A stretch of 59,510 bases of DNA, filler included, from Catajapyx aquilonaris (taxonomy: Eukaryota), in the NCBI GenBank assembly GCA_000934665.2. It is 3 parts of 3 records of this genome, joined end to end, with 100 filler letters (N's around TTAATTAATTAA, not from the genome) between each part and the next. Parts side by side here need not be neighbours in the genome. Positions count along the whole stretch, not along the records: positions 19,916 to 39,652 come from JYFJ02006397.1; 2 more parts are not named here. One strand, given 5' to 3'. The translations under genes were made by a program, and so were the position numbers. Below, piece by piece: positions 1-59,510 of the stretch; position 1 is the stretch's first letter, and each line of letters opens with the position of its first letter. Below the pieces are notes generated by a model. It worked only from the letters and a program-made list of their open reading frames with translations, had not been told where the DNA came from and made no database searches.

Positions 1-3000
1 GGTCCCCATTTTTAACCATCCAGTGGCTAAATACTGCCTTTGTCTGTGGAAAAATCCACGACATTGTGTCTTCAATAATTTCGCGCATTGGTGGGTTATT
101 TCTGCTCATCTATGGTGCAAATGTTCAGGGTGAGCGAATTACCATGCAGTTGGGCAAGTAAATTCCACTACACTAGAACTATTATAACATTAGTTGTCAA
201 AATTATTAAAAATTATTTTCAGATTTTTGAGATTTTTCTTGACATATTTGTAGCAAATGCAAATCATCATGTCAATTACGGACGTAGCAAATAATATTAG
301 TCCTCTTATCAAAACGTCGATAATTAAAAATAATGCCATCTGCCTAAAAACATGCCACTCTTAATCCCCCAAAGGTGATTTTTCTGTGATCTAGTACAGT
401 CACATGAGAATCTACACACACGGGACACAGCATTTTGTTTGTTGTGGGAAATAGGCATTATTATGCTGCAGACTGGCCCACTGATCACAGCATAAAGGGA
501 TTTATTCCGCCCTAATTTCCTATCAGGCGATTACAAATGTGAAGAAGAAAAAAACAACGCATTTGACTTTAAATTTTGGAAAAGCAGCTCGTTGTGCTGT
601 TATTAGAGACCGAATTATTTTTTTCGGAACACATTATTAGATAAAATTTTAACATTTTTATGGTATTCTTCAGGACAGTTTTGGGTGTGAGCATATTGTT
701 GATTTGTGCGGATAAATTCATGAAACAAAACTGGGGAAAAAATGCAGTTTTGTTGACATGAAATCATGTTGTCAACAATCAGGGTTCCCAATAGGATTCT
801 GAGCTGAGGAGGTGTGGAATCAGGGACACAACTGCCCTCCTCTGCTTTCAGATTATTATTTTTTTGGTTTATATGGCGGGGTGGTACAAGAGACACACCC
901 CTTTCCTAAAAAAATTATTGGGTTTATTGGGCTTTCTCGGTTATCATCCGATGAAAATTCCCAGCCGGAAAACAGATCACGTCATGTCATAGCGGACCCC
1001 AGGTTGAGGCAGGTACTTTTGCTTTTGGAGTGGCCGTGAGATTTACCACTACATTAAACCTGGGTTATGTCAATTACGCAGTGATCAGTGACAGAAACCC
1101 GAACATATCTACATGGAAAATTACACCATAATTACTTGCACTGATGCGTTATAAATTATTTTGACACCATCACACCCCTTAACATTATTGTCAATTTGTT
1201 GTTTATTGTTTCTTTTGTTGCCAATCTTGTTCGCTCTGTTTGCAACCTCTGTAATTGTTGTGTATGATGCTGTTTCCTACACTGCAATCTGTCAACAAAT
1301 TATTTCTAGAACTTTCTCACACTGTTTACGATGGCACCATGTTTTTTTTAAAAAAAAACAATAACAAATGCATGGTAATTATTCTTGAAGATGCAAGAGG
1401 TGCAGATATTGGTGATTGCAGTGTTATTATGCATTTTATTAAAGCTACTCTTATAATAATATGTTACTAGAGAGTATAGGTGGGTAAAGAGGTCTGTGTA
1501 AATCACTCAAGAGTCAGTTATCCTCAGTTCCTTTCCTGTTAGGAATGATTACCAGTAAGTCGAAACGCAAACCTGCAGTCTCATTGCGGCAAAAACAGAA
1601 GTCAGGCCCCAACAATACTGGAGGCGCTATTTTAGGATTAGGGCAATTCCCCGGGAGGCTAAAACAGTTTATCGACCCCCTGATGATCCCTCTAAATGGC
1701 TCTCCAGGCCTCCAAGAAGCATAGACAAAACTTTTGGCGACACTAATACAAATGGCTTTGGGCTCTGCAGCAGACCAACACAGGGGGAAATGCCGATGTC
1801 AGAAAAAGTGTGCTTGCAAAATAACTGATTTAAAAATAATAGCAAATAAATTCACGTTAAAATAATTGTTCTGAAGTGTTCATTAGGACTTGATGATCAG
1901 TGCATTTGCATGAACATGATTAATAATTATTAAATTTATTAAATTTCATATTCGCCCAGAGTGATGATTGAATGCTATAGTACAGTAGTAATGGAGAAGG
2001 TATATTATTCCGGTGTTGAAATTTTCTCTCTTTATTTCGTTGCAAATGGGTGCTGTACATCGGAGGCTAATGCATTGAGCACTTCCTGCCAGCACATCAT
2101 TCATTACGTAAATGTGCATATTAAGCCCCATTGCGCCAATGGGCAATGGGCAAGTCTTTCAACCGAACTGCAGCTGTTTTCATTCCCATCAATGCGCAGG
2201 ATTGCACCTAATGGCTCAAAATGGCAAAAAAATGAAAGATGATACAACGTTTGGTGAAATCTGTAACATTAAAAAAAAATACTGTGAAGCTCTGGAATTA
2301 ACAGTAGAAAATTACTGTTCATAGAACATATAGAACTGTGCATCGCCATTGGCAAAAACATATATTTTCTGAAGAAACTAGTTCCATTTTTCTCCCAAAG
2401 CCCAATCAAAAAAGAGGTATTAGTTTAGGAGGGGGGGGGGGACCAAAGTGGCCGCAATCTCTCCCATCTAAAGCCGTGACTAAATGCATCGTAATCTTCC
2501 GGGCCGCCCCGGGGCGGGGAGTGTGCCGAGCCCGGAAGAACTTTTGTTATCTCCTTGTCACATAAGACCTAAGCTTTCTTGATGAGTTCAGGGAGCCCGA
2601 CTCATAACACGGCCCAAGTGGAGGAGCCTTTTTAGAGCTCCCCTGTTTTTTTCCTAAGGTTCTGCACGCACACAAAAAAATATGTGCCACTAAAAAGACA
2701 GCGACTCGTTTAACGAGGATAAGAAGGATGTACAGTATGTAGTACAACAAACACTCATCTCCAAAAAGTTAGCAGGAACAAGGAAATTTTTCATTTGCAT
2801 GAAAAAAAATGTCCGGAATTTCATCACATCTAGCGCAGTACAGAAAAGTATTACGCAATAATATTAGCTGTGGATATTATTTTCATGTAATAATTTTAGT
2901 TGGTGACAGCGCACATTGTTGCCATAAAAATTCGACAATTCTGCGGCCTATGGTGCATTGTCATTAAAAGGTTTTGCGGTCGTTCTGTATATAGCTAGCT

Positions 3001-6000
3001 TTGTACAATTTTGTGGCGAATCACCTCCGCGTGATAGAAGCTTTTGAATTCTGTGGTAGCACAAACCGGACCACAAAATAACGGTCACAATATGACGTGA
3101 TACATTGCCCAGGGATTTTACCGGCATGACAATCTAAAGAGAAGTTGACCACATCATGTAGCATAATGCAGAAGTATACGTATACGGAATGCATGTAATT
3201 AAGCATTATTTTTGACGTGAATGTTTTGAATTGCATGAATAATTATAGGAAAATATATGTTCCAACAAATATATTGACAGGTTATTTTTTTATAATAAAT
3301 GAGTACGAACAAACTACTTATTTTTCTGTTTTTCACGACGCGGACGTCTTCATGAATCCTGGTTGGACAAATGGAATCCGGATTAGTCAGTACTCAATCC
3401 ACATCCGAAGTGAAAATTGCTCCAATAATTCTGGCTCGGCATGACGTATCCTCCTCTCGAGCATCGCGTTACTTGACGGTATAAATCAGTAGGAACCGAA
3501 GTAAAGGGGTGTGATATATGTATGGTGGATCCTTTTGCTTCCATGAGTTCCATTTCATGTGGCTGCAAGCCAAAGGCTGGATTTTTGGGAGAGAACAACT
3601 TGGCGCCGAATAAATACATCAAAAGTATTAGGACGTACTATAGAAAAAGGTAGACTATAATATATTCGTTGGCCTATCAGTTTGAATGAAACTTATTGAG
3701 AAATAATTAATATTAAATTATGTATCCGTTCCTCTTGGACTCTACAACAGAGTACATCTCCTCACCTTTGCCTGGATGGAATTCTCTTTATGTACCCAAG
3801 ACTCTGGGACATTCCATAAACCCTCGTTTGGCCGCATTCCACGTCTTCCAGTCGCCAAATAAAGGCGTTACTTAATTTGGAGGGAGGTTTGGCAAAAGTG
3901 GGGGGGGGGGGGGGGGGGNTCCCGCCGATTTAAAATTGCATTAGCATATCGTTTGCATGGCTCGAGCCAAATGAGACGCGCTAACCCAAGTGCGTCGTCT
4001 GAAAGTGGCGATTACAAAACTACGGGATTAAAATGGCACAAGCGAAGGATGGAAAGATGGCAGAAGCTAACGACCCCCTTTTTCGTATACCCCTTTTTAT
4101 TTAACATCTCAGCAAAATTTATATTGAGGGGACATGGATTTCTTGGCTCGTTTTTGCTCGGATTTCAGCAATCAGGCTTAGTTAACTGCAGTGTCTGCAT
4201 CAAACCTGTTGCCTTTATCGCTTTCCATACATAAGCAGGATTTAAAATTTGGCTGCATAATTTTGTGGTTACAAGTATTCGCGAGTGCTAGCCCAATTAG
4301 GGAACTCCTGTTGGTACTAACAAAAGTACTTAGTCGTATGTGCTGCAAATATGCAATTTTCTAGTTGGAATAATTTGGCAGTGCTCAGGTATAGCAAGTA
4401 TTACATAAAATAATAAATAAAATAAAATAATAATTCGAAAAATGGGTTCAATATAAATCAGAGCGTAAAAATTAACAGTTTCCGCAAAACTTACATGATT
4501 TGCGTTGAATTGTTTTACATTTGATTTGATGTCTGTAAGTACTATTAACTTTGCAAAGCTCAACCTCTTGATCATGTTATTGGTTTTCCACCCTTTTATC
4601 CTCTCCCTTACTTCCAACAGTTTCCAAGTTTGTGGTAAATCCTCTTTCCTCAACGGACCTTTTTTTTCGTCTTTTCGGAACTCTTGTTAGGTGCTATTCT
4701 TATCTTTGCCGGGGCCTTGCCTTATAACTGTGGCCAAATCCTCGTCTTTTCATAAGTCATTGAGTAATTCCTGAAGCAGAGCTACTAATATTGAAAGAAC
4801 ATACGAAAGATTTTCGATAACCGTTACAAAAAAAATTTGAAGCATTAACCAAACTTATAGTACGTACATATCTATGTCTGAAACACTATAAATGTAGGGT
4901 TATGAAGTCTAAGAAAGTTTGAACTTTTCCTTACACACAGAGTGGCGTCTTCCATCCTGCCATGTCTGGCGTCTCTCTACACATTGGACCACTTTGGCCC
5001 AACTGGGCTTAACTCTCTGTTGAAAGGAAATTCGGCTTTTTTTTATCCCGGAGGAGGTTTTGGGTGGGGGGTGGGGGGGAAATTGAGTCTACACTTGAGT
5101 TGCTTGCATTCTTGGCGTTTCCTATCACTCAAGAGCTAGTCGATCATTTCCTGGCCATTTTCTTGCCCCTATATCATGCTTGGAACTCCAGATCTCTGGT
5201 GCTACTACTGAAGCGTCTTAAAGGTTCAATCGCGATGCTTGAAAAGTTTAGTGTATAGAAAAGGTTGGGCATGTATGTCATGAAGAAAAATTTCGTAACT
5301 AGAGCACTTTAAAGTTACTTGGGAGTCATGCTGAACGCAATAAAAATTCAGAGAGCGAAGGTGGATATCAGGTGAAAACTGGGGCGATAGTTTCGCCTCC
5401 TCTCCGTCTGGGCTTTTATAGCAGTGTGCTATACATACACGTTTGGTTGCTTATGATTCAAACGGCGTCGTTGCTTGGAGGCCTTTACTAGCTATACACC
5501 TAAGAGGATCTTCTGCTCTGCCTGCCGAGTCGTTATCGTTTTACTCTCAGGCATAACGCCCTAGGTAAATGGAAAAAAAGGCGGAGTTTTACCATCACAA
5601 CCGCTGTGGCTCTTTTTTTCATTTCGAAAGAGACCATAGAAGCAAACCAACAATAGAAGTGGCTTCTCTGCATCGTTTCCGGCTCAAGACAAAAAAATAT
5701 CGGTTGCATTGTGCACATGCCGGATGTTTCACACATGTTATTCAAGCTTGGACTCCGCAAGTTGTATTGCAACTGGATGCATTTGACGTCTGGATGAACT
5801 GGCCATTGTTGCGTATTATTATCCGCCATCCCGGATAACACGCGGAATAATAATAAAGAAGCCTTATTTTCATTACACTACACAGAAATGAATAGCTTCA
5901 TGAAACAGCGCAACTCTTCACCTACGAAAAGGGGGCTTTTCCCATTCCAACAGCGTTCGCAACAAAGGGGGTTAAATGTGCCGATTAACCCACTCAACAC

Positions 6001-6618
6001 TGCCAGAAAGCAGCCCAAATTAAAGACGTAAATACACTTGTCGAAAATAAGGACCGTCATCACATTGAGTCTGCTGGATTACACACATCGCAACAATGAA
6101 CAGATCCCGATCTGTCATTATCAGGTTCGAAACGGAGCAGTCAAATGCATATCAATCGATTTTTGTACATATTATTATTAGTGAAATTATTTTGAATATT
6201 ATTTATTAAAATTATGCTCCAGAGTAAGGTGCTTTGTGTCTCTCACAGGCACTCAACTGGTCATTGTCGTCTGCATTATTAACAGACATGCGCTTCATGA
6301 CTTCTGGTGGTCATACCGACAATTCCGCAATTTCCAGACGGACTCGAATTAACAGGGGGTACCACTTACCAAAGTTTTCCGGTCAAAATTAGTCGGTTTC
6401 TGTTCCGGAGTCCTCCCAAGTCGGTTCTGGCGCCTGTGCAGGAGGGACTAGAATCGATGGGGGTAAAAGGGCGGGTTTTGGGTGGGTTGGGTTTTTGGTG
6501 GTGGGGGGGAGAGGTTTTAGTTGGGTTTGCGAGATGAGGCAGTCAGGGTCGGAGCAGGGATGGAAGGGGGAGGATCCGGACATGTCGTCGCCAAAAGAGG
6601 AGAAAGGTCGTTGTCCCG

Positions 6619-9600
6619 ATGGACACTAAAAAAATGGCAGCCAGGAATGATCGGACAGGAAGTTGCTGGTGGATACTAAACATGTTGTGGACGAGTGTCC
6701 GGCGAAGTGATGAGGTGCGGGAGTGTCCGAGGAGTAGTGTCCGGACACGTTGGAAGGCAGCCAAGGTCGTGGCCTGCTGGGTCGTACTGGCCAATGCCCT
6801 CGCTCCTCACGTGCTGGGTCTCCCGCCGGTCATCAGGTTAGGTAAGAAGTTATACCTGTCGATTGTGTACAGGGGGTGAACGGAACTGCACGTCAAACTT
6901 TCGCCAGAGCTCATTGGCACAACACAAAGCTGAAATGTAGGGGTGAGAAATGTCGAAATCCTGAAGGTTAACGACCTTGAGTCCGAAACTATAGAAAACT
7001 AGCAAGAATTTCATTACTTTTTCAACAATACTATTGAAACACACATAAACCACCCCTTAAATAATTAACCTTATGTTACCATATACAAAAGGTCGGGTTG
7101 ACAGTGTATGAATACTTGCGACGTTAATAATCCACGCATTGTTTAATTACCAGTGTCACTTACATACTAATGAACTCGCAGCTCGTCATTAAATTTTGAC
7201 AAACATTTTGTTCCCGGGGCTTTTGATATTTCCAGTTCTCTGGCTCGTGGAATTTATTTCTGGGGCAGTTATACATTCACCGGGTCGAGGCTCATTAACC
7301 GGATGCTTTGAGCTATGTTGACACAGACATCATGCAACCTGCATTTTTAGTTATACACTGGTAATGTCGCATGGCATGCATCCTCCCTTCGTATATATAT
7401 TCTCAACTCCAAAGCCCGAAGCAGGTTGTTAGGCCCCATGGTTTTTTGGGGGGGCAAAAGAGTTGCTGGGCATATGAAAGGAAAAGGGAGAAACATAAAG
7501 CAAAAGCAAGCCGAGTTTTATGTTTTTGTGTACGTGTAAAGGGTCGCAAAAAAACACGATCCAATCCATTTTTCATGTCTGCAGGGTTTTGCTTCATGCC
7601 TCTATATTTTTCTGGTAAATCCAATGCTTTCATTTTTCTCTATACGATGTCTGAACTGACCAAGGATAAGTGGTAGCCCCAGACCTAACCGAACCCCTTT
7701 TCTTTACATAGTTTTTTTAAAAAAAGGATAGAGTCTGAGTTTTTATTCGATGGACTATGCCTCCATTCATCACAAGGATGGCATTTTGGACCATGCTGAG
7801 TCCAGAGAGGACCTGGTTGTATGCCATTCAATAAATGGCCTCAACCTTTTACTGGTGTTGACGTTGTCGTCTGTCTCAAATTTTGATACATTGAGTTCTC
7901 AGGGAGTGCTGCAGGGAAACATTTTTGGAAAATTATTTCCGGATTTTAGCAGATAAGTCAGCTTCACCAATTCTGAGCAGGTAAAACATGTGAACATTTC
8001 ATAGAAATTATTGGTGCTCTTTCTGTGCTTATAAAAAAACACTGAGAGTCCCCCTCCCCTCGCTTATATTTACTTGCATTGCTTCCTTTTGCTCTATCGC
8101 CCTTTACGAGTCCCTGAGATCAAAATCCCTTGTCCACACATAGCCCTGCATAATTCATAACTAAAATCTCTATTTGCCTTACATGATTCTCTCGGGAGCT
8201 AAAAATAGGGCTTTCCTCAGGAGATCTTGAATTATACAGGGTGTTTCAAAAATATATTATTCAGACACTCTTCTAGGTATTTTACTGGGAAGAGTTTCCT
8301 GAATAATTATCTTTACCTTAGAATTCATGCTGAGGTGGTATTCGCGGAATGTTTTGCAAATTTTTCTCGGAGGTGCAAAAATGAACTGTTGCGCCAGGGC
8401 TCCATTAAGGATAGTCATTGCTCTCTACGTAATATTGAATTTCAAGGAATTCTTTCAGGCTCCAACATGTATTGCAGACTGAATAATGGATAAGTGAGTA
8501 ATAGAAGGCAATTTATATACACGGCCTGTCATTTGGCAGCTTTGTTCAGCCTGGGTGCACGCCCAACTTTGCCAGTTAATTGTGAAAGGAGGAATTTTGA
8601 GAGTAATTAGTCCGCGTAATTACAAGGAAGCCAAAGGTTCAACCTCGTAAGGACTGGGATCTGAAACACCAAACGACCATAATATGCAGTGTTATCAAGT
8701 GAGAGGAGGGTGTAGGGTGTCTCCCATTTCGGTGCCCTGTATTGTGGTTCGCAGCCGGATTGTTCTAATTAGCAAGCTCGTTGGATACCTAAGTCGTACA
8801 TACGTGCAGTGCATATACTGCAGTTATAGTACCGGTTACAAAAGTCAAATGCATGACGATAAGCGAGGCGACATGACGCCAGTTTTATTGCGAAACGATG
8901 TGTTTGTGTGGCGAAAATTTCAGCACATTGTTGGCTTCAACTTGAAAACTTCAACAGTGAGTTCTAAGCAGTAAATAGCTTGTAACAATGATCAAGTACA
9001 GAGCCGGAGCATGATTGATCGATTAAAGTTATCCTTTGCGCTCCAGCACGTTCCATCTTGCTCAACCATCAATCTCCAGATCAAACCTGGTTCCTTTTTT
9101 TAAAAAAAAAAGAAGCGTTAAAATTTTGTTAAAAATATGGGTTTAAAATGAACCTTCTGACTTACAGGGATCTACGTTATTTCGTGCATGACAGCTCCAG
9201 CCGAAAAAATGAACGACTTTAAAAATCGCCGCTATCGTGTGAAATAATGGCTATTTTAAAGAATGCTATTCTTGGCTCATCTATTATCACCCTTGTTTTC
9301 CAACCTGCTTCACAGCACCGGGCAACTGCTAATTTCCCTGGACAATTCCCTAGATAAGGCTCCAGTCCAGAGTAACCTTTCGACCAGGAAGTCGTAAAGC
9401 TGACTCATCTTCGCAACCGCGGCGATACCGGATCCTTATTTATTGCCCACAAAACCCTGGGTCCCTGTTTACAGTTTATAGTTTCAACAAGAGGAGCCCC
9501 CAGGAAAACAAGCTGTATAACTTAAAAGGCAAGCCGCAATATTGTTTCGTCGTGGAAAAACTTTAACGCTCCCACATGAAAGAGGACTCGACCTCCGAAT

Positions 9601-12600
9601 ATCTCATGGAGAAACCATGATTTGCTCTCACATCCTTTTTATCGGGAAAGACTATATGACCACAGGTTTCAATATTTTTAAAGTTTTAAAGTCGGTTCAG
9701 AAAACAATTCAGTGGTTATGTTACGCTATAAACTGATACATAGTTCTGCTATACTCTGTGGGGCATATGCAGCTATATGCTAAGTCGGACTTTCACCGTG
9801 CCATTTTACAGCTTTAATGACTCGTATTGCAGCCATTACAGCTATTAAGCTGGATTTCATGATATTCAATTTTCTGCTTAAATTTAATGGGTAAAATGTC
9901 TGCTTGAATGTATTAACAGGAATTACAAGCACTGGTGGCATTGGTATGCGAGTTTCCCATCCAGATAACTGGTTGTTATAGACTGTAATCTGTGATAAAC
10001 CTAACTAGTGTTTCTTGAACTGACTGTGAGGGCAATTCAGCAACGTTACTTCTTTTTTTCAGGTGCGATATTCACAGAGGAGCAGAAGGACACGAGCACA
10101 GAGCTGGCCTTCAAGTACGCTGTGTACACCATAAACAAGGACAGAAACATACTGCCAAACACAACATTGGTCTACGACATTCAGTACGTCAGAAAGGACG
10201 ACAGTTTCAGGACATCCAAGAAAGGTGACTAATATTTTGATTTGTTTAATACAAGTACAAAGGAAACCTAGAGTATCCATTGTAGTGCAGAGGTGGTGGG
10301 GAAAGAGAGAGAAAAGTCCATTATCCGGAGTTGATAAAAAATTCAGCTCAATTTTTTTTCTTCGGCTGCATGCCCTTGCGTGGGATGCTGCGATGCGGAC
10401 CAACCGCTGGCTGGGTATAATAGCCCTGAGGCAGCTCAGGGGGCCAAAATTCCCATTCTCGGCTCTTCATATTCAACATTGGCAGCCTCCCAATGTCTCC
10501 ACCCCAGCACGATGAATAGCAAAACTTGGAAAAGTCCGCTGGAAAGAAAATGCCAGCAGGCAGGCAACGATTGGGAATATTTTCCTTCCAATTTTTTCCC
10601 CCCATTTCCATTTCACTTATACAGAGTTTCAGATACCTTCAATTGAAACAAGTAACCTGAATGTTTATAGCAAAAAGAAAATCTTTGTTGTTTGTGGAAC
10701 ACATCTCGCAGCCAAAATTTCCACCATTGTACCGCATCGGTTAGCATTACAATTTCATAAAACAATTAGGCCAAACTGCGTGCATGCTGTTTTTAAAATA
10801 ACATTATGCGGACAGGTGCAAAAAAAAGAGAGAGCGTCCACTGCGCCAGTACATATGCAAATGAACCGTGGGCAGAATATTCAGTTGTTAAACACCCCAT
10901 TTTCAGAACTGACGACAAGGGGGTAGAGGTGATAACTTCATTATACAAACAGCCAGATGACCGGGACAAATGTGTCACATTTAGTTTTCCGGGGGGGGCT
11001 TGACAAAGCGTTTCGTCCTACTGGTCTTGGCATGTCCATAGTACAATACGTCCCCTGAATTATGTACTCGAATGCGCTCGGTGCATTCCCCCCCNCCCCC
11101 CCAAAAAAAAAAAAAAATTAACTCCAACACTAGTCAGTATGAATACAACGCTGAACTAACTGGAATGGAGATGAGTATTGGTGACCCCCAGAGTCATATA
11201 CGGAACAAGCGGTGATAAATTTCGGGTTCATTTCGCATGCAGAGTGACCACGGTCCATTTGTCTCCATCTGTCTTGTCCGGTTGGGTTGAACCAGCATGG
11301 TCCGAATGTTCTCTGATGTCAATGATTTTAACGTTGATTTTCTAATACAACCGTACAATTACTTTTGTCTTCATTTTGTCTGATACGACATATTTATAAT
11401 AATTACACTTCTAATACATGTCTGTACCTCACTATTAAACATTTACATTCCCTGAAACCAAGAGCTGAAACCCATTGCAGGTATAGAGTGTGCTTGTTCC
11501 TACACCTAATAATATTGTCTCTAAGCGGTCTTTGACACCCGGCAAACTGGAAATTATTAAGTTGAATAGGAGAATATTCCAGCCCAGCATGGTGGGGGTC
11601 GACATGAATATTCAGATCCACCCCATCCTCATCCCCCATCTACCCAGTAAACACGGCCATGTGTATACGACTCCAATGGGTATTGGAATTGTTCACTTAA
11701 CAAGGGTGTAATGGAGTCCTAAGGAGAAGTGCTTCCTGGTAATTTCCAGGACCCAAAATGAGGTCGAACTACTAGATAATGCGATTTGGGCCAACCCCCC
11801 CCCCCCCCTCCAGTTTAAGACACTGTATGAAAAGCCTGCTCTGCGTTGCACACAACTGGAGCTGAAATGTACAGAAATTATGATTCAATTCGAGCTAATT
11901 GTTTGGGACAACTTTTTTTTAAACATTTGGTTAAGTAAACAGATTATTGAAGTTACTGGAATCTCAATTTACATGGCAAAACAACCACTGATTGTCAGTA
12001 CGACATGCTTCTCATAGATGGCACATCCTCCCTCTATGTACACTCCTGCCACTATAGGTCGTGCGACGGGTTGTGGTACTATCAGCTTGGACAAACAAAT
12101 AAAAGCCGATATACGAGTAGTATGATCTGAAGGTGTTTGAATTCCCGTGCCGTTCGCCGCAATAACCTTGATGGCGTACTTTTCCTCGTTTACTGATCAG
12201 TTAGGCTCCCCTCGGTATAGGGTGAATGGAGGCTGCCAGAAAAAGCCAACAGCCTATAAACTGGAGAGTTTATGCGGTGCTTTAGAGGGCGGATAGGATG
12301 GGGGAGAATACATAGGCAAGACAGGATTCTGCCCCTGTATGATGGCCCCGGGGCCACAGTCCAATTTGGAACTCAGGACAGCACCCTACCTATTCCGCGA
12401 AGGATGAATCCACTCTCAACACTGAACCTCCCCCGGATAATTCGACCCGAATTTTAACGGCCCGTTGTCACCTTTAATCAAATGCAAAGTGGTGCCCTGC
12501 AACGTGTCCTGGGGTTCAACAGACCTTTGTGCAGGTTGCTGGCCTCAGATTAAGTGAACTTGTTTAAAGAAAATAAACCATATTATTAACAAACAATCGG

Positions 12601-15600
12601 GATGCTGAGCAAAGTCTTTGAACTTCAAAGTCATTTGCTTTTATCTATAGCTGTGATTACACTTACGAGTTTAATGGGGCAGGAACTGTATCACGCCCTT
12701 CCTCGGTTACATTCCCATAAAGTAGGCTATTGTACTCATCCAGCAGGCCATTGTCGGGGAACATAATTCTCTCTAACGTGACATTTAGTGGCGCGAAGCA
12801 ATTGAAAACAATGCTTGATTTGGTAAGCTGATAGACCTGTTTCAATGTCGTCATGAGATATACCACTGCATTGCAGTGCTTTGCGTGCGTGATTTAATTT
12901 AATAGGTTGCATACTTGTTTGCTGATAATACATAATTATACAGTACGGTATTTAAAAATATTAAAAAGGGTGAATCATCCATTCAAAGTACTTGTACACA
13001 CAATTACAAGTAAATCCATTTCAAATGTGCTACATGAATAATATTATTTGAATGATTTCATAATTAGCGTACTTTCAGCACATTTAACTTTTTTCCTTCG
13101 GTTTGCATTTGGTGGCTGATTTTAAAAATGTCTTCACACTGGGATGGAAATTTTTTACCCGCGTTATTTTAAACTATTTACGAGTATAGTGTAGAACAAA
13201 AAAAAATGTTTGTCAGAATATTGTGCTGCACCTCTTAGTTTGAAAAGTTTCTTATGTCTTAATAATAGCGTTATCTCTTTTCTCCATCAGTTTCAAACTT
13301 CTAAGCCAATGGTACCAAAGCACAAACTTTATGCGAGTCAGGCATTTTAGGACCTGCGGAGAAAAAATTGTCACGTAGATGTAGTGATCGATGAGGACAC
13401 GTCCCCCCCCCTTCACGGTATTTTTTTTTCTCTGACGCCGCTTCTTGTGTCAGCACGAAAGTAAAGCATATAGAGTCGTGTCTCTGGGCGAATTCACAGA
13501 CTGCCAAAATATAGCCCTGCCTCACTCTCCTTTTCTTTTTGCTCTGTCTCTTTTGCATAAAGGGCATCGACCTTCCCAACCCTTTGCTTGCACATTTTTA
13601 CTGCAGAAAATTAGCAAAGACGGTCCCTTCCTACAAATTAGTGTTTGCCAAGGGTACATGACAAAGGGCTTTCTGCACGGTGTACTTTGGGGGGCGATGG
13701 TCAACGTTAGTCAACAATTAGGCAGTAATTTTGTAACCGAAGCGTGTCTGTCAATGGAGCGGGGTTCGGCTCAAAGTGCAAAGGACTTTTTTTGGGGGAG
13801 TGACACGCACAAGCATTTTAGTTAAAAAACGAGCCAGTAAATGCAATTTTTTTGGCACACGTTGGTCTACAGGATTAGTATGAACTTGCCTTTATCCCCA
13901 ACATCCAGCTGCTTAATATCATCCTTCGTCTAGAACTCGAGGCTTATACTGAAAGGCTCAAGCTTGCTATTGTCCCAACCGATATTAATTATCCCGGATT
14001 ATCCAGTGTTCATTAAGCAGAAAACGAAACTTTTGCCCGAATTTTGGGGATCAACAAAAGCTTTGCTTTTGAACTCCTTCGTGTGTGTGAAAGTAGAACC
14101 ATTTCGCCAGATCCATTTTATTATAATATCGCAGAGGAACAGACTGCGAGATAGGAAATTTCTGGCATCCATTGTTTCCCCTACTGTTGGGATTGTCCAT
14201 TAAAATCCGTTGCCCCTCCCGTCATAACCGCTTCTCCATCGCGGATATGGGTGACAGCGCTAATGAAAGCGATTGTTTTCAATCAACAATGTTAACAGTT
14301 CGCTAACCCGAAACTCACAGTGTTTAAAGCGAGCATGGAAAAGATGTGTCAGCATTTATTATTTTTCCTCCTCAGTACAGTGTCCTTATTAAGTCAAACC
14401 GCGGTTCGTGGGGAAACGAGCAAAATTTAATGCGAGTCCCGACGTAATTCCTCATTAGGTTAACAGCGCTCTGTTAATTATTTGCCCTCCCCTGCCTAAC
14501 CCCTCGGACCCTAATTCTGATGATGATGGCGGTCTATTAGAGAGCATGGTTCGGCAGAGAATACTAAAGAGCAGGAGACTATACAGTAACTCCGGAAAAT
14601 TCATACTGTCTCAATCGTTTATTATTCTGAATATATAGTTTCTATGTTTGACGTTTATTATTCTGAATATATAGTTTCTATGTTTGACGTTAATTATTTT
14701 AGCAAATAAATTATGACTCGATCAAACAATTTTTTTGAGTAAATATTTTCTCCTGTTGAAGTAAAGGAATTGCCTGAGCTCTACGAAAATACGGGAGTGT
14801 TTCCAATCTGAAATTCTGACAAAGCATATATTGCGAAAGAAAATCTTCCCGAACTTGTTAATATTCCGGATTGCTCCTTTCTCTTTCCTGACATTCCGTC
14901 TTCCATATTTATTCTTCTTCTTCTGCGCTGTAAATTTTCCTCCGGTCTTTTCCCCGTCTCTCTCGAAAGTGCCAATAACATCTTTGGAAAACTCGAACTT
15001 GAGCTTCTTATTCTCTTTCGGGTTGAAAACAAGCGTATCGAGAGGCTGGAGCGAACCTAAACAAAAAAGTGAACTGTCTGCTGCTTGTGGAAAGTACACG
15101 TCATGCGTGTAACTTCCAGCGTAGTGCACTTGCTCAAATCTTCAGTTCAAAAGAGACTACATCCAACTTGGAAAATGCACCATGTTTTTTTTTTTCATTT
15201 TCACATTACATACATGAATTTTAATGTCATTTCCAAGGCACCTGAACTCAACACTTCACAACACACCAATAAAGCTTGTGTGCTTCAGCAGCCTTTACAA
15301 TATTGGCAGCACTGAGCAGGGTTGACATATTTCCTTAGGGAAAACCAACTTTCATGCAATTTTTAGTAACGTAATCGCTACGTTAGCGAGGATTTTCAGA
15401 GCCTGAAGTTCCTTTTTACATCACTGCTTTTGTGCCTCGCTTCCTGTCGATAATATACACACGAGAGTTCCATCAACGTTCATCTAATATTTTTTTTACA
15501 TGAAAATACTTATCCGCGTAAAGCATCACTCATACCTTCCAACACGGAACGGCGCTGTGAATGTCTATCGGATCGGGAGATATTGCGCTTTCAATCAAAC

Positions 15601-18600
15601 ACTTGAGCTTGCGGGGGGTTCCTCGGGTTCAATCGACGACCTCCATTGGCAGAGAGGTGAACGAACACCGTGCTCCACCCTAATCATTTGTCGGGAAAAT
15701 AGAGGATGCCATTGGCAGAGTTTTTTTTGGTTGCCGGGTTTCCAAACGGAACAGAAGAGAGTGTGTACTCATGTCCCGATTGTCGTCATATCGGACGCCA
15801 CTTTGTCCTAGAGGGCTTTTCCGGAGAGCGGAAAGAGGGACAAACAGGACCTGTAATGTCTGATGGATGCATTCAACTCGACAGTGAAGGCACCCAATTA
15901 TTCAGCATGAAAGTTCCATTTTGATTTTGATAGACATTGCTGGATTATTTGTTCATTCGTTCATTCAATGGATTTATCTTATTTAAGTTGGTCTGCCTGC
16001 AGCAACAGCAACTTTTTATAATACTTTTGATGTGTTGAAATGTGTTCGTAATTTTTTTGGGGTCATTTGAGATTATGATGGAGAATTTGTATTTTGGTAG
16101 GCTGCAGGCCGACCACCTTAAATAAATAAAGCCATTGGATATTCATAAATATTACAGATTTTAATGCTGCACTTTTTGGGCTTGAAGTCTACGGTCCTGA
16201 TTTTTTTTAAATCACTTGAACTAGGTGATCCAGCAAACCGCAAAGTGTGTTGGCTCCAGGTCTTGTGCCCTCAGCTGCCCTATTGTGAAGCCGGTAAACG
16301 AGCTGGAAAGCTCCAGCCTGAATGCAGAGTGTCGATTGATTCCAGGATTAGCTCTGTAGCCTGCTGATGGCGACAGTCACACCGCCCTGCCATTGAATAA
16401 CAGGCACTGGCCCTTTTTGTGGGGGCTTGGCCTCCACTCTCCGATATAAGTCAACCCTGTGGGTAAAGCCTCTCAGGGGATTGCCTTGCAAACTAGCCAT
16501 TCGGATTGTGTAGCGTGTGACATCTTTTAAGCTCATGAATCGGAAAAGCTGGTTCTATTTTTAAGAAAATATCTATAAAGGATGCGATACTGCGCGTGTA
16601 CCCTGAGGTAAGGCAAACCCCAGCTGCAGAGTTTGGTAACAAAGTGTTATCTACAGAGGTTTGTTCATGTTGCAAAGTCCATTGCAATCGTCCCTGGCAG
16701 GCACTTGCAAGTTCTATTCAACCCAAATAATTATCTCGGACAACCCACGGTGCTTACTATCTCTCCGCAACAAGCATCTCTTTACTTCCTGCAGGCAAGA
16801 ACACATCTTCTGCAAACCCATTATCCCACTGGCACAAAACGGTGCTAGATTCATCTCACTTGTAATCAATGTACAGCCGGATTACGACTATTAATCCCAC
16901 ACTGCTTTACATGCAATTGCGAAATGAAATTCAGCATTTTGATATCGATGCTTCCAAAATGGTGAGTGGTTTTGCTGTAGGTTTTAGGTCCGTACATCTC
17001 TCCAGCGATATGATCCTAACGAAATAAACGAGGGTTCCTTCCTGGCTCAGCCGTGACGGGAAGGTTTCCCCAAATGGATTCGAGCCGAGATGTGTGTCTC
17101 TCTCTGTTGGAAAAGCCCCTTTGGCTAGATGAGAAATAGATGTGGGAGCCCACGATGGATGTGTCCTTCTGCACAGAGGACACCCCAAGCTTTTGGCAGA
17201 GATGTCCCTCAGGCCGTCCATTGAACTTCGCCTGAAAGAGAGGAGGGGAGGCCTTGTGTCTTTTTTCGACAGTCTTTGCCAAAAATTTTTTGGGGTTCCC
17301 CCTTCCAGCACTGGCCATTGGCTTTTGACAGCTTGCGGGCTACACATTCTTGCACTCAGCTACTGACATCTTGCCAAAGCCCCAAGTGGTGAATTCACTC
17401 TATAGAAACCTGCTCTAGTTTGTATCACATTCCTATGTTACAGACTAATCATTTAATTTAAGCGCTGCAATTAATCGATATACCATCAGCGGTGCAGGTT
17501 TTTTGAGCATATTCGGATAATGCGGTCAAACAGTGTAATATTGGATAGCCAATGCATAACGAGGGAAAGTTCTAAACCAGATCAATATAGCTCTGCCACA
17601 GGAATTTTTATCCGCAGAAAATTCGAGTTTAAAGCCCTAATAACACTATACAAGGCTCGCAGTCTTGTCAAAAAAATTCCATCACAGGATACAAATCTGG
17701 TGAAGGAATAATTAAATGCAGCATCCTTTATGATCCTGCCAACTGTAAAAAAAATACGTTGATTTTTGACTGCTACTTGAGATTGGGAGTGGCACTGCAA
17801 TAATTCTGGTCTGTCTGCGAGTTTGTCAGAGCCCATTTCGCAGTTGCCAAACTTTTAGAGAGTTCCAGTTCCCGACTGAACCATAAATTCCATTTCCCTC
17901 GCTCGCTTCTTGTCAAAGTCCGAAGTGACCAGCAGTACCTGGAGGGGGTCCTAAGCCTGATCCTTAGGACCCACTTGGGCATGTCAGAACTGAGAACTGC
18001 AAGGCCCCTGATGTGGGTTTTCTCCTCAAGACTCTTACCAATTTTATTGCTCTTGTGAAAGTTCAGACTGGACCTTTTCCCCGTGTACAGTATCCTGTAA
18101 CTAGGAGCTGCTGATTTGGATTTGAACTATACGTCAAGTCAATATTGATCTTATCATGATCATGGATAGTAGAACACACACAGGAGTAGAGAAATTATTT
18201 TCACGAGTTTGCATACTCGGTGCTATGTTCATTAATATTTTCACACTGCACTGTACTGATTGTAGTTTCAGGCTGCTAATCTGGGTGGTATCCCGCCATG
18301 GGCCGATACTATAAAACCGGCAGGAACTGCAGTTAAATCGCAGTTTGGACCCGGAATTACTATCCGTTGGTTATAAAATCTTGCAGATACACACGCTTAT
18401 CTGAAGTCGCTTTTTGAAAAATGTTTTGTGGTCTTCAGCTTGCAGGCAGATTCGATTCGGTGTTCAGGCCATCTTCGGTCCGTCTGACCCTCTGTTGGGG
18501 TCACACATCCAGTCAATTTGTGATGCCCTGGACATACCTCACCTGGAGGCTAGGATGGACTCTGAGCCTCACTTCAAGGAGTTTTCCATCAACCTGCATC

Positions 18601-19811
18601 CTACACAGGACCATCTCAACCAGGCTTTCAGAGACCTCATGGTCTTCCTCAATTGGACCAAGGTCGCCATACTTTACGAAGAGGACTTTGGTACGTTTCA
18701 GAAAAAATATGTGAACAAATTAAATATTTATCAAATTTTTCGACTCGTTTCCAGGTTTGATCAAGCTGAGAGATCTAGTCCGCAGCCCGCCTTCCAAAAA
18801 CATGGAAGTGTATATCAGACAAACAAGTCCGGCTAATTACAGATCCACGTTGAGGGACATGAAGAGGAGAGAAATTTTTAACATCATAGTTGACACCAGT
18901 CAGGACAAAATGTACAATTTTTTTCGATCCGTAAGTGCAGTCGGCATTATATAGTTTGCATACAACACAGTAAAACGGCTGCAAATAATGATGCAGTAAT
19001 GATAATTATGAAAGTGTTGCCAAACAAGGTGTAAAATAAATGTTGGAGATAATCTAGCCATAATGAGTAATAAATGGGTTTTGAATTGTACTTGCAGCAC
19101 GAATATCATTACGTTCATGAGGGTCATTATTTGCAGACAGTGTGTACGGTACGCTGGCTATTACGGTGTTTCAAACGTTCCACTAGCTGGCAGTGTTAAT
19201 TACAAACACAGTTCTGCTGGTGTCATTCGGACAAATATATGTCGTAAACATTGTCTCATTTTCTTACAGATTCTTCAGCTTCAAATGAATGACTACAGAT
19301 ACCACTATGTGTTCACAACATTTGTGAGTACATTTTGTTTCCTAATATTTTCCTTAGAACCTAGAGCAATGGAATAAATACATTATGAAAGAGATGCATC
19401 GCAATTTCAGGATCTGGAAGTTTTCGACTTGGAAGACTTCAAGTACAATTCCGTGAACATGACTGCTTTTCGTCTGGTTGATTCGGAACACGCCAAAGTA
19501 CGAAACATCCTTCACGCCATGGAAAGGTTTCAGCCCATCGGACCCAGCATTGTGAATCGATCGGGAATTATTCAGGTGAGGGTTGGACACGAGATGACTC
19601 GATAAACCTGACATTTCCTTCCATTTCGTTTCATCCATTCGATTGCTTTTTTTTCCAGGCCGAGCCAGCTATGGTGTTCGACAGTGTGTTTGCTTTTGCG
19701 AAAGGTCTGGAGTCCCTAGATGGAGGCCATGCCCTACGACCTGGAAACCTCTCATGCGACGACGAGTTGCCTTGGAACGACGGTCTCAGCCTGTACAACT
19801 ACGTCAGTGCT
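6619..19811 (+). CDS. Ionotropic glutamate receptor, kainate-type; 5' part only (signal peptide and amino-terminal domain), truncated by the assembly linker
   Basis: In-frame GT-AG exons 6619-6841 (...VVLANALAPHVLGLPPVIRL-G), 10063-10224 ([52 protein letters not shown]), 18439-18690 (ACRQIRFGVQAIFGPSDPLLGSHIQSICDALDIPHLEAR), 18755-18930, 19270-19323, 19411-19575 (DLEVFDLEDFKYNSVNMTAFRLVD), 19659-19811. All splice phases match. Motifs are typical of insect kainate-receptor ATDs. The start ATG is uncertain (6619, 6634 or 6682). Confidence 0.93.
14616..14691. repeat. 36-bp tandem direct repeat (2 copies) in a receptor intron
   Basis: CGTTTATTATTCTGAATATATAGTTTCTATGTTTGA at 14616 and 14652. Confidence 0.9.
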
Positions 19812-19815
19812 GTGA

Positions 19816-19915
19816 NNNNNNNNNNNNNNNNNNNNNNNNNNNNNNNNNNNNNNNNNNNNTTAATTAATTAANNNNNNNNNNNNNNNNNNNNNNNNNNNNN
19901 NNNNNNNNNNNNNNN
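19816..19915. other. Artificial contig linker (N44-TTAATTAATTAA-N44)
   Basis: Exactly 100 bp, with a six-frame-stop 12-mer at 19860-19871; identical structure at 39653-39752. Confidence 0.97.
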
Positions 19916-20343
19916 GTACACTACTTTTCATTCCCACATTTTTATCTTCAAAAGCTCAAAAAGCCCTTTTTAGGGTGGGGGGAAAGAGAGATTCCCAAGG
20001 GATGGCGCTCTTAAATAGTTTTTAGTCATTTCAGACCCTCTTAAATACCAGACATTTCTCCTGGACAGAGAACAGAGTGCAATTCTGTCCGGACATGTCG
20101 GGTGAATAGCAGAATGTCCTCCATTAGAGGGTGTCTTGACTTTTTCACGCAGTAACCATCCAAATAACATGCTGAACCAAAAAGTGTTTTTTTTTTTTAA
20201 ATTGTTGGATGCTGATGGTGTACCAGTATTGCCCTTGTTTGCTGAATTTATCCCTGAATTGAGGTCCATAAAATTGAACCAGGTGACACACCCTATCTAT
20301 TCAGCAAGCAGGTAAACAGCAATGCTAAGCTAGGATAACTCAC

Positions 20344-21245
20344 CTTTTTAATATGCTGCTATAGAGGGAAAGTACATTTGGATCCTGAGTCTGCTCACTT
20401 ATCACATTTATAAGTTTAAATAGTAAACCTCCAATGGCCTCCACCACTCTACAAGGAAAACCAAATGTATCATAATCTCGGTTAAATTGACTTAAATGAA
20501 GTGACACTTGAAATAACTCAACATGAACAAGTTATAAATGATGAGTTACTTCTTTGCTGTCAGAGCCTTTCTTTTGGCCTTTGCTTCCAGGACTGCCACT
20601 GAGTTGCACTTGACCGTCAACTTCTTCTCAGTCATTTCAGCCACTTGCCATGCTTCAGTCAACTTCTTCTCCAAAACTGCCATCTCTTCTCTCAGCTGTC
20701 CTATATCCTTTTCCATGGTGTCCACCTCTCGAGTCAAGTTCTGGACTTGGTTCCTCAAAGCAAACACATCTACATCTTCTCCTCCTACGTGTGAACGGTG
20801 AAGTTTGATCATGCTTCGCTCATACGCTCTAGCCCGACATTGAGGGCAAGAGCGAGACCTGATAAATGAAAGGGAATAATGGCAGAGCTATACATTGCAA
20901 AGGCATGCGTCATACAATGCAAATAAGGTTATCATCTGCCCAGGTTTATAACCATCAATGTATGTGACCAGTTTTATCTGTGAGTTTTACTGAATTTATT
21001 AATTAGACTGTGCAATGTTTGTGAATTATTGTATTTATACTGACAAATCACATTCAGTTAATTCAATATTGCAATGAAATTCATGATTAAATAAACACAC
21101 AGCTAAGAACAAAAACACTTTTAACACACCTTTCAAGCCACTGAAGCAGACAGGCATGGTGGAAGATGTGCCCACAGCGTATGGTGTACATGTCATCAGA
21201 TTCGTCAGTGAACAGTTCGTAACACAGAATGCAACCCACCCTCAT
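20344..21245 (-). CDS. TRAIP/NOPO-like RING-finger and coiled-coil E3 ubiquitin ligase (3' end uncertain)
   Basis: Exons 21245-21130 (MRVGCILCYELFTDESDDMYTIRCGHIFHHACLLQWLE-R), 20858-20550 (SRSCPQCR followed by a coiled coil) and 20448-20344 (VVEAIGG...QTQDPNVLSLYSSILKR). Phase-2 junctions are consistent. An N-terminal RING followed by a coiled coil is the TRAIP architecture. Further exons may follow. Confidence 0.75.
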
Positions 21246-21367
21246 CGTTGGGCCACTTCTTCTCAAAAGGAGAGGTTTTCTAGATCCCGTTGCCAGCAGC
21301 TGCTGAAACCTCACCAGAAAACAGCAAGGTGCGAATCACACAACTTTCAAGAGACGACAAGAAGGAA

Positions 21368-21561
21368 ATATGCCAAGTCTCTTTTGAACTTTGGACTGGA
21401 ATGTCTGGAAATGCTTCTCTCCCAACCGTGCCTCGGACACATATTTATGTCAACATGAATATTGTGGTGCTCACATTTCTTTAATACAAACTGTGCAGTA
21501 ACATTCATGTGATAAACAAACCTCTGTATTCACAGATTTAAAACGTTGCCCACCTTGCGGA
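21368..21561 (+). pseudogene. Decayed inverted copy of the TRAIP-like RING exons
   Basis: CQVSFELWT (vs CILCYELFT), frameshift, PCLGHIFMST*ILW (vs RCGHIFHHACLLQW; TGA at the Cys position), then after the acceptor TTCACAG (21535) FKT/CPPCG (vs SRSCPQCR). Confidence 0.6.
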
Positions 21562-22144
21562 TATACAGAGCACTAGATAATTTAATGTCGAGGCGGGAAT
21601 GTACAAGGTGTACATTACAAATGGGAAAATGCAAAAAAATAAAGCCATTCCACACCATATAAGCCACGGTCCAAGCAGTTGAGATTATTATTTATGCCTA
21701 AAGTTTTCCTCTTGCCACTGGCCATTGTGTACCATATGTAGCCAACAATCATGCAGGATTAAATGTCTGCAATTATTATTGTTGTATCACGCAACGTTTT
21801 TCAAATACAGAAGGTCGATGATCTGCCTGTCAATCAAGGCGAAAAGGATTTTTGAAAAATACCGTTGAGGAATTGAAGTGCGTACGTAGGATATATCCAG
21901 ATCCCCCAAGGCCAATTGGTCCATTTTACGTCACGAACAAACTTGGGCAATTGTTTGCGTCATACCAATTATTATAACAGCGCAGGGAAAAGGGCCCGGA
22001 CCAAAAAGGCGATAATTATTATTCGAACGGTTTTGGCTGGTTGCGGCCGAGGTTTGGATTTTTTCCCCCCCGTTCAACCTGATATCTGATCGAGTTATGG
22101 AAGAGTGACAATTGAGCAGACCTGACGTAACCAGACGTCCTTCG

Positions 22145-22275
22145 GTCATAAACACGTGCAGAAATGCTTCCTCGATTAAACTACCTGTCAGTCCCCCAAT
22201 AATAATCTGCATTACTCTGACAATCATTTTCCTCATGGTTATGACCTATGACTCATTCCTCTTCAGAGGAAAAAG
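22145..22275. repeat. Diverged ~130-bp direct repeat, copy 1 (upstream of the FPPS-like gene)
   Basis: GTGCAGAAATGCTTCCTCGA-TAAACTA...TTACTCTG-CAAT...TATGACTCATT..TCTTCAGA shared with 25087-25225. Confidence 0.8.
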
Positions 22276-23348
22276 ATACTGTAACAAGTGGCGTTATTCT
22301 TCCAAATATGACTTAGGCCTACGCAATGAGCTTAACATGTCATGAAATACTACTAGTTTTTATATTTGCAGCTTCCTTCACAGGTGTCAAGTGCGCCATG
22401 TCGTGCTGAGCCATTATAAATGAACGCAATAAATTTCTACCACATGTAAGTTATTTGCGAATTATGATTTTTTTTTCTATTTGATTCGTTCGACTGGGAT
22501 ATAACTGTAATCTAACCCTTTATAATCAGTGGTTTTTCTGGATACCTGACGTAGATTGGATTCTCCTCCCAAATGAAGAGGACGTGATCGACCAGTCCCA
22601 TTCCAGCAGTTTCAGCAGATCAACACATCATAAGTTGCAGGTACGCACTAATAATAATTTATTACATATTTACTTGTACTTGTATATACATATCATTTTT
22701 ATTACCTGAAATATTTCCACAAAGGAAACCGACGAGTGCGGATGTAAATTCAGTCTAAATGACTATAAGTCAGTGTCTTATTTTTATGATTTGCGAACTA
22801 CGCGAAAAAAACCAGCCTTGCAAAAAAAGCATTTGGCGAGAATGGATTATACTGTAGGAAGGCTGAAAATCAGTCACAGCTTGATCAAAATTGCATTAGG
22901 AATTCTGGTTTTGAGTGGTATTTTTTTCAGAAAGTTTAGTTACGTAGTAACGAATAACCCATCACTCAAAATGGGGGAAAAGGCATTGCAAGGATTCTTC
23001 ATTATAAAAATAGCATATTCATAATAATTTATGTGACAATGATGTGACAAGGAGGAAGTTTCAGAGATGTTGGGTGAAAGTATTAGTAGCCTATATTCGC
23101 TATACCATGTCAGAGATACGCAATTTTGCAATAATATCTCAAAAGTGACCAAAGTGCTGGTAATTTCATTTCAAGCATGATATGAATGGTAAATAAAATT
23201 AGCTTTTACGTAATAAAACCTGAAGAGACATGTAGCAAAAACCACCTCAGATTTCGCCATTGACATAGGGTATATAATATTTCAATTCGTTCTGCATAAT
23301 ATTCCGATTTGCAGGTTCGGACGGACTTAGTGTGTTGCCATACACTAT

Positions 23349-24750
23349 ATGTGGAACTACCTGATCCACACTTTCTACTACTGGATATTGTCAGCATCAA
23401 ATTTTCTAATCCATCGACGCAATTTGGAGCGCAAAGAGTAAGTTCGGGCGTTGTAAGGTTTGGGATATTTTGCTGACAAAAATTTGAAATTTGAAGCATG
23501 AGTTTGCCAACTGCCAAATCAATCCTGGGAGAAGATCGCCAAAAATACAGATCCATGTTTCCTGAAGTGGCTCACGACTTGAGTCAACTGGTCCAGAACG
23601 GAAGCTTCAATGAGGAGTCTGCATGGCTTCAGAAGATGCTGGAGTATAACCTTCTGGGTGTGAAGATGACAGGAGGAATGATACTTCTGACAGCCTACAG
23701 AATCCTGGTTGACAGCAGCAAACGAGATATGAAACTGGCTCATGTGATGGGCTGGTGTGCAGATCTGGTAAGTGTGTAGCCTACAGAGTAATACACTTCA
23801 TAATAATTATATTGTAACAGTAACACCCGCAAAAAAGTTGCAGGGAAGTATTATGCTGGTGGATGATATGATGGACGGAACAGAGACACGAGGAGGTCAG
23901 CCTTGCTGGTACAAATTGGGTCAGGTGGGTCAAATGGCAGCCAACGACGCTATTTTTCTCAACACTGCAATCTACGCTATGATGAAAAAGCACCACAAAG
24001 GACACCCATATTATCTAGACTGCCTCGAAGTCTTTCACTGGGTAAGTTGGGGACCACATAACATGCATATTGAACATACGGTACATGTTTCTGCAGGCAA
24101 GTTTCAGGTCTAGTGTAGGACAGGCCCTGGACATGCTGACCATTGGTCCAGACTCCAGGCCCAGACTGGAACTGTTCACAGAGGACAACTACTCGGTTCT
24201 GGTGAAGAACAATACAGGATGTGCACTGTTTGTGGCTCCAGTGGCTCTTGCAATGTACATGGCCGGAATCAGGGACAAGCAAGTACACATGCAGGTGGAG
24301 AAAGTGCTTCTGGATATTTCCAGGCGTTTCAAGGCACAAAACGACTTCATGGATTGCTTCGGGGACGTTGAGGTGACTGGGAAGAATGCGAGTGACATCC
24401 AAGGAGGAAAATGCTCTTGGTTGGTGGTCAATGCGCTGAAGATTGCTGATGAGGAACAGAGGAAGGTTTTGCAGGTCAGTCGCAGAAGTGTCAAGATTTT
24501 TCGCACAAAATATTAACTTTCCAAAATTATGTTTCAGGAATGTTATGGAAGTGACGATCCAGTCAAAGTCGCAAAGGTTGTGGACCTCTACGCAAAACTA
24601 GAGCTGCCTCGTTTACATGCAGAGTTTCAAGACAAATCTCGATTGTCCATACTTGAAGATATTGAACACTTGCCTTCCTGGGAGTTGCAAGCATTGTGCA
24701 AGACAGTAATGGACATTATCTACAATGGAAAATGTTCGGGCATTTATTAG
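23349..24750 (+). CDS. Farnesyl diphosphate synthase-like (trans-IDS fold) protein with altered active-site motifs; candidate IDS-type terpene synthase
   Basis: Exons 23349-23437, 23497-23767, 23838-24041, 24097-24474, 24538-24750, giving ~384 aa (354 aa from the ATG at 23498). FPPS landmarks: LEYN, GWC, FARM DDMMD (23862-23876), GQPCWYK, GQALD, SARM NDFMD (24340-24354), CFGD..VTGK..SDIQGGKCSWL. Confidence 0.9.
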
Positions 24751-25086
24751 TGACAGGGCCAAAGAACTATAAGCTCTTTAGATAGGGCATTATGTAGATC
24801 GCTTGTCAATTTTCTGTAGGCCTACTAAAAAATTAAGGGAGCAAAATTGTGCATATTAGACAATCCAAAAAAAAATGTTCTGAAGTTGTCGATGACCATG
24901 CACTTCCTGAGTAGTGTACAGCATGCAGCTTTGTAAATGCAACAAAAAGTACTTCTTAATAAATTAGGCATTTAATAAATAACTCCCACTTAATTAGTTT
25001 TAACATTAAGATAATGTCTCTGGGGACATTTAAAAAATAATTAATAAACACGGAAAAGAAGTGCATACACACGGAAAAACCTTTCT

Positions 25087-25225
25087 GTCATATAAATATG
25101 TGCAGAAATGCTTCCTCGAATAAACTATACCTCTCAGCCCGACAATAATTCGCGTTACTCTGGCAATAACTGAGTATTTGCTGAGTATGACCTTGTATGA
25201 CTCATTTTTCTTCAGATGAAAACAA
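25087..25225. repeat. Diverged ~130-bp direct repeat, copy 2 (downstream of the FPPS-like gene, upstream of COG5)
   Basis: Aligns by eye with 22145-22275. Confidence 0.8.
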
Positions 25226-25520
25226 AATAAAGCCTTTACAGTCGCGTGTTTGGACAGATGATTGTGTTGATGTTCAGATTGTGCTGCTATCAAGTTTTTC
25301 CACAATTTTTTTATTTAAAATATTTAAAAATGCCATTTTGCAACTTTCAAAAAAGTCCCGCTGTTTTTTTGCCCTAAAAATGATGGCAATAGTTAGTCGA
25401 TAGAGTACTTACAACAGATGGAAGATTCCAGTAGTTACCGGTTGTGTCGATACTGACCGTCTGCTGATGTGTCTTATTTTGTTGAACTCGGAACAAAAAT
25501 TTGCAGAGAGAGAAAATAAA

Positions 25521-28122
25521 ATGGGCTCAAAGGCAGGCGAAATGGACCAGGAGGAAGATCCGGCCAAGATCATGGAACAAGATGGTAATAATAATAATAA
25601 TATTAATAAATTTGTGCTAATAAATTTCTTCTTAAAGCGTTGTTCTCCGAGTTCTCCGGGAATGACTTTGATGTGCGGACACATGCAAGCCGGATTCTTC
25701 AGGGCGTCGCGGTCTCCCAGCAGTTGTCCAAATTGTCTACGGGACTGCAGCAGTTGGATTACCTTCTGCACCGTCACGTCTGCTCGCATCATCAGGACCT
25801 TCTGTCGCAAGCCACAGGGATCGGACGGCTTGAGTCCATACTTGCAACAATGCAGACGCACCTCCAATGCCTGCTGTCGTCGGTCGAGAGGCTCAGAGGG
25901 AAAGTGGTGGAGCCGCACCAGAAGATACGCTCGCAGACGCTGATGCTCTCGAGGTTACAGCAGGCGTGCGAGGTCCTCCGGAGGGTCGGAAGGGTCATGT
26001 ACCTCTCGAAAAGGGTGCAGGTTATTGGAAGCGGCGCGGGGGAACTTGCGAAAGCGGCTCAGGCGTTGAACGAACTGGAGCAGCTGTGTGGCGATGCGGA
26101 CTTGAACGGGATCCATGCGGTTGAGGCGGATCATCGTATGGCAAGAGCCAAGAGAAGCGAGGTCGAGAGGCAAGCGCAGGCAATGCTTACGCAGGGAATG
26201 GAATCCAGAAATCATGCTCAGGTCGGAGCCGCACTGCAGGTAAATATGCGATGGTTTACTTATACGCACAAGTCACATATGTAATCTTGCAGGTGTACTA
26301 CAATTTGGATGCACTAGAGCGTATTATCGATTCGACGTTGGATAAACTTGTTAATGACATACGGCGCGGAGTGTGCGACGCTTTGGACGTCCAAAAGTTG
26401 GATCCGCGTCCGGCTTTCGGGCCTGGGACAGCCCCTGGCCGTGCCGCTATTCCTGTACCGGGATCGTCGTCCACGTTACGTTCAACGCTGTGGGCTAGCC
26501 TCGAACGAGTGACGGAGCAGGTGTATGCATATGCGTCGCAAGTACATCTACTGCAGAAATGCCTTGCTAAGCAGGACCAGTCGACGCGAGTTCCATTCGC
26601 ATCACGGATTAAAAACCAGGACGTTTCAGCCGCATTTTGGGATGCTGTTGGGTTGGCAACAACATCCGAATTTAAGCGTGCGGCTGAAGGATCTGGATTT
26701 GTGAAGCAGACGTTGGAAGTCGAGTACCCAAAGTTGCTCCGGCTGTACTCGTCGCTCTGGGAACGTATTAACACATTGCATTCAGGTTCAGACGCCATTC
26801 TGAGAGCAACCTTGGCTCCATTTGAGGAGGCGTACCTCTCGCGTTCCCTCTCCCGGATGCTGGATCCGGTCAACCTGATGTTTTCCGGCGATTCGCTGCC
26901 GACGAAAGAGGAGACTGAAGCCGTAATTAGGACAATCACGAGCGAGCTGAATGTTTCAGGTGCAGACCCGGTCCTTTACGAACATGTCTGCGATAATGTG
27001 TGCAAAGCCGTCCGCCTCTTTGCCACAAGGTGAGCCATCTTGGCTTGCTGCTTGTTGCGTATTAATATTGCATTTCAACATTGCAGGTGCGACCAGTCCC
27101 TGGTGCGAGACAGCGAGGCCAGCCAGGTGATCGGCCCTGCGACTCAGGGTCAGCTTTTGAACGCCAGCATCGCTAATTTGCTCTGGGCATTTCACGGAAG
27201 CCTTTCGAAGGTGGTGGCTTCCGGTGGCGGTGGATCGACACCCATCCCGCCTCCTCCGTCTCTCTCCGAGGCTCTCGACTTGCTCCCTGCCCTCATCCGG
27301 ACTTCGATGCAGCCTCTTCTGTCATCAGTTGGCGACGCCATCGAAGCCATCATTCTCACCATGCACAAGGAGGACTTCTCAGGGTAAGAATCGCTGATAG
27401 GTTAACGAGGCGGTATTTGACTTCCTACATTTGCAGGCCTGCCAAACATGATGGATCGGGAAAGCCTGAATCTCCGTGCTCGCTGTACATGCGTGAGCTT
27501 CAGAGTTTTATTTCGAGGGTATCGTCCGACTATCTCTCCCTCTTCTTGTGCCAGGATATTGTGTTTGAATGGTACGTAGCTTTTGCAGTCTTTTGATTTA
27601 CTTTGTTAATTGATGTTCACTTGCAGTGTGCATCCGCTGGCGTCTCGCTGCCTGGATCTGTTTGTACGTCATGCGTCGCTGGTTCGTCCTCTTGGTGACG
27701 GTGGACGTCTGCGTTTGGCTGCCGATTTTGCCCAGGCTGAGCTTGCAGTCTCGCCTGTGTGTCGCCGCGTGGGTGACCTCGGCATTCCGTACAGAGTTCT
27801 CCGTGCGTTCAAGCCATTGTTGTTTCAAACTCCAGGCCACGTGGTGGAATCCCCTGCCTTGCAAGCCATACCGGCATCGTTGGTGCTTCATCACCTTTTT
27901 TCAAGAGCACCGCCAGATCTACGTTCGCCGCATCAAAGTGCAGGGTGGTCGCTAAGCAGGTATTCGCAATGGCTGGACGACCACCCAAGCGAACGGGAAC
28001 GTCTAATGCTTCTGAAGGGCGCACTGGAGGCATACGTAAAAGACGTGAAGAGTCGACATGGGAAAGAATTCGCCGATGTTTATCCCGTAATGGTAAAGCT
28101 GCTTCAACGAGCTCTTAAATGA
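25521..28122 (+). CDS. COG5: Conserved oligomeric Golgi complex subunit 5
   Basis: Exons 25521-25584, 25638-26239, 26293-27029, 27087-27383, 27437-27571, 27627-28122 with matching phases. Motifs: [99 protein letters not shown] at 28146. Confidence 0.95.
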
Positions 28123-28819
28123 ACCGCACAAGTGTAAACAATTGAAATAAAACATGACTGTTTTGCAAACATTGGTTTATGTAAATATGACTTCTTCTGT
28201 ACATGTCACGTTTCTATTTCCAAACACCCAATTCCATGCTACTTTTTGGGAGAAAAAACATCAAACTCAGGTACAACATTCACTCGCGTAAGTATCAATG
28301 AAACTTGCAAATAAAAAGTGAACGGAATGCAAAAAACCGGGGATGGAAACTACATCAGCTGTCGGCTGAATTTGAGGCGAGCAATATGCTAGTCCTTGTT
28401 TAAAAAAAAAAAAAAATTGTAGGTAGTCCGTTATAGCCACGTGTTAGCACACTCAATAGTCGAGAAGAGAATAATTACAAAACAACAACATTAGACCTGG
28501 ACGAATGGTCCCTACGATGCACTTTCAAACAATGCGAAACTTTCAATAATCCCAACGACACAACAGTTCAAACCCAATACCGAATTCACATTGGGTCCAA
28601 AAAAAAAAAACACGAAAGTAAATAAAACAACCTTGAGCCCAACGAAGAAAAAAAAACAACGCTATGCCCTCTAAGAAAAAAACGAACACGATGTCAAATA
28701 AACTTGTATTGGGTAAATTCTCTCTTTTTTTTTCCTCTCCTCAATAGAGATGAGAAGTGCACAGAATGTCCAAGAAGAAAAGTAATGCAGCAAAGTCTCA
28801 TCCGTCGTCATCTCGGGAT

Positions 28820-30218
28820 TCAGTGATTGAGATTGCTCATCTGCAGGAATTTTTCATAGTCCTCGAAGGCCTCGTCGTCCATCTCGTCACCGCCAAGGGA
28901 CAAGTTGCCAAAGTCCACATCGCTAAGTACACAGGAAATTGAATTAATTGTTCAAAACAGTAAGACGATCAGGACGTACCTGCCCTCTTCTTCCTCAGGA
29001 TACTCCTCCTCCGGATCGCCTCCTTGTAAGCCCTTCAGGAAGTCCCTTTCCTCATGGCTCAGTGCCTGTCCATCCGGCCCGTACATGACGCCGTCTCCTC
29101 CGCTGCTTACCTCTTGCCTATCTCCGCCTCCGCCCACGTCCCCACCCCTTCCCCAGTTGCAACCCCGAAGTTCAATCACCTTCGTCACCATATCCCGCAT
29201 CAGGCGGTCGCTCCAATCCGGACTATTAACAACGGCCTTTGTGTCCTCCAGCAGGGATGACAAGTTGCATTTGTCCTCCTCCATCTGGCAGCCGCACAGC
29301 TGGAAAAGAGTGGGCGTAACGTATGCTAGTTTGGATGCAATTTTCTCACCTTGAGTGTCTGGCAGATTGTTTTGATTCCGTCCTTGTCTGGTTGCGAGGC
29401 TAGAAGCGTGTGCAGGAGGGCCAACAGCCCCTGGGCCAGCACCTCAATCCTCTGTACGACACCGCCACCTGCCCGCACATCCATCTGCATGTACAGCTCG
29501 GCCATGAACATCGTGTAGCCTCTCAATCGCTCCGGATCAATCGCCTCCCTCCGCTCATGTTCCTCCTTGCATCTATTGGAAGAAAAGTAAGATCACGCAA
29601 CTGCCACCGTTAAACACGTCTCGGACGCTACCGTTTGAGGATGGCCTGTCTGAATTTTCCATCCTTCTGCCCTGCCCTTGAGAGCGTCTGGCAGAGTCGG
29701 GCGCCAGTGTAGCGGAAGTTTGTCTGCTCAACGGCCTGCTCGAATATCATATGCACTGCATGTCCAAGTGCCTGCGATCGGAACGTTAATTAAGCATGGA
29801 ATGTACAGTAATGTGTCGGTCATACCTCAGGCGAGTTGGACCTCCCACGAAATAGCTCCACGAAAGTAGACGAAAAGGAGTCGAAGAACCCCGGCTTCTT
29901 AGTGAGCTCCATCACCATATGGCTGACTTCCATCAGAAACGCATTGTCCACTTCCGACAGAACCACCGGTTCCTCTTCAGGCGGTGGAGGCTCGTAGTAC
30001 GACTTTGGGTAGAACTCGACAGCTTCTGCGGACAGGTTTGAGTTCACGACGGACGCTGCAGCTGGTCCGTCTCCGGATCCGTCCAGGCTTGGAAGGAAGG
30101 CTGTGGGCTGTGCGGACGGGATGCGGAGACCCACAGGATGAGGGTCCGGCATATCTTGAGATAAAGAGTGGGCCCGTCCGCGCCCCTGTCGTGGACACTG
30201 GTCACCGAAGCCGTCCAT
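28820..30218 (-). CDS. PAIP1: Polyadenylate-binding protein-interacting protein 1
   Basis: Exons 30218-29826, 29771-29632, 29572-29350, 29299-28980, 28922-28820. PAM2 motif SNLSAEAVEFYP; MIF4G-like NFRYTGARLC and MFMAELY; ELRGCNWG; YGPDGQALSHEERDFL; acidic tail DEMDDEAFEDYEKFL. Confidence 0.92.
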
Positions 30219-30239
30219 GACCTCAGGTCAAACCTTTAA

Positions 30240-31100
30240 TTTAGAACACTACTATTAGGTCACTACTTACTATCAGGCCACTATTAGAACACTACTATTA
30301 GGTCACTACTACTAGAACACTACCGTTAGGTTACTATTTACTATTAGGCCACTATTAGGTCACTACTATTAGAAGACTACTATTAGGCCACTACTGACTA
30401 TTAGGCCACTATTAGAATACTACTAGGTCACTACTATTAGGCCACTATTTGAACACTACTAGGTCACTACTATTAGGCCACTATTAGGCATGAGTGCCCT
30501 TTTGTCCTTCGTCAGAGTCAAAAGACTCTTTTGTTCAATGGGGGCCCCTCGCGGTGATGCAATAATCGGAGAGAAGTGATACACGGCTGGGAGTATGTTC
30601 TACTATTAGGCCACTCTTAGAACACTACTAGGTCACTACTATTAGGCCACTATTAGAACAGTACTAGGGTCACTACTATTAGAACAGTACTAGGTCACTA
30701 CTATTAGGCCACTATTAGAACACTACTAGGTCACTACTATTAGGCCACTATTAGAACACTACTAGGTCACTACTATTAGGCATGAGTGCCCTTTTGTCCT
30801 TCGTCTGAGTCAAAAGACTCTTTTGTTCAATGGGGGCCCCTTGTGGTGATGCAATAATCGGAGAGAAGTGATACACGGCTGGGAGTACGTTCTACTATTA
30901 GGCCACTATTAGAACACTACTATTAGGTCGCTCTTAGGACACCCCGCTTGATGTAACCCTTTTGGTCCAGTCCGCATTCAGTACAGTCACGCCACTACTA
31001 TTAGGCCAAAGAACACTACTATTAGGTCGCTCTTAGGACACCCTGGTGGATGGAACCCTTTTGGTCCAGTCACGCCAGGCCACTATTAGAACACTATTAT
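30240..31100. repeat. Complex minisatellite (ACTACTATTAGGTC / ACTATTAGGCC / ACTATTAGAAC units) with higher-order duplications
   Basis: 11-14-bp variant units. A unique ~112-bp segment is duplicated at 30489-30600 and 30781-30892, and a second segment (GTCGCTCTTAGGACACCC...CCCTTTTGGTCCAGTC) at ~30927 and ~31026. Confidence 0.93.
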
Positions 31101-32243
31101 GTATGAATGACCTCAGGTCAACCTCCAACTGGCTTTTTAACTTAGACCACCCTCTGAGTATATGCTACCAGTTCCAACCGACCCAAGTGTTGAGGTGCCT
31201 GCAGTGGCCTACTAGAGAGGACCCGAAGCCACGTTCTCCTTTTCCTTTCCCTTTCCTAGCCTCTTCTAGTGGGAAAGAGAGAGAGAGAAAAAGAACAAAC
31301 GATTGTTCCGGCTTGGACGACAGAGACTGTGCAATAGGGACGAGTCCCTGCTCACTTCACGACAGATGGCGCGTGCACACAAAAGGCGGCCATATTTGAT
31401 GCTCCTCAACGCGCGGTTTTTTCATGTCATTCTTTTGTTTACAAGAGAAAATAATGCGGACACATTTTCGTGACTTTTTGGGGATGCACGGGGATGATAA
31501 TCCACACCTGGATAACAAGTGTAATGAAAATTATGGACACATCACAGTAAAAGCATTTTTTATAAAGACATCCAGTACAGCGAACATGCATAGCAGAGAG
31601 TGCCACAATTCAATTATTTCATTGCTGTACAATTCACCTCCTCATTGAAATGAATTGCCGGTTGATAGTTCCTGACTGAAGGTGCATTTACATATCAGCG
31701 ATTTGATGCGCCAAGGCTGCAATTAACTGGGTTACTCAGCCTCGGCGAAGACTTCGATCCGCTTCGCTCGTCAAATTGCTCACGTGTAAACGCACATTGA
31801 ATTGTGGCCATCCTTTACAGCTAGATTTCACAACATGCAACTCGCACGAATTAATACCCCTAACCATTGCACAGAATCAGAAAAATACAATCGCAACTCC
31901 ATTAATATACTTCCCACAAAACATTTTGAAAATACAGTTTGTGACAGAAGGGTTAAAAACTACACAGTTTTTGGTCATTGATTCGAATACACATATTTAC
32001 AAAGTGCGACATATAAGAATACTTATTGTAAATTAATTGCGATGCATTATTTTGTACTTATTAAAGTGTCTTTTTTTCAATAATAATAATAATTAAACAT
32101 TGTGCGCAACATTTGAAATTTCGACACTTATGGCACCAATTAATTAGGCTGCAGTTCCACTTTGTGATTAAAACATTTAGTGATTATGCCAAGATAATAA
32201 AAAAATAATATAAATGAGAGTATAAAAAATTGTTGCTGAATTA

Positions 32244-34976
32244 TTAAGCATTGGATGGCATATTTAGTTGCTCCATTTCCACTTCCTCTTGAGGTTCCCT
32301 GCTCTTCAGACTTTTCGTGGCCTCAACCGTAATGTACTTGTGCAGTGATTCGGATGCGTACATGTCGTGTTCATCAACACCACTGTTCTTATTGTGATCT
32401 TCCATGAAGCACAGGAAGAGAGTATCAATTACCATCTGAAATGATAAAGTTAACATACAGAAGCCGTAGTAGGATGAATCAAGAGAAACTTTCAATTATT
32501 ACGTACACCCATCTACAACAAAAGGTAAATACATTAATTACCTCATACACAGAGAAGACGCAATGTGCCACAAAGTAAGCAAATATGGTGGCCAGCAGCA
32601 CCGGAATGGCATAGAAGTGAAGCTCCTCATCTTGCTTCAGCACGAGAAGAGACGTGATTCCAATTATACCGGTCACAATGCACTTTCCCAAGAAGAGAAT
32701 GAAGTCGCCTACGCTGTTGATGGCAGCCACTTGAAGGATATTCGCTGTTATGGTTTCAAATGCCTGCAGAAACACACACAATCAGGAGAGAAAATACACT
32801 GCCAATAACAATGTGATGTCTCGACATTCCGTAGGTTTTGAATTACTTACAATTCCAGCTGCTGTGCAAAAATTGCATCCTTCGATGGCGATGACAGTGT
32901 ATGCATTGTGGTTGAGGTATTTAATGAACTTCTCCAGCATGTAGAAGCAGCACCAGCAGCATTTGAGGCAGCAGTTCACACATTTGTTGTCTTCCCCGTA
33001 CTGCTTCAGCCTTAGAAGATAATTTCATAAACATTACTTTCAAGAATATTGTATACATTTTGCAATCATAAGCTAACCTGAGTTGAATGTATGTGAGAAT
33101 GATCCTTGGTATCTTGAAGAGTGTAATGAGGAATGATCCTTTGGCTACGGAGCCAAGGTGATACACTACCATCTTCGAGATTGACTTTCCAACTGCACAA
33201 GACACTTCAGACTTGTCTCTGGAATGTAGGCGAACATTAACAACTCCTCTTCGAATGTGAAATAATTTTACTCACTTGGTAAAGTACCAGTAGGACACAG
33301 CACCTGCTATGACCATCTGCTGGCAGGCAAGTATGAACTGCGACACCCACAAAAGGGCTATGACGTAAACCCACCAAAAATATTGCACCCAAGTGGGGTC
33401 CAATGCTATCAGGTTGAATCCCGTTCCTCCAAGCGGACGAGACGTCTGATTCGCTTCTTGTTGTTCTCTTTTGTTCAGCACCGGAGAACTTGTACTCGAC
33501 TCCAACTCCATAGCGCCATAAGTTGGTTTAACCCCAGTGTGAGCTGCGAATATTTAAACAGGCATTAACGAATCAATTCCCGTGCCCAGGAACCTGTTGC
33601 TCGTAAAATCAAATTTTCCCATAAAATTAATTCAAACGACTTACTCGCAGTAGCCAGCCAGACCATGACCAGCATCCAAAATATGAAAAATGCAAAGAGC
33701 ACTACGATGGTGATGAACGGCTGCAGCAAGAGAGTCCTCATATCCTTGAGGCAGCTGCTTGCCTCTTCGAACAGCTTGATCACAATGGACACCCTTGATC
33801 TCAGGACTATCACCAGAATCAGGAGGATCACGGTGACGATGGTCACAATAATTGAGAACGCCAGAAAGGCCCTCTCATTCTTAGCCGCAGTTTCCAGGAG
33901 CTGACTCTGTGGGATCAGGTCAAGCTTGTACTTGATTTCGGCGTAAGTGACCCACAGCAGCACGGACAGAACGGTTCCAACTATTGGCACTGCGATCATG
34001 AATCCCCAGGCAAACATTGTCGCCAGGTAATGGATCACCTCAACCATCAAAAAAGACACAACTGAAATAATGCAGGTTTAATTAGGCGTTTAATTGCGAA
34101 ACAAACATTATGTACTTACCTAAAGCACATGCGGCAAATGCAAGTAAAAGCCACTTTGTTCGATGCAAGTCACTCAAAACCTGCTGCACAACCTCAATTC
34201 CATTCAAAGTCCCATAAACACGAGACATCACTCCTTCAGTCAAATCCGTCACAGCTCTGGGCACACACCGGTTGATCACTGGAACGCTGTCGAGTTGAAA
34301 CAAGTGTAAGCTCGAAATTACAGTACAGTACATAATTAGGCCATAATTAGACTGATTTTTACCTATCATAAACTGGTAATGGCGGGCATGGCCCCAGTGG
34401 ATTGTGCAGTAAATCGGTAATATTCTGCTCCGACGACCGATTCCTCCTCATCTTTTCCAATTCCTCCCCGTAATTGAACCCATATGTGCACAAGTTGACA
34501 CCCGTCTCCTCGATGAACGCCTTCAGCTCATCATGACTGTTTATCCTCCGATCCGGACACTTCTGAACGCAAACCTGCAAAGCCTGCTGCATTTCCTTCA
34601 GATCAAAAAAGAAGAGGTACGACATATTGTTCATATCCATCCCCGAGTTGTTGAGTCTCCCCAGCCGCTCGTTCTTCATCCCGCAAACATTTCCGAAGCT
34701 GTCATACCCGTGTACCAACCGCTCCGGGTTGCCATACACAAATGCAAACGCAGCAATAAAGATCTGCAAAATCAATACATTTCTGACAGATGAGTCATCA
34801 CCAATAAATCAATATCGACTGACAGCTTATGACATTTGACCATAATTTGAGTGTGTCGTTCTACTGACCAGTAGACCCCAGAATAAGACGTAGACGATGA
34901 GGCAGGGCAAGTCTGTGCATCCAACAGGACGAGTTGGAGTTGCATCCTCTGGAACTACTTTGGAACAGCAGCCCAT
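32244..34976 (-). CDS. CTL1: Choline transporter-like protein 1 (SLC44/CTL family)
   Basis: Exons 34976-34869, 34763-34363, 34286-34120, 34061-33645, 33543-33276, 33218-33078, 33010-32851, 32763-32542, 32435-32244. Motifs: [103 protein letters not shown]. Confidence 0.95.
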
Positions 34977-35450
34977 CTTTTTTTTCTCTCTCTCGTTCTT
35001 CTCACCTCGAATTCCACTGTGAATCCCCGATGTTTTGGACTTTTAGATTGCGTCCAAACACAGGGTTAAAATTTGGGATGGTTTCCGCCCATTTTTAGTA
35101 GCTGCCTGTTATTAAAAAAGTGATTAAAAGTGGAAAAAATTAATTATGTACAATACTGAGCCGCCATCTTGGTTGAGATGGAAGGAACGGACCGGAACCG
35201 GCGAACCAATTCGATAATTACATTGCCGGTAAGCCGAACTTGCACCGTAATCACAATTAAACCGGATTAAAATCAATCTGGTTTAATTAATATTTTAAAA
35301 TAAATATCTAAATCCCCCCCACATTAAATAAAATCTGTTAGTAATGATGGGAACGGACTGGCGGCCATGTTGGGGACTGACACTAGGAACGTGGAGTCAC
35401 ATGCTCCTTTTCGTTGAGTTTAAATGTTTAATTGACATTAATTGCGAGCA
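34977..35450. promoter_or_regulatory. Probable bidirectional promoter between CTL1 and the RPA34-like gene
   Basis: Divergent start codons 475 bp apart; YY1/Pho-type CCGCCATCTT at 35161 and GCGGCCATGTT at 35361. Confidence 0.5.
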
Positions 35451-37158
35451 ATGTCGTTTAAACGGAGAAGGCACGACGTTAGTTCGTCGGATGAAGAGTC
35501 GGATGAGGGTCGGACAGCTAGATCCACTGCAGAAGGGCAGGCAAATCAGGTACATACTATGCTTACTGATCAAAAAAGCTATCAAAAATTAATTAACTTA
35601 CAATTAATTAATTAACCTTCACTTGCGGATACTCCGAAGCTGGCCACAACTTTATGTGCGTCATATTATGGAAATGCACTTTTGCCTGTTTGGTGCAATG
35701 CAAAAGTTCATATTATTAACTGACCGGTTAATGTTCGCAGGTAATTGTTGACCCGAAGTACCTGAAGGAGTATGAGCCCAGCAGTAGGAAGCCGACCCTG
35801 AGCCTGGATGAAATTGGGTCTGACGATGAAGTGTGGGTGATGAGGTGTCCGGATAGTGTGAGTATAATATTCACGACATTGTCGCTAGAAAATGGTTCAA
35901 TACGTAAATTCATTTCAGATCAAGATTGAGAATCTTCAGAACAGTGCGTTTAATTTCAAGTCGTCAACTTCGTCCATCTCTGTCGCAAGGCAGACTTACG
36001 AGTGCAGAGTGATTCCAAAAGAGGATCAAATGTCGTGCTTGCTTCCGTCGTCAAGAGATGGAAATTTGCAGTTGGGTAGGCACCGTGCAGCTGCGTATTT
36101 TGAAGTGCGTTGTTGTTAACGTTCTGTTATTTTGCAGCCAATTTGAATGTGTCTGGATATGTGGAGATAACAAAATCAATCCCAGTGCCTCCCATAAAAT
36201 TCATGGAAATGCCTGAAGATGACATTACGTCACTGCCAGAAGGACTGAAGTTGCGGCATCCGATTTATGGCCTAGGTAGGAATTTACAGGGCATGTCATT
36301 GGAAATAGAATAGTCTCTTCTCTAAAGTCTAAACTATGTATCCGACAATCCGAGTACATTTTGTGTACATCTATATTTTGGGGGCATCCTGAATTTGTAG
36401 TTTCACTTTCAGCCTTTGACATGTTTATTATTCTGGATTTTCTGTTTAATTTAGACATTGATGCCCTGAGTCCTCGTAAGAAGAAAAGTAAGCGGAAGAA
36501 GATGAGCAAGGAAATGATGGATGAGTCTACTGAAAAGACTCCTAGTAAGAAGAAGAAGAAAAAGCGAAAGTCACGGCCACCAGAACAGGAGTCGTCAGAA
36601 GAGGAGTTGCCAGTTAAGAAGGAAAAACGAAAGTCCAAACTATCCGAGGAGGAATCACCGATTAAGAAGGAAAAGCGGAGGTCAAATCCAGAAGAAGAGG
36701 AAGGATCCAGTAAGAAGGAAAAGGGAAAGAAGCGAAAGTCACAGCCACCAGAAGAGGAGTTGCCAGTTAAGAAGGAAAAACGCAAGTCCAATCTATCTGA
36801 GGAGGAGTCACCTACTAAGAAGAAGAAGCAAAGGTCGAGCCTAGAATATAATGGTACAGAATTGGTCGAAGAAGAGCTTCCAACTAAAACAAAGAAGAAA
36901 AAATCAGGTGGTGAGGTTCACATCCCTGATGTTACTCCAAGGAAACGTAAAGCATCAGAACACGAAGCGATCGACACAGGAAAGAAGCGAAAGATTGAGG
37001 CAGAACCTGTAGCAGATGATGATGCAAAAGGTAAGAAGAAGCTCAGAAAAGCAAGAGCTGAGTCACCTGTTAGGGAGCAACCAAGCAGAGCTGTCAAAAT
37101 CAAGAAAGAACCGGAAGAGCAACCAAGGAAAACTCGAAAGGCAGCCAAAGGGCATTGA
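35451..37158 (+). CDS. RNA polymerase I subunit RPA34 (POLR1G/CAST)-like protein with a long Lys/Glu-rich tail
   Basis: Exons 35451-35549, 35741-35857, 35919-36075, 36138-36275, 36455-37158 with consistent phases. DDEVWVMRCP, CLLPS and LPEGLKLRHPIYG resemble the RPA34 N-terminal domain; the C-terminus is Lys-rich and low-complexity. Confidence 0.75.
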
Positions 37159-39652
37159 AGTAATTCACTTGTAGGGAACCATTGGGAACAAACTCAAGCT
37201 CTAATGATATTTATATTTTTTTAGGATGAAAGTTATTTGGAGAAAAAATCAGTAGCAGCAAAATACATTTAAAGTCAATGGACATCTGAGAATGGACTCT
37301 TGGAACTTTCCATTTTCTCCGCAGAGATGCCCAGTCGCAACAATAGGAATAAACAGTGTTGACACTCTTTACTCCTTTTGTTACGAGAGGGCATCTCTGA
37401 AGAAATGTTAAATATAGGAGTTCCATAAGAGAGTGGGTTCATTGACTTGATACAAGCATAATAATCTTGCACTCCATCCCTTACCCAGAAGTCTGTTTAA
37501 CAAGAGGGCTGTAATTTTTAAAATCTGAAGAATTTTCTAAGGGCGCAAGAAATTTTGTGTACACATTTACCCGTTCCCTCTGAAACGAGGTTCATTTTTG
37601 ATCTATAACCATAACTCCAGTAGACATGTAGATTTTTCATCTTTGATTTGTTATATGGAGAACCAGTTGCAGAAAGTTATAATTTGTAATAGTAATTGTG
37701 ACGCTCCTTGTTTAGTACGTATAATTTCTAATGAGGACCAATGTCTTCTTTTGTTTGCCAGTAATTTTTGTCGGAAAACATGTTGCTAATATGATATCAG
37801 ATGAATGCAAGTTTTCTTTGACAGTAATTATGTACCACAAGTTTGTTACGTAAGTAGAGGATGGCACATTTTTATCAGCTGAAGTGATTCATAAGCATAC
37901 GCTCTTGTTTTGTGGCCATTTTGTGTTTATAACAAGATATGGCATCAATTGAAGGGGGGACAGTAAGTGATGCAAATATAGAGTTGTGTAATGTGATACT
38001 TGTGCATAAGGAATTTCTTGAGTGCAGGAGAAAGTTTGCTGCAAAATTGAAGGAAAATAAATATTTTCGATTGAGAAAGTGCTGTTTCGGTTATATTTTT
38101 TTCAGGCGAATGACTAACACTGGAGATGAAACAGTAGAACAATATATTGTACATGGAGAGGTCATTTAAAATAATTTTAACAGTGCTTACTGATTGCTTT
38201 TTATGTCTTTGTTTTTCAGGGAACATCAGTCATAGGAACAAGAAAAAATGTCGTGAAACAATGTAAAGGAATTGTTCATCTAGCAGAACAAAACCAAAAC
38301 CAACGAAAGTCAACACAATATATCATATTTTGAAATGAAATGTTTTTGAAAAATGACCATGATTATGTTGCAAGGGAAGTAGTGCCCAAAAATAGTGAGA
38401 ACTTTTCCTAACTCTTAAGATGTAACCCATAAAAAATGTTTGATAAACTCTGTTTCAGGACACACCATTTTACAGTACCGTACTATATTCCCTTTTTGTG
38501 TGTGCAAGTAGCTCTCAAGAAAGTACATATTGTGCATGCTAATAATAAGAATAAGTAATGAATATGTACATTTCCAAATTCTCTCCACGAATGGTAGCCT
38601 ATACAAATAAACTGTGACTCTTTAACTTGACCAGATTTTGCTCCTACTCCTGGACATGCTAAAGTATTGCTTTATACTGGCAGGGTATAAGCATAACAAT
38701 ACTGTAGATGCTTCCTTGAACTTTCAAGGGTAATTACAGAGGATATCCCTGATGGTATAATGTAATTATGTAGACCACAGCATAAATAATATTGGACTTG
38801 GTCATACTGTTGAAGAGTTCTCCATAATTGCCATTCTTAATGAAGTCCTTTCATTACTCGGCACTGTAGAGGCTTGGAAACTGTGTAAAGTTCACTTATG
38901 GTCTTGTTTGCTTGTTTTTACAGTTCTGTTATAGTGTGTGTACAGTGTATAGTCTACTACTGAGGCTACAAAAAGCTGTTATTAATTTTTACCAATACTA
39001 GTACTGCATTACTATCATTAGTGACACTTACTGTGTAGTACAGTCATAATGAATTAATGATCACGAGGTTATGGATTTTATACGTATAAATACTGATGCA
39101 TGTTATACATTTTGAAAATGAGGTAAAGTGCACCAATTTTGTGGAATTTGATAAACAGTAACTTTAGAATGAAGAGGAAAATATTAAGTTATACAGTATA
39201 ATGCTTTAGAGTTTAGACAGTAGCTGTCCTTGAACCAGCTTGTATGCAATTGAATATTTTGTGGGAATACGTGACTGTAGTTTTTCTGACAATTGCGTGT
39301 CAATGAGAAAATCTTATTAAAATTAATTAATCTCGAGCACTTTGACATCACTAATAAAGTAGCAAATGCCCCCAGTATAGAACCTACTCTGTCATATTAT
39401 TCAGTCCAAATTCGACACTCCTCCGGTTTGAACTGCCCCCACCCCATCTGAAGGAGTAGTCAGACTTTCAGAATGCAACGGACTGCTTGCAATACATATA
39501 AGTGAGCTTCAAGATGCAATTGCAATGCGATATCACGTGCTTTGTGCCCTGGCATGAAGTTATATCTGCAACCCTAAACTTGGGGAGTGATTTAGGGCAA
39601 CTTCTTCTGCCGCGAGACGTGCGAGAGAGAGGCTTGCATCTTCTCCCTTGCA

Positions 39653-39752
39653 NNNNNNNNNNNNNNNNNNNNNNNNNNNNNNNNNNNNNNNNNNNNTTAA
39701 TTAATTAANNNNNNNNNNNNNNNNNNNNNNNNNNNNNNNNNNNNNNNNNNNN
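39653..39752. other. Artificial contig linker (N44-TTAATTAATTAA-N44)
   Basis: Same structure as 19816-19915; 12-mer at 39697-39708. Confidence 0.97.
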
Positions 39753-40067
39753 AGGAGCGATTAGGCAAAAATTGCTAAAGAGTGTATCTCCGTAATGCGG
39801 CGGCCAAACATAATGATTCCTATACTTAAATCGATCCTCTGGTGGCTAGGAAGGCAGTCATATACGTCGGGGCACTGAGTTCAGATACACCCTGTATAGT
39901 AACTTTTCCACGTAGAGTCTTTATTTTCAGAGCTGCAGTGACTTGAAAAATACTTTACACTCTCGCTGAAGGGTAGCCAACCGGCAATTACGGGCCTCCG
40001 GGGCGAAAACGGGGGTGGCGCCCCATCTGGATTGGAAGAGTATGGTCTCAAGGACATTCTTACCAAA

Positions 40068-40719
40068 GGACCTGTTCAAGTAGTCCCGCTACCTAAACGG
40101 CAACCATCTTGCGCATCTTGTAGTGTATAATCTATGCACCTAGTTTTACGCTAAAGGCCGCTGTGTTCGCCACTGACTGTATCTTTGATGTGGTAGGGGT
40201 TGCTACCTAGCGGCCTTGGTAGGAATCAAAACATGTTGTCACGTGGTGAACTGTTTTATTAGTTGATTTAGACGAAGGAAAACTCGTGTGGTTTTTACCC
40301 CGTAAAAATGTTGTAAGAATATTCATGTGAGACAAATGCCGCGTCCGGAAATCAATATGCGAAATGCAAGCTCCCGTGCGATGTCTCGCGTTTGCCCAAT
40401 CGCGTATCTCTCCCTCTCTCCCCCTCTCCTCTCTCTCACTCTCCCCTAAAAGAGAGAGAGGAAAGAGAGAGACGAAGCTGACGGACGCAAGATGGCGTTC
40501 GTTGGCAAACCAAGAGCGAACTCTTTCTCCGAACTGATGAAGGTCACCCTTTAGAAGCATTCTTCCATTGAATGACATATATTAGAGTGGCTGGACAGCA
40601 ACATTTTGATCCAACTCCCCTGCGTTGCCAAGTTTCAGTGATCTGCTCCAATCTAATTGACACGAATCATTGAGCCAAGTGGGTGGCCTTTCTTTGCCAG
40701 GATAACTTTGAACAGGTCC
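40068..40719 (+). mobile_element. ~650-bp TIR-bounded non-coding cassette (MITE-like), copy 1
   Basis: GGACCTGTTCAA (40068-40079) ... TTGAACAGGTCC (40708-40719); reverse complement of 41272-41908. Confidence 0.75.
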
Positions 40720-41271
40720 TTTCATGCTTTCATCACCAAAGTGCATGGTTGACCCTTAATTCCCGTAATTCCATGACTATGGGTTCAAGTCACTGTAGCT
40801 CTGAAAATAAGGACTCTACGTGGAAAAGGTACTTATACATTCTTGTAGAATACATGTTTCTGTACAACCTTTGTTTGGCACATTTCCTCATGAGAAGCAT
40901 AGTTCGCTCAGAAAAAGAGTTTTAACTCGCTTCAAGGTAGCCAACCGGCAATTACGGGCCTCCGGGGCAAAAACGGGGATGGCGCCACATCTGGATTGGA
41001 AGAGTATGGTCTCAGGGACATTCCTACCAATGGTACAAGTCGCTGTAGCTCCGAAAATACGTACCGTACGTGGAAAAGTTACTATATACTTTCTGTAGGA
41101 TACATGTTTCCCCACAACATTTGTTTGGCACATATCCGCTTAAGAAGCATAGTTCGCTCAGAAAAAGACTTGTCACTCGCTTCAGTGTAGCCAACCCGCC
41201 TCCTGGGCGAAAACGAGCGTGGCGCCATATCTGAATTTGAAGAGTATGCTCTCAGGGACATTTGTACCTTT

Positions 41272-41908
41272 GGACCTGTTCAAAGTTATCCTGGCAAAGA
41301 AAGGCCACCCACATGGCTCAATGATTCGTGTCAATTAGATTGGAGCAGATCACTGAAACTTGGCAACGCAGGGGAGTTGGATCAAAATGTTGCTGTCCAG
41401 CCACTCTAATATGTGTCATTCAATGGAAGAATGCTTCTAAAGGGTGACCTTCATCAGTTTGGAGAAAGAGTTCGCCCTTGCTTTGCCAACGATCGCCATC
41501 CTGAGTCCGCCCCTCGCTCCTGTCTCTCTTTTAGGGGAGAGTGCGAGAGAGGAGAGGGAGAGATACGCGATTGGGCAAACGCGTGATATCTCGATGGGGC
41601 TTGCATTTCGCATATCGGTTCCCTGAGGCGGCATTTGTCTCACACGAATATTCTTGCAACATTTTTACGGGGTAAAAACCACACGAGTTTTCCTGCCTCT
41701 AAATCAACTAATAAAACAGTTCACCACGTGACAACATGTTTGAATCCTACCAAGGCCGCTATGTAGCAACCCCTACCACATCAAAGATACAGTCAGTGGC
41801 GAACACAGGCCACAGCGGCCTTTAGCGTAAAACTAGGTGCATAGATTATACACTACAAGATGCGCAAGATGGTTGCCGTTTAGGTAGCGGGGCTACTTGA
41901 ACAGGTCC
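41272..41908 (-). mobile_element. ~640-bp TIR-bounded cassette, copy 2 (inverted relative to copy 1)
   Basis: GGACCTGTTCAA (41272-41283) ... TTGAACAGGTCC (41897-41908), flanked TTT/TTT; interior is the reverse complement of copy 1. Confidence 0.75.
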
Positions 41909-42960
41909 TTTCATGTTTTTTTCACCAAATGCACGGTTGAATCCCTTAACGTCCGGACTACTGCGACAATTCTTGTTGGACTGATATACAATGCGAACAT
42001 AATATTATCAGGCTGGCATCTGTCCTTCCAACTCTTTCTCCCAAAACCGTGCCCAAAACCATCACGTCTAGATACAGCGTCTATCCAGCGGATAGTGATA
42101 TATCGCATCGCTACCACCCATCATTATTAGTCTATTGCGGTTTATGAAACCGGCCCTTGTAGGGTGGGGTTGCTCAACAGAGACTGTAGATTGATTGTGC
42201 CTTGTGTTGACGTCATCAGCAGGCCAACTTGTATTATGAGACATGCAACGTAATTTTCACGCAGTTTCTCCATATTATTTGGAATATTTGACAAGAGGAT
42301 TTACTTTGGGATGCAGCAAGCATACCAGACTCGCCGTGCCCGAGAGTAAAGTGTCATTATTGGCAGCAGTTCATCTAAAGTCATTCAGTGTTTTAGGGAT
42401 ATCACAATAATGGTACAAAGCATGCCAATAAACAAATAATAACGAGAGTGACAAACCAAACTCGGCAGATAACAATAATAACAAAGGGAAGGCATTTGTA
42501 CGCGTCTTCGCATGAAGTGAATAGTAGTGACGTTACAAACAAATGAAGGCTAACCTTCTCACATGTGTTTTATTTCATTTGGTTTTTTTTCCGTGACGAG
42601 CAACATATCGATTGCAGAAGTGAGATTTGGAACGCTGTAGTTCCTGCTTGGCGGATAATTGTGTCATTTAATTAGTTACCCTACATGTAAGCAGCTATTA
42701 ATACATAAATGAATCGAGCTTGGTCGTGACAAAGTTTCCTATTTTATCCTGCACAAACTGTGTATTGGTTGGTTACTAATTTTTACACTCAATTATAGGA
42801 ATGAATGCTTTGTAAAAGTAGTATAGTTTTTGTGAATAAGTATTTATGTGTTTGGTTTTTCTCTTATTTGCATCAAGGATAGTTACTAATTCCAAACAGT
42901 GGTCACTGTTGAAAGTGAGTCACTGCGTTGTCTACCACTGGTCTCTGAATTTAGCTGCCT

Positions 42961-43210
42961 CCCTATAGCAGGGGTCTAATTTTAAAATTTTTGTACAGAT
43001 GCAAAGTTTGCACCCTAGACTTTAATTTGGAGTGCAAATCGCTTACTTGGAGTGCTTAATTTTTAATTACTGGGTATAGCCGTGTTTAAAAGCAGAGCCA
43101 ATTGGAGTTCAAACTTTGCACTCCAAGGCTTAGTTTGGAGTGTAGATGACAATTTTGGAGTGCAATTTGCACCTTTGCATCCGAATATTTCGACCCCTGC
43201 TGCTATAGGG
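42961..43210. mobile_element. Small MITE-like element
   Basis: Inverted ends CCCTATAGCAGGGGTC ... GACCCCTGCTGCTATAGGG; internal TTGGAGTGCAA / TTGCAC repeats. Confidence 0.55.
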
Positions 43211-44729
43211 AAATTGCATCATGTTCAACTGACGTTGTCGGTTTTCAGTCACGGACACACATTGCCACGGTTTTCCTACAACTTCCGTGAGTTCAGTAGA
43301 GAGACAATAATATTGTATACGGGGAAAAGCCCACGGCCTGTTGAAGAAAGGAAGTCTGGTATACAGTATATGGATGGTTCACTATCGACGAAACAGGTTT
43401 CCTGACCTCACCACCCAACACCTCTCCAGAATTCATAGAACTGTGACATACAGTACGTCGCACTAATAGGAACACGGCTGCTGAGGCTCCTTTTTTTCAA
43501 GAAAATGCTACGTAGGCTACTTTCAAACGCCACCTGCAGAGTTCTGGATGTGAAAAAATACGTATAGTCTATATGCCAATTTTATCTACAGTTCTCGACA
43601 CATCCCCTCGCATCCGTTATTCACAGAAAAATTGAATCCAATGACATGCTCGTGAACAAGGCGTTTTTCTCACGTTATTACTGTCTTGTACTTGTATCCC
43701 CAGGTACTTGTAAATGGATTATCACGCATTGCCAAAACATAGCAGGCCGATGATTGTCTGAAAGTGGCAGGATGCTGGCAGGATGTGCAGGGTATGCCAA
43801 AATGTGCAAATCCAGAGGTTAGATAAGGTGCGAACTGTTGGAAATTTTGCGACGATAATATTAATGTTTATAATGTATTTCAAGCAGGAGGTTACACAAT
43901 CATGTAATAGTGTGTTCCAGCTGAGGCAGTGAGCTGAGGTGTCCGTCTCACCCTAGAACTTTTTCGTATTAATATGTTTGTTGTTTAGTAGCTATTCTCA
44001 ACATTTATTTTAGTACATATAGGAAAAAATAGATATATATTTTTAAAATGTTATAGGTGGCATAGTCTCATGATTGAGGCCACAGAATTTCAATGAATCT
44101 CCGAGATCAAGATTTTATAATGATCCACTTTGCCCCATTGGCACATGAGGTCATTTTCTGAACCCATTTTTTCTATGTTAGACCAAGAGTTAACCAAGAA
44201 AAAGACTGCGTCCATTCCACTAGACAATCATAATAACAGATAATGTTTCGATAAAAAGTGTTTTGAAAATACGTGCCTTATAAGTATGCAACAAGTTACT
44301 GGTAAGTGTATGCGAAAAAGCACCTCCCGCTTTTTTACGTCCTATTTTTTGGCTCTTTTAGAGACAAACTGTAGCCTCTGGATATGAGAATCGGATACAC
44401 TCTGAGAGTCGGATGCATTAGTGCTAATGGAGCGATGAACGTGTAAAAATAGCAGTTACTCTATGTAGCTACATGATTATTACAATGAAAGTTTCTTCAA
44501 AACACATGGAGTTAAAATAATTGATGGGCCTATTTCGGTTAGCTATTTTTCTCATTCGTGTACTTAATATTGAGCAGTTATATTCATACACTTCTTCTTG
44601 GCACTTAGGGAGTATCAAAATGTTAACTGCTATAATTAAGTGGAATGTGTACAATCATATCTTTGTTGGTGCTCTATAACCTAGAAAAAAACGGGGGGTG
44701 GAGCAACTGCTAATAAAACTAGAAGAATA

Positions 44730-44978
44730 TGAGGGCTGTGGGGGAAAAACATGATAACTGACATTTTTGTCATTTTTTACCTAAACACCTAGCAACTATG
44801 TATAAGACATGACAAACAGTTTGGTATACTCCAAGTTCATGTATCATGCATGAGACGGCCACACGGACTACATCAAAACCAGCATTCCCTATGATTTGTT
44901 AAGCAAATTCAAACTTCAATTCGCTCTCCTGAAAAATTACTCTTTTGTCAGTTATCATGTTTTTCCCCCACATCTCTC
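44730..44978. mobile_element. Mariner-type MITE
   Basis: 27-bp perfect inverted repeat TGTGGGGGAAAAACATGATAACTGACA (44737-44763 / 44946-44972), preceded by mariner-like TATGAGGG. Confidence 0.65.
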
Positions 44979-45518
44979 AATTGTCGTGGGCAGCCGAAAA
45001 ATCAATCCTGGGAGGGATCCTTTCCTTACCTGTACTACGGGGCTCAAATATTGTTTTGGCCACTTCATCCTGGTCTTGAAGCAACCCTTCGCACAGGCCC
45101 CACGGTGAAGTGTGTGTGTGTGAAGGGCTGCTTCTAGACCAGGATAAAGTGGCCGAAACAATTTGAGCCCCATAGTACGCAGGCCTACTTAGGGACTTAA
45201 GATACGCAAAAAAAACACACATAATAACTTATTGTACAGACGACTTCCTCTAATGGGACCATGCAGAGACCCGCCACACTCGTTATGACGGGTGCCATCT
45301 GACTCTTGATCCATGACACTTGCCGGTGTGACCCATTTCCATCGTTATGACGGAGAGCTCCAACTCTGACCTCCGATTGAGTTATATCGATGGAAAGTGA
45401 TGTTCAATGGTCTCTACAATGAGACAGATATCGAGGAGCCTAAATGCGTTTTAACTGCGCCATATTATAAAACCAGTGGTTCCTTTATTTGCCTGTGATG
45501 TATACACTCATTTGAATA

Positions 45519-45847
45519 CAGGTAGTTCCCAGTACGGCGATCCGTACTTACAAACAGGCTCCCCAGAATGATAATTTATAATTATCCCTCCACTTTCAAT
45601 CACTTCTGCGTACTAGTACGTTGACCGACACCAAGTTCAACATAAATATTGTATAATTAATAAATAATTAGGTCTTTGGCGCATGTAAACAAACACACAT
45701 GACATAAGCCGTTCGTTGGAGCAGCATCTTTATACGCTGTATAATTAGTCTATCATGCTTTGTTTCTCAGGGATTCGAGTTACGTACAAATCCGACTTAC
45801 GGACATTTTCAGGAACGTAACCCCGTTCGTAGACCGGGGACTACCTG
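45519..45847. mobile_element. pogo/Tigger-type MITE
   Basis: TA|CAGGTAGTTCCC ... GGGGACTACCTG|TA with TA target duplication; subterminal CGAGTTACG / CGACTTACG repeats. Confidence 0.75.
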
Positions 45848-48820
45848 TATTTGAACCATGCTTAAATAAAACAATATTAATATTGACTCAAATACAGTGG
45901 CAGAATTAATTTCTCAGTCCATTTCTTTTGCTTTTAATGCAGTGGCTGCAAAATCTTTACTCCGGTGACTTATGTTACTTTGGTTTGAACATTTTATTTA
46001 TGAATCCGACGGGGATTTATGCTAGTACCCCGACGTCATCGACAAACGATGTGTGATTAACCCAGCATACCTATACAAAGATTTACAGATTGGTAGATTT
46101 GCAGACATGCTTAGCTTCTCATGTGCTGGGATCTCATACTTTTGTTGGATACTCAATATAACTAAGTTACGTGTAAAAGCAATTTCTAAACAATAAGAAG
46201 CTTAGTTCACCTAAAAGTCACTGTCACAGTTGCAACATGGGATTGCTAAAGATTGACACAGTCAGTTGCAAAGCCCATTGTATTAGCATGAAATGACAAC
46301 ACCCTACGCAAGAAGTAGGGATGCACAACAAAATTATTGGAATGCAAATAGTTGATAAAGAATACTGTATATAAAGGAACAATAAAACCATATGCAGGAG
46401 ATGGGAGAGAGCGGTTAGAGGTAGCACGTAGTAACGAGCTACCACAATGTAACGATTACTTGTAACGGGGTTATCCCCATTTGTGTAATGTAATTACAGT
46501 GGAGCATCGATTATCCGAACACCGATCAACCGAACGTTTTAGGGTCCAAAAAAAAAACACGCTATGTGGTTCCGCTAGTGGCCGCTATAGTGCTGTGGCG
46601 CTGTCGTTAAACGTGCAGCCGCCAAGAAAACGAGCCTCGGCTCTCAAGCTAAATAATTTGACCTCCCCCCCCTCCCCTAAACTGTAAGACTACTTCATGT
46701 AAGGACAGTAAGATATATGTAGCCTACGTTTATTGTTCTATACACCCACGTGCACCCGCAGAACCCGACCGTAACCAGACGGTCACATCACGAAATAAAA
46801 CGGACACTTCTGTTGGAACATCTGATTTTTGGAATGCATTATATTAATATCCCTCGAATAATTTTGGCAACGCTGCCCTGTTCCAGCCATTGGCACGTTT
46901 TCATATCTCTATATTGTCTAGCAATGCTGAAACTATTAAGCTATCGAAACAACTGGCCTGACATGTTTTGGCACGGCATGATAATCGAGCTATACTACTA
47001 AGCATCAGAAATCCCCCAGTATACCATTGGATTACCTTTTTTTGTTAATAGGTGCGTATGGGGTATGGGAGTAGCTATGCGGAAAATATCGGCTTTTTTC
47101 TCGCATCCAGAACTCCGTAATTGGCGTTTTTCGTATAAGAAAAGGGAGCCCCAGCGCAGCGGCCCCCTTGCTCCTACTGTAGTATGTCACAGTTCCACGA
47201 ATTTCGGAGAACAGTGACGTGGTCATGTCAGGAAAGACGTTTGGACCCCTTATTGGGCCAGCCATATACTGTACTAGTCCTTCTTTCAACAGGTCGTGGA
47301 TTTTTCATTCACTAAGAACATCTCTGGCGGCCCAATCCTCACCCATATCCTCGAAAATCACGTAATTGAAGAAAAATGCACCATTTCACTCCTCTTTGCA
47401 AGCCACATCTTTTGGTACAAAGCCCGTAAATGTAGGAGCAACCCTTGCAAAGTTATGGCCAATTGAAATCATGCACTTCCAAATACGATATAATGGAAAC
47501 AAAAAACTTCCTACGCGAATATCTCGAAATGACAAAAAGCCGAGATACAGGGTTTTGACTAGGGCCGTCAGAACAGTAACCAGAGCAGGGAAGTCCATTA
47601 TGCGAAAATGTTACTCGTGCAATGATTACAATACAGTTGTAGGCCTGCATTAGCTTTAGGCTACATACGAGTAAGTTATACAGGTTGTCGAATTATTATT
47701 AATTAGCTAATATGCAATTTTGTTTTAATGCGAGTTAATGAAAAGACCAAACATAATGTTGCCTACTTAATACTCCTATCTAAGTCACATATACGTATAC
47801 AATATACTGTAGATAATTATAAGCTACGGTACCAAAACCTGGACTAACCAGCACTGATTAATGTACAGGCCACTAAAGTGGCAAAAATATTTCACAGCAT
47901 TATTTTAATTAGTCTTTGTTTGCATAATTTTCGAGGACTTGCCCTAACAGATAGTGTGATGAGCAATAAGGTCAAATTATTATCAAAAAATAATGCCTAT
48001 TAACACATCGTGCATTATGTCAGACGCAAATTTAAAACTTTTTTTTTTTAAATCTACAGTACAAGACCCGTCCTGTTAGCTACAACGATATTCTACAGTA
48101 TCTACACAATTCTTCAGATAGCTATAGTCTCCACATCAAGTACGTATGTTCCATAACCATATATTTCCATGAATTCTTACAATCTCCAATCAAGAGATGA
48201 GGTAAGGTAAGGGTGGTTCAATTTGGGCTAGGTATGACGTGGGTTGAACTATCCCACGTATGCTCTGGTATGGCTGCGACTGCTAGGAGGCTTCTGCACG
48301 TAGCACTGGTATGGCTGGCTGGCGTGGCGTGGATCCAGCCACCCAGCACGGCAGCCCAAAACTCAATCTGCTCTCACTGGCCGGCTCTGCAATAGTCTCG
48401 CGCGCAATGCGCGATGGGGAAGAGGCGGAACACCTGGGAAGGAGGGAAGAGTGTGTCGGGTTGCTTACTTCCCAGGATATCTTGGGGAGGTCCAATAACT
48501 AGGTCCTCACACGTTCTTCGCACGGCCTATTTCCATGGTAAAGTAAGCCTGAATTTCCGCATATTTTAGTCATTTAGACTCAAGAAATTGCATAATTCGC
48601 TCGAAAAACACCCTTGAAAATTCCCCAATATTTACGTTTACATGTGAAAAATTAAACATTATAGTTAAAATCAGCATCTAGAAGAGGTGACGATTCCGCA
48701 TAAATGTTTCATGGCAATAATTCACACCAAGCGCATAGAAATTTAATGTGCTTATTGATGTTCCTAATTTCAGAAAACATTTACCGGTATATAGAGTGGC
48801 TCATCGAAAATTAATGGGTC

Positions 48821-48930
48821 GAATTTTCGTCGTACTACTAGTAACTATAGCTACTGCTAACTTAGCAGTAGGATTGCACTACACTCTGGTACTGCTAAGT
48901 TAGAATAAGTAACTAGTACGACGAAAATTC
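48821..48930. repeat. Short foldback / palindromic element
   Basis: GAATTTTCGTCGTACTA (48821) / TAGTACGACGAAAATTC (48914), plus inner TAACTTAGCAGTA / TACTGCTAAGTTA. Confidence 0.7.
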
Positions 48931-49234
48931 CACAAATTGTTTTCGGTAAGGAGACTTCATGAGCAGTAAATTGGAAATTGCTTGAGTAAGACCTATGGCA
49001 CAGCTTAAATCAATTGGTGAAGGTATTACGTGCGCCTGCCTTGTTTCAGCTTACTTTCATTCCGCCACGGAGGTCTTACTACCCTTTTTTCACTGAAGGG
49101 AATGCTTTTGCTCTTATTTATTTATATTACCCCATTGGGAGAATCGGCGCTCAATTAAGGGGGGGGGGGTGGAATACCACCATGTTACCACTCAATCTTT
49201 CTGAAATCTTCCTCACACATTGATGAGGGCAAGG

Positions 49235-49411
49235 ATAGGGAAGGAAGGAAGCGGCTGTGGCCTATTGTACGGAAGCGACCCCGGAATTGTCCTGGGGGGA
49301 CCATGGAAAACTACAGAAAACCACGGTCAGGATCGCCTGATCCGGGAATCGAACCCAGGACCTCCAGATTAGCAGTCGGACTCCTTAACCACAACACCAA
49401 CCTGCTTCGGC
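49235..49411 (-). mobile_element. tRNA-derived SINE
   Basis: Minus strand GCCGAAGCAGGTTGGTGTTGTGGTTAAGG (A box) ... GGTTCGATTCCCGG (B box), then a body ending GGCCACAGCCGCTTCCTTCC, as in common insect SINEs. Confidence 0.75.
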
Positions 49412-50069
49412 AGACTACCAATAAACCTACCATGCAATGGAACTAATATAGAGTAGGCTAATTATTATTATCAATGTGCAATCGTATATCACTATATAAA
49501 TAAAGCCGTTTGTGATCTGTCTGTCTGTCCACCTGTAACGCCAACCGTCATTTGCTTGCCACCTGTGCCCTGTGGTCCGCTTCCTACACCTTCAACCTCT
49601 CCCACCGGGAACGCCGACTGTCATTTGTCAAAGAAGGGGGCTACTGGAATGGGATGACTTTTGGGATCCCAGTTTGCAAGACGCTGCTGCCACAATGCCA
49701 CATCTTCTCCTTCTGGCCTCAGGATTCTTTTTCCCATCATCATCACTTCCTGCTCACCCTCAACACCCTGTACCCTTTGTAGTAATTTCCGGGACTCCAT
49801 GACGGAAGAATATTCTACACAGGCACAGGCTTGAAAATCCTACACTTTACCTCAACTATACCTTTACCATGTATCATACAACCAGGCCCTCATTTACCTT
49901 GAAGATAAGTTCATGACCATGGTGAGCAAATCTCTGGAAGATTTGAAATCTGGACTTCCTTGGCCACAGCGATCTGAACATAATGCATTTAGCAAAGACA
50001 TGCTTCGTGCCACTGGAAAAGGGGATCAGGGCTGACCCAACCTTTTCAAGTCCTATACACCCCGTTTCC

Positions 50070-51975
50070 AGCTATTTATTCAAAATAAACAAATATCCAC
50101 ATACATAAAGCCAACAGGCCATAAAACTAATCAGCATTATTCGGCCACACTACAACAGCAGGAGCCATCACAAGACTTCACTCAAGCACATCGCCTCTGT
50201 CTTAGCCACCATCATAGTCACTATGGGCAGGGTTTCCGCTTCACAACGCATCGAGCAGGGTCTCCATGCCTACCTGTCGGTGCCGCTTCCACATCCGATT
50301 GATCTGATCCAGTCCCCCTTTGGCCTCTCTTCTTTCCAACTGACGCCCCAACCCACTCGAGGCCGTCTTCTTCTGTTCAGGAGGCATCATGCTCCTCATA
50401 CCGTTGTTGTCTCCGGCCTCTACCAGCATTCATCCGCGATAACAAGAGATCCGCCACCAGCTGCTCCGAAACGATCGCCTCTCTGGAGCAGGGCCAGCCC
50501 AGCCCCTTGGACACCGAAGTTCGACGCAAATCCCGTAGGGTCACCGTCACCTCTGGGAGAGAACAGTCCCAAATGATGTGCCTCGCAGACTGCACCCCTC
50601 CGTTGCATAGACAGCGGGCCGCAATCGTACTATCCCCCTCCTCCTCGTCAACTCCACCCTCCTTGTACTCTCCACGGTGAAAGCGACGCAGGGGCTCGTG
50701 ACCTGAGATGATTCTGGCAAGGTGGCTGTATGTGTCTGTTGATGGATACAGCCCGGAAGAAGCCAAAATACCACTCGTTCCGCCAACGCTCCCATCCCTG
50801 TTGCCAGGTTTCCAACGCCGTACGGAATTCACGGCGACGAATACTCCGAGATGATTCCGGCAGGAAACGGCGACCCACCGAAAGCAATGTGGCCTTCTTG
50901 GCCTCCTGATCGGCCAGTTCATTGCGCTTTTACCCAATGGAGACTAATGTCCTGGCTAGCGTCTCTCAATGTGCACATTGGACCAGCCCGTGAGAGGATC
51001 GGGAGTTCACTACTGAATGAAGCGCCGACAGAATCGGAGATCACCCAGACAGAATTCCTCGGTGCAGAAGAGATGGCAATCTCCAGGGCCCTAACAATCA
51101 TGGCAAGCTCTACGTCAAAGATCCCGATTGATGCAGTGAAAGGGGTGTTCTCGTAGGTGATGACTTGCTGCTCGCCATCCATGACCACCACGGTGCCTCC
51201 AACTCCCTCCTCATGACCGAGCCGTCCGTGAACAGCAGATCTACTGCAGCAGGCGCCCCTTCCCAGGTACAGATGTTGGGCCTCACGCCCTCACCCATCT
51301 CCATGGTGGAGGAGAGTCTTTCAAAGGAACTGGAAGTCTCACAAGTCCCCGTGCAGCTTCGGCGTGAGATGTCCTACGGGCCTCCCAAATGGCATTGGCC
51401 TGAAGTGCTGCAGGTAGCTAGGTACCAGTAAGGACACAAAGCAAATGGCTGGGCGTGGTTTTGTAAGACCTGGTGGCCGCCAAAAGGAAGGGGCGAAGGG
51501 CAGATAGCAGGTCCGTTCTGACCTGCTTGACCTTTGTCCGATAACCCCAGACCTCGGCCCCATACAATAACATGGGAAGTATGGCGGAAGTCAGGATTCG
51601 AAGCCTGCTCCTAGGCGCCAGTCCCCACCTCTGTCCTGCAACGCTCCAGAGACGAGACGACACACTGCGTACTTTAGCGGCCGCCTTCTTCACATGGGGA
51701 AGCCACGAGAGCTTGCAGTCCAAGTACAGGCCGAGGATCCTCACAGAGTAGCGTAGGTCAATGCGCACCCCTTGAAAAAAAACAGTCTCGGCTTTTGTGT
51801 CAACTTGTGATACGGCAGAAACATGGCCTCCATCTTCGCTCCCAAGCGAGGCCGACCACTTCCGCAACATGGGCTCCACCTTAAACCACGTCTCCTGGAT
51901 TCTGTCAATGGAGGGGCCAGAAATCAGCAGAACTTGGTCATCAGCGTAAGCTTTCACGTGCACCAGCCCAGTGTC
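50070..51975 (-). mobile_element. 5'-truncated, frameshifted non-LTR retrotransposon (R1/LOA-like; RT C-terminus, RNase H, CCHC)
   Basis: AYADD, LGLYLDCKLSWLPHV, AILPMLLYGAEVWG; RNase H LFTDGS, ISDS, ISLHWVKA; CLCNGGVQSARHIIWDC. Split over several frames; AATAAA on the minus strand at 50075-50080. Confidence 0.88.
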
Positions 51976-52000
51976 CACACTGGCTGCCAGGAGGAGTCTT

Positions 52001-52210
52001 TTAGGACCCAGCCCCATATGATGCTGGAGATGGCACATCTCCCTCGAAAGAGTCAGCACGACCCCAAACCTGGCCAGCCTGATATGCTGCTCGGAACATA
52101 TGTTGATACAAAGCAGCTGATGTGGGAGGGATTAGATGCAGTAGCTTGTTGGCCGAGGCAAACATATTGCGGCATGCCAGTGTAGGCGAGGTCGACCAGT
52201 TTTTAGAAAT
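52001..52210 (-). mobile_element. Fragment of a DNA-transposon protein, probably Academ-like (C-terminal region)
   Basis: IPPTSAALYQHMFRAAYQAGQVW...VPSP matches the LPPTxxALxQHxxRAxYQAxxW motif I associate with XPG-containing Academ proteins; family assignment from memory. Confidence 0.5.
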
Positions 52211-52339
52211 GCTCGATCTGGTGGCTATATCCAAAGATTAGAGAATACAGAGGATGAGCAATGCTCATTCTGGCCTCTGATTGGCTCCCGCGTGCATGAC
52301 GCGGCCAGTTCACCGGCAGTCGCGGCCGGTCGCGGCAGT

Positions 52340-52790
52340 TCAAAGGGGCTGGGAGGAAACACGCGGATGTCGAGACTGCAACCACTTTCTGGTGTATCTT
52401 GCTCGGCGTTCCCTTTTTTGTTCTTCTAGGCGTTGGTTCTGCAGGCGGTCGAGATGTATTATTCGCGCAAATGTTCTGGTCCGGGAATGCGTGTGGACTT
52501 GAGGGTACTTTTCTTCCAGCACTTTCCTCAAGGTTGTAATTACGCCCCGCTTCCTGCTCGCAGAATCTCCATGCATCAGTGTAAAGGTCACCTCCTATTT
52601 CTTCACCATCTGCAAAAAGTCTTCTGAAGGTTCCAGCAACTGTCCCGTCCTGGACATGTGGGATACCCAGGTAGCTCCAGCACCTCGATGAGATGAGACA
52701 GGTGTTCCCAAGGTGACGTCCTCATTTCTGCAGCCGTGTGCCACGTAACCAGCCACAAATCTGAGGACTTCACCCTCCACCTGCTGGTCA

Positions 52791-52792
<2 letters not shown>
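52340..52792 (-). mobile_element. P-element/THAP9-like transposase C-terminal fragment (pseudogenised)
   Basis: VLRFVAGYVA...WVSHMSRTGQLLEPSEDFL resembles the P-transposase YIAGYV..W...SRGGL..PS motif; in-frame stop at ~52595. Confidence 0.7.
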
Positions 52793-52853
<61 letters not shown>

Positions 52854-52857
52854 GTCA

Positions 52858-52925
<68 letters not shown>
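52787..52925. repeat. (AAT)n microsatellite, duplicated together with a GTCACCTGA anchor
   Basis: GTCACCTGA(ATA)n at 52787 and again at 52854. Confidence 0.95.
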
Positions 52926-52927
<2 letters not shown>

Positions 52928-54167
52928 CCCACGAGTGCAAGAAATCCGAAAGATATGGTATTTTATACGGGCAGAAGTGAATCCACACTCATACAGCAGA
53001 TGGTGCCTATTCACTGTTCCTTGGCTATATCGGCATGACGGTCTAAGCGAGATAAGCTGGTGTAAGGCGAGATTTTCTTAAGCACGGCATTATTACGATC
53101 TCTGTGAAAATTATTATTACTCAAATGAATGCATTGCACCATGTTCTACGGTGCGGATACAGCCCAGGACACTTCTGTTGCCTGACACATCCCATAAGAC
53201 CGTTACTGTTACGTTCTTTCCTGGCAACATTATCAATTAAAGTGCCAACCTGCAGTAAGGGACGCATACCTACCAGGATATTTCATTCTTTGGGTTTGGA
53301 TTATCCAAGTAACGAGGCTTCTCAGAAGAATATGATACCACTACACAAAGTGATCCTCTGATTGCCAACGAGATCTGTGACCAGCGAACTATTGAGCAAA
53401 ACTATCAAGGACTGAAGGAATTTGCCTTGATCCTTTGTAATGCTTAGGGGTTAGGGGGGTTCCTCTCTCAGAGCAGGCTTGAATATGGGATTGGTCACAT
53501 TCTTATGCTATGTACAACAGATGAACTTGCATATTCTCACAGCCCTGTAGACCTAGACCTGCACTTGCCCATTTTTCACCGTACCATTATTTTAGTACAG
53601 TACGGTACCAAATGCATTCCAAAATTTTTGTCAAGGATCAAAATGATGGAAATCTACCTTGGTTATTGCGGCATGCCGGCCACCCCCGGGTTATACCGGC
53701 AAGCAGGTCGACCTCGCTTTATACCGGCATGCCACAATAAGTGAGGCAATACGGTATCATTAATTTTCTCTCACTTGTCAGATGTAACATAGAGGTTTTT
53801 AAAACAATTTCCATAGTTCTTTCTTTTGTTTAAACACCTACCTCTGATACTGTAAATATTTTGTTTTTGGCTATTGTGGTAAAATTTTGTGAATTTGTGA
53901 TGCCATTGGCCATCTCCCTCTAATGGCCACTGTGCCCACAGGGATAACAAATAAATAATAGTTGTTTAAAAATCCATAGTTCAGTTTCTCTGAATAGATC
54001 AAATGGACGAAATAAAATGTTTTTCTGTGTAATTGATTACATTTCAGTTGTTTGTACCCAGGTAGCACCACATAACACCATCTACACCATCTTGGAATAG
54101 AGCTTCTTGGAAAACATCATTGTTGTTTGCATGCTCCAGAGCAAAATTGGGTTTACTGCCACTATAA

Positions 54168-55935
54168 GAGGGGCGTTCATAAAGTTCGCGACTTTTCCTT
54201 GAAAAACAAGAGGTAGGCAAAGAATGATATTTTATTTTCAACATAGTCGCCTTTTATGTTATTAAGCTTTGTCTCGAGTTTCTCCCATTTTTCTATCCGA
54301 TCCTTTAAAAAAATGTTTTTGAAACCCCACCCAACACCTCCTCCACACCAGAAATCACTCCATAGACAGATCCATGGACCCTTCCATAAAGTTGATTTTG
54401 ATGTTGGGGAATAGGAAAAGGCTGATAGTTTCGTTTTGTAGCACTAACCGTGCGAAAAAGTCATCCTTGTCGCAGAAACAAAATCCCGAGTTGGTCTGTG
54501 ACAGCTCAGCTTGAGTGGCAAACTGTGAGGCTGAGCGGTACCCAATGAGAGGAGACTTAGCTGGGGCGAAGGTGTTGATGAAGGATGGTATCCACCATAG
54601 CCAAACCGATGGTCAGGACCTCTGTTATGTACCACACCGTAACTGCTTGTCTCCCATTACCATGGTCTCCACAGCAGAGATGTTTTCCTCTGTCCCAGCA
54701 ATCGCTGGCCTCCCCGAATGGGGGTCATCTTTCATGATCTCTTTCCCACACTTGAAACATACGACCCATCTCGTAGCCTTTGGGTATGATGGACAACAGC
54801 CCCTCATTGTCTCTAGCATGTCTTTATAATGAAGACCACAATGCAATAAGGGCCCATCTGTCAATTTTTACAGAAATGCTTTTATGGCATATTGTACTTC
54901 CTCTGGTGGATGTCCATCCGTATAAAATGCAAGAAGAGCCAGAATGTCACTACTAGTAATGCCTGAAAAAGGCTTCTAAACATCGCCGGACCAAAACGCG
55001 ACTTCTCGACGTGGTTGTCACTTTTGAAAAGGGCGATTTTAATACACTACAAGTGACCCGCGATTTGAAAATAGCGGTGATTTTTAAGCGCAACGTGAAT
55101 TTTGTCTAAGCGCTACTTTTAAAGGAGATGCGTTACTTTACCATTAGAATGTTCCCCTCTGAGGAGCAGTGCTAAACCTAGTGGAAGATAAAGTAGACTT
55201 GTAGGTCTGTATGTCACTAAATAAGCTTTGACCTACGCCCTCGGGAAGTGGTCAAAAATGGCTGCTACTTATAAGGTAGACCTAGGTGGCACGGAGACCA
55301 AAAAAAACAACATTAAATTTAATTAAATATAATGTGTAATTACTATGAAACAAATAGTGTGTCTCCTGTATATTATAATCATTCATTTTATCTTGAGATG
55401 GTTTATCTCTCCATATTTAAGCCAAATGAACGACACAACGCAAGAATGACCCAATTGCATTAAACCCAATGAGCATTAAACGTATTTCAATGAAATATAA
55501 ATTACATGGGCATTTCAATGAAATTGTTGTAAGGTATTCATGTTGTGTATATGTATATCTATCATTAGGTTTAGAGCACAATTGCCTACCATGAACAGAA
55601 ACAGAAATAAATAGTTTCTTTTTTTTTTCGATTCCTGGACATTTTCTATTTTCACAATTGGGCCCTTATTGCATTGTGGTCTTCAAATATCCACAGTGCT
55701 CATCCTCTTCAAAGTGAGATATTTGATGACAGAATGATGCTCACTGTCAGTGTTGTCTGTGCAGAAGACTCGCTGCATTTTGCACTGCTCTCAATTTTTC
55801 CTCCCTTTTATATGATTCATATAGGGATTGTGAAATATCCTGTGATCAACCCAAGAATGCCTCTAATTGGCCCCATTTTAATATCGAATATCAAACTCCT
55901 TCATGAAAAAGTCGCGAACTTTATGAACGCCCCTC
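54168..55935 (-). mobile_element. Degenerate mariner transposon interrupted by a MITE
   Basis: 29-bp perfect TIRs GAGGGGCGTTCATAAAGTTCGCGACTTTT (54168-54196 / 55907-55935). Transposase remnants PSY..ATRWVVCFKCGKEIMKDDPHSGRP and C-terminal GDYVE (~54237-54251). Confidence 0.88.
54831..55684. mobile_element. Non-autonomous TIR element nested in the mariner
   Basis: 26-bp perfect TIRs GAAGACCACAATGCAATAAGGGCCCA (54831-54856 / 55659-55684), flanks TAAT / AAAT. Confidence 0.8.
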
Positions 55936-56461
55936 GTCCTACTTGTTAATAAAAAAAAGCAGCACAAGGAGGTTAATTATCCATACAAACTCATTTTAAT
56001 CTCGAATCAGTCTCAAACAGCTCACCAAGAAATCACAACAATAAGCAGTATGAATACAGTGGATCAATGTCACTGACTGGTCCTAGGGAAGCGCAGACAC
56101 TCACCACACAAGTATGTCACTTATTTCAACACCACCAGTGTATAAGTATGATTGCAACAATGTGAAGTAGTAACCACTGCATGTGACTACATGCAAAAAA
56201 TCACTGTCAGTCATAAATTTCAAGTATGTCCACATGATATTGCACAAAACCGATCATAACAACATATATTCCATAACTTTACAAACATTAATGTCATCTT
56301 TTTTACCCAGAAGTGGTTTGCTTCTTATAGCACCTTTGTCATATGAGTGACAAGAATGGAGGAGTTCCTGCTGTAAAGACAAGCTCAAAGCATCTTTAAA
56401 CTTTCATGCCTGCTAGACTGACTTTCTGCAGCACACCTACATGATGATTCAAATGACCACT

Positions 56462-56688
56462 TGAAATGCAGAACAATCAGTCACATGGGGCTAATTTTGA
56501 TATTTGAGGTTTTAAGCTTGAAAATTGCATTCACCTATAAGGGAGTAACTGTTTGAAGAAGTTTTTCAAGGGGACTGTAATTTACCTGTCAAGAAACTAA
56601 CATACCAATCAGAAAGTGCACATCATGGAACATCAAACAATGCTTAATTCAATTTAGACCAAAATGTGACTGATCATTCTGCATTTCA
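56462..56688. repeat. Inverted repeat pair, probable MITE remnant
   Basis: TGAAATGCAGAACAATCAGTCACAT / ATGTGACTGATCATTCTGCATTTCA (2 mismatches). Confidence 0.5.
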
Positions 56689-59323
56689 GGTCTTCATATC
56701 AATAAAAAACCCAAGTTTTGGTTGCAGATCATGAATAATTTAAGGTGTCCAATTATTCCCAGGTGTGGTCAAATATATCAGCTGGTGATATAATGGGAAT
56801 AGTTCAGCACCTCAATCGTGGGGCAAAAAGCTACACAAAAATAACAACTTCAGGCGAAATTTGTGATAACTAAAAGAATCCGAATACTTGGAACACACTG
56901 CATGTGCTGAACATGATGACAGTGAAAGTAGAGCTACAGTTCACTCAAGAAGTCCGGGGACAAAAGAAGGTCTGGACAGAAGAGTACACATGATTTTGGG
57001 CGTTTGGTGGGGGAAACAATGTGCCAGGACAGACTAGTTCTTGCCCATTGGTGGAGAGAAAAGTGGAAGGTGATGACCACAAAGAGAAAAGAGAAGGGGG
57101 AGACGGGATGGGGGAAACTTGGCCACGCCTTTTGTCGCCGGACTTCTTGAGTGAACTGTAGATGTTGGTGGTAGGCATCTCATGTAAGTTCTGGAATCAA
57201 GCTTGGCTTCACTACCTTCAGCATGCCAATTATTGTGTAGACACTGGAGAACATTTGTGCCTTAAGGGAGAAATCTTGGGCATCCTAAATTCTAAAAGGC
57301 TTCTGTATATCCTGATGTCATGCCTTTTACAAAAGGGATTTCTACTCTGGAACATTTATTGATGGGAGCAGCCAATGCAACTCCTACCATTTCCTCATGG
57401 AGATCCCCATGCTGTTAAATCAGCATATCAGTAGGTTCGTGGGTTGCCACTATGCTGTAGATTCAGCGCTGGTGCCATTCCTTCAGTTACTTCAGTCACA
57501 AATCTCACCATGCGACACACAGCGAACCTGGCGGCGGACCAAGCCTCCCAAACTGCCAGTTCAAATCGAGTCTAGTCTCCAAGGCTATGGGCGATGTCAC
57601 AAGTGCTTCTAAATGAAGAGTTGGCTGTTAGGGTCACTCCTTGTCAACTTGTAGGAGCGGAGGGGTGGGACTCTACAACACTATGCAATAAGAGGGGGAG
57701 TTTCCAGAGTGTTCCAGAGTTAGAGTGACCGTTGGACTGACCTCTTCTTGAATCCACAAGGTTCAGCTTACAGTCAGTGCATGCATGACTGAGCTTATAT
57801 AGGGGAAAGTTCCCAAATGTCGACCCTTACGTTTTGTTTTCTTGTTAGGAAACATATGAATGCAGCAACACAAATGTTCCAAAAAGTATCAGTCTGCAAC
57901 ATACAGACCCACATTCTGTTTTGGACATCCAAGCGTGTCTCCAGGCTGCTGTGATTTAGACAAAACACAGATGGCAGCAAATGTGATCGGTTAGGTTGGT
58001 TCATTAAGCTGAAACTACCAAGGGAGAAACGTCCAATGAAGCTGAGATTTTGCACATAGGTGTATTGGTCAAGCCTAACGAAGGGTCCGAGATTTTAGGC
58101 TTCCATTTAAAATAGAAGATGCTCACTGCTAATTATTCGCATACGTTTCTAACGAACAAACACTTCAAAATGACACACTTTGGTTGTAGAACACAAACAG
58201 GACAGTGATACAGGTCGATCATAGGTCATTTCTTTCCCTGTGATATATGAAAGACAAATGTCTCTCTTCTTCACATGACCACAACAGCCACCCACCCGAT
58301 GGCAATGCACGTTACATGCACGAAAACCGGAGAGGGAACGCTTTGAAAAACAACCGATTCTGGGCCACTGGGGAGGGCATGGTTGGAAAGTAATATGGCA
58401 AGCAAACTACGGGGCATATGCTTGCTTTCTCTGTGCTTAAATTCCGCATGCCTTGAGATTTTAAAATGGCATCTCATGTCCCCTTTTCCAGGGAATTGTC
58501 CATAACTTAATTGCTTGGAAATGATCATTAATACTAGCATGTGTCGCAGTCTACTGTGTTTAAAAATTTACTGGTGTCAACGGTTGTAAAATGCACAGAT
58601 ACTCAAACCAGCACTGCAACTCATCAATTCCTTCTTTGTGACAGTTTCCTACTGTTGCTGGCATGTTGCAACATGTTACAGCCAAGATAGCATGGTAGTC
58701 AAAATTAGGCGCATGGTTGAAATATGAAAATTTCCCCTATACTAATTTTTATTTCTCTCTTTTTCTGCCACTGTTGTTTATTTCGCCTTGGCCAACTGAT
58801 GCTTGATTGTGGCAGTACTTCCACATGGTTTCCATGTCCAAACAACCACATAATGGTCTTGACTTGTGGCTGTCATTAGTGCTCACTGCCAGCCACTCAT
58901 GGCTCATGGCTTAAGGATTGGACAGTAAGTCAGAACACACTGTGCTGCCCTGGATATACCAAATCCACAGGACTCTGACAGTACCTAGCAAAATCCAGTA
59001 CCATGGTATATCTGACACTGGCTGGCCTTACGTGCCAGGTGTTCGTAAGTCCTTCAGTCTATACCCCACCATGGTCTCCAGGCAATTCAGATAAAGTTTT
59101 TGGGGTAGGAAACACACAAAGAGATGTGCCAGCCTTTCCTCTTTTTTTTCTCTTCAATTCTATCTCCATCTGCCTCACCCATGTATCTTCAGAGAGTCTT
59201 AGTTGCTTTGGCTCCTTCCAAGTACGACAAAACAAAAAGCAGGTGGGCTATGATTGGTTATTGAACCATATGATGCCACCACTGCACAACCTTCCTCTTA
59301 TTTGGCAGTTTGGTGGGTATCTA

Positions 59324-59510
59324 GCCGGCCTTGGTGGACTAGTGGTTAGCGTGCTCGCCTCTGGTCCCAAGGTTGTGGGTTTGAACCCGGCCGAGGTTGG
59401 TGACTTTTCCCCTGGTGGTAGAAAAGTGAGAGTGCGCCTTCCTTCGGAGGGGAAGTAAAGCCGTCGGTCCCGTGTGCTTGTGACATTGCGCGAGTGCACG
59501 TTAAAGATCC
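59324..59510 (+). mobile_element. tRNA-derived SINE (runs off the window end)
   Basis: A box TGGTGGACTAGTGG and B box GGTTTGAACCC, followed by a non-tRNA core CCTTCCTTCGGAGGGGAAGTAAAGCCGTCGGTCCC. Confidence 0.8.

Follow-up and report, generated by a model that had tools for sequence, protein, structure and literature searches.

The question raised by this locus is whether a gene of Catajapyx aquilonaris that belongs to the FPPS family still encodes a chain-elongating enzyme or whether its product has been remodelled into a terpene synthase (TPS). The gene is intact and lies on the + strand at 23349-24750 of the window (the whole stretch of DNA that was analysed, 59,510 nucleotides with filler included), and the initial annotation had described it as an FPPS paralogue with erased IPP-binding residues and as a candidate insect-type TPS. 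Insects are already known to have FPPS-like copies with a replaced IPP pocket, and the practical value of this one is modest, since a survey of 430 insect sequences has predicted 126 proteins of the kind (PMC10108439). If the protein were a true terpene maker, it would represent another case of FPPS-derived terpene synthases in animals, in a lineage without a close relative among the proteins searched, and would provide a concrete gene for tracing the terpene signals or defences of the animal. Full-text literature searches covering crustaceans and Collembola returned no report of IDS-like terpene synthases in non-insect arthropods. The best reading of the present data is an IDS-derived, terpene-synthase-like enzyme, to which we give about an even chance.

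Read from the ATG at 23498, the gene has four coding exons and 354 codons with a single, terminal stop, and every intron is in phase 0 with GT..AG borders. Coding exon 1 (23497-23767, coding from 23498; residues 1-90) is followed by coding exon 2 (23838-24041; residues 91-158), coding exon 3 (24097-24474; residues 159-284) and coding exon 4 (24538-24750; residues 285-354 and the stop). An in-frame ATG at 23349, with a stop ahead of the open frame, provides an alternative start; the exon that contains it (23315-23437) is spliced to base 23497 and would add a hydrophobic N-terminal extension of 30 residues without any stop, giving a long form of five coding exons and 384 aa. From this upstream ATG, the five-exon reading frame free of stops and frameshifts described in the initial annotation was reproduced. 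Further upstream on the + strand, two 5'UTR exons were placed at 22372-22445 (X5 contig record 2, joint 22445>22555, GT..AG) and 22555-22640 (X5 joint 22634>23309, cut +6, GT..AG). The first 5'UTR exon seen so far, at 22118-22186 with approximate borders, comes from a loose-end consensus of X5 and X1 (exact map 22118-22147) and has a putative 3' border at about 22186, where ...ACCT is followed by gtcagt. The segment 22148-22224, which falls partly in this exon, resembles the gene's own 3' end. The 3'UTR (24751-25133) carries an AATAAA at 25118-25123 and is covered by X5 contigs spanning 24535-24800 and 24867-25133.

The gene is transcribed and spliced. Contigs of run X5, which represents sample S2 of study P2 and is distinct from S1/P1, the possible source of the assembly, support all four coding exons and skip six GT..AG introns, three of them intracoding, exactly at the predicted borders (joint 23437>23497 ahead of the 354-codon frame, and coding-region joints 23766>23837 (+1), 24040>24096 (+1) and 24471>24535 (+3)); the DNA run X1 covers the same stretch without a break. 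The kind of X5 is not on record and it was taken as RNA because its contigs lack the introns. The depths of the X5 contigs are low (2.6-10.4) and are not an expression measure. A tblastn search of the window with the spliced model found no second FPPS copy, giving only chance matches with E values of at least 0.8.

Homology to PF00348 was found in exon 2 (8.4e-12) and exon 3 (1.3e-25), and FPPS chains come out as its best matches in the PDB, with homology over the whole length to canonical FPPS of human (1zw5/4kpj) and chicken (1fps) and a value of 2.4e-29 for exon 3 against human FPPS. Exon-wise alignment to the solved FPPS chains, together with an alignment column for the tail, confirmed all six motif changes that had been listed at the outset. 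Specifically, the IBM-1 region GVKMTGG (23657-23677) aligned with n-GKKNRG or t-GKKTRG of the solved chains, giving G70V and R74G with K71 kept. In exon 2, LQGSIMLVDDMMD...TRGG aligned with LQA(S/Y)(L/F)L..DD.MD...TRRG. The FARM within it, DDMMD (23862-23876), retains D117, D118 and D121 and fits DD[ILMV][EFMQ]D, in agreement with the initial annotation, as is the replacement of the aromatics in the preceding LQGSIM by Ser (-5) and Ile (-4), columns that are F in 59 and 91 of the 115 relatives, respectively. TRGG (23886-23897) keeps R126 and shows R127G. In exon 3, VKNNTGCALF aligned with VKYKTAF(Y)SF, so that KNNTGCALF (24205-24231) carries K214N, Y218A and S219L with T215 kept, and the SARM FKAQNDFMD (24328-24354) aligned with FQIQDDYLD, giving Q254K and D257N with D258 and D261 kept; K271, D275 and K280 of the same exon are also retained. 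The SARM thus reads NDFMD, with two of its three acidic positions kept and the third now Asn, the first position being D in 104 and N in 10 of the 115 relatives. The C-terminal tail of canonical FPPS is basic. In the present protein the corresponding lid, IIYNGKCSGIY (24715-24747), has lost the basic tail; the alignment to solved chains ends at IY, and the column at 365 holds G here and R in 101/115 relatives.

Compared with canonical FPPS, then, the FARM, R126, D258, D261, K271 and K280 are kept, while most of the IPP residues, the C-terminal basic lid, a DDxxD SARM and the chain-length aromatics are absent; the canonical residues missing are F112/F113, R74, R127, K214, Y218, Q254, D257 and R365. 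Arg occupies positions 74 and 127 in 106/115 relatives each, and Lys occupies position 214 in 110/115 and in all of the remodelled beetle proteins that were compared. Of the 16 contact residues, ten differ, across IBM-1, -2, -3 and -4 and the SARM, and six are kept (K71, Q110, R126, T215, F253 and K271, the last being in IBM-5). The systematic erasure of IPP-binding residues proposed earlier holds for most of the contacts, and the IPP site is not wholly erased because K71, Q110, T215, F253 and K271 remain.

Published motif expressions were passed by the FARM and failed by the SARM and IBM-1 to IBM-6. These expressions are strict, those for the SARM and IBM-1 to IBM-5 all being passed by only 15/115 relatives, so that failing the IBM expressions is weak evidence alone; being too strict for diverse relatives, they were replaced by column-wise counts in an alignment with the 115 relatives (116 rows including this protein). 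Among columns conserved at 90% or more, 6/10 IPP-contact columns were changed vs 4/30 of the others (one-sided Fisher p=0.0074), and at 80% or more the values were 9/15 vs 11/53 (p=0.0054). In 93/116 rows there were zero changes at the 10 IPP-contact columns, and this protein is tied for the highest count, with six. Judged from the alignment, the substitution pattern is beyond chance and concentrated at the IPP site. The agreement with the family consensus, 44% overall, is 21% where columns are least conserved and climbs to 75% where conservation is highest; 87% (26/30) of conserved non-IPP columns are kept vs 40% of IPP-contact columns. This profile resembles that of remodelled beetle proteins (31/40 and 34/42), canonical controls keeping 40/40 and 40/41, and as read from these columns it is unlike uniform decay.

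Since the residues that hold IPP are mostly replaced, the protein is a candidate maker of a terpene instead of FPP. In the proposed mechanism, a duplicate of an FPPS gene would encode a product that retains the trans-IDS fold and the machinery for binding and ionising an allylic diphosphate (the FARM DDMMD, R126, D258, D261, K271, D275 and K280) and that would have lost most of the parts that hold IPP (R74, R127, Y218, S219, Q254 and the C-terminal basic lid), with the two aromatic 'floor' residues upstream of the FARM swapped for Ser and Ile. GPP, FPP or GGPP would be bound with Mg2+ and then ionised, leaving a cation without a positioned IPP to capture it in what would be a deeper pocket; for both reasons the carbocation could undergo quenching or cyclisation and so yield a terpene, in the manner of insect IDS-type terpene synthases. 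The substrate, the product and any activity are predicted here from the residues, and it is this part of the initial proposal, terpene synthesis itself, that stays at the level of prediction, the sequence pattern agreeing with the published heuristic that predicts IDS-type terpene synthases from IPP-contact substitutions (Rebholz 2023; PMC10108439). The protein shows the sequence features by which such enzymes are recognized, namely PF00348/FPPS homology, a FARM, non-aromatic residues at -4/-5 and IPP-contact substitutions. LlTPS, selected by the same residue count (3/15 kept vs 15/15 in LlFPPS), was then confirmed as a terpene synthase (PMC10962984), and MhTPS activity is described as requiring non-aromatic residues at -4/-5 (PMC6140472). 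According to the same report, long-chain IDS likewise lack aromatics at -4/-5, so that this feature is not exclusive to terpene synthases. Counting against a terpene-synthase-like enzyme are K214N with D257N, the six of 16 contacts kept here vs 3/15 in LlTPS, a long end branch (1.6 vs a median of 0.75), and the lack of a terpenoid gene cluster in the surrounding sequence. Also on this side, P. striolata IDS2 is described as a remodelled paralogue without detectable IDS or TPS activity (PMC10108439), and in P. citri regular IDS activity was reported for only 5/11 tested candidates (PMC10960109). As for the changes at 214 and 257, K214 is a residue that we take to contribute to allylic diphosphate binding, and ionisation itself may therefore be weakened.

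The likeness to characterized insect enzymes extends to MhTPS of Murgantia histrionica, TPS1 of Phyllotreta striolata and LlTPS of Lutzomyia longipalpis, all with a PF00348 fold and a FARM as here. Insect IDS-type terpene synthases also share with the present protein non-aromatic residues at -5/-4, the loss of basic IBM-1/IBM-3 residues, changes in IBM-4 and the SARM, and a derivation from FPPS by duplication. The replacements themselves differ, with R74G and R127G here vs R74W in stink bugs and vs an IBM-1 insertion plus R127Y in beetles, as described in PMC10108439, and K71, Q110 and T215 are kept in this protein by comparison with the published descriptions of the characterized enzymes. Changes of the same class at the same columns were found in four uncharacterized remodelled beetle proteins (Leptinotarsa XP_023022105, Callosobruchus VEN50386, Photinus XP_031330513 and Pyrocoelia KAK5640093), of which that of Leptinotarsa shares S/I at -5/-4, S219L, D257N and R365G with this protein. 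These four proteins keep K214 (4/4) and, in three cases, Q254 (H in Pyrocoelia); K214N and Q254K each occur only in this protein among those compared.

Chrysanthemyl and lavandulyl diphosphate synthases couple two allylic units head-to-middle, and the present protein could likewise still be a prenyltransferase with altered chemistry, either for irregular head-to-middle coupling or as an IDS with an unusual chain length, metal or substrate. A useful comparison is IDS1 of Phaedon cochleariae (8a6u, 8a7b and others), which ranks with the best matches in solved structures for all exons except the last and is described as a working, metal-dependent bifunctional IDS (GPP/FPP synthase; PMC10396970). 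Common to IDS1 and the Catajapyx protein are Ser at -5, an aliphatic side chain at -4 (S/L at -5/-4 in IDS1), T at 73, N at 257 and NDF.D in the SARM. Since IDS1 aligns there with QNDFLD, catalysis is compatible with an Asn at the start of the SARM, which favours the terpene-synthase-like reading as well. Phaedon IDS1, however, retains the IPP pocket that is replaced here (GKKTRG, TRRG, VKYKT and FQIQ, with R74, RR126/127 and K214). The retention of K71, Q110, K271, T215 and F253 and the high rank of 4kk2, a chimeric FDS-5 monoterpene synthase/FPPS chain, in the PDB matches of exon 2 (4e-18) speak for a prenyltransferase, as does the Asn in place of the first SARM Asp, a change proposed as relevant to irregular coupling (PMC10960109); in that same work, however, a D-to-N change in P. 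citri transIDS5 abolished irregular activity. A second diphosphate would presumably need a basic pocket, whereas this protein lacks R74, R127 and R365 as well as the basic tail, and replacement of the KKxR motif abolished the FPPS activity of MhFPPS (PMC6140472). Taken together, a prenyltransferase of altered chemistry appears rather improbable.

The mostly replaced IPP pocket could also belong to a protein with no catalysis of its own, an alternative already named in the initial annotation. FPPS enzymes work as homodimers, and IDS systems of heteromeric type occur too, so that a dead FPPS-like subunit could dimerize with a canonical FPPS or a paralogue and modify its output, a role to which K214N and D257N, as changes that may weaken catalysis, would lend some weight. 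A purely structural subunit would have no reason to keep catalytic residues, and this disfavours such a partner, the three FARM aspartates, D258, D261, R126, K271, D275 and K280 all being kept along with 26/30 of the other conserved columns. Plant GPPS small subunits have lost their aspartate-rich metal-binding motifs; such a loss, a trait of non-catalytic subunits, was not found here, the FARM being complete. When P. citri IDS candidates were combined in pairs, their activities were reported as unchanged (PMC10960109), and a non-catalytic or regulatory partner is judged of low probability. The gene might instead be a drifting duplicate, transcribed at a low level, open by chance and heading to a pseudogene without a maintained function. 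The long end branch, a full-length identity of 39.7% at best, the lack of an orthologue among 1.84 billion representatives and the low X5 contig depths (not a measure of expression) would fit such drift. At such divergence, however, an unconstrained copy would be expected to carry stops and frameshifts, and here 354 codons are open, the splice sites are all intact and used, and the substitutions are non-uniform, sparing conserved positions away from the IPP site, so that drift is considered unlikely. A terpene-synthase-like enzyme thus remains the preferred reading.

The phylogeny called for in the initial annotation placed the protein inside the metazoan FPPS clade with a support of 98/97 (IQ-TREE, 30 rows) and gave no finer position, its placement within metazoan FPPS being a polytomy in IQ-TREE and no better defined in FastTree (116 rows). 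The remodelled beetle proteins do not group with it in IQ-TREE, and AU tests rejected neither a common clade with them (p=0.40) nor a clade with canonical pancrustacean FPPS (p=0.35). Among the beetle proteins, whose end branches, at 1.0 to 1.4, are similar in length to the 1.6 of this protein, the firefly pair was supported at 100/97 and its clade with Leptinotarsa at 87/93. The nearest full-length relative is an FPPS from Cloeon dipterum (P0003; 39.7% identity over 340 columns). A word-index search with exon 3 gave no orthologue for dN/dS, with a best identity of 50%, and HMMER likewise found none among the 1.84 billion representatives, where the best identity over the full exon was about 50%, two short fragments reached 52-54% and one match fell below 1e-30. 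Among the named relatives, a similar pattern is seen in FPPS-like proteins of beetles and sandflies, a group in which TPS candidates have been predicted, e.g. in Photinus. The broader proposal would be a lineage-specific expansion of FPPS-derived terpene synthases in a crustacean or an early-branching hexapod, outside those insect orders known to have such enzymes. It would have an origin separate from that in beetles, bugs, flies and butterflies, an active-site solution of its own (K214N with Q254K) and an as yet undescribed terpene pheromone or defence compound as its product; this seems unlikely.

A domain scan of the window's stop-to-stop frames with 85 aa or more (123 of 130 frames, the seven overlapping the gene itself being excluded) found no terpenoid gene cluster around the gene; the domains detected were ANF_receptor, COG5 and choline-transporter-like only. 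In a taxonomic sense the term 'insect-type' of the initial annotation is uncertain, and the sequence comparisons place the host among arthropods, probably Pancrustacea. The adjoining COG5 gene shares at most 43% identity with any protein found (38% at full coverage), and its top named matches are from decapod crustaceans.

An intact polyprenyl synthetase family gene with introns lies on the plus strand at 23349–24750. With translation starting at ATG 23498, four coding exons (23498–23767, 23838–24041, 24097–24474 and 24538–24750), separated by three phase 0 GT..AG introns, give a frame of 354 codons whose sole stop is terminal. Exons 2 and 3 matched Pfam PF00348 (8.4e-12 and 1.3e-25, respectively), and exons 1 and 4 taken singly gave no match to it. 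An upstream exon (23315–23437, plus strand) carries an ATG at 23349 and splices in frame to base 23497, adding 30 mostly hydrophobic N-terminal residues; this form reproduces exactly the five-exon 23349–24750 model of the initial annotation. Both ATGs are candidate starts; the context is better at 23498 (G at -3), and solved FPPS chains align from about residue 9–12 of the short form.

Five public sequencing runs, none recorded as RNA, contain the stretch; four are from one sample, possibly the assembly's source, and X5 is from a different sample and study. Five X5 contigs, each at least 99% alike to the stretch, lack six plus-strand GT..AG introns (joints 22445>22555, 22634>23309 (+6), 23437>23497, 23766>23837 (+1), 24040>24096 (+1) and 24471>24535 (+3)), and the DNA run X1 spans the same stretch unbroken. 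We infer that X5 is RNA-derived and, therefore, that the gene is transcribed and spliced as modelled, X5 contig depth being an unreliable guide to expression level. The transcript has a 5'UTR of at least four exons and a 3'UTR ending near 25133, shortly past an AATAAA. The long 5'UTR (22118–23497) holds several short out-of-frame uORFs (e.g. MNAINFYHILDSPPK and its stop) ahead of both candidate starts. A short direct repeat flanks the gene in two blocks, 22148–22224 with 25092–25167 (81% over 79 nt) and 22247–22273 with 25196–25222 (89% over 27 nt); the first 5'UTR exon holds the upstream copy (22148–22273), the poly(A) signal region falls in the downstream one (25092–25222), and the pair may be either the scar of a duplication or copies of a dispersed repeat.

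Exon-wise alignments to solved FPPS chains bore out all the motif changes listed in the initial annotation. The first IPP-binding motif (IBM-1) region reads GVKMTGG against GKKNRG or GKKTRG in solved chains, exon 2 reads LQGSIMLVDDMMD and TRGG against LQA..L..DD.MD and TRRG, exon 3 reads VKNNTGCALF against VKYKTAFYSF, and the second aspartate-rich motif (SARM) reads FKAQNDFMD against FQIQDDYLD. The C-terminus of a canonical FPPS is a basic tail; here it is IIYNGKCSGIY, to which solved chains align only up to IY. The spliced model was aligned with 115 relatives (the 320–480 aa proteins among 193 returned by the relative searches), and the R365 column, R in 101 of them and G in the model, backs the basic tail as canonical.

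In Rebholz et al. (PMC10108439), the first aspartate-rich motif (FARM), the SARM and six IPP-binding motifs are defined as regular expressions, contact-residue substitutions lead to the class "predicted terpene synthase", and 126 of 430 insect sequences are so classed. The model passed the FARM expression and no other. Such expressions are demanding when the sequences compared are varied: only 15 of the 115 relatives passed all of SARM and IBM-1 to IBM-5, seven failed all six, and column counts were therefore used as the main evidence. In 1zw5 numbering, the model is changed at G70V, R74G, E107D, F112S, F113I, L114M, R127G, K214N, Y218A, S219L, Q254K, D257N and R365G, and retains K71, Q110, D117, D118, D121, R126, T215, F253, D258, D261, K271, D275 and K280. 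Table 1 of Rebholz et al. 2023 supplied 16 IPP-contact positions (K367 and the variable positions 72 and 73 excluded), of which the model keeps six. Among columns at least 90% conserved, changes fell on six of ten IPP-contact columns but on only four of the remaining 30 (p=0.0074, one-sided Fisher test), one of these four being K214N, which lies inside IBM-4; at 80% conservation the counts were 9/15 and 11/53 (p=0.0054). The ten contact columns were unchanged in 93 of 116 rows (relatives plus model), and the model shares the maximum of six changes with other rows, one of which, P0112, has alignment gaps, scored as changes, at N-terminal motif columns.

When columns were binned by conservation, the model agreed with the consensus at 21% of those in the lowest bin and at 75% of those in the highest, which indicates that, judged from its residues, the protein is still constrained as the family generally is. 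Its agreement profile resembles that of remodelled FPPS-like beetle proteins (31/40 and 34/42); two canonical controls keep 40/40 and 40/41. At IPP-contact positions agreement was 4/10, no better than over the whole sequence (149/338).

With the metal and allylic-diphosphate apparatus kept, the homoallylic site dismantled and the pocket floor opened, the protein most likely performs terpene-synthase chemistry, a reading to which we give about an even chance. The retained apparatus would bind an allylic diphosphate and metal, and the prenyl diphosphate would be ionised without condensation; at the diphosphate, K254, beside the SARM, may do the work of the missing K214. Two other studies back the contact-residue and motif criteria: the sandfly enzyme LlTPS, a demonstrated terpene synthase, was selected for keeping three of 15 contact residues against 15/15 in LlFPPS (PMC10962984), and, as described by Lancaster et al. 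(PMC6140472), the stink bug MhTPS requires non-aromatic residues at positions -4/-5 ahead of the FARM and KKxR replacement abolishes MhFPPS activity. D257N and a likeness to Phaedon IDS1 speak for an altered or irregular prenyltransferase, an unlikely reading that the loss of three basic residues weakens. A non-catalytic partner sits poorly with the retained catalytic aspartates and seems similarly doubtful, and a drifting copy, slightly less likely again, is hard to square with a frame that has stayed open, splice sites that still work and substitutions that are unevenly spread.

No close relative was found in the libraries searched. Exon 3 reached 50% identity in the first relative search and, against 1.84 billion representatives, about 50% over the full exon (52–54% for two short fragments), with only one match below 1e-30; full-length identity peaked at 39.7%, with a mayfly FPPS. 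Comparable IPP-site losses occur in named FPPS-like proteins of Callosobruchus, Leptinotarsa, Pyrocoelia, Photinus and Lutzomyia, with replacement residues unlike the model's. K214N recurs in one of the 115 relatives and Q254K in none, and neither is in any of 16 proteins tabulated side by side. Phylogenetic analysis placed the model within the metazoan FPPS clade (98/97), its finer position collapsing into a polytomy in the 30-row tree, where its end branch was 1.6 against a median of 0.75. Grouping the model with the beetle proteins was not rejected by the AU test (p=0.40), nor was grouping it with canonical FPPS of pancrustaceans (p=0.35), and independent recruitment of the gene is therefore a plausible hypothesis.

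The window holds no second FPPS-like copy. Flanking genes, identified by Pfam domains, are housekeeping or neural in type: a glutamate-receptor-like ANF_receptor exon (18405–18833, plus strand), a COG5 gene with N- and C-terminal domains directly downstream (25610–28119, plus strand) and a choline-transporter-like gene (32482–34077, minus strand). COG5 starts within ~500 bases of the FPPS-like 3'UTR end and shares at most 43% identity with any protein found (38% among full-coverage matches), its top named matches being from decapod crustaceans. The source animal is an arthropod and probably a pancrustacean, with no near relative in the database searched. A 292-aa open frame at 36280–37155 (plus strand), K/E/S-rich with repeated KKEKRKS-like units and no Pfam match, suggests a low-complexity nuclear protein exon. 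Long minus-strand open frames at 50380–52131, among them one whose YADD box is of the reverse transcriptase type, gave no Pfam match at E≤1e-4 and are probably a decayed non-LTR retrotransposon. A long trinucleotide microsatellite at ~52600–53080 reads as I and Y runs in a minus-strand frame.
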